From Vibrio alginolyticus NBRC 15630 = ATCC 17749 (GTDB taxonomy: Bacteria > Pseudomonadota > Gammaproteobacteria > Enterobacterales > Vibrionaceae), in contig NC_022349.1 of assembly GCF_000354175.2 (NCBI RefSeq), positions 930,001 through 962,000 on the forward strand: a stretch of 32,000 nt of DNA. The letters are read 5' to 3'. Numbering within the stretch: the first letter of the stretch is position 1; each line of letters opens with the position of its first letter. The notes beneath the pieces were generated by a model, which was not told the origin of the DNA, did not search any database, and was given only the letters and a program-made list of their open reading frames with translations. This document shows, in pieces, positions 1 to 32,000 of the stretch. Both the position numbers and the translations under genes were made by a program.

Positions 1-2478
1 CATTCCCGGTTGATTCAAATAGCCTTTCGCCAGCCCTGCACCTGCAAGGTATAACTCACCGGCTACGCCGACAGGCACTTCTTGCAATGCATTGTTCAAA
101 ACATAGGCTTTAGCGTTGAGTATCGGACGGCCAATCACAGGGGTGGTATCTGCATTTAGAGGAGCACTCACGGCATCTACGGTAAATTCTGTTGGGCCAT
201 AGAAGTTCTCTACCAACAATTGAGGGTAATTCCCCACCCGCTCCCACAGTTTTTCTGGTATCGCTTCACTGCCGATGAGAACCAGAGTCGGAGTATAAAC
301 CTGCTCCATAAGCCCACTATCAAGCATCTGATTAAACAGCGATGGGGGTAAGTCCATTGCATCGATGCGGTCGTTTTCTACACATTTAACTAATTCATAG
401 GCATCTTTGCGCTGATCATCATCGTAAAGATAAAGCGTGTGCCCGCATAGCATCCAAATAACTTGTTCCCAAGAAGCATCAAATGAAAATGAAGTCGTAT
501 GTGAGGCCCTGACCGTAATCTTTTCCGGCTCAGTTGAACGATTTGTCGCTAGGCTTGATATCGCCTTCCCAAAGATAGAGTTTTGATGAGAATGAAGTAA
601 ATTAAGTAACGCGCCATGTGTGTTCATAACACCTTTCGGCTTACCTGTTGAGCCTGAGGTAAATACGATATAGGCGACATCATGCTTGGAGATATCAATC
701 TGTTCTGGGGTTGAAATCTGTTGAGCGGTTAATTCAGCAAGTGTTGTGCAGTTTGCTAATTCCCCCCATGACAGGTTTTCTCTATCTTCAACAATAACTG
801 TTTGAGGTTGAGCCTGTTCAAGGATAGTCTCTATACGCTCTTGGGGATAATCAAGATCTATTGGCAAGTAAGCCCCACCACAGCGCATGATAGCCAGCAT
901 AGTAACCACGGTTTCTGGACTTCGAGGCAATGCCACGCCTACAACATGCTTTTGTTTTATACCCAAAGTACGCAACTGAGCAGCGCGCTGCTCAATGGCT
1001 TCACGCAGTGACTGAAAGCTCCATTTTTGTTGCTTATAAACGAGCGCAGTTTCATCTGGTGTTTGTGCAGCATTGCGTTCCAAAACATCAAGAACAGACT
1101 TATCTTGATACGGATCTTGCCATCGATTGCCAACAGACCAATCATCAATACTTTGCTGTTCACTTTGAGGAGCAAGTGCAATTTCAGCGAGTGTAATGGA
1201 TGGGGTTTGCGCGATTTGCTCTACCATGTTGGCAAATCGATTAGCATGAATCGTTAATGATTGGGTATTATACTTTTGCGCATTGGCTGTGATCTCAATC
1301 TCGAGCTTGCTGTTACTTAATGCAGGAGAAAATTCAATATCATCGATCGGACCTGCAGATAAGATATTCGTTTTCGATTTATTGCTACCAACATGCAGTT
1401 CATCTTCAAATGGCTTGAAGTTGAGCATTGGTCCGTACAAGGGTTGCCCTACTTTGCCTAAATCACGCGAGATTTGCTCTGCTTCATACATTTGGTAACG
1501 ACGAGCTTGTCTGATGGCTTTATTCATCACCCGAGCGACATCAGTAATACTCATAGTTTTATCAACAGAAAATGCCAAAGGTAGTACATTCACAACCGCA
1601 CCAGAGGCACTCATTGCCGAACTGCCCATTCGGCGCATAAACGGGAAGCCGACACAGACGTCGTCATTGCCACTGTGTAAATGTAAATACGCAAACACAA
1701 GAGCCATTGCGAGCTCTGAAGGCAGTACATTATTGCCTTGCGCATGTAGCCAATCGCCACCACGAAGACTAATGTGCTGCTTAACAACACCAAAACGTGC
1801 CTTATCGGTTCCACCTATGGTTAAAGAAGGCGGAGCGGGCAACGACCTTCCGGCCTCCTTCCAAAAATATCGTGCTTTGTCGTATTGCTCTGATTCGATA
1901 AATTGACCATGTTCCGCGACTACCTTGGCCATTGGTGTAAAACCTTCAGGCTCGGACGTTCCGAGTGTCATGTGATTGTAGTGACGGGTGATATTTTGGC
2001 TAATTGCGTTAAAACTGAATCCATCAACATCAATATGGTGATAACGCTGGTACCAAAGCCACTTTGGTGCTTGCTTGGAGCCAATTTGAATTAGACAGTG
2101 ACGGTAGCGTCTTACATTGCCTTGAATATCAATGGCTGTTTGCAGATCTTTTTCCATCCATTCCAATGCAGCATTTTTTGGCTGCTCTAAATGGGAAAAA
2201 TCGAAAACCTCCAGAACATCTTCTAAAGCCGTTCCGGCTAGAAATTGCTGTTTGATTACGCCTTCGACTTCTACATAACGACAATGTAATGAATCTGCAG
2301 TGTTAAGCCCTTTGGCCACTGCCTGCCTAAAAACCGACGTATCAACTTGACCTTCAATTTCTACATAATGTGCGACGTTGAATTCTTCAGGGTTTGGCAT
2401 CACTTGCTGAGCGAACCAAATTCCTTGTTGTGTGCCCAATAGAGGCCATAAATTATCTTGCACTTGTTGAGTGCGCAT
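1..2478 (-). CDS. Non-ribosomal peptide synthetase, EntF-like (condensation domain plus most of an adenylation domain); 3' end lies beyond base 1
   Basis: Own minus-strand translation from ATG at 2478 gives MRTQQVQDNLWPLLGTQQGIWFAQQVMPNPEEFNVAHYVEIEG... In-frame motifs: C-domain HHIDVDGFS (2040-2014), A-domain TSGSTGKPKGV (660-628) and GELYLAGAGLAKGYL (60-16). These motifs share one frame that runs to base 1. Absent from the ORF track because it is truncated. Confidence 0.9.
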   Translation of the reverse strand, partial: MRTQQVQDNLWPLLGTQQGIWFAQQVMPNPEEFNVAHYVEIEGQVDTSVFRQAVAKGLNTADSLHCRYVEVEGVIKQQFLAGTALEDVLEVFDFSHLEQPKNAALEWMEKDLQTAIDIQGNVRRYRHCLIQIGSKQAPKWLWYQRYHHIDVDGFSFNAISQNITRHYNHMTLGTSEPEGFTPMAKVVAEHGQFIESEQYDKARYFWKEAGRSLPAPPSLTIGGTDKARFGVVKQHISLRGGDWLHAQGNNVLPSELAMALVFAYLHLHSGNDDVCVGFPFMRRMGSSAMSASGAVVNVLPLAFSVDKTMSITDVARVMNKAIRQARRYQMYEAEQISRDLGKVGQPLYGPMLNFKPFEDELHVGSNKSKTNILSAGPIDDIEFSPALSNSKLEIEITANAQKYNTQSLTIHANRFANMVEQIAQTPSITLAEIALAPQSEQQSIDDWSVGNRWQDPYQDKSVLDVLERNAAQTPDETALVYKQQKWSFQSLREAIEQRAAQLRTLGIKQKHVVGVALPRSPETVVTMLAIMRCGGAYLPIDLDYPQERIETILEQAQPQTVIVEDRENLSWGELANCTTLAELTAQQISTPEQIDISKHDVAYIVFTSGSTGKPKGVMNTHGALLNLLHSHQNSIFGKAISSLATNRSTEPEKITVRASHTTSFSFDASWEQVIWMLCGHTLYLYDDDQRKDAYELVKCVENDRIDAMDLPPSLFNQMLDSGLMEQVYTPTLVLIGSEAIPEKLWERVGNYPQLLVENFYGPTEFTVDAVSAPLNADTTPVIGRPILNAKAYVLNNALQEVPVGVAGELYLAGAGLAKGYLNQPGM

Positions 2479-2531
2479 TGGTTTATTCCTTAGAAATTTA
2501 ATTATTATCGTCGTGGCTATTTGTTTGTTTT

Positions 2532-2726
2532 TTACACACGAATGTCGTGCCAATTCGCTTCGATATAATCAATGCAGTCTTGCTTTAGTGACGGACCAAA
2601 TGTGCTTTTCCAGCCAGGAGGGATCCCTTTGAACTCAGGCCATAAACTATATTGATTGTTGTGATTAATCAGCACAAAGAACTGGTTTTCAGGTTCGTCA
2701 AAAGGATTAATGTATTTCTCAGACAT
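2532..2726 (-). CDS. MbtH-like NRPS accessory protein (64 aa)
   Basis: MSEKYINPFDEPENQFFVLINHNNQYSLWPEFKGIPPGWKS has the MbtH signature (NPF..., SLWP, PxGW). ATG at 2726 is preceded by GGAG; the track start at 2738 is a TTG. Confidence 0.9.
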   Translation of the reverse strand: MSEKYINPFDEPENQFFVLINHNNQYSLWPEFKGIPPGWKSTFGPSLKQDCIDYIEANWHDIRV

Positions 2727-2749
2727 AGTTAACTCCAATCATAGAAAAA

Positions 2750-4072
2750 TCAGGATTCAAAATTAAAAACATATGACAACCCATCAATGATGCCTCCGCG
2801 CCAACACAGGCGTTCATGTCCACCATCAAAGGTGCGAAACGATAACCGATGGTTTTGTTGCTTAAGTTGCTGGTATAGGTCTTGGCTCAAGTCCACCATG
2901 ATGTCTTCCCCTAACCCAACTTCCATAAAAACACTTAGCTTTACGTTAGAACCAAGGCCAGAATGAACCAATTGACTCATTTGAGTTAAAGGTTCGCTTG
3001 TTTGAAGAGGAGAATATTCACTAGGTGGCTTCACTAACGAAAAATCAGGCCACCAGAATGAACCCGACTGACAAACAACCGCACCAAAACGGTCCGGATG
3101 GTTCAATCCGGCATACATCGCACTCAAACCACCAAGGCTTTGCCCAACAACAGCCGTACGATTAGCCTCATTAGTAATTGGGAAATAATGACCAACCAAC
3201 GGCAGCAGTTCTTGAGTGATAGCCTGCCAAAACAAAGGGTTGCAACTGAATTCTTCATTACGCAGCGCTCCATTGATTTCATCAATGAAGACATACAAGG
3301 CAGGTGGAAGCTGACCGCTGCTCGTCGCATCGGTCAGCGCACTGAACAGAGGCATGGATTGAGACCAAAATTGACCATCTAAGACTAAAACCAATGGCAG
3401 TTCAGCCATTTGGTCAGCGCTGGCTGTCGAATACAACCAAACATAGCGCTCATTACCTAAACACTGGCTAGTCCAAGCCAGTTGCATGCCCGCTCCTGCC
3501 TGAACATTGCCATTTTTTGTATCGAACCTTGACCAAGCACTTTGCGATACTGCCTTTGGCATAGATAGCGGCGTTTTCGAACGTCCCCATTCGCAGGCTG
3601 ACAAATTGTTTTTACTTAAATCATCGCGAACACTAAGAGGAAAAATGGTTCTCAACCACTCCCGATGCTTGGTGCGTTTCTCTTGGTATGTTCCGTGGTA
3701 CGCTGGTTGGACGCGTTCATGTGTCACTGGAATAAACGTGTAGCTCCCACGCCACGTACTGTTTACCCTTGCCTTATAAAACCAAACATCCGTTCCTTTG
3801 ACATGAGTAAGCCTTGCCATATCAAAGCTGTGATGATCAGTAATACCATTGATATCAATGTATATTTCCTTAACACTGTCATCCGTGTTTCGCCAAAGAA
3901 ATAGCAGCTCAACGCTTGTATTATCTTGGGAAAGGATAAAAGGTGTTCCTTTTGTCTGCACCTCGTTCCACCAACATGGGGCTCCTACTTCTTCATTATC
4001 TTCAAGCAAACCACTTAAAACACTATTGATATTCTTATTTTCTATTATTCGAAAAGCCTTTATATCCATCAC
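2750..4072 (-). CDS. Enterochelin (ferric-catecholate) esterase, Fes family
   Basis: 440-aa ORF with serine-esterase motif GQSLGGLSAMYAGLNHPDRFG. Size and N-terminal domain are typical of Fes/IroD. It sits between the MbtH/NRPS genes and a siderophore receptor. Confidence 0.85.
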   Translation of the reverse strand: MMDIKAFRIIENKNINSVLSGLLEDNEEVGAPCWWNEVQTKGTPFILSQDNTSVELLFLWRNTDDSVKEIYIDINGITDHHSFDMARLTHVKGTDVWFYKARVNSTWRGSYTFIPVTHERVQPAYHGTYQEKRTKHREWLRTIFPLSVRDDLSKNNLSACEWGRSKTPLSMPKAVSQSAWSRFDTKNGNVQAGAGMQLAWTSQCLGNERYVWLYSTASADQMAELPLVLVLDGQFWSQSMPLFSALTDATSSGQLPPALYVFIDEINGALRNEEFSCNPLFWQAITQELLPLVGHYFPITNEANRTAVVGQSLGGLSAMYAGLNHPDRFGAVVCQSGSFWWPDFSLVKPPSEYSPLQTSEPLTQMSQLVHSGLGSNVKLSVFMEVGLGEDIMVDLSQDLYQQLKQQNHRLSFRTFDGGHERLCWRGGIIDGLSYVFNFES

Positions 4073-4152
4073 AAATCCAACTTGTACGTCGATACTTCAT
4101 GCATATCTTCTAGTAATGAGATAGCACAAACTTATATCATCATTGTTGTAAA

Positions 4153-4167
4153 TAATAATAATTATCA
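4153..4167. promoter_or_regulatory. Fur box in the divergent esterase/receptor promoter region
   Basis: TAATAATAATTATCA matches the 7-1-7 Fur consensus TGATAATnATTATCA at 13 of 14 specified positions. It lies in an AT-rich 183-bp divergent intergenic region. Confidence 0.65.
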
Positions 4168-4255
4168 TTAGTATTATTGCCGCAACACTTTTTTACATAA
4201 ATGTTGTTACAACATCAAATGTTTTCTTCTTTTTTTATTAAGGAATACTCAGGTC

Positions 4256-6349
4256 ATGAAGCCCATGGATTTAAACAGTGGCATCACCATCACTAATACT
4301 GGCAAGACTAAACTTGCCATGCTCATTGGTGTAATTTGCCTTGGAGCCAGCACCACTCTTTCAGCAGAGCAAGTGGACAACAGCAATACTAAGAAAGGCC
4401 AAGAAACCCTAACAACCCTAGAAACCATTGTGGTACTTGGTGAAAAACTCGGTGGTACACTTGCTGAGAACACAAGCTCAGTCACCGTTTTTACTGATGA
4501 AGCAGACAATGGCGAAGATCAAACATACTACGATCTACTCGATCGCGTCCCGAATGTACTGAATGCCCCTTCTGGTATTCCACATATTCGAGGTGTCGAT
4601 GGTCGTGGGCCTGGTGAAGGCTTCCTTTCCTTCATGACAGGAGCGACACCAAGGGTGAATACAACCGTTGATGGCGTGTCAGAGTCATGGACTGGTGAAG
4701 CCTTTGGTAAAGCCGGATTGTGGGATACAGAACAAGTAGAGATTTATAAAGGCCCTCAATCAACCAACCAAGGCCGAAATAGTATTGGCGGCGCGGTGGT
4801 CATCAAAACCAAAGATCCAACGTTCCACTTTGAAAGTAAAGTTCGTGGTGGCTACGAAAACGAAGATGACAAATATCACTTAGCTGGTGTTGTTTCTGCC
4901 CCAATCGTGTCTGAAAAGCTCGCATTTCGATTAGCCGCCGAGGGCACAAAGGGTAATACACCAATTGATTACTCGCTGCCCGATAATGACCAATATCCAT
5001 GGGACCCTTCTGAAGTTGAATCCTATAATGTGAGAGGTAAGCTGTTATTCAAACCGATGTCTAACGATAAGCTTACGCTAAAACTAACATTGGCTAGCCG
5101 TAATGAAGAAGGTCAATATACAAATCTGGTTTCTGAAAAAGGTAAGTTTGAATACATTGATGAAAACGGTACTCGACGTCAAACAACCGAAAGCTGGAAT
5201 GCAAATTTTGACATAAATTACTTAATCAATGATGAATTAACCCTTGATGTATTGCTTGCGCGCCGAGACTATAATACGAAATTCAAAGCTTATCCTCGTA
5301 CGGACTGGTGGGGTGATGTTGATGAAAAAAACTACACCGCAGAAGCGAAGCTATCTTATAACTCGTTAGATGACAAATACAATGCCATTGTCGGGGTAAG
5401 CAGTTTTTACAAAGATCAGGATACGCAAACAGACTCGATGAAGCGTAAAGATAAAGTTCTGACCAACTCAATTTACTTCGATTCAAAAGTCCAGCTCAAT
5501 AACCGTTGGGGCTTGCTACTTGGCGCTCGTTACGAAAAAGATGAGCTGAAGCGTGATTTTGACCACGCAAGGTTCCCACTCGATTTCAATGCTGATGAAA
5601 GTAACGGTATTTTGCTACCAAAAGTCGGTGTAACTTTAAATGTATCAGACAATTCAATGCTTGGACTTACTGCTCGTAAAGGATACAACGCTGGCGGACT
5701 TGGATACAACGAGTACCAACAACAGGTCTTTGTGTTTGAGCAGGAAGAAGTCTGGACTTATGAGCTAAGTTCCCGTTCAACTTTCCTTGAAAATAGACTT
5801 GGTTTGACTGCAAATGTCTTCTACAACGACTATGAAAACTATCAAACGGTCGTGTATGGTGACAGTGGAAATCGTTTCGACAATTACATAGCAAACATCC
5901 CTAAAGGAAAAACATACGGTACTGAAGTTGAAACCAATTACTGGTTTGACTCAGGTCTGGACGTATTCGCATTTGTAGGCTTGTTAAAAACAGAAATCAC
6001 CGAAGGACCAAGCGGTACTGTTGAAAACTTAAATGGGAATGAGTTCAGTTATGCACCTGAAGTGTCGGCTGGTCTTGGCTTCACCCAACAGCTAGATTCG
6101 GGCATTTTCTTTGGTGCTCGTGTTAATCACGTAACGGATTACTTTACAGATCTCGCCAACACCCGAAGTACGTCAGCAGGCGACTACACCATATTGAATC
6201 TCAATGCAGGTTATGCCATGAATGATCTCACCATTCGGGCCTACATTAAGAATGCAACAGATGAAGATTACGTTCTTCGCCATAAGAATGATCTTATCGA
6301 AATGGGCGGACCTCGTACATTCGGTCTTGTGGCTGATTACCAATTCTAA
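4256..6349 (+). CDS. TonB-dependent siderophore outer-membrane receptor
   Basis: 697 aa with a signal peptide (...CLGASTTLSAEQ), a TonB-box-like ETIVVLGEK, plug motifs (IRGVDGRG, EIYKGPQST) and a beta-barrel ending in the terminal aromatic ...ADYQF. AAGGAA RBS upstream. Confidence 0.9.
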   Translation: MKPMDLNSGITITNTGKTKLAMLIGVICLGASTTLSAEQVDNSNTKKGQETLTTLETIVVLGEKLGGTLAENTSSVTVFTDEADNGEDQTYYDLLDRVPNVLNAPSGIPHIRGVDGRGPGEGFLSFMTGATPRVNTTVDGVSESWTGEAFGKAGLWDTEQVEIYKGPQSTNQGRNSIGGAVVIKTKDPTFHFESKVRGGYENEDDKYHLAGVVSAPIVSEKLAFRLAAEGTKGNTPIDYSLPDNDQYPWDPSEVESYNVRGKLLFKPMSNDKLTLKLTLASRNEEGQYTNLVSEKGKFEYIDENGTRRQTTESWNANFDINYLINDELTLDVLLARRDYNTKFKAYPRTDWWGDVDEKNYTAEAKLSYNSLDDKYNAIVGVSSFYKDQDTQTDSMKRKDKVLTNSIYFDSKVQLNNRWGLLLGARYEKDELKRDFDHARFPLDFNADESNGILLPKVGVTLNVSDNSMLGLTARKGYNAGGLGYNEYQQQVFVFEQEEVWTYELSSRSTFLENRLGLTANVFYNDYENYQTVVYGDSGNRFDNYIANIPKGKTYGTEVETNYWFDSGLDVFAFVGLLKTEITEGPSGTVENLNGNEFSYAPEVSAGLGFTQQLDSGIFFGARVNHVTDYFTDLANTRSTSAGDYTILNLNAGYAMNDLTIRAYIKNATDEDYVLRHKNDLIEMGGPRTFGLVADYQF

Positions 6350-6410
6350 CAACACAAAGTGCTCCGATGTTATTGTTATATAGTAACTTAAGGATGTATT
6401 GTCTATTAAG

Positions 6411-6430
6411 GCAGATAAATCTGCTTTTTT
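6411..6430 (+). terminator. Rho-independent terminator after the receptor gene
   Basis: GCAGA-TAAA-TCTGC hairpin followed by TTTTTT. Confidence 0.6.
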
Positions 6431-6534
6431 CGTAACGTTTATTAAGTACATCGTGACTTGTGTGTACGGCATGTATAGAGAATAGTATTACTCCCTACCA
6501 AAGACAAAATAAAGAATCGCAATTAGTCAACTCA

Positions 6535-6560
6535 ATGGATTCCAAAGGAATCCATTTTTT
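6535..6560 (+). terminator. Strong hairpin plus T-run with no ORF upstream (orphan terminator or leader attenuator)
   Basis: ATGGATTCC-AAA-GGAATCCAT is a perfect 9-bp stem followed by TTTTTT, 48 nt upstream of the transporter start. Confidence 0.55.
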
Positions 6561-6607
6561 CTTCACAAAGCTAAAATGATTAACTACGGTATATCAGTGA
6601 ATACCTG

Positions 6608-7312
6608 ATGCTCATCAGCCAAGGGCAACTGTTGTACTTGTTGGGCTTCAGCTTTCTGTATGGTTTACTGCATTCGGTTGCCCCTGGACACGGTAAAACG
6701 GCAGTGACGTCAATGAGCTTGATTCATGGCTACCGTCGCCGACAAGCACTTGTGTTAATGGCGATTATTGCCGCCCTACAAGCCGCGAGCGCGTGCATTC
6801 TTTTCGTGATTACTGCCAAGATTGCAGAGCAGTTTGCTTTCAGCCTTTCCGATAATGTTCGTCTGCTGACGCAAGGTTGTGCGGTGTTTATTGTTTTATT
6901 GGCGCTGAAAGAGTTTGCGTCGGTGGTCAAGCGCCGCATCAAGCAAACACGATCTCAAGAAGATGATGATTCCGCAGGTTCTAATGACAATATTTCATGG
7001 AAAGCACTGCTACTCATCGGCTTCCGCCCTTGTACTGGTGCGGTGTTGGTTCTGTTTCTCTCTAACATACTAGGCAGCTTAATGTGGGGCATGGTCGCGA
7101 CATTCGTGATGGCTTTAGGAACGGCAATGACCAACTCGATATTGGTGTTCAACGCTTTAACGATTCAACGCCAAATGAAAAATCACAGCGCCAAACCTAA
7201 TGCCAACTTGAGCGATACGCTTAACCTCGTTTTGGCAGTCACCATGGTGGCATCGGGTTTTATTCTCTATAACTTTGCCAGTGTGGCAGGATTGCAGAAC
7301 TTCGTCAGATAA
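6608..7312 (+). CDS. NicO/RcnA-family nickel/cobalt-type metal transporter (membrane protein)
   Basis: 234 aa, multi-TM, with the family motif HSVAPGHGKT in TM1 and an acidic central loop (SQEDDDSAGSNDN). Confidence 0.7.
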   Translation: MLISQGQLLYLLGFSFLYGLLHSVAPGHGKTAVTSMSLIHGYRRRQALVLMAIIAALQAASACILFVITAKIAEQFAFSLSDNVRLLTQGCAVFIVLLALKEFASVVKRRIKQTRSQEDDDSAGSNDNISWKALLLIGFRPCTGAVLVLFLSNILGSLMWGMVATFVMALGTAMTNSILVFNALTIQRQMKNHSAKPNANLSDTLNLVLAVTMVASGFILYNFASVAGLQNFVR

Positions 7313-7336
7313 GTACCGGCAGCAATAAACGCAAAA

Positions 7337-7357
7337 GCCCCAACACTTGGTTGGGGC
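7337..7357. terminator. Bidirectional terminator between convergent genes
   Basis: GCCCCAAC-ACTTG-GTTGGGGC is a perfect 8-bp GC-rich stem, flanked by AAAA upstream and TAAATTT downstream. Confidence 0.65.
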
Positions 7358-7392
7358 TAAATTTACATTGGTTTGTATTTCAATACTGCGTG

Positions 7393-7716
7393 TTACTTAG
7401 GCTCGCGCAACAGGTACAACATTAGCTTCAATGGCGTTTTTGCGATAATGCTGTGAGGCAAATGCGCGTCCATTAGTAGCCAAGCGCCAGCTTTTAGTTC
7501 CTTCGCCTCTTCTTCTAACGTGAACGTACATTCTCCTTCGAGTACTTGTGCAATCGCTGGTACTGCTGCAGTATGTTCGCTCATTTCTTCACCTTCGGCG
7601 AACCCGAAGATAACACCTCGCAAACGCTCACTTTTGTACACAGGACAACTCGTGATACCTGCTTTGGGGATATCCACTTCGCTGGCGAGATCTTCATATA
7701 AGGTGTATTCAAGCAT
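7393..7716 (-). CDS. Cupin-domain protein (107 aa)
   Basis: Small single-domain ORF with cupin-like beta-barrel motifs (GEEMSEHTA...VLEGECTF...AGAWLLMDAHLPHS). It lies 3 nt downstream of the methyltransferase gene, so it is probably in the same operon. Confidence 0.65.
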   Translation of the reverse strand: MLEYTLYEDLASEVDIPKAGITSCPVYKSERLRGVIFGFAEGEEMSEHTAAVPAIAQVLEGECTFTLEEEAKELKAGAWLLMDAHLPHSIIAKTPLKLMLYLLREPK

Positions 7717-7719
7717 GAT

Positions 7720-8526
7720 TTAGCTTTCCTTCTTTCTTGCGACAAGCGTTATCGCAGATAGGTTCTTTTCGTGTTTGCGGAAAATCTTACGCATGCCTAA
7801 CACACGCTTTCTCGCTTGCGGTTTAGTCAGTACGTTTTTCACGATTTTTAAGAACCCACTCAAGCCTTCATCGGCGATAACACGTTTTGGTTCGAGTAAA
7901 TGCATTGGAGCAACGGCTTCAAATTCAACGACCAAGCCATTCTCTTCCATCAGAGCTTTCCACTCAGCGGGGGTGATGGGTTTGGCGGGGTGTTGAATGG
8001 TCTCGGAAACTTCTCTTTGAATCGCGCGCTTTTTATCTTCATCGATTGTATCTGGCGTAATGCACAACTCATGGATACCGTAACGCCCATGAGTCGCGAG
8101 GATTCGAGCAGCCTCGGCAATAATTTCGTTTTTACGCGCATCAGATTGCATCGTCAGCATGGCTTCGCCGTAAACCACAGAAGCGCATTCCGGCTCTAAC
8201 CCTGTCTCTTGTGCATTCCCGACATGACAACGTTGGTTTGAACCCTGTAAGTAAGAGCGAACAATCTCGGCTGCCTGCTGATTTTGTTCGATAGCGGTGT
8301 AGCTTGCTGGGGATTTTTCCAAGCAAAAACGTGCGGTGTAACCCATACCGGGCGCGAATTCGACAACGCGGTCATCACGGGTAATTGCCAACCCTTGCAA
8401 CATTTTTTGTGTCAGCTCTTTGCCACCAGGACGCAGCACTTTCTTACCCAGTTGAGCGAGTACCCAGTGTCCCGGTGTTTTTGTCACTTCTCGCCCTTCA
8501 TTAGGCATGGCTAATCGTTTAGACAT
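7720..8526 (-). CDS. Class I SAM-dependent methyltransferase
   Basis: Motif I VVEFAPGMGYTA. ATG at 8526 (MSKRLAMPNEG...) is preceded by AGGAG. The track's longer N-terminus (to 8592) lacks an RBS. Confidence 0.8.
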   Translation of the reverse strand: MSKRLAMPNEGREVTKTPGHWVLAQLGKKVLRPGGKELTQKMLQGLAITRDDRVVEFAPGMGYTARFCLEKSPASYTAIEQNQQAAEIVRSYLQGSNQRCHVGNAQETGLEPECASVVYGEAMLTMQSDARKNEIIAEAARILATHGRYGIHELCITPDTIDEDKKRAIQREVSETIQHPAKPITPAEWKALMEENGLVVEFEAVAPMHLLEPKRVIADEGLSGFLKIVKNVLTKPQARKRVLGMRKIFRKHEKNLSAITLVARKKES

Positions 8527-8660
8527 AATGACTCCTAAGCAAAGATGGCGACGGGAACAAAAAGAACGACCAGACCGCACAAGGCAACCCATCGAAATAC
8601 GTGGCTAATACCGTCCATAACTGTTCTCCTTTCTCAGGTTGGATAAGTTGGCACATTAAT

Positions 8661-8679
8661 CAATAATGATTATTATTTG
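8661..8679. promoter_or_regulatory. Fur-box-like palindrome in the divergent methyltransferase/regulator intergenic region
   Basis: CAATAATGATTATTATTTG contains the perfect palindrome AATAAT-G-ATTATT. It matches the 7-1-7 Fur consensus at about 11 of 14 positions. Confidence 0.4.
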
Positions 8680-8709
8680 TATCTTATCCTCCAAGTCCGA
8701 ATTTGCTGC

Positions 8710-8723
8710 TTGATAATTATCAA
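8710..8723. promoter_or_regulatory. Perfect FNR-type operator TTGAT-N4-ATCAA
   Basis: TTGATAATTATCAA is a 14-bp perfect palindrome matching the FNR half-sites. It lies 16 nt upstream of the probable GTG start of the adjacent Crp/Fnr-family gene. Confidence 0.55.
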
Positions 8724-8738
8724 GCTAAGGAAAACAGC

Positions 8739-9425
8739 GTGCCCGGCTCTATTGTTTCGCTCCTTAACGAAGAAGAAAAAACACAACTCTTCTCAAAACG
8801 CTCGCCTTTGCATTGCGATGCAGGGCATCAACTGTTTGAACGTGGCGAACCTGCGGAAAAAATGTATTTGGTAGAGAGAGGAAAAGTTTCATTGTTTCGT
8901 TTGATGCCAAACGGCGACGAAAAGCTGTTTCGAGTATTCATGGCGGGAGAAATGATTGCGGAAATGGCGATGTTTATGTCCCCAAGGACCTATCCGATGA
9001 GTGCCCGCGTCGTTCAGGACACCGAGCTGTCTGTTTTCCACTACCAAGATGTGTTAGCGGTGTTTACTCAATCTCCACAAACTTCATTAAAAGTAATGAA
9101 CTACATGACAAATCGCATCCACCAGCTGATGGATACCGTGAACATTTTGACGCAAGTAAACGCGAATCAAAGACTGGTGATGAAGCTGGCTGACTTCTAT
9201 CGCGCTCAATCGAGAAGCGAAGGGAAAATTACGTTACCCGTGACGAAAAAGCTGCTTGCAACACAGCTAGGTATGACGCCAGAGACGCTTTCTAGAACGT
9301 TCAAAAAACTGAAAAACGATGGTTTTATTACTGAGTGCGAAAGTCATATCACGCTGCTAGACATTCCCGCCATGTGCGAAGCCGTTGAACTGACACCAGA
9401 AATATTCCGACGCTCGAAGCGCTGA
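8739..9425 (+). CDS. Crp/Fnr-family transcriptional regulator (cNMP-binding-like domain plus C-terminal HTH)
   Basis: The beta-roll region (LFERGEPAEKMYLVERGKVSLFRL) and HTH (LATQLGMTPETLSRTFKKLKNDG) carry the FNR-class E--SR recognition motif. There is no N-terminal Cys cluster. GTG at 8739 follows AAGGAAAA; the track start is a TTG at 8703. Confidence 0.85.
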   Translation: MPGSIVSLLNEEEKTQLFSKRSPLHCDAGHQLFERGEPAEKMYLVERGKVSLFRLMPNGDEKLFRVFMAGEMIAEMAMFMSPRTYPMSARVVQDTELSVFHYQDVLAVFTQSPQTSLKVMNYMTNRIHQLMDTVNILTQVNANQRLVMKLADFYRAQSRSEGKITLPVTKKLLATQLGMTPETLSRTFKKLKNDGFITECESHITLLDIPAMCEAVELTPEIFRRSKR

Positions 9426-9444
9426 TGTCAACAAAACTGAATCA

Positions 9445-11065
9445 GTGAGAGGAGGCTTCAGATTGCTGCCACAACTCAATAAGCTCACCGAAGATCCCGG
9501 TGCGATGTTTTACTGCCCTGATCTCATCATCAAAGCCGCGAATTATGATCTAATCCAACAGCCCAATAATGTTGTTTTACTCGATACCATCGCCCAAGCT
9601 TATTCCGCAAATAGTAAGTTCGATGAATCAGCAAAAGTTCGAAGCAAATTCCTAATACTCGCTCGTAACGATTACGAACGCGCTAGTGCCCATTTCGACC
9701 GAGGCATGGCATTCACATTTGCAGGGAAACATGACGACGCTATTTCAGATTACACCCAAGCTATCCGAGTCATCCCATCGGCTGCGCTTTATGCCAACCG
9801 CGCCAGCAGTTACGCCAGTATAGGCAATTTAACTTCATCAATAACCGACTACACAACTGCTCTTTCAATGTCAGATACCGGAAGTGACAGCTATAATCGT
9901 CATCTCCTTTATCGTGCACAAGTTCTGACAAAAGCTGGACAATTTCCTGAAGCGATCACGGACTACCGGAGATTGATTGCGATAGCACCAAGTAATGTTG
10001 AAGCACGCAAGGCTCTCATTCTCGTGCTTGCAGATTCTGGAAAACTGGATGAGGCAAATATCAGTCTCATCGAATTTAAAGAAAAATTTCTAGAGGACTT
10101 CAAACAATTCAGGTCAAAACTGGTCAGAATTCCTACGTTAGCCGACCAATCGGGAATCTCTGCCTCCAACCGCCTCAAACCGCGTCTGGAGGCAAAAGGA
10201 GAGCGAGCATTGTTGCACCAAATCAAAGAACTTGTACGTGGTGGCAAGTGGATCATGTATGGTAAGAACCGTATAGAATATAAAGCCAGCCCTGCGACAT
10301 TGCGTCCCGCCCTATCAGGTCATCTTCAGATCGTTAACGTGACTTGCGTCAGCGATGGCCCTCAAAGTGACCTCCATCCTGTTACGAAAGGAGAGCGCCT
10401 TATTAAAGGATGTCCGAAAGACCTGCGACAATGGAATGTTTCAAACCTAATGGTCGATCTTTTAAAAGCAGACCCATTCTCACTTGATATTATTGAACCG
10501 ACTTCAACAATTTCTGTAGGTGAAGGAGCCATTCTTCAGTTTGGCTACACTAAGGATAAAGAGAAAATAGGATGGCGCGATTGTATTGACGATGGCATTT
10601 TTAGCTATCAGGCTTCAGGAGAGGAAACGCGACGAGGACTTATTCCACCAGGACTGTTCTGTAAGGGGCAAGCGAATTGCAGGCAAGTTAAAGCACTACT
10701 TTCCGATCTCATCAAACGGGTTCAGAGAGCTAACCCAGAGTCCGCTCCTTCCTATTGGGATACACTCGGGTATCAGATCAATCAGCGCTTGTGGATACCT
10801 GAACGATCTGGGAGCAATCAAAGAAGACGGAAGCGAAGACAAGACCACAATGGCAAACTTATTTGCTTCCCGTGGATATGGTTTAGGGCTTATAGAACGC
10901 TATAATGCCTCTCTTGCTGATTTGAATAAGGCGATTGCACTCGATCCGACTAAAGCCGTATACTTTGATGTTCGTGCTATCGCAGCTGACCATCTAGGGA
11001 AGTCGGAGCAAGCTTATAAGGATCGTGAAACAGCCTGCTCTCTAGAAAAAAAACACTGCAAATAG
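9445..11065 (+). pseudogene. TPR-repeat protein, apparently disrupted by a +1 frame change near 10780-10800
   Basis: The 486-aa ORF (TPR repeats such as AISDYTQAIRVIPSAALYANRASSY) ends in an implausible basic tail (SNQRRRKRRQDHNGK...). The overlapping +1-frame ORF (10586-11065) carries a further TPR-like unit, ANLFASRGYGLGLIERYNASLADLNKAIALDP. The true start may be the TTG at 9463 after GAGGAGG. Confidence 0.5.
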
Positions 11066-12058
11066 TGGAAAACTACTCAATTCTATCTTGGTTTGTCATT
11101 TGTCAAAATTCCCAATTCGCTACTATGGTGTAAGGTCATGAAGTCGGGGGGAAACAAACCAGTCTTTAGTGACTTCATCCGGCTCCTTTACTCCAACCAT
11201 AGACGCGGTCGAAAATGCGTTCGACGAATCAGCTGTATTTTGATCACTTTTCTCAAGTGTTAGCCTAGGTTTTGTGGATCTAAAACAACACTAACCACCA
11301 GTTCAGTTCCCATTGCGTACTGATTGAACTGCGTCTTGCTCGGTTTGTTTATCGCTTTTATACCTTAGTTCTTCAAATATCATTACTCTTCTTTCTCCTG
11401 CTCTAACTTGCTGTGGTAGAGTTCAAACAGGATTTGGTTGTCTAAGAATTGCATCACTAGGAACTCAGCAGATTATGTATTGTGGGGCTGCGGGTGATTT
11501 GCAGGTTTATGCGCTTGCTCGCATTAGCACATTTCAAAGACGCGCAGTCTCGAATCCAAATCACTAGGCTCCTCGAAATCAGCTGAAGCAGATTGAACAA
11601 ATAGGTACAAATACTCCTAGCTGAGGAGGCTGAAGGATTACATGAATGATCAACCAGCTTCTCTTAGCGCTGGGGGAGCGTAAGCAGTTACGCCCGTATA
11701 TTATGACCCGAGCGATGGATTCATCCGGTGGGCGATTAACTGATCGCGATATTCATGCTTATATTGTTAAGGAAGGTTTGGTAAGCACTATTATCCGGAT
11801 CCAATCTACTAATTGCTCAATCACATGGTTTTTCCTAGATAACTTCACGCCCCAAACAAACATCCCAATCAATCCCAGAGCCCCCAAGACGACTTTAAAA
11901 AAAATCGAAATTGAAGTCATCAAGATCCCAGAACACATGGAACTTGAAGTGGTAAATGTAGGTTCCCAGATGAAGCAAGTTTCGGTCAGCAAAATACCAC
12001 TGCCCACCTAAAGTGGCTGAGCATGGAACAAGACCATTCAACAAGAATCACCTACAAA

Positions 12059-12202
12059 AATAACGTGATACAAATCACATTTAAAAGTTATTTTCCGGTG
12101 TAACCCCAAATGTCACCCCAACCTAGGGCAAAATTTATTTTATTCATATAAAACAAAAACTTGAACAAAAAACCAGAATCCCTCTTAAATGCTTTGTTAT
12201 GG
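12059..12202 (-). repeat. Decayed terminal attC (R''/L'' end intact, R' end lost)
   Basis: The right end GAATCCCTCTTAAATGCTTTGTTATGG is canonical. Leftwards only patchy similarity remains (CTTGAACAAAAAACCA versus CTTGAGCTGAAAATGCCA), the AGCGTTGG arm is missing, and no TAACGCC box is present. Confidence 0.5.
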
Positions 12203-12679
12203 CGATGAACTCAAAGTTAGCTCTTGTATATCAATTTGGTCTACTTCCCTACCCAATATCCGCTTGTACTCGACTAAACGATTAACTGGGATGACTGGCA
12301 ACTCGATACCTTGATAATCTTTAAGAACTGATTCTGAAAAGTAGATTTCAAGCTGGTGCCAAGAACCATCTTGACGTGATTGTATCTTCGTATGTTGAGA
12401 CAAACCGATTTCAATTTTTTGACTTTGGTAAACCAACTGGAAATACTCTAAATCCCAACCATATTCGGCATAATGATCTAACGGCTTTGATATGTATTTT
12501 GCTACATGCGATAACACCTTGTCTGCGTCAGAGTTATGAATATAAAGATCTATATCTGCGATTTCCCGACTACCACCATGAATGGTTGCCGCTAACCCAC
12601 CGACTATTTGATACTCCACATCCTCTGCATCCAAGATTTCTTTGAGCCACTGCAAGGCTACTTTAACTTTATCACTCAT
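12197..12679 (-). CDS. Pol-beta-superfamily nucleotidyltransferase (small-molecule NTase-like)
   Basis: The N-terminal minimal NTase motif is VGGLAATIHGGSREIADIDLYI (GG...DxD). ATG follows AAGGGA. The TAA stop lies in the attC R'' box. Confidence 0.7.
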   Translation of the reverse strand: MSDKVKVALQWLKEILDAEDVEYQIVGGLAATIHGGSREIADIDLYIHNSDADKVLSHVAKYISKPLDHYAEYGWDLEYFQLVYQSQKIEIGLSQHTKIQSRQDGSWHQLEIYFSESVLKDYQGIELPVIPVNRLVEYKRILGREVDQIDIQELTLSSSP

Positions 12680-12709
12680 CTAGTTCCCTTAGCTGAATTT
12701 TGCCCTGCG

Positions 12710-12834
12710 CCATAACGCCTTGCTAAGGTGTGAAGTACGCAATGACCAAGCCGCCGCATGGCACTTCAACACCAAAAGCACCGCATACTAAAAATGCCAC
12801 GCGTGCTGAATCACGCTTAAGCAATTTGTTAGGT
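12710..12834 (-). repeat. attC site 1 (class B, long)
   Basis: + strand runs CATAACGCCTTGCTAAGGTGTGAAG...GCCACGCGTGCTGAATCACGCTTAAGCAATTTGTTAGG as an imperfect inverted repeat. Confidence 0.85.
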
Positions 12835-13305
12835 GCGTAACCACAGCTGATAAAAGTCAGTTTCATCGTGCTTTGGATTCTTACGCACAAACTCCCAATT
12901 ATGGCGCTTGTAAAAAGTAAGAGCCCTAGTGTTAGTTCGACTTACTGAAAGTACTGCACGCTTACAACCTGCTCTAAACAAGACATTTGCGATGTAATCC
13001 TGCAACTTAGGAGCTAGCCCTAAGCCACGGAAATTTGATTTTAAATAAATCAGATGCACATAACCAGTTTCAGGCTCTGGTGAAAAACTGCGAAACTCCA
13101 ACTGTCCTGCGAACTGACCAGAAACAAAAATATGAATGTAGAACTACTCTGGAGTCACCAAACGCTCAATAACTCGCTCGCGATAACCACTAATGAAATC
13201 ATCGAATCCGTCGTAATGACCGAAACTACAAAAGTATGCATCTTTTCTAGCATCAACACATAAGTCTAAATCATCGATACTTATTTGCCGAAAAGCGATT
13301 TCCAT
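12829..13305 (-). pseudogene. GNAT acetyltransferase interrupted by one in-frame TAG
   Basis: ATG at 13305 gives MEIAFRQISIDDLDLCVDARKD...ERLVTPE, then TAG (13146-13144), then the same frame continues FYIHIFVSGQFAGQLEFRSF...RGLGLAPKL (GNAT motif A). The track shows only the 90-aa distal piece. Confidence 0.7.
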
Positions 13306-13325
13306 ATCTACCTTTTCCCTCTAGC

Positions 13326-13453
13326 ACCTAACGCCGCATTAAGTGGTGAGCAACGCAGACCACCGCACTTAAAGTATTGTACCGTAAACACTAAATTCAA
13401 AGTAAACCAAAAATGCCGAGCGTTGGGAATCCGTCCTAAATGCTTTGTTAGCA
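13326..13453 (-). repeat. attC site 2 (class A, long)
   Basis: CTAACGCCGCATTAAGTGGTGAGCAACGC...GCCGAGCGTTGGGAATCCGTCCTAAATGCTTTGTTAGC. Confidence 0.9.
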
Positions 13454-13466
13454 ATATGGCTTAACC

Positions 13467-13862
13467 CTATGCACTGAACTCTTCTAATGCTGAAACTGCC
13501 GCTTCTGCTTTACCACTTTGAACAAAGATATGGTCGTGATAATAAGCTGCAATGACATTAGCACTAATACCCTTTGATGCTAACTTGCTAGCCACTGCTG
13601 CTGTAAGACCTACAGCTTCCAAACTGGAGTGCACCGTCAGAGTTATTTGACTATATGTACCATCAAACGACAAACCTGCCTTTTCTGCCGCTGATTTCTC
13701 TAGAACCAAAGTTAAACCCTCAGATTCAATAAACGTGGCAACTGGATTTAGGTCAACATAGTCTGCTAGCACACCAGAAACTGTACAAAACACAAACTCT
13801 GATTCCATTAGTTTTGGACTCATCGAACGCAATAATTCGTCTAGGTCTGTGATACCTGACAT
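13467..13862 (-). CDS. ACT-domain-like small protein (hypothetical)
   Basis: 131 aa. ATG follows AAGAGGAAA. The C-terminal half (ITLTVHSSLEAVGLTAAVASKLASKGISANVIAAYYHDHIFV) resembles an ACT ligand-binding fold. Confidence 0.6.
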   Translation of the reverse strand: MSGITDLDELLRSMSPKLMESEFVFCTVSGVLADYVDLNPVATFIESEGLTLVLEKSAAEKAGLSFDGTYSQITLTVHSSLEAVGLTAAVASKLASKGISANVIAAYYHDHIFVQSGKAEAAVSALEEFSA

Positions 13863-13880
13863 ATCGGTTTCCTCTTATAT

Positions 13881-13977
13881 TGCTAACGCCGCATTAAGGT
13901 GTGAGCAGCGCTTGGCTATATTTGAGCGAAGCGAAACTGCCAAGCGTTGCGAATCACTCTTAAATGCTTTGTTAGGT
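13881..13977 (-). repeat. attC site 3 (class C, short, ~97 bp)
   Basis: CTAACGCCGCATTAAGGTGTGAGCAGCGCTTGGCTATATTTGAGCGAAGCGAAACTGCCAAGCGTTGCGAATCACTCTTAAATGCTTTGTTAGG. Confidence 0.9.
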
Positions 13978-13979
13978 TT

Positions 13980-14459
13980 TTACGCAAATAGTTCACTAAA
14001 CTTCTCTGAATTCCAGACTGAAACAACTGGCGAATCTGATACAACCGCTTTGCTAAAACCATACTTTTCGCTTTTAGTAACGAAAGCTATGGGAACGCTT
14101 CTATATAATAAGGCTACTGAATTACCATCAGCCGACCATTGAAAGCTAAAATCTTGCTCTACTGTCTTCTCAATAATTGCTGTTTTGGAAACTAGCCCTT
14201 GGTGTAATTGTGGCGGTTCCCCTGCTCTCATTTTCTGCTTCCAAGATTCCTCGGAAACAGGCACGTACTGTATGTACGCAACAGCATCTCTTTCTGGCTT
14301 TTGAGTTTGAGGCTTAGTTAGGTAAAGCACCCCAGACTCTTCAAACTCATCGAGAATTGCATAACGTTCGGACACTTCGTTATATGAACTTAAAAACAAA
14401 CCCTCAGACATTACTACTCCTGACATCAACGTACACAAAATAAACAGAATTTTCTTCAT
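13980..14459 (-). CDS. Hypothetical secreted protein (159 aa)
   Basis: Signal peptide MKKILFILCTLMSGVVMSEG. ATG follows GGAG. Occupies the whole cassette. Confidence 0.6.
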   Translation of the reverse strand: MKKILFILCTLMSGVVMSEGLFLSSYNEVSERYAILDEFEESGVLYLTKPQTQKPERDAVAYIQYVPVSEESWKQKMRAGEPPQLHQGLVSKTAIIEKTVEQDFSFQWSADGNSVALLYRSVPIAFVTKSEKYGFSKAVVSDSPVVSVWNSEKFSELFA

Positions 14460-14471
14460 GTGACTCCGAAA

Positions 14472-14599
14472 ACCTAACGCCGCATTAAGGTGTGAGCAAC
14501 GCTACCACCAGACGAAACCTGTACGCCTTAAACACGAAACCCAACGATGACATAAAAAATGCCAAGCGTTGGGAATCACTCTTAAATGCCTTGTTAGTT
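14472..14599 (-). repeat. attC site 4 (class A)
   Basis: CCTAACGCCGCATTAAGGTGTGAGCAACGC...GCCAAGCGTTGGGAATCACTCTTAAATGCCTTGTTAGT. Confidence 0.9.
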
Positions 14600-14803
14600 T
14601 TTTGTTTCTAGAGAGTGCTTATTTTCCAAGTCTTCTACCTTATTTTTAAGTTTCTCTAACTTTCGAGAATAAATAAAGAAACCGATTTGAGAACATACTA
14701 CGGCCACATAGAACAGGTTATCTCTATGTTGAGCTGGAGCATCATTCCACAACCATATAGCGAAGACAGTGACAAGCACATAAGAAATAATATTTGAAAT
14801 CAT
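14594..14803 (-). CDS. Small two-TM membrane protein with a C-terminal coiled-coil-like tail (69 aa); second gene of a two-gene cassette
   Basis: Two hydrophobic helices (ISYVLVTVFAIWLW and FYVAVVCSQIGFFIY), then KLEKLKNKVEDLENK. Its ATG overlaps the upstream TGA (ATGA coupling). The TAA stop lies in attC R''. Confidence 0.55.
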   Translation of the reverse strand: MISNIISYVLVTVFAIWLWNDAPAQHRDNLFYVAVVCSQIGFFIYSRKLEKLKNKVEDLENKHSLETKN

Positions 14804-15354
14804 TGATGAAGCCCCGAAACCAATCGTACACTTCGATTTTCTAACTCTGTATTAACTTTTTTTAATTCAGACTTATTAAACGCAACAGATCCCCAAATGA
14901 CAAGCATAGCTAAACCACCTCTGCCAAGTTTACCTCTAGCTTTAGATTCCTTGTATAGGTCTTTGAGTCCAAGGCTTGAAGCACCAATACCTATATAACT
15001 AGCGAAATTGTCTAAAAAGCTATGAAAATCTTTATCAGACTGTAACTCTTTCTCAGTCATTGACCACATGCCATATTGTGGGTTAACAAAAGTAGTGTCT
15101 AGCGCTCCTGTTACTAGTTTTCCCATTAAGGCTCTATTCGAAACACTTCGTATCAGTTTCATAGCATCTACTCGTTGCTTCTGACTGAGATGTCTATACA
15201 AGATCATCGAACAAATCGCATCTACTTCTACTTTTCCAGTCCCAACAAGTAGTTCTGGTTTAAAACCGATTATTTTAGCTAATATTCTTAATTGTTCTTG
15301 CTCATGGCTTGGCAAATTATACGGTAAACTGCTAACTGAAATTACGTTACTCAT
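14800..15354 (-). CDS. Hypothetical protein (184 aa) with one C-terminal hydrophobic helix; first gene of a two-gene cassette
   Basis: The ORF fills the cassette. ATG at 15354 (the track start 15357 is a GTG). GGLAMLVIWGSVAF is a TM-like segment. I recognise no family. Confidence 0.6.
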   Translation of the reverse strand: MSNVISVSSLPYNLPSHEQEQLRILAKIIGFKPELLVGTGKVEVDAICSMILYRHLSQKQRVDAMKLIRSVSNRALMGKLVTGALDTTFVNPQYGMWSMTEKELQSDKDFHSFLDNFASYIGIGASSLGLKDLYKESKARGKLGRGGLAMLVIWGSVAFNKSELKKVNTELENRSVRLVSGLHQ

Positions 15355-15440
15355 CACTCATCCATGTATAATTTTAGGGCTTATTTTATGAAGTAAAAAG
15401 AACAACATATGCACTCAGTGGCGTATAGAAAATGTTATGA

Positions 15441-15567
15441 AACTAACGCCCTGTTAAGGGGTGAGCAACGCAATACTGAAGCCGCCGCATACCACCTTAA
15501 ACACTAAAAACCAACGCATAGCAAAAATGCCACGCGTTGCGAATCCCTCTTGAACAGTTTGTTAACT
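15441..15567 (-). repeat. attC site 5 (class B)
   Basis: ACTAACGCCCTGTTAAGGGGTGAGCAACGCAATACTGAAGCCGCCGCATACCACC...GCCACGCGTTGCGAATCCCTCTTGAACAGTTTGTTAAC. Confidence 0.9.
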
Positions 15568-15908
15568 GAGCGCCTTTCAGTTTTCGCCGATCTTTCAGCC
15601 ACTTTCGCCAAAGCTCGTTTTGCTAATTAATGATTAGCAAAGCTAACTCAAATATGTATTTAACCAAAAAATTACCGTTTATCTTTAGTTTGAAATGCGT
15701 CTCACAACACCATACTTCGGCGATGTAAGTGCGCCGAACTAATCGCGAATGCCTTATATTATTAGAAGGCTTTGTGCCGCCTTTCACATCAGTAAACTTA
15801 AGTATCAAACTGAAATTAGTCGCATTAGCTCAGCTAAGGAAACCGACCGAACACGTTAAATCTCTGAACCGAGAAACTGTATCATTGTGCTTTCGTATTT
15901 TCTGCGCC
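15568..15908. other. ORF-less integron cassette (341 bp)
   Basis: The only ORFs are 61 codons on each strand, TTG-initiated, without an RBS. Contains the long hairpin AGCT..TTGCTAAT-TAATG-ATTAGCAA-AGCT (15612-15644) and repeated CTTTCAG/TTTCGCC motifs. Confidence 0.6.
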
Positions 15909-16036
15909 AGTTAACGCCGCATTAAGGTGTGAGCAACGCTACCACCTGACCTAAACCATACCACCGTAAACACGAAACCCAACCTTGAGCTGAAAATGCC
16001 AAGCGTTGGGAATCACTCTTAAATGCTTTGTTATGT
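15909..16036 (-). repeat. attC site 6 (class A)
   Basis: GTTAACGCCGCATTAAGGTGTGAGCAACGCTACCACC...GCCAAGCGTTGGGAATCACTCTTAAATGCTTTGTTATG. Confidence 0.9.
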
Positions 16037-16104
16037 GCATTTTTCCACTTAACTCAACTTTCGTAGTTAACAAATATGCTACTGTTTGAGCAATAAATTA
16101 CATT

Positions 16105-16662
16105 ATGGCGGTTACTTTGGTTAGCGAAATACCTGAAGGTGCATTAGATACGCCTTATCGTAGAAATAAATACATCTGTGACCATATTTATGTAGCTTAC
16201 TCCCCGTCTATAGATGTCTTTAAAATAGGGATTACAAAGAACCCTAGGCATAGACTGTCTAACATGAAGTCTGTAGGTATTGGTGGTGTTAAGGATTGGG
16301 AATTTCACTGCGCTTACAAAGTGGGCGTACAAACTGCTCATAGCTATGAAGTCAGCATATCTCGTCAGCTCTATTGCTTTAATATTGAGCTTAACTATCT
16401 AAATAAAACCTCTGCAGACTACTCCCGAGAACTTTACAAGTGTGACATTAAGATAATCAAAGCTGCTTTTAAAAGTGTTGGTGTAATCATTCCGATCTCA
16501 AGCGAAGTGCTTCGGAAAAAATTTGTTGAGTTCGTTCCACAAACAAACTTTTTGAAATGGGTAAACTTAAATAGGGAGAATGTTGGCTTAAGCGCTATGA
16601 CGATGTTAGAACTCGAAAACTCTAAATTTTACACCATTCCCAATACTGCAAATTTTAGTTGA
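16105..16662 (+). CDS. T5orf172 / GIY-YIG-like domain protein, encoded antisense to the array
   Basis: HIYVAYSPSIDVFKIGITKNPRHRLSNM...SYEVSISRQL...SRELYKCD resembles the T5orf172 pattern (YV.....KIG.T.....R...L). It is the only credible cassette ORF on the + strand. Confidence 0.6.
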   Translation: MAVTLVSEIPEGALDTPYRRNKYICDHIYVAYSPSIDVFKIGITKNPRHRLSNMKSVGIGGVKDWEFHCAYKVGVQTAHSYEVSISRQLYCFNIELNYLNKTSADYSRELYKCDIKIIKAAFKSVGVIIPISSEVLRKKFVEFVPQTNFLKWVNLNRENVGLSAMTMLELENSKFYTIPNTANFS

Positions 16663-16674
16663 ATTTGATTGTGC

Positions 16675-16800
16675 ACATAACGCCCTGTTAAGGTGTGAGC
16701 AAGGTAATACCGATGCTACCGCATACCACGTTAAACACTAAAACCAACGCATAGTAAAAATGCCACGCGTTGCGAATCACTCTTAAACAGATTGTTATGT
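16675..16800 (-). repeat. attC site 7 (class B)
   Basis: ACATAACGCCCTGTTAAGGTGTGAGCAAGG...GCCACGCGTTGCGAATCACTCTTAAACAGATTGTTATG. Confidence 0.9.
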
Positions 16801-16806
16801 ACCGCC

Positions 16807-17766
16807 TCAAAACAAGGCACTTTCAATTTGGAGCCATTGCTCCATAAAAGGGATAAAGTCCCTTTGAGGTATGAACTTCTGTGCCGCTGTATTATTTTTT
16901 AAAAATACTTCCTCCAAAGCCCACACATAGTGGTCGGCGTAAACAGCCCACGCCTTTGCTCCATCGTTAAGCTCTAATCGGGATAGAGGCTTGACAGACA
17001 GATAGCCTTTTAATAAAGCTAATGACCTATGAAGCTCCAAATCGAACATATACATGCATGCTCTCGCCAATTCATAACCAGGAGGCATGTTTTGCACTAA
17101 ATCCCAGTCGATCACATCGCTTACTGTGCAATTAGAATCAAAAAAGACATTGAAATGATGAAAGTCGCCGTGGATTAGTTGCCTGCTTGTTAACGGGGTA
17201 TATGAGTGCGTAGCTTCTGAGCTAGCTAGATAATCACGCTGTTGTTTTACTCTTCGTAGCACCGAGTTATTCATATCAAATTCACTATTTGTTTCAATAG
17301 CTGCGACTATTTTTTGTAGTCTATCGACCCAAGCACTTTTATCCCAAGAAAGCTCAATTGTTGGAAAGTCGTTTCCAACCTCGGAAGCGAGTTGAACATG
17401 CAGGTCAGCAAGGGCTTTTCCCAACTGAAAAGCATGAAACGCAGACAGAGCACTTTTTTCGATTAACGTTCCTTTTGCTTCAGGAAATAGAGCATAAAAC
17501 TCATCACCTATTTTACAAAAGGAGTGGTGATCGCGCGTCAAAACAGGGGCAATTATAGTATTCAAATTTTGCGATAACTTTCTCAGCAGCTCATGTTCTA
17601 ACTTGATCTTAGCAACATTGCGAACACTATATTTTCTAAGATAATAAGTCTCTGAGGATTGGATACGAAAAACATGATTCGTCGCACCAGCTGATTGACG
17701 TTTTATACTAGCGCCAGCACCAATCTGACTCCAGTTTTCACCAACCTTACGAACAAAATCACTCAT
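16807..17766 (-). CDS. APH/choline-kinase-family phosphotransferase (319 aa)
   Basis: Catalytic loop IHGDFHHFNVFF (HxDxxxxN) and the downstream metal-binding VIDWD. N-terminal nucleotide-binding lobe (GATNHVFRIQ...YYLRKY). Confidence 0.8.
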   Translation of the reverse strand: MSDFVRKVGENWSQIGAGASIKRQSAGATNHVFRIQSSETYYLRKYSVRNVAKIKLEHELLRKLSQNLNTIIAPVLTRDHHSFCKIGDEFYALFPEAKGTLIEKSALSAFHAFQLGKALADLHVQLASEVGNDFPTIELSWDKSAWVDRLQKIVAAIETNSEFDMNNSVLRRVKQQRDYLASSEATHSYTPLTSRQLIHGDFHHFNVFFDSNCTVSDVIDWDLVQNMPPGYELARACMYMFDLELHRSLALLKGYLSVKPLSRLELNDGAKAWAVYADHYVWALEEVFLKNNTAAQKFIPQRDFIPFMEQWLQIESALF

Positions 17767-17787
17767 AATTCCAGTTACCCCTTAGGT

Positions 17788-17913
17788 ACATAACGCCCAA
17801 TTAAGGGGTGAGTAACGCAACACAGATGCCGCTGCAAACCACCTTAATCACTAAAATTAACGCATAGTAAAAATGCCACGCGTTACGAATCCCTCTTGAA
17901 TTGTTTGTTAGTA
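17788..17913 (-). repeat. attC site 8 (class B)
   Basis: ACATAACGCCCAATTAAGGGGTGAGTAACGC...GCCACGCGTTACGAATCCCTCTTGAATTGTTTGTTAGT. Confidence 0.9.
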
Positions 17914-18335
17914 CGCTGCCCGCAAAGCCTTTGGTACATACCAATACATTGAAATATAGCACGAAGCTGTTGGCTTAAAACCATGAAGCTAAACGGAAAA
18001 CTGCCAAACTGAAAACTAACTTCAAGACGTAAGTTGGCTAGAAGAAAAACATGCTTCACTGCCCTTTTCACTGTTTTCAAATTAGCAAAGAATACGGGCT
18101 TCAAACTTGAACAGCTGCGACAAAGAAACGCTTGTTTTTCCGAAAATTTCTCAGCGCCAAAGAAACCACGCCAGAGAAATAGCCCGAAAGTTAGAAACCG
18201 TAAACGATAAACCCAAAGCGAAAACTTCACATCTAGTGCCACCGGAGCGAACCTGAAAGGCACATTTGATCAGATGTAAAGCGAGGAAAAGAAACCAATA
18301 AAAACAGAAACTTTTAGCCTTTGATGCCAACCCAG
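17914..18335. other. ORF-less integron cassette (422 bp), purine/A-rich on the + strand
   Basis: The only long ORF (126 codons, minus strand) is F/L/R-rich and low-complexity, and it runs into attC 8. The sequence is peppered with GAAAC/GAAAA motifs (for example AAAGAAACCACGCCAGAGAAATAG). Confidence 0.55.
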
Positions 18336-18466
18336 TACTAACGCCGCGTTAAGGGGTGAACAACGCGATGCCACCCAACTTAAACCATTGTGCCATAAAC
18401 ACAAAAGCTAAGCTTTGAACCAAAACTGCCATGCGTTGAGAATCCCTCTTAAACGCTTTGTTATGT
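18336..18466 (-). repeat. attC site 9 (class A)
   Basis: ACTAACGCCGCGTTAAGGGGTGAACAACGC...GCCATGCGTTGAGAATCCCTCTTAAACGCTTTGTTATG. Confidence 0.9.
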
Positions 18467-18471
18467 GCGTA

Positions 18472-18918
18472 CTAAAGTTGTACGTACAATCTCAGCATGT
18501 CTTTGTGTTGAATACCATTTTCATAGATTGGCTCTGGATAATTCAGCAAAAAGTAATCTTTGACGATTGAGTCAACCCGAAAGCCAAGACGCTGATAATA
18601 AGTCAGTTGATAGCCAAAGGTGCCTGTACCCAGTTCAACACGTGAGATTCCCTTACTTGATAACTGAGACAGAACCGACTTAAGCAATTCAGAACCAACA
18701 CCTTGACCTTGTAACTTTGGATATACAGAGACATTGAATATCTCAGCAAGACTATTGGTTTGTAGCTTCACTATGCAAGCAGCTAAAACACGCCCATTAT
18801 CTAGTGCAGCGAAGCACCATGAATCGGATAAATATGAAGAAACACTCGCTTCAGAAGGATCGGCTTCAAGCAGCAAATCTAGCGGAATCTGGCTACTTTT
18901 GACTTCGATATATTGCAT
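18472..18918 (-). CDS. GNAT family N-acetyltransferase (148 aa), paralogue 1
   Basis: Motif A VYPKLQGQGVGSELLKSVL. ATG at 18918 follows GGAGG. The track's N-terminal extension reads through attC 10. Confidence 0.8.
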   Translation of the reverse strand: MQYIEVKSSQIPLDLLLEADPSEASVSSYLSDSWCFAALDNGRVLAACIVKLQTNSLAEIFNVSVYPKLQGQGVGSELLKSVLSQLSSKGISRVELGTGTFGYQLTYYQRLGFRVDSIVKDYFLLNYPEPIYENGIQHKDMLRLYVQL

Positions 18919-18931
18919 TTTTCCTCCAAGC

Positions 18932-19059
18932 ACATAACGCCGCATTAAGGTGTGAACAACGCAACCACGAAACTAAACCTGGCCACCGTAAACACTGAAC
19001 TCAACGATAGAATGGAAAATGCCAAGCGTTGAGAATCACTCTTAAATGCTTTGTTAGTT
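18932..19059 (-). repeat. attC site 10 (class A)
   Basis: ACATAACGCCGCATTAAGGTGTGAACAACGC...GCCAAGCGTTGAGAATCACTCTTAAATGCTTTGTTAGT. Confidence 0.9.
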
Positions 19060-19827
19060 GCACAATGCGCACTGAATTTTATGTTTATTTTCAGTGATAT
19101 ATTCTATGTCATTTAGATAGGCTTGGAGATGACCTTGCTCTATATTTTCAACAAAGGATTCATCACCATTTTTCGCTTCCCTACGCATGAATGAAACTAA
19201 AGCCTGTAATCGCTGAACCATTGCGTCAGCTAGGTGATTTCTTTCGGACTCCGTAGCACCGTAACTATCACAGAATAGTTTAGCTCTAGCCACCTGCTCA
19301 CAGATTGTACCTAACTTATCATTTCTGTCTGTTTTGAAAGGTGACCAACAATAAACCGAATATGCTAAATCCCATATTCTTGGCGCTGGGTGCGAAGTAT
19401 CGAAGTCAAATACACCAACAACTGTATTCTCGGAAAGGGAAACATTGTACGGGGTAAAGTCACCATGACAGATTACCTCAAAAGGCTCTCTTGGCTCTAG
19501 CATCCACTTGTGTGTATTAACATCTAATTGTTCTAAAAGCAGCGCAGTTGAGTCATGTATCTTACGCAATAATTTGGCTGCTGATATGAGTGCATCATCA
19601 GTTGCGATTGCACCAACTAGTGGGTAGTTATAAGTATTACCAGCAACAAAACTTAGGACTTCCTGATCTTGGCTAACACCAAGAAATTTGGGGCATTCAG
19701 CTACATTTTCTCGCTCAAGATGCTTCAAAATAAGGTGAATTGTAGAACTCCACGGTTGCAGAGGTCGATAGACAACTTCACCATCTCGATATATTGCGGA
19801 CTTTCTTCCGCCTGCTAATTCTTCCAC
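19054..19827 (-). CDS. APH-family phosphotransferase (257 aa)
   Basis: ICHGDFTPYNVSL (HxDxxxxN) plus VFDFDTSHPAPRIWDLAY. GTG at 19827 follows GGGAGG. The upstream part of the track ORF is attC 11 sequence. Confidence 0.8.
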   Translation of the reverse strand: MEELAGGRKSAIYRDGEVVYRPLQPWSSTIHLILKHLERENVAECPKFLGVSQDQEVLSFVAGNTYNYPLVGAIATDDALISAAKLLRKIHDSTALLLEQLDVNTHKWMLEPREPFEVICHGDFTPYNVSLSENTVVGVFDFDTSHPAPRIWDLAYSVYCWSPFKTDRNDKLGTICEQVARAKLFCDSYGATESERNHLADAMVQRLQALVSFMRREAKNGDESFVENIEQGHLQAYLNDIEYITENKHKIQCALCN

Positions 19828-19842
19828 GAAACCTCCCTGTGC

Positions 19843-19968
19843 AACTAACGCCCTGCTAAGGGGTGAGCAACGCAATACCGAAGCCACCGCATACCACCTT
19901 AACAACTAAACCTGACGCATAGTAAAAATGCCACGCGTTGCGAATCACTCTTAAACAGTTTGTTAGGC
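19843..19968 (-). repeat. attC site 11 (class B)
   Basis: AACTAACGCCCTGCTAAGGGGTGAGCAACGCAATACCGAAGCCACCGC...GCCACGCGTTGCGAATCACTCTTAAACAGTTTGTTAGG. Confidence 0.9.
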
Positions 19969-20505
19969 ATCTTTTCCCGAATGGTACTCTTTAAGTTGAG
20001 TTGCAACTTCATTTTGTAGCCAATCTTCAGTAATCCCCATTGTTTCCCACACTTTCAAACTCAGTTTTTCTACCGCATGATCAGCAACTTGGAAAGTGTG
20101 TATCAAGTTCTGGAGTTCAGTGATCATTTCTTTGCGACCATCAGTATCTGACATATGCATTGCATAATCGTAAAAGAAATCGTGTGCTAGCCAGTTACGC
20201 TTTTTCAGAGTAGCTTCAAGATGTGTTATTAACTCATAAGGTAGATCAACGTTCTTCTTAACTTGTCCCAATAGACGACCAAATGTATGGGCATTTAACC
20301 CATTGTATATTTCTAACCACTCTTCTTGATTCAGTGCTGAATTATCGACGACTTTATAACCCATCGCGAAGTTTACTAGGGCTTTTTCAGCGCACTGTGC
20401 ATTGAACGAAGCTAACCCAAAAAAGGCAAAAACTTCCTTTTCGTCACATAACTCCGGTTCTGGGATTGGCTTTAACTCACCAATATTTATATCACCAACT
20501 TTCAC
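19963..20505 (-). CDS. Hypothetical all-helical protein with an Rx4H (HEPN-like) motif (180 aa)
   Basis: KKRNWLAHDFFYDY contains R-x4-H in the C-terminal half of a predicted helical protein. GTG at 20505 follows AAGGAG. The TAA stop lies in attC R''. Confidence 0.55.
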   Translation of the reverse strand: MKVGDINIGELKPIPEPELCDEKEVFAFFGLASFNAQCAEKALVNFAMGYKVVDNSALNQEEWLEIYNGLNAHTFGRLLGQVKKNVDLPYELITHLEATLKKRNWLAHDFFYDYAMHMSDTDGRKEMITELQNLIHTFQVADHAVEKLSLKVWETMGITEDWLQNEVATQLKEYHSGKDA

Positions 20506-20519
20506 AACGACTCCTTGAT

Positions 20520-20648
20520 GCCTAACGCCCAATTAAGGGGTGAACAACGCCTCCACCCAAACCTAAGGGATTGTGCCATAAACACTAAAACTGAAGTAGA
20601 AGCTAAAGTGCCAAGCGTTGTGAATCCCTCTTAAATTGCTTGTTATGT
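20520..20648 (-). repeat. attC site 12 (class A; paralogous to attC 9)
   Basis: CCTAACGCCCAATTAAGGGGTGAACAACGC...ATTGTGCCATAAACAC...GCCAAGCGTTGTGAATCCCTCTTAAATTGCTTGTTATG. Confidence 0.9.
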
Positions 20649-20653
20649 GCGTG

Positions 20654-21100
20654 CTAAATCTGTGCGTACAATCTCAGCATGTCTTTGTGTTGAATACCAT
20701 TTTCATAGATTGGCTCTGGGTAATTCAGTAAGAAGTGATCCTTGATGATCGAGTCAACACGAAAACCAAGGCGCTGATAATAAGTCAGTTGATAACCAAA
20801 GGTACCTGTACCCAATTCAACACGAGTGATTCCCTTACTTGGTAGCTGAGACAGAACTGACTTGAGTAATTGAGATCCAATTCCTTGACTTTGTAGCTCG
20901 GGATATACCGAAACATTGAAGATTTCAGCAAGGTTTTGGGGTTCAGGCTTCACTATACATGCCGCCAAAATACGCTCATTATCTAGCGCAGCAAAGCACC
21001 ATGATTCTGATAAATATGATGAAACACTCGCCTTAGAAGGATCTGCTTCGAGCAGCAAATCTAGCGGAATTTGGCTACTTTTAACTTCGATAAATTGCAT
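20654..21100 (-). CDS. GNAT family N-acetyltransferase (148 aa), paralogue 2
   Basis: By my count it differs from the 18472-18918 product at 20 of 148 residues. ATG at 21100 follows GGAGG. The track's N-terminus reads through attC 13. Confidence 0.8.
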   Translation of the reverse strand: MQFIEVKSSQIPLDLLLEADPSKASVSSYLSESWCFAALDNERILAACIVKPEPQNLAEIFNVSVYPELQSQGIGSQLLKSVLSQLPSKGITRVELGTGTFGYQLTYYQRLGFRVDSIIKDHFLLNYPEPIYENGIQHKDMLRLYAQI

Positions 21101-21113
21101 TTTTCCTCCAAGC

Positions 21114-21240
21114 ACATAACGCCGCGTTAAGTGGTGAGCAACGCCACCACTTAACTTAAACCATTGCACCTTAAACACTAAAACTGATTTGAACTCAAGT
21201 CGCCAAGCGTTGGGAATCCGTCTTAAACGCCTTGTTAGGC
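21114..21240 (-). repeat. attC site 13 (class A)
   Basis: ACATAACGCCGCGTTAAGTGGTGAGCAACGC...GCCAAGCGTTGGGAATCCGTCTTAAACGCCTTGTTAGG. Confidence 0.9.
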
Positions 21241-21975
21241 TTTGGTTGCTTTCAAGTCTTTAGCTTTAAACCCAATCACACCAGCCTTATAGCTACGAGT
21301 CCCTTTTACAAATACATTTCTTACTACAAAACCCGACATAAAATCTTGTTCAGTAACTTTCAAAGTTTGTAAAACTTCGGTAACTGTTGACTCAGAGCGA
21401 TTAATAATTTCAAAAACATACATTCCTGATTGAACACCACCAAATCTCAATCCCCAACGTGGGTCGTCTGTAACACGGGTGCTTTTTTCTCTTAAAGAGA
21501 AAAATTTACCCTCTCCAGCCAGCTTCCAACGACGCCCTTCTTTTGCACCACTAAGTTGAACCAGCGGCTCTGAAGTGGAAACAACATACTGTTCATCCAA
21601 AATTACACCGATTTGGCTGCGGTGGTATGCGGGGGTTGTATACACGAGTAAATCACCAGATATACCGTCATTGTATTCGTGAGTTGCTGTCCATTCTTGA
21701 TTCTGAGGGAAACGAACACTAGTTGGGCTAGAAAACGGAATGATTTCATAGAAATCAACAGTTTCGTAATAACGAGCTACATTAAACAACTCATCGCCAA
21801 TTGATGCCGTTTTTTCTACATTATCAATCGACATTTCAGAGTAAAAGTTAGTTGCCTCCTGCTCTTCTAAAACTTGCTTCTTAATTGGTGTATCAAGTTT
21901 GGAAGTATGGACAGAGTACACACATCCTGATAGTAGGAAGCTCGCTAGCACTGACGTTAGAAGTTTATTACACAT
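21235..21975 (-). CDS. Hypothetical lipoprotein (246 aa)
   Basis: Signal peptide with lipobox LLSGC (MCNKLLTSVLASFLLSGCVYS). I recognise no domain. Confidence 0.65.
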   Translation of the reverse strand: MCNKLLTSVLASFLLSGCVYSVHTSKLDTPIKKQVLEEQEATNFYSEMSIDNVEKTASIGDELFNVARYYETVDFYEIIPFSSPTSVRFPQNQEWTATHEYNDGISGDLLVYTTPAYHRSQIGVILDEQYVVSTSEPLVQLSGAKEGRRWKLAGEGKFFSLREKSTRVTDDPRWGLRFGGVQSGMYVFEIINRSESTVTEVLQTLKVTEQDFMSGFVVRNVFVKGTRSYKAGVIGFKAKDLKATKA

Positions 21976-22044
21976 AATTTTTATCCAAATTTACAACAAC
22001 CTTTAGAATGCCACACCACAAGTAAGGGCTTGTACAATTACGAA

Positions 22045-22170
22045 GCCTAACGCCTTGTTAAGGTGTGAGGCACGCAATACCGAAGCCTCCGCATACCACC
22101 TTAACCACTAAACCTGACGCATAGTAAAAATGCCACGCGTGCCGAATCACTCTTGAACAATTTGTTATGT
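22045..22170 (-). repeat. attC site 14 (class B)
   Basis: GCCTAACGCCTTGTTAAGGTGTGAGGCACGCAATACCGAAGCCTCCGC...GCCACGCGTGCCGAATCACTCTTGAACAATTTGTTATG. Confidence 0.9.
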
Positions 22171-22172
22171 GT

Positions 22173-22754
22173 TTAATGAGCACCTTGCTTGTGATAGTTC
22201 AGAATAAACTGTTTTTGCTTACGATCTAGCAACTCTAGGGCTTCAGCCACCGCTAACCCAAAATCAACGTACCCATTGGGCATCGCTGTCACTATACGCT
22301 TGTCGATTTGAACCAACGACTCTTCATAGATAGCCCCCTCCCAATATGGTCGAGTGAGCAGTACCGAAGATTCTGGGGCATATTTTTCCGTATAATTATG
22401 GGTAATTTTAACGCCCTTTAGGATGCCAGCTCTTGCTAAGACTAATACTCCCGCACATATGCCACCAATAACTAGTAATGATTCATAGGCTTTCTGGATG
22501 AAACTAGCAATTGGGTCGCTTTCCATTATTGAGTCAGGATTTCCTCCAGGGATCAGAAGAGCTTGATAGTCCGTAATACATATGTCCTCAAAGTTAACAG
22601 TGGGGCAAATTCTTAGACCTGATGAATCGGTATGATTGTGGTTCTCTGGGGTGGTGATATCAACTCTCCCATACGCTCCTAAACACTCTATCGCTTACAT
22701 TACTTCATAGGAAATAGCCCCCGGATAGAGTAAAACCAGTGTTCTCTTTGTCAT
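22173..22754 (-). pseudogene. DJ-1/PfpI-family protein interrupted by one in-frame TAA
   Basis: ATG at 22754 (after GAGAGGAAA) gives MTKRTLVLLYPGAISYEVM, then TAA (22697-22695), then the same frame continues AIECLGAYGRVDITTPEN...ALLIPGGNPDS...GGICAGVLVLARAGILKG (nucleophile-elbow Cys). Confidence 0.7.
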
Positions 22755-22777
22755 TATTTCCTCTCTCCGTACGGAAC

Positions 22778-22903
22778 ACATAACGCCCTGTTAAGGGGTG
22801 AGCAACGCAATACCGATGCCACCGCATACCACCTTAATCACTTAAACCAACGCATAGTGAAAATGCCATGCGTTGCGAATCCCTCTTGAACAGTTTGTTA
22901 GCT
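22778..22903 (-). repeat. attC site 15 (class B)
   Basis: ACATAACGCCCTGTTAAGGGGTGAGCAACGCAATACCGATGCCACCGC...GCCATGCGTTGCGAATCCCTCTTGAACAGTTTGTTAGC. Confidence 0.9.
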
Positions 22904-23467
22904 TAATTGCTGAACAATAGCGATGTTTTTTTCAGGTATTACAATGACTCGATTATAAGTAGACTTGTCCTTAGATAAAAAAACCAACTTTCCATCCCTA
23001 TACTTTACAACAATACCATTGAGACACTGTTGATCAGATAGTTTACAGACTTGCGTATTTGCCTCAGATTTTAAATGTTGATCTGATAGTTCGTTCGCAT
23101 CATTTACCACAGGTACGAAAGCAACAAATAAGACAGGAAGTAAGCCAATTAGAATGTAAGGCAAACTTTGCAAGTCTAAATAGGAACCAACCCAATTAGC
23201 TTTAGCCGTTATAAACCTTTTCAGAGGTATATAGCCACAACCAATTAACGCACCAACAAGCATAAAAAATGCGAGACCTGAAGAGAAATTGAAAAACAGA
23301 TACATGCCACCGATAGACAGGTATTCCAAAGAGTCGCCAATCATTTCATAGTGAGCAAATCCTAGTTTTTCTAGAAAAGCAGCATCATATAAAAAACCGA
23401 TTACATATGCTGTAGTTACCATTAGGGACAAGATCCCTACAACTACTTTAGTCAAAACTTTCTCCAT
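22898..23467 (-). CDS. Hypothetical polytopic membrane protein with a C-terminal CX6C soluble domain (189 aa)
   Basis: About four hydrophobic helices, then ...VCKLSDQQCLNGIVVKYRDGKLVFLSK. ATG start. The TAA stop lies in attC R''. Confidence 0.6.
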   Translation of the reverse strand: MEKVLTKVVVGILSLMVTTAYVIGFLYDAAFLEKLGFAHYEMIGDSLEYLSIGGMYLFFNFSSGLAFFMLVGALIGCGYIPLKRFITAKANWVGSYLDLQSLPYILIGLLPVLFVAFVPVVNDANELSDQHLKSEANTQVCKLSDQQCLNGIVVKYRDGKLVFLSKDKSTYNRVIVIPEKNIAIVQQLS

Positions 23468-23469
23468 TA

Positions 23470-23566
23470 AGCTAACGCCGCATTAAGGTGTGAGCGGCGC
23501 TTGGCTATACTTGAGCGAAGCGAAACTGCCAAGCGTTGCGAATCACTCTTAAATGCTTTGTTATAT
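23470..23566 (-). repeat. attC site 16 (class C, short)
   Basis: GCTAACGCCGCATTAAGGTGTGAGCGGCGCTTGGCTATACTTGAGCGAAGCGAAACTGCCAAGCGTTGCGAATCACTCTTAAATGCTTTGTTATA. Confidence 0.9.
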
Positions 23567-24243
23567 TTTTTTATCCGCAGACTTCAAAAATAGTCGTTCG
23601 TACAGCCCGTCAGGCTTTGACACGACAACTGAACTGGCGAGGCTTTCTATCTTGATGATCTCTGTTTGGTGGTCATCATAGTTATATACCGCGCACAAAG
23701 ATGTAATACTCGAACATGTTAGTATGCTCAATTCACTATCACCTAGTTGATACACAATTTCTTTTTTATATCTTCCAGCTTATCAAATGCAAACCATGAT
23801 CCTAAAAATCCGTAAACTAGAGCCAACAAGAATAAAAACATTAAGTTGTTAATGACAAAGTCCAGTGTTTCTGAAAATTCACTAACTTTTTGAGGCGTCA
23901 CAGGCTTAGAAGTTGCTCCCTCGTTGTTCCAAGCTTTCGCGGCTTCATTGTAAAAATCTGGCATTAACTTCCGAACAGTTATAACAATTAATCTAAATAA
24001 CTGCTTAGTGAGAGATCTCAACAACCATAAAATTGGAATTAAAAAAGCAATAGCCCATAAACCATACGTATAAAATGGTGCGAAGCCGATCTGTAAAAGC
24101 TGAGGGGTGTCTTTAGGCAAAAAAGATGAGCTAAGACCAAGTGTCCTTAACCAAGATATGTAGTAGGTATTTCCGAGAATATAAAGAACACCTGTACCTG
24201 CAGCTAGCCAGACTGCCACATCTCTAAGTATATGTTTATTCAT
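23561..24243 (-). pseudogene. Distant paralogue of the neighbouring membrane/CX6C protein, split into 166-aa and 64-aa ORFs at an A-run (frameshift, or -1 programmed frameshift)
   Basis: The 166-aa ORF holds the membrane domain (LYILGNTYYISWLRTLGL versus AYVIGFLYDAAFLEKLGF). The 64-aa ORF in the -1 frame holds the CX6C domain (TCSSITSLCAVYNY). The junction ...GAT ATA AAA AAG AAA... carries A_AAA_AAG at 23767-23761. Confidence 0.5.
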
Positions 24244-24258
24244 GGAACCACCTCAAAA

Positions 24259-24355
24259 ATATAACGCCGCATTAAGGTGTGAGCAGCGCTTGGCTATACT
24301 TGAGCGAAGCGAAAACGCCAAGCGTTGCGAATCACTCTTAAATGCTTTGTTAGGG
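24259..24355 (-). repeat. attC site 17 (class C, short)
   Basis: ATATAACGCCGCATTAAGGTGTGAGCAGCGCTTGGCTATACTTGAGCGAAGCGAAAACGCCAAGCGTTGCGAATCACTCTTAAATGCTTTGTTAGG. Confidence 0.9.
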
Positions 24356-24886
24356 CACTGTTCTCAAAGATGGCCACCTTACTAGCCAGCCCTTTGAATT
24401 TACACGATTTTCAAACGTTTCTCGTGACCTTTTAGGGTTATGTGTGACACAGTAACCAAATAAGGATTCGTACCCAAAAGCTGCAATACATTCATAGCTA
24501 TCAGGTGCGACTTGTCGAATGGCAACAGCTGTCTCTTGTTCTGGCCAATAGCTCATAGCATCAAGGGAGCATGTGTAGGGTAAATCGCCATTCCGAGTAT
24601 GCATTAGTGCTTGGTTACGAACTTGCCAGTTAACTTCTGGCATTAGCTGCTTGAGCTGAGATTCGCGGTGTAAATATGCATTAGGGTCGTTCTCGTCTGG
24701 AGCAAAGTAAATAACATCCGCATCGTTCAATGGTGTTGCTACATCAAAGCCATGCAGTGCATCCCAAACAAGATTACGAACGAAACCAGCTGCAATGTAA
24801 CACTGAGGCAAGCCCAATTTAGATACGCACTCTAAGGCTTTAACTCTAACTGGATCTTGCTTGATTAATTCTACGATTCTATCCAT
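24350..24886 (-). CDS. Nucleotidyltransferase-family protein (NTP_transf_6/DUF925-like, 178 aa)
   Basis: YIAAGFVRNLVWDALHG...LNDADVIYFAP...WQVRNQALMH is the pattern I associate with this family. ATG start. The TAA stop lies in attC R''. Confidence 0.7.
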   Translation of the reverse strand: MDRIVELIKQDPVRVKALECVSKLGLPQCYIAAGFVRNLVWDALHGFDVATPLNDADVIYFAPDENDPNAYLHRESQLKQLMPEVNWQVRNQALMHTRNGDLPYTCSLDAMSYWPEQETAVAIRQVAPDSYECIAAFGYESLFGYCVTHNPKRSRETFENRVNSKGWLVRWPSLRTVP

Positions 24887-24898
24887 TTTCGCCCTGTG

Positions 24899-25024
24899 CC
24901 CTAACGCCCGCTTAAGTGGTGAGCAACGCTACCACAACACTTGATTATTGCACCTTAAACACAAAAGCCAAATCAAACCAAAACCGCCGAGCGTTGCGAA
25001 TCCGTCTTAAAGCGTTTGTTATGC
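24899..25024 (-). repeat. attC site 18 (class A)
   Basis: GCCCTAACGCCCGCTTAAGTGGTGAGCAACGCTACCAC...GCCGAGCGTTGCGAATCCGTCTTAAAGCGTTTGTTATG. Confidence 0.9.
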
Positions 25025-25100
25025 GTATTTTAGTTGGGTTCTAAATCGGGTGCATTACCTGGACTTCTTTCTACAGCATCCAACCACGGATTTGTTATAC

Positions 25101-25481
25101 CTACTTTGTATAAGCAGTAAGACTGAAATTTTTACTAAAATACAAGGCTACGGCAGCGGTAACTCCGGCGATATAACTTAGATGTATTATTATAAATAGC
25201 GATGCAAATGCTATTAGATACATACTGTAACTTGTTACTTTCTGGCTCTTTGGGCTATTTATTAACAAAGCTACATTCTTCTGAGGAACTCTGTACTTTA
25301 GAAATATCCAATACGTCATTGAAAAAGTTGCGAATACAGGTAAACATATTGCGAACGCAATCGTAGCCAACATAAGCCAAAAGCCAAAGTTTGCGGGACT
25401 TACGTTTGTAAGAACTAAAAGCGAAGTGGCTGAATAGCCTGAAAGTGCGGCATAAAACCACTGATACTTTTCAATAAACAC
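25101..25481 (-). CDS. Hypothetical four-TM membrane protein (126 aa)
   Basis: GTG at 25481 follows GAAGGAGAT. The track's longer N-terminus is attC 19 sequence. Strongly hydrophobic throughout. Confidence 0.5.
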   Translation of the reverse strand: MFIEKYQWFYAALSGYSATSLLVLTNVSPANFGFWLMLATIAFAICLPVFATFSMTYWIFLKYRVPQKNVALLINSPKSQKVTSYSMYLIAFASLFIIIHLSYIAGVTAAVALYFSKNFSLTAYTK

Positions 25482-25511
25482 GATATCTCCTTCTACGATG
25501 TTCCCTAATAC

Positions 25512-25636
25512 GCATAACGCCTTGTTAAGGTGTGAGGCACGCAATACAAAAGCCTCTGCATACCATCTTAACCACTAAACTAACGCATAGTAAAAATGCC
25601 AAGCGTGCCGAATCACACTTGAACAATTTGTTATGT
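25512..25636 (-). repeat. attC site 19 (class B)
   Basis: CGCATAACGCCTTGTTAAGGTGTGAGGCACGCAATACAAAAGCCTCTGC...GCCAAGCGTGCCGAATCACACTTGAACAATTTGTTATG. Confidence 0.9.
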
Positions 25637-25642
25637 TCACGG

Positions 25643-25999
25643 CTACTCTAAATCAACGGTAAGGTTAATATCTTTAAACTGCTCGAACTCTTGCGGACTT
25701 AGACTTAATAAAAATTCGAATGGGGAGCTGTTCTTTACTGCTTTTTCGACCGCGTTATCAAACGAGCGAAGCCCACTAGTTTTTAGCACCGAGAATTCGG
25801 TAACCTCAGCTTTATCATTAAGTTTGAAGTTTACACGGACATCGTACCCTAGATACTCATCTTGCTGGTTCAATTCATCTTGTATTCGAACTTTCATCAA
25901 GGATGCATTGTGAACTAGTCTAGCCTCTGGCGAATCATTGAAACCAACACACCCAGCAATAAACATTGATATTAATGCAATAAAAATTGCGTTTTTCAT
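25643..25999 (-). CDS. Small lipoprotein, possibly a TonB/TolA-C-terminal-like fold (118 aa)
   Basis: MKNAIFIALISMFIAGCVG has a lipobox. The C-terminal VRVNFKLNDKAEVTEFSVLKTSGLRSFDNAVEKAVKNSSPF resembles TonB_C. ATG at 25999; the track extension is attC 20 sequence. Confidence 0.55.
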   Translation of the reverse strand: MKNAIFIALISMFIAGCVGFNDSPEARLVHNASLMKVRIQDELNQQDEYLGYDVRVNFKLNDKAEVTEFSVLKTSGLRSFDNAVEKAVKNSSPFEFLLSLSPQEFEQFKDINLTVDLE

Positions 26000-26015
26000 T
26001 ATTAACGTTCCTTGA

Positions 26016-26141
26016 ACATAACGCCCTGCTAAGGGGTGAGCAACGCAATACAAAAGCCGCCGCAAACCACCTTAATCACTAAGTTCAACGCATAGTAAAA
26101 ATGCCACGCGTTGCGAATCCCTCTTGAGCAGTTTGTTAGTC
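26016..26141 (-). repeat. attC site 20 (class B; near-identical to attC 26)
   Basis: ACATAACGCCCTGCTAAGGGGTGAGCAACGCAATACAAAAGCCGCCGCAAACCACC...GCCACGCGTTGCGAATCCCTCTTGAGCAGTTTGTTAGT. Confidence 0.9.
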
Positions 26142-26635
26142 GCGAGGCACCGAGCGACAATTTTAAGCCGAACTAAACTGTGCGAACAACAAACTTTATG
26201 TGCTTTGATGCATTTAAGTCAGGCGTAGTCTCAAAGCGGCTACTCAATGAAACCACTTAGAACAAACAACGCCGTAGAAAACGGACTGACAACACCAAAA
26301 AGCGCTTTTGGAAAGCCAATCTCACAGTACGGACTTTCAACAAAGTCACTGAAACCACGTGGAACTTACCACACCAGAGAGAGCGTCATTTCAGCGAGTA
26401 AATCGGCTTTTGTACCAACAAACTCACCGAGCGGAGTTGCAACCAAAAACAAACTCTCGATTGCCCTGCTCTGTCAGCACCAAAGAACAAAACAATCGCT
26501 AGGACACTTGCAAAATTTTGGACTCAAAACAGCTAAAACTAAGTTCTAAAGATCGACGATGAATCTGTGTTCCAAACAAACTGCTGCTAAATTTTAAGCT
26601 CAGAAACATGATTTTAATTGCTAGCTTTTTCTGGC
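26142..26635. other. ORF-less integron cassette, copy A of a paralogous pair (494 bp)
   Basis: Aligns along its length with 29461-29954. The 100-codon + strand ORF here is destroyed in copy B by a 1-nt indel. No minus-strand ORF is shared. Contains the conserved palindrome AAAAGCGCTTTT (26298-26309). Confidence 0.65.
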
Positions 26636-26761
26636 GACTAACGCCTTGTTAAGGGGTGAGCAACGCAATACCGAAGCCGCCGCATACCACCTTAGTCACT
26701 AAAACTAACGCATAGTCTAAGTGCCACGCGTTGCGAATCCCTCTTGAACAATTTGTTAGGC
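26636..26761 (-). repeat. attC site 21 (class B)
   Basis: GACTAACGCCTTGTTAAGGGGTGAGCAACGCAATACCGAAGCCGCCGC...GCCACGCGTTGCGAATCCCTCTTGAACAATTTGTTAGG. Confidence 0.9.
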
Positions 26762-26764
26762 GAA

Positions 26765-27145
26765 TTACTTAAAAGGAAGTGGAATATCTTTCGTTATGGA
26801 TATGTCCTCTAAACACTGCTTCAAAGGTAACTGCTTGGATTTATAGATTGTTGTAATCGAATTTTGCTCTTCGTCTACGTCCACTGTTAAGCAAGCACAA
26901 CTAAAACCATAGTTTCGATTTGTTCTAACAAATTCATTTTCATTTGCAGTCGCTTGATAAAGCAGTTCCATCGATTTATCGTCCAATGCATTTGAAGTAC
27001 CTTGGACTGATATATCCCACGAGCCATCGCGATCAATCAACCACATATTGGCAGGAGAAGGGTTTTCAAGCCATCCACATCGAGTCTCTTCTGCCGTCGC
27101 TGCTAATGCAGAAAACATCCCCAAAATAACAATCAAAAATCTCAT
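26765..27145 (-). CDS. DUF4087-like secreted protein (126 aa)
   Basis: A signal peptide, then RCGWLENPSPANMWLIDRDGSWDISVQG, the motif I associate with DUF4087. Confidence 0.65.
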   Translation of the reverse strand: MRFLIVILGMFSALAATAEETRCGWLENPSPANMWLIDRDGSWDISVQGTSNALDDKSMELLYQATANENEFVRTNRNYGFSCACLTVDVDEEQNSITTIYKSKQLPLKQCLEDISITKDIPLPFK

Positions 27146-27159
27146 TATTTACTCCATTC

Positions 27160-27285
27160 GCCTAACGCCTTGTTAAGGTGTGAGGCACGCAATACCGAAG
27201 GTTCCGCATAACACCTTAACCACTAAAACCAACGCATGGTAAAAATGCCACGCGTGCCGAATCACTCTTGAACAATTTGTTATAC
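27160..27285 (-). repeat. attC site 22 (class B)
   Basis: CGCCTAACGCCTTGTTAAGGTGTGAGGCACGCAATACCGAAGGTTCCGC...GCCACGCGTGCCGAATCACTCTTGAACAATTTGTTATA. Confidence 0.9.
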
Positions 27286-27678
27286 GAATTTTTTCAGTGC
27301 CGACACTTGCTGTTCAAATAACTCACAATCTGACTTTGAGTATGACTTAGCTACATTAACCCATTGAACGCCCGTTTCATCTATGTGGCGAAACTCGACT
27401 TGAAGTGCATATTTAGAACAACGAAAAAGAGCAAAAACCAAACCTACAACCGTCAGACTAAGAACTAAAACTAGTAGCCATTGTGGCACCTCTTCCAACC
27501 TTGGAATAACTAACCAAACAGCCCCTGAAAAAACACACACCCAGAATAAAACTTGACCTAAATTATCAAGAAAACTTAACTTTTTAACCCTAACATTGTT
27601 TATCTTAGACAAAGGATATGAGTCTTTCTTAAACCTGAACTCTTTTGAATCCAAGTTAAAATCAGTATTTTTGTACAT
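27280..27678 (-). CDS. Hypothetical two-TM membrane protein (132 aa)
   Basis: ATG start. Central hairpin of helices (VLFWVCVFSGAVWLVIP and WLLVLVLSLTVVGLVFALF) flanked by soluble segments. The TAA stop lies in attC R''. Confidence 0.55.
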   Translation of the reverse strand: MYKNTDFNLDSKEFRFKKDSYPLSKINNVRVKKLSFLDNLGQVLFWVCVFSGAVWLVIPRLEEVPQWLLVLVLSLTVVGLVFALFRCSKYALQVEFRHIDETGVQWVNVAKSYSKSDCELFEQQVSALKKFV

Positions 27679-27693
27679 AATTTCCCTCTATTC

Positions 27694-27791
27694 GTATAAC
27701 GCCGCGTTAAGGCGTGACGTAATGCGTGCCATACTTGAGCGAAGCGAAACTGGCACGCGTTGCGGAATCGCTCTTAAACGCTTTGTTATGT
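27694..27791 (-). repeat. attC site 23 (class C, short, divergent)
   Basis: CGTATAACGCCGCGTTAAGGCGTGACGTAATGCGTGCCATACTTGAGCGAAGCGAAACTGGCACGCGTTGCGGAATCGCTCTTAAACGCTTTGTTATG. Confidence 0.85.
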
Positions 27792-27797
27792 GATTAT

Positions 27798-28151
27798 TTA
27801 TTGCTGCCAAAAAGACTTGCCTCTTTTGAGAACCTCAACAAAAGATTTATCTTTAAATTCAAGATGCAAATCATCGTTAACAAATTCTACTTCTATTTTT
27901 CCAAGTGTTGGATGGACAAATTCAATGTCATTTACATCCACATCAAAAACTATGACATTCGACGGCCAACCTTTAGACACTTGAAAAATTAACTGGTCAC
28001 CGTTCTGTGCTGGAACAATTAAAATTTCATACCCATCAATGGAGCCAGTTTCCAAATTAGCTTTAACATTTGAATAAAAACCAAAATTTGTAGACGCAGA
28101 TAATGCAGCCGATGAAAAACAAAAAAATAGAACTAAAAATAGCCGTATCAC
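27798..28151 (-). CDS. Hypothetical secreted protein (117 aa)
   Basis: GTG start after GAGG. Signal peptide MIRLFLVLFFCFSSAALSAS. Confidence 0.55.
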   Translation of the reverse strand: MIRLFLVLFFCFSSAALSASTNFGFYSNVKANLETGSIDGYEILIVPAQNGDQLIFQVSKGWPSNVIVFDVDVNDIEFVHPTLGKIEVEFVNDDLHLEFKDKSFVEVLKRGKSFWQQ

Positions 28152-28168
28152 ATAAACCTCGCTTAATC

Positions 28169-28296
28169 ACATAACGCCGCGTTAAGTAGTGAGCAACGCT
28201 ACCATCTAACCTAAACCATTACACCGTAAACACTAAAGCTCGACTTGAACTAAAAATGCCGAGCGTTGCGAATCTGCCTTAAACGCTTTGTTATAC
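28169..28296 (-). repeat. attC site 24 (class A)
   Basis: CACATAACGCCGCGTTAAGTAGTGAGCAACGCTACCATC...GCCGAGCGTTGCGAATCTGCCTTAAACGCTTTGTTATA. Confidence 0.9.
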
Positions 28297-28298
28297 CG

Positions 28299-28817
28299 CT
28301 ACTTACAGGCTACCCAATACCTAGCCACTGGCTCTTGAAAAACTTTACCCATAACCACTTTTTCAAACTTGCCACCATTAGATTCTATAACCTTACGCGA
28401 TGCAATATTGTCTTCATCTGCTGTAATAAGTGCCTCAGAAATACCCAAAATTTTGGCTTTTGGTAACGCTAACTTGAGCATCAATTTACCATGACCAATT
28501 CCGCGGTGCGAAGGAGCAATATCATAGCCAATATGGCCTGCCTCTAAAGCTAGAAACTCGTTGTTGATATTATGACGAATACGAATAGCGCCCAAAATAT
28601 TTCGATTGCCGTCGACAAACCAAAAATGATTACATGGCACATAGCCATCAGGTAAATTTAAACCCTGGGCTTCATCTTGAATCTGCTGGACATATCGCGT
28701 GAAATCTGAGACTCCGTTACGGTAATATTCCGCATTCTCTACATCATTTTTAACAAAATCTTGATAAAACACCGAAAACTCGGATTCAAATTCTAACGAG
28801 GGTGAAACTAATTCCAT
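28299..28817 (-). CDS. GNAT family N-acetyltransferase (172 aa)
   Basis: Motif A IGYDIAPSHRGIGHGKLMLKLAL followed by NIASRKVIESNGG. ATG start. Confidence 0.8.
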   Translation of the reverse strand: MELVSPSLEFESEFSVFYQDFVKNDVENAEYYRNGVSDFTRYVQQIQDEAQGLNLPDGYVPCNHFWFVDGNRNILGAIRIRHNINNEFLALEAGHIGYDIAPSHRGIGHGKLMLKLALPKAKILGISEALITADEDNIASRKVIESNGGKFEKVVMGKVFQEPVARYWVACK

Positions 28818-28837
28818 GTTTGATTTTTCTCCTTGCG

Positions 28838-28963
28838 GTATAACGCCTTGTTAAGGTGTGAGGCACGCAATACCGAAGCCTCCGCATACCACCTTAACCA
28901 TTAAAACCAACGCATAGTAAAAATGCCACGCGTGCCGAATCACTCTTGAACAATTTGTTATGC
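28838..28963 (-). repeat. attC site 25 (class B)
   Basis: GGTATAACGCCTTGTTAAGGTGTGAGGCACGCAATACCGAAGCCTCCGC...GCCACGCGTGCCGAATCACTCTTGAACAATTTGTTATG. Confidence 0.9.
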
Positions 28964-28969
28964 TCGTAC

Positions 28970-29320
28970 TCAAAGAAATTGGAGAATTAAGCAAGTGATA
29001 AACGCTGGAAGCCCTGCAATAAAGAAAACCAAACCTGTCTGGAAGTTCATTCTATGCTGCTCTCGTTGGTCTTCTTCGAAATCATGACCTTCTACCATTT
29101 TGTAAACTTTATCTGTTCTAGAATCATCCATATGCGCTGTTTTACTATATACGCCACCTTCCCACATAAGCTTTGCTAAAACCCAGTTCACGATAACAAC
29201 GAAGAACAGAAAGTCGACTGGCTGAGTAGTAGCAAAGAAGGGGACAAACTGAGCTAAGAGAATAACAATCAATGCTGCAACAAGATTGATTAGCACCACT
29301 TTCTTCAGTAAATTGAGCAA
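28970..29320 (-). CDS. Hypothetical membrane protein (116 aa)
   Basis: TTG start 4 nt after AGGAGGG. Three hydrophobic helices and an acidic loop (EGHDFEEDQREQ). Confidence 0.5.
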   Translation of the reverse strand: MLNLLKKVVLINLVAALIVILLAQFVPFFATTQPVDFLFFVVIVNWVLAKLMWEGGVYSKTAHMDDSRTDKVYKMVEGHDFEEDQREQHRMNFQTGLVFFIAGLPAFITCLILQFL

Positions 29321-29334
29321 AATTCCCTCCTAGA

Positions 29335-29460
29335 GCATAACGCCCTGCTAAGGGGTGAGCAACGCAATACCGAAGCCGCCGCTTACCACCTTAATCACTA
29401 AATTCAACGCATGGTGAAAATGCCACGCGTTGCGAATCCCTCTTGAGCAGTTTGTTAGTC
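29335..29460 (-). repeat. attC site 26 (class B; near-identical to attC 20)
   Basis: AGCATAACGCCCTGCTAAGGGGTGAGCAACGCAATACCGAAGCCGCCGCTTACCACC...GCCACGCGTTGCGAATCCCTCTTGAGCAGTTTGTTAGT. Confidence 0.9.
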
Positions 29461-29954
29461 GCGAGGCACCGAGCGACAATTTTAAGCCGAACTAAACTTT
29501 GCGAACAACAAACTTTATGTGTTTTGATGCACTTAAGTCAGGCGTAGTCTCAAAGCGGCTATTCAATGAAACCACTTGGAACAGCCAACGCCGCAGAAAA
29601 CGAACTGACAACACCAAAAAAGCGCTTTTGGAAAACCAATCTCACAGTGCGGACTTTCAACAAAGTCACTGAAACCACGTGGAACTTACAACACCAGAGA
29701 AAACGTCCTTTCAGCAATTAAATAAGCTTTTAAACCAACCAACTCACCGAGCAGATTTGCAACCAAAAACAGATTTTCGATTGCCCCGCTCTATCACCAC
29801 CAAAGAACGAAACAACCGCTTGGAAAATAGCAATGCATTGATTTAGAACCGATGAAACTGAGCTTTGACCGTCGAAGATGGAACTATGAATCAAACAACC
29901 AGTAGCCAAGTTTTGAGCTTAGAAACATGATTTTGACTTCTAGCTTTTTCTGGC
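29461..29954. other. ORF-less integron cassette, copy B of the paralogous pair (494 bp)
   Basis: No ORF of 60 codons or more on either strand. Collinear with 26142-26635. Both ends and the AAAAGCGCTTTT palindrome (29618-29629) are conserved, while the segment at about 29810-29900 has diverged. Confidence 0.65.
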
Positions 29955-30080
29955 GACTAACGCCCTGTTAAGGGGTGAGCAACGCAATACCAAAGCCGCC
30001 GCAGACCACCTTAAATACAAAAACCAACGCATAGTGAAAATGCCACGCGTTGCGAATCCCTCTTGAACAGTTTGTTAGGT
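29955..30080 (-). repeat. attC site 27 (class B)
   Basis: GACTAACGCCCTGTTAAGGGGTGAGCAACGCAATACCAAAGCCGCCGC...GCCACGCGTTGCGAATCCCTCTTGAACAGTTTGTTAGG. Confidence 0.9.
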
Positions 30081-30653
30081 GGGATTGTCGCACGCCATAA
30101 GCAATGCTTTCAGCTCTAAATTCAATGAAGCCTCACCAATTTTTCTTGCTGAATTTCCCAATTGATTGCGGTAATTACAATCGGCTCCCGCCTCTAATAA
30201 TAACCTAACACCTTCGATATTCTCATTGATTGCAGCAATCATTAATGGTGAGTTGTAAACATACTCCTGAGTAAGAAGTAAATTGGGATCACCTCCATTA
30301 TCAAGAAGTAGCTTTAATATTTTGTTATTGGAGAAGTTAGCAGATGCAAAAACTGGGCTATTCCCTTCATAATTCTGTATGTTGGGGAGCGCACCACTTG
30401 ATAGTAAAGTTTTTACAAGTTCATGGTCACCAAGAAATGACGCCATGAGTAATAGTGACGCTCCACATGAATTGACTGTATTAACGTCCATTCCCTTCTT
30501 CAACAAACGTTGAGCATACGAGCTGCTTTTTCCCTCAATCATCTGATAAATTGCGATATTTATAGGACTACTAGGGTCGTTTCTGCTTTTGCAAGAACTT
30601 GAATCACTTGTCAAAAACACTATGGATAAAGCTGCTAGTAAAAATCGCTTCAA
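30075..30653 (-). CDS. Ankyrin-repeat protein with an N-terminal signal sequence (192 aa)
   Basis: At least three ANK units (GASLLLMASFLGDHELVKTLLSSGALPN, NSPVFASANFSNNKILKLLLDNGGDPN, NSPLMIAAINENIEGVRLLLEAGADCN). TTG at 30653 follows TAGGAGGG. Upstream track sequence is attC 28. Confidence 0.75.
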   Translation of the reverse strand: MKRFLLAALSIVFLTSDSSSCKSRNDPSSPINIAIYQMIEGKSSSYAQRLLKKGMDVNTVNSCGASLLLMASFLGDHELVKTLLSSGALPNIQNYEGNSPVFASANFSNNKILKLLLDNGGDPNLLLTQEYVYNSPLMIAAINENIEGVRLLLEAGADCNYRNQLGNSARKIGEASLNLELKALLMACDNPT

Positions 30654-30662
30654 AATAATCCC

Positions 30663-30788
30663 TCCTAACGCCCAATTAAGGTGTGAAGCACGCGACCACG
30701 GTACTTCATTTGACCACCGTACACACTGAACTAAACCCAAACCAAAACTGCCAAGCGTGCTGAATCACTCTTAAATTGTTTGTTAGGC
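30663..30788 (-). repeat. attC site 28 (class A, divergent)
   Basis: CTCCTAACGCCCAATTAAGGTGTGAAGCACGC...GCCAAGCGTGCTGAATCACTCTTAAATTGTTTGTTAGG. Confidence 0.85.
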
Positions 30789-31517
30789 GCTCAGGAGCTT
30801 GAGTTTACCTGCTAGCTGCTCTCTCAAAGTTTGAAGGCCCTCACCGTTGTTTAAATAGATCAGAGCTCTGTGATGAATCATATCGGACGGAATGTCGCTT
30901 ACATTTTGTGCTATTGGGACGACTGTTTTACCGAGGGTATGAGCAATACCTGTTTCATACATAACATTCGGGTTTTTATTGGAAAAGTCTACCACCACAA
31001 TTTTTGCACGGTAGATAAGACTAAATATATCCTGGATTATGGACGAGTGTTTCCATATATCGTCAGCTCGTAGACATCTAAGCGTTGCATCTTCTGTTGC
31101 GCCTTTGATCGCGTCATAAACACTACTAAAACCAGCAAAAGGCATCATAACCGCTACTAAATCATCTTCCACGTCACTATCCGGTATTGAAAACACATTT
31201 GGTGAAAACGTAATTTTCCTCTCAGACGGTTTGGCAGAAATGTATGTAGCGCTTTGATCAGGATACCATTCATTTAAGTAAGCCTCGGTTTCTTTTAGGG
31301 CATTTGCATTGTGATCAACCATAGAGCGTAAAACGCTAATAATACACCCGCTATAGTCTTCATCACCAAAATGTAGACTACGCAATAACCTTGAATGATG
31401 TTCGATAAGGTGTGTGCAGTCAGTTATCAAACCTAACTCGATCCAGTTTTCAGCAGTAAAATTTTCTAAAATTCTTCGTTTTAACTGCAAAATCATTTGT
31501 GTATTTATATCTTTCAC
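30783..31517 (-). CDS. Two-domain hypothetical protein: N-terminal helical domain plus C-terminal nucleoside 2-deoxyribosyltransferase/TIR-like (Rossmannoid) domain (244 aa)
   Basis: The C-terminal DLVAVMMPFAGFSSVYDAIKGA...LRADDIW...IYRAKIVVVDFSNKNPNVMYETGIAHTLGKTVVPI matches the MPF...D...NVxYE.G.A pattern of NDT/TIR-like domains. GTG start at 31517 (alternative ATG at 31496). Confidence 0.55.
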   Translation of the reverse strand: MKDINTQMILQLKRRILENFTAENWIELGLITDCTHLIEHHSRLLRSLHFGDEDYSGCIISVLRSMVDHNANALKETEAYLNEWYPDQSATYISAKPSERKITFSPNVFSIPDSDVEDDLVAVMMPFAGFSSVYDAIKGATEDATLRCLRADDIWKHSSIIQDIFSLIYRAKIVVVDFSNKNPNVMYETGIAHTLGKTVVPIAQNVSDIPSDMIHHRALIYLNNGEGLQTLREQLAGKLKLLSA

Positions 31518-31542
31518 ATTGAACCTATCATCTATAAATGAC

Positions 31543-31668
31543 GCCTAACGCCCTGTTAAGGTGTGAGCAACGCAATACAAAAGCCGCCGCATACCACCTT
31601 AAACACTAAAACCAACGCATAGTGAAAATGCCACGCGTTGCGAATCACTCTTAAACAGTTTGTTAGCC
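31543..31668 (-). repeat. attC site 29 (class B)
   Basis: CGCCTAACGCCCTGTTAAGGTGTGAGCAACGCAATACAAAAGCCGCCGC...GCCACGCGTTGCGAATCACTCTTAAACAGTTTGTTAGC. Confidence 0.9.
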
Positions 31669-32000
31669 AAAATGGGCTTCTCTATGACAATTGGGACACA
31701 GAGCAATAGCATTCTCTACAGTATCATCTCCTCCTTTCGCTAAAGGGACAATATGGTGCACTTCAAGGTATGGGCTCCTATCTTTTTTACGTTGGAATGG
31801 AGCTTTTTTACTGCAACCCTCACAGTATTCCCCTGCTCTTACTAATACTTCAGCTACTACATCAGGGTTTCGTTTGAATTTTGTAACCAACTCCAATACA
31901 AATTGAGGTTTTTTATTAGCTTTAGCTAAGCGTTTTCTCCTAGCTTCGGAGCTTGTGCTAAGTGAGTTCTTAATTTTTTCGTCAAAGTCATTCTGCTCAC
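31663..32000 (-). CDS. HNH endonuclease (C-terminal part; the N-terminus lies beyond the window end)
   Basis: CEGCSKKAPFQRKKDRSPYLEVHHIVPLAKGGDDTVENAIALCPNCHREAHFG is an HNH/His-Me finger with flanking Cys pairs. The frame stays open upstream to base 32000 (...EQNDFDEKIKNSLSTSSEARRKRLAKANKKPQFV...). The track start at 31896 is an internal TTG. Confidence 0.8.
   Translation of the reverse strand, partial: EQNDFDEKIKNSLSTSSEARRKRLAKANKKPQFVLELVTKFKRNPDVVAEVLVRAGEYCEGCSKKAPFQRKKDRSPYLEVHHIVPLAKGGDDTVENAIALCPNCHREAHFG

Follow-up and report, generated by a model that had tools for sequence, protein, structure and literature searches.

What kind of module is carried by a two-gene integron cassette whose proteins belong to no recognised family? 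The stretch of DNA that we analysed, referred to here as the window, comprises 32,000 nucleotides of the chromosome of Vibrio alginolyticus NBRC 15630 = ATCC 17749 (NC_022349.1, positions 930,001 to 962,000) and contains 30 attC matches, called by nhmmer with a model built on the repeats of the window itself. Among them lies a minus-strand, attC-bounded cassette of 969 bp (window 15446-14478) that encodes a protein of 184 aa and a protein of 69 aa. The original prediction proposed that the two constitute a miniature defence or toxin-immunity module. We present evidence that supports the toxin-immunity half of that proposal, in the form of an interbacterial pair of the T6SS/Rhs type, and find no support for phage defence. 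It is reasonably probable, in our estimation, that the cassette encodes an antibacterial effector-immunity pair of the polymorphic-toxin/T6SS kind, drawn from an Hcp-linked family, with the inner membrane as the target of the toxin and a cognate intramembrane protein providing immunity.

Anatomy of the cassette

As in an integron cassette, the ORFs are accompanied by one attC, GTTRRRY cores are present on both sides, and the whole lies inside the attC array. The features of the locus are as follows.

15437..15568, minus strand: upstream attC, the 3' end of the preceding cassette (nhmmer E 3.5e-40; repeat families D1-D3)
15355..15446, minus strand: cassette 5' leader of ~90 nt (sequence reading)
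14800..15354, minus strand: large gene, 184 aa, putative antibacterial effector (ORF)
14594..14803, minus strand: small gene, 69 aa, putative immunity protein (ORF)
14467..14602, minus strand: the cassette's own attC (nhmmer E 8.4e-33; repeat family D4)

The R' core of the upstream attC, GTTAGTT, occupies 15447-15441; direct reading of the sequence thus places the recombination point at G15447|T15446 and makes T15446 the first base of the cassette. The last base is G14478, in the R' core of the cassette's own attC (GTTAGGT, 14478-14472). The R'' core of the latter (TAAC) overlaps the TAA of the small gene, whose stop codon therefore sits within the start of the downstream attC. Both ORF lengths that had been predicted are correct: the large gene runs from ATG 15354 to TGA 14802-14800 and the small gene from ATG 14803-14801 to TAA 14596-14594, and the two do overlap by ATGA (14803-14800). 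A Shine-Dalgarno-like GGAxGAG lies in the leader immediately 5' of the large-gene ATG. An alternative start for the large gene, GTG 15357, would give 185 aa; we take ATG 15354 as the start because homologues begin at ATG. The earlier statement that nearly all cassettes here carry one gene is roughly right, but at least one further cassette (23465-24355) contains two overlapping ORFs. We also note a cassette with an AbiJ_NTD5 protein in the same array. No sigma-70 consensus promoter was found upstream of the pair in a minus-strand promoter scan, and the cassette is located more than 17 kb from the window's upstream end; it may therefore be silent in this position.

A large helical protein and its small membrane partner

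The original prediction recognised neither protein family, and our searches bear this out. Neither protein has a meaningful match in Pfam, NCBIfam, PADLOC or PHROGs (PADLOC returned zero families for both at E<=10), Pfam scans of the large protein and of 97 representatives of its family detected neither DUF4225 nor any other domain, and a profile search of PDB sequences produced only noise (E >= 0.26). We found no paper under the locus tags N646_0849 and N646_0850 or the protein accession AGV16684. The AF2 model of the large protein is all-alpha, with eight helices (pLDDT 77, pTM 0.67), and the Foldseek comparison that had been suggested as a check gave no match below E ~2 against PDB or BFVD (for PDB, none below E 2.5). 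The large protein is most likely a member of an undescribed family of putative all-alpha toxins. This family comprised 28 homologue clusters in a first search and 155 representatives at E<=1e-3 in an exhaustive profile search, to which a third search (wide alignment, capped at 8000 candidates) added little.

Motifs of the large protein include LPY (10-12), ILYRHL (51-56), NPQ(W/Y)GxWS (91-98), E103, GxGAS (122-126), LVIWG (151-155), E170 and R174; YRH, NPxWGxWS, E103, G122, E170 and R174 are conserved in both alignments A1 and A3, and in the wide-family alignment (A4) only W94, W97 and E103 are near-invariant, with no catalytic set conserved. There is no signal peptide and no recognised T6SS marker domain. 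Two weakly hydrophobic helices are present near the C-terminus (~117-131 and 146-159). The second of these, GGLAMLVIWGSVAF (residues 146-159), corresponds to what had been described as a single C-terminal TM helix. The hydrophobic segment is real, but its 15-mer Kyte-Doolittle mean of 1.49 is under the usual TM threshold and it is better regarded as part of a weakly hydrophobic helical hairpin. Because the segment is both short (~14 residues) and sub-threshold, association of the large protein with the membrane is plausible, rather than established, from sequence.

The description of the second protein as small, with two TM segments and a charged tail, agrees with its hydropathy, which places the helices at ~1-19 and ~28-46. 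They are joined by a short acidic loop with the motif W-x-W-(N/E), and an LFY motif marks the start of TM2; one W column and one F column are invariant among 16 aligned small proteins. The conserved part consists of the TM hairpin and its ~10-residue loop, and the predicted cytoplasmic tail varies from ~5 to 25 residues.

Close relatives of the large protein (42-78% identity) are encoded at 16 other distinct loci from nine named genera and uncultured samples, namely those of Agarivorans, Pseudoalteromonas, V. cincinnatiensis, V. maritimus, V. parahaemolyticus, five Photobacterium species, Moritella, two Marinobacteraceae, one uncultured gammaproteobacterium and two metagenome contigs. Homologues that always occur apart would have spoken against a coupled module; instead, a co-oriented ORF of 55-72 aa specifying a two-TM protein with the W-x-W-E...LFY motif lies downstream of the large gene at all 16. 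Its start is situated -8 to +3 nt from the large-gene stop, a spacing that cannot be measured at one locus (L013), since the large gene is frameshifted there. The pairing is far beyond chance. A candidate immunity gene is thus adjacent and co-inherited at the 16 loci, and a small two-TM ORF arranged in the same way comes after the hcp-linked members described below. A DNA-pattern scan of metagenomes yielded only four more loci, in each of which the small ORF comes immediately after the large one; no sign of fusion was seen at any of them (one of the four is cut at a contig edge, with the N-terminus outside). Divergence is faster among the small proteins (mean identity 30%) than among the large ones (46%), and the two sets of identities correlate with a Pearson r of 0.68, without correction for phylogeny. 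A gene for a secreted protein of ~170-200 aa that follows the pair in Marinobacter and Pseudoalteromonas was considered as a conserved third component and set aside, since homology is confined to the two Marinobacteraceae loci.

Homologues linked to Hcp and Rhs, and a possible link to the periplasm

What points to a delivered toxin is the company kept by more distant members of the family. The full-length remote homologue P0095 has 28% identity to the window protein over residues 3-175 (E 2e-20 in the direct comparison and also with the profile), and P0114 is likewise full-length (profile E 2.5e-16). The gene for each is positioned 12 nt 3' of a complete hcp (PF05638); after it comes a small gene for a TM protein, 71 or 100 aa long. 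A third member, P0145, is an hcp::effector deletion chimera found on three contigs, in which Hcp residues 1-72 (PF05638, 44.5 bits) are fused to the final ~100 residues of a P0095-like effector; the next gene overlaps it and encodes a two-TM protein of 73 aa. A tblastn search with Hcp gave matches at loci L032-L036 only. The linkage to hcp is seen for P0095, P0114 and P0145, at ~25-28% identity, and is absent for the window copy and its close relatives, in whose examined flanks we found no hcp, vgrG, PAAR or other T6SS genes. In a further member, P0032, the N-terminus is the end of an Rhs core (TIGR03696, 36.2 bits vs a cut-off of 32.5, ending in DPTGY), an orphan Rhs fragment after which the toxin-family domain forms the C-terminal domain; downstream are two tandem paralogues of the small two-TM gene. 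Judged by its sequence, the P0032 locus appears to be a typical orphan Rhs-CT/immunity array. We note that there is one Rhs-fusion cluster and one Hcp chimera only among the 155 representatives.

The remote members P0166 and P0177 have an N-terminal PG_binding_1 hit, above the Pfam cut-off in P0166 only, and at four remote loci the toxin is paired with a Sel1-repeat protein bearing a signal peptide, a lipobox or a membrane anchor. These partners suggest action from the periplasm. As expected of the C-terminal domain of a polymorphic toxin, the domain follows an Rhs core end in P0032, accompanies PG_binding_1 hits in P0166 and P0177 and stands alone elsewhere. PG_binding_1 is also common in the architecture of endolysins and the small protein has generic features of holins (two TM helices and a charged C-terminus), so that the cassette could in principle be a lysis cassette in which the large protein is a cell-wall hydrolase and the small protein a class-II-like holin. 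We give this idea very little credence: there is no lysozyme, transglycosylase or other hydrolase fold in the confident N-terminal part of the model, the few residues near-invariant across the wide family do not amount to a catalytic set, the gene order is opposite to the usual holin-endolysin order, and no match was found in the phage, IMG/VR or BFVD collections.

Phage defence, the other half of the original proposal, would have a sensor/effector and a small membrane protein collapse the membrane upon infection, in the manner of RexAB or of Sucellos, a RexAB-like two-gene anti-phage cassette from the chromosomal integron of V. cholerae (bioRxiv 10.1101/2024.07.02.601686). Small defence systems abound in chromosomal integrons, and two-gene cassettes in which one partner forms pores in the membrane are among them (bioRxiv 10.1101/2024.07.02.601686). 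The compact, translationally coupled pair described here, with its membrane protein and with an AbiJ_NTD5 cassette elsewhere in the array, would fit this pattern. Like Sucellos, it is a two-gene cassette in a Vibrio chromosomal integron with one membrane-protein partner. Neither protein, however, matches RexA or RexB, any other Pfam domain, or a PADLOC or PHROG family, and the survey of homologue neighbourhoods that had been suggested ties the family to hcp and Rhs and not to defence islands; no defence genes were called in the two loci whose neighbours were examined. We favour toxin-immunity over phage defence, which we consider unlikely, because homologues adjoin hcp or are fused to an Rhs core, because neither protein gives any such match, and because the phage, plasmid and IMG/VR collections contain no copies of the family, many members of which occupy plain chromosomal contexts (e.g. 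between purF and putP).

Those ordinary surroundings might instead indicate a non-toxic two-subunit membrane complex, consisting of a tail-anchored protein and a small partner, that was captured by the integron by chance and whose links to hcp and Rhs are coincidental. The toxicity of the large protein is a deduction, some close homologues do reside among metabolic genes, and the full-length large ORF is intact in many strains of V. parahaemolyticus, V. alginolyticus and V. diabolicus, all of which would suit such a complex. Set against this are three independent links to T6SS/Rhs delivery contexts, the tandem duplication of the small gene after the Rhs-CT, the fast divergence of the small partner, and a distribution of the family that is patchy, island-like and cassette-borne in both orientations. 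A non-toxic complex is in our view quite improbable.

The two orientations bear on a further possibility. The same pair is flanked by attC sites in the integrons of V. cincinnatiensis and Photobacterium alginatilyticum, where it runs in the opposite direction with respect to those sites. Inverted orientation together with an own promoter is typical of toxin-antitoxin (TA) cassettes in integrons. Promoter scans detected no consensus promoter upstream of the inverted copies, but direct reading by eye reveals a perfect -10 box (TATAAT) and a weak -35 upstream of the V. cincinnatiensis copy. These observations would be consistent with an intracellular addiction module, with a membrane toxin acting in the producer and the small protein as antitoxin, that stabilises the array, as TA cassettes do for sedentary integrons (bioRxiv 10.1101/2024.07.02.601686). 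We nevertheless doubt that this is what the cassette is. Type II TA systems do not usually place the toxin first or use a two-TM "antitoxin" that lacks a DNA-binding domain, and no TA domains were found in Pfam or NCBIfam for a pair whose smaller protein is a two-TM hairpin. In addition, many homologues are located outside integrons, the hcp and Rhs links argue for toxins that are delivered, and the PG-binding and periplasmic Sel1 partners of remote members point to periplasmic action. An addiction role and the effector-immunity reading are not exclusive, and the pair could act secondarily as an addiction module for the array.

Proposed mode of action and related systems

If the cassette encodes an effector and its immunity protein, the T6SS would deliver the ~20-kDa protein to the periplasm of an adjacent cell, perhaps as cargo of the Hcp-lumen type, which its size would fit. 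Its C-terminal hairpin, which is rich in small residues and weakly hydrophobic, might then insert in the inner membrane and disrupt it by forming a pore, leaking ions or depolarising it. The 69-aa partner, positioned in the inner membrane of the producer or a sibling as a helical hairpin in an N-in/C-in topology, would neutralise the inserted toxin laterally through the conserved W-x-W-E...LFY face near the periplasm. Intramembrane neutralisation is suggested by the restriction of small-protein conservation to the hairpin and loop, next to a variable tail. That the large protein is toxic, how this strain would secrete it, that it targets the membrane and how immunity works are inferred; membrane disruption is proposed by analogy only, as structural comparison of the large protein with colicin pore domains and with the entries of PDB and BFVD revealed no resemblance. 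The pair in the window would be an orphan module in a chromosomal integron of the V. alginolyticus type, and packaging in integron cassettes might allow Vibrio to shuffle and exchange pairs of weapon and antidote.

In pore-forming colicins and ionophoric CdiA-CTs the toxin domain, of ~180-200 residues, is all-alpha and includes a hydrophobic helical hairpin close to its C-terminus; their immunity proteins are small polytopic inner-membrane proteins that act within the bilayer. The pair described here resembles them in its all-alpha fold, its C-terminal hydrophobic hairpin and its small membrane protein with a putative immunity function, but similarity of sequence or fold to them was found neither by Foldseek against PDB nor in the PDB profile search, and the model does not exhibit the ten-helix globin-like bundle with a buried hydrophobic hairpin of the colicin pore fold.

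The Tme/Tmi pairs of Vibrio parahaemolyticus are membrane-disrupting T6SS effector-immunity pairs (Fridman et al. 2020, PMC7046647). The toxic domain of Tme is predicted to contain one TM helix, which often falls below threshold, and it exerts its effect from the periplasm without lysing the cell. [quoted passage not shown] The hallmark of Tme is a near-invariant DxxK followed by the TM helix and a flanking D, Tmi is DUF1240-like, and there are ~2,000 Tme with T6SS marker fusions (PMC7046647). Compared at the level of motifs, our family differs in having a partly conserved K-D-L-x-K and no D after the helix (A1, A3); the small protein has no DUF1240 hit in a Pfam scan at E<=10, and the family has 155 representatives. 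In the DUF4225 effector/Imm4225 modules, which are Hcp auxiliary modules, the effector directly follows hcp and precedes a small, often unannotated TM immunity gene (Jana et al. 2022, PMC9765294). Loci L034-L036 have this same order of hcp, effector and small TM gene, but DUF4225 was not detected and the window copy is not adjacent to hcp. Lastly, orphan Rhs-CT/RhsI modules are known from polymorphic toxin systems (Zhang et al. 2012, PMC3482391), and P0032 resembles them in being a C-terminal domain after an Rhs core end (DPxGY) with tandem-duplicated immunity genes downstream; the family also occurs as stand-alone toxin-coding cassettes, as polymorphic toxins do. Unlike an Rhs-CT, the window protein starts at a codon of its own and lacks any Rhs, PAAR or pre-toxin region, and a single cluster is linked to Rhs. 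Two other candidates were discarded: WHIX, a T6SS secretion domain of ~450 aa, on account of size and motif, and VP14460-VP14465, an unrelated DNase pair.

Our findings suggest that integrons can also move interbacterial weapons. More tentatively, sedentary chromosomal integrons might serve as an armoury for interbacterial warfare besides phage defence, with this cassette as a mobile T6SS module of an undescribed family, having a new fold and a new immunity mechanism, that has been captured in both orientations across several Vibrionaceae. If confirmed, the pair would add to the marine T6SS repertoire a new effector family, modelled in neither Pfam nor NCBIfam and lacking structural neighbours in the two libraries searched, together with a minimal intramembrane immunity family of 55-72 aa. 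It would also mean that integron cassettes can carry complete weapon/antidote modules, and would thereby link integron shuffling with T6SS effector turnover, two major engines of genome plasticity in Vibrio. A 20-kDa toxin and a 69-aa antidote would furthermore make an attractive minimal system for the neutralisation of membrane-inserted toxins.

Genome surveys of effector-immunity pairs would miss this family, because the small gene is frequently unannotated and many GenBank records use an internal start for the large gene. The annotation of many members of the 90% cluster as 157, 108 or 86 aa had suggested decay of the toxin, but these short forms reflect choices of annotated start, since the DNA of one such V. 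parahaemolyticus locus contains intact ORFs of both 184 aa and 69 aa. A real frameshift is found only in the large gene of the P. marinum locus (L013), at a poly-A tract, and the small gene there is intact.

A conserved gene pair on an integron cassette

We have found that the two coupled genes probably represent a new family within a known type of system, an antibacterial effector-immunity pair carried on an integron cassette. As originally predicted, both genes lie in one cassette (15446-14478, 969 bp) between two attC sites, and the window sequence and ORF coordinates reproduce exactly the predicted ATGA overlap of the two ORFs.

Features of the cassette
15568-15437: upstream attC, core GTTAGTT
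15354 (ATG) to 14802-14800 (TGA), minus strand: large gene, 184 aa
14803 (ATG) to 14596-14594 (TAA), minus strand: small gene, 69 aa
14602-14467: the pair cassette's own attC, core GTTAGGT

Neither protein had been assigned to a recognised family, and Pfam, NCBIfam, PADLOC and PHROGs indeed give only noise for both. The exact 184-aa and 69-aa sequences are found in V. alginolyticus genomes, with 90%-identity clusters of both proteins in V. parahaemolyticus, V. diabolicus and V. cincinnatiensis. A sequence search with the small protein returned near-identical copies only. The pair is genuine and conserved: reading of the DNA at 16 of 16 other distinct loci encoding close relatives of the large protein revealed a co-oriented ORF of 55-72 aa whose start lies no more than 8 nt ahead of the large-gene stop or 3 nt past it. 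These loci come from Agarivorans, Pseudoalteromonas, V. cincinnatiensis, V. maritimus, V. parahaemolyticus, five Photobacterium species, Moritella, two Marinobacteraceae, an uncultured gammaproteobacterium, a sediment metagenome contig and an Rhs-linked metagenome contig.

Hydropathy bears out the predicted form of the small protein, in which a charged tail comes after two strongly hydrophobic helices. The small proteins of the close-relative loci align with that of the window and all have the two TM helices, with the motifs W-x-W-(E/D) at the end of TM1 and (L/I)F(Y/W) at the start of TM2, and with one W column and one F column invariant. Because the length of the cytoplasmic tail is variable (~5 to 25 residues), the conserved functional part is predicted to be the membrane hairpin with its ~10-residue loop. 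Mean identity across 11 loci is 46% for the large proteins and 30% for the small proteins, and the two sets of identities correlate (Pearson r 0.68, a raw value that is not corrected for phylogeny).

We note that public annotation often leaves the small ORF uncalled and often starts the large gene internally (157 aa), the full 184-aa ORF being intact (L021-L023 3001-3680 and L001 5546-5764). At the Photobacterium marinum locus (L013 6001-6718) a poly-A tract carries a frameshift in the large gene (LVIWG becomes FVILR in the shifted frame) and the small gene is still intact, reflecting either toxin decay with immunity kept or a homopolymer sequencing error. We also note a signal-peptide protein of ~170-200 aa encoded directly 3' of the small gene in the two Marinobacteraceae (L014 6724-7320 and L015 2889-3458), whose copies are homologous (E 4e-21), and in Pseudoalteromonas (L003 5736-6254), whose copy is not homologous to them.

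Links to toxin delivery

The family is tied to the delivery of interbacterial toxins in three independent ways: by hcp adjacency, by an hcp::effector chimera and by an Rhs fusion. P0095 and P0114 are remote, full-length homologues of the large protein (the window protein is 28% identical to P0095 over residues 3-175, E 2e-20), and each is encoded 12 nt downstream of a complete hcp. At the P0095 locus (L036) the next gene is for a 71-aa protein that has a charged tail and two TM helices; at the P0114 locus (L034) it is for a 100-aa membrane protein, and a gene for a Sel1 lipoprotein comes after it. Both layouts are those of the Hcp 'auxiliary modules' (hcp-effector-immunity) described in V. parahaemolyticus (PMC9765294). 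P0145 joins Hcp residues 1-72 (PF05638, 44.5 bits; 62.5% identity to Hcp) to the C-terminal ~100 residues of a P0095-like protein (63% identity to P0095). The chimera is present on three contigs, is followed 3' by an intact 73-aa two-TM gene with a 4-nt overlap, and appears to be the product of an internal deletion within an hcp-effector module. The N-terminus of P0032 is the end of an Rhs core (TIGR03696, 36.2 bits against a cut-off of 32.5; ...NPYSYVMNNPLAGIDPTGY), which is followed by a ~90-residue linker and the family domain, and two tandem paralogues of the small two-TM gene lie 3'. Since the gene upstream is divergent, the P0032 locus is probably an orphan Rhs-CT/immunity module.

Chimeric and Sel1-paired loci
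L032 8001-8513; L033 1178-1690: hcp::effector chimera gene, ~72 first hcp codons and ~100 last effector codons
L020 9268-9834; L029 4453-5139; L030 9099-9713; L034 10887-11495: remote loci paired with a Sel1-repeat protein

The still more remote P0166 and P0177 have an N-terminal PG_binding_1 match, which clears the Pfam cut-off in P0166 and falls just short of it in P0177. At four remote loci the toxin is paired with a Sel1-repeat protein carrying a signal peptide, lipobox or N-terminal anchor. This partner may act in the periplasm as a substitute or further immunity protein; its gene runs convergently at three of these loci and co-directionally at one. The PG_binding_1 matches and the Sel1 partners point to periplasm-side action.

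Genes for hcp, vgrG and PAAR are absent from the fetched flanks of the window copy and of all close relatives. The latter occur in integron cassettes (V. alginolyticus, V. parahaemolyticus, V. cincinnatiensis and Photobacterium), near a DDE transposase (Agarivorans) or between purF and putP (the uncultured gammaproteobacterium). Given these flanks and varied genomic settings, the close relatives would count as 'orphan' effector-immunity operons, of which V. parahaemolyticus has known examples.

The original prediction had named either defence or toxin-immunity, and is supported in part. The hcp and Rhs links favour toxin-immunity. PADLOC and PHROG matches are absent and the family is missing from phage, plasmid and IMG/VR collections, so that a phage-defence module, against which the T6SS and Rhs links also speak, is unlikely.

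The large protein and its putative mode of action

The C-terminal hydrophobic helix predicted in the large protein corresponds to a segment at residues 146-159, but at ~14 residues it falls under the usual TM threshold by hydropathy. An AlphaFold2 model (28 homologues supplied; pLDDT 77, pTM 0.67) is all-alpha. Of its eight helices, the last two long ones (101-127 and 145-173) hold the weakly hydrophobic, small-residue-rich stretches YIGIGASSLG and GGLAMLVIWGSVAF. No match was found among PDB sequences with the family profile, or in PDB and BFVD with Foldseek of the model. There are 28 homologue clusters at 90% identity, and an exhaustive profile search gave 155 family representatives at 50% identity (E <= 1e-3). 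In a set of 97 diverse representatives, near-invariance is confined to W94, W97 and E103, which argues for a structural or membrane-interfacial role and against a conserved catalytic centre, with an enzymatic activity on a membrane-embedded substrate still conceivable.

From the homology, synteny and architecture that the data show, we infer toxin delivery, membrane attack and neutralisation as the most likely mechanism. The large protein would be an antibacterial effector that enters the periplasm of neighbouring cells, by a secretion route that is putative in this strain; Hcp is the presumed carrier for hcp-linked members. Small Hcp-dependent effectors are Hcp-lumen cargo, and ~20 kDa, the size of the large protein, is within their range and would suit such transport. 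There, its C-terminal helical hairpin would enter the inner membrane and disrupt it. The small protein, a putative N-in/C-in membrane hairpin in view of its basic tail SRKLEKLKNK and the positive-inside rule, would neutralise the inserted toxin inside the bilayer, which fits the conservation of its TM hairpin and short loop alone. That the two proteins form a harmless membrane complex is decidedly unlikely, and that they constitute a lysis cassette is very improbable indeed.

The closest functional analogue of the effector-immunity pair is Tme/Tmi, a group of T6SS effectors that disrupt membranes, have one TM helix that is often sub-threshold, and are paired with membrane immunity proteins (PMC7046647). 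The Tme hallmark (DxxK, TM helix, D) was not found in the large-protein family, nor was a counterpart of the Tmi-type DUF1240-like immunity protein in the pair, and the family is ~10x smaller than Tme and lacks marker-domain fusions. Comparing hallmark motif, immunity type, family size and domain fusions, we do not assign the family to Tme. DUF4225/Imm4225 resembles the pair in its hcp-adjacent layout but has a different domain, and colicin and CdiA ionophore systems share their logic with the pair but neither sequence nor fold. We found no paper mentioning the two proteins; they offer a testable new effector family, although the type of system is itself well known.

Integron packaging and the surrounding array

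The window covers the distal part of a Vibrio-type sedentary chromosomal integron, in which repeat analysis and an attC model search placed 30 attC sites, in a single orientation, from ~12.2 kb to the window end. Its cassette ORFs are mostly on the minus strand, and the products include GNAT acetyltransferases, APH-type kinases, ACT, DJ-1, NTP_transf_6, ankyrin, AbiJ_NTD5 and HNH proteins. A link between integrons and interbacterial weaponry is little documented, and we found no paper describing T6SS effector-immunity pairs as integron cassettes.

The window pair has the same orientation as the attC sites, and a promoter scan found no promoter consensus upstream; given this and its position far inside the array, its expression may be poor. 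Reading of attC sequences revealed pairs between attC sites but inverted relative to them at three V. cincinnatiensis loci (L005, L006 and L011) and in Photobacterium alginatilyticum (L007). Capture has therefore occurred in both orientations, either through repeated packaging of the module as a cassette or through its flipping. The inverted pairs must have their own promoter, for which a TATAAT box and weak -35 upstream of a V. cincinnatiensis inverted copy are weak evidence. Inversion combined with self-expression is typical of toxin-antitoxin cassettes, and a secondary addiction role is thus possible. A pure toxin-antitoxin or addiction role, with which the inverted cassettes are compatible but the periplasmic signals of remote members are not, is unlikely.

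An ACT-domain cassette lies two positions downstream of the pair (window 13467-13862, minus) and is 60% identical (E 8e-60) to an ACT gene directly upstream of the Pseudoalteromonas pair (L003 4532-4924), near which no attC repeats were detected. This suggests that the ACT gene and the pair travelled together, or that the Pseudoalteromonas region is built of former cassettes.

The last attC match, merely a 29-nt fragment at window 12176-12204, seems to mark the array end; no further attC occurs towards position 1, and beyond it lie non-cassette chromosomal genes, including one for a 486-aa TPR protein (window 9445-10905). Cassette segments are duplicated at 87-94% identity (window 26009-26513 and 29328-29833; 18417-18716 and 20599-20898), GNAT acetyltransferase paralogues among them. 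A second cassette (window 23465-24355) has two minus-strand ORFs overlapping by 13 nt, encoding a 166-aa protein with several hydrophobic helices (24243-23743) and a 64-aa product (23755-23561); neither has a Pfam match, and this could be a second compact two-gene membrane module. Defence- or mobile-element-type functions also occur within the array (window 30783-31517, 31663-31896 and 16105-16662): an AbiJ_NTD5-domain protein and a small HNH endonuclease are products of neighbouring cassettes, and a T5orf172 (GIY-YIG-like) protein is encoded on the strand opposite to the array.
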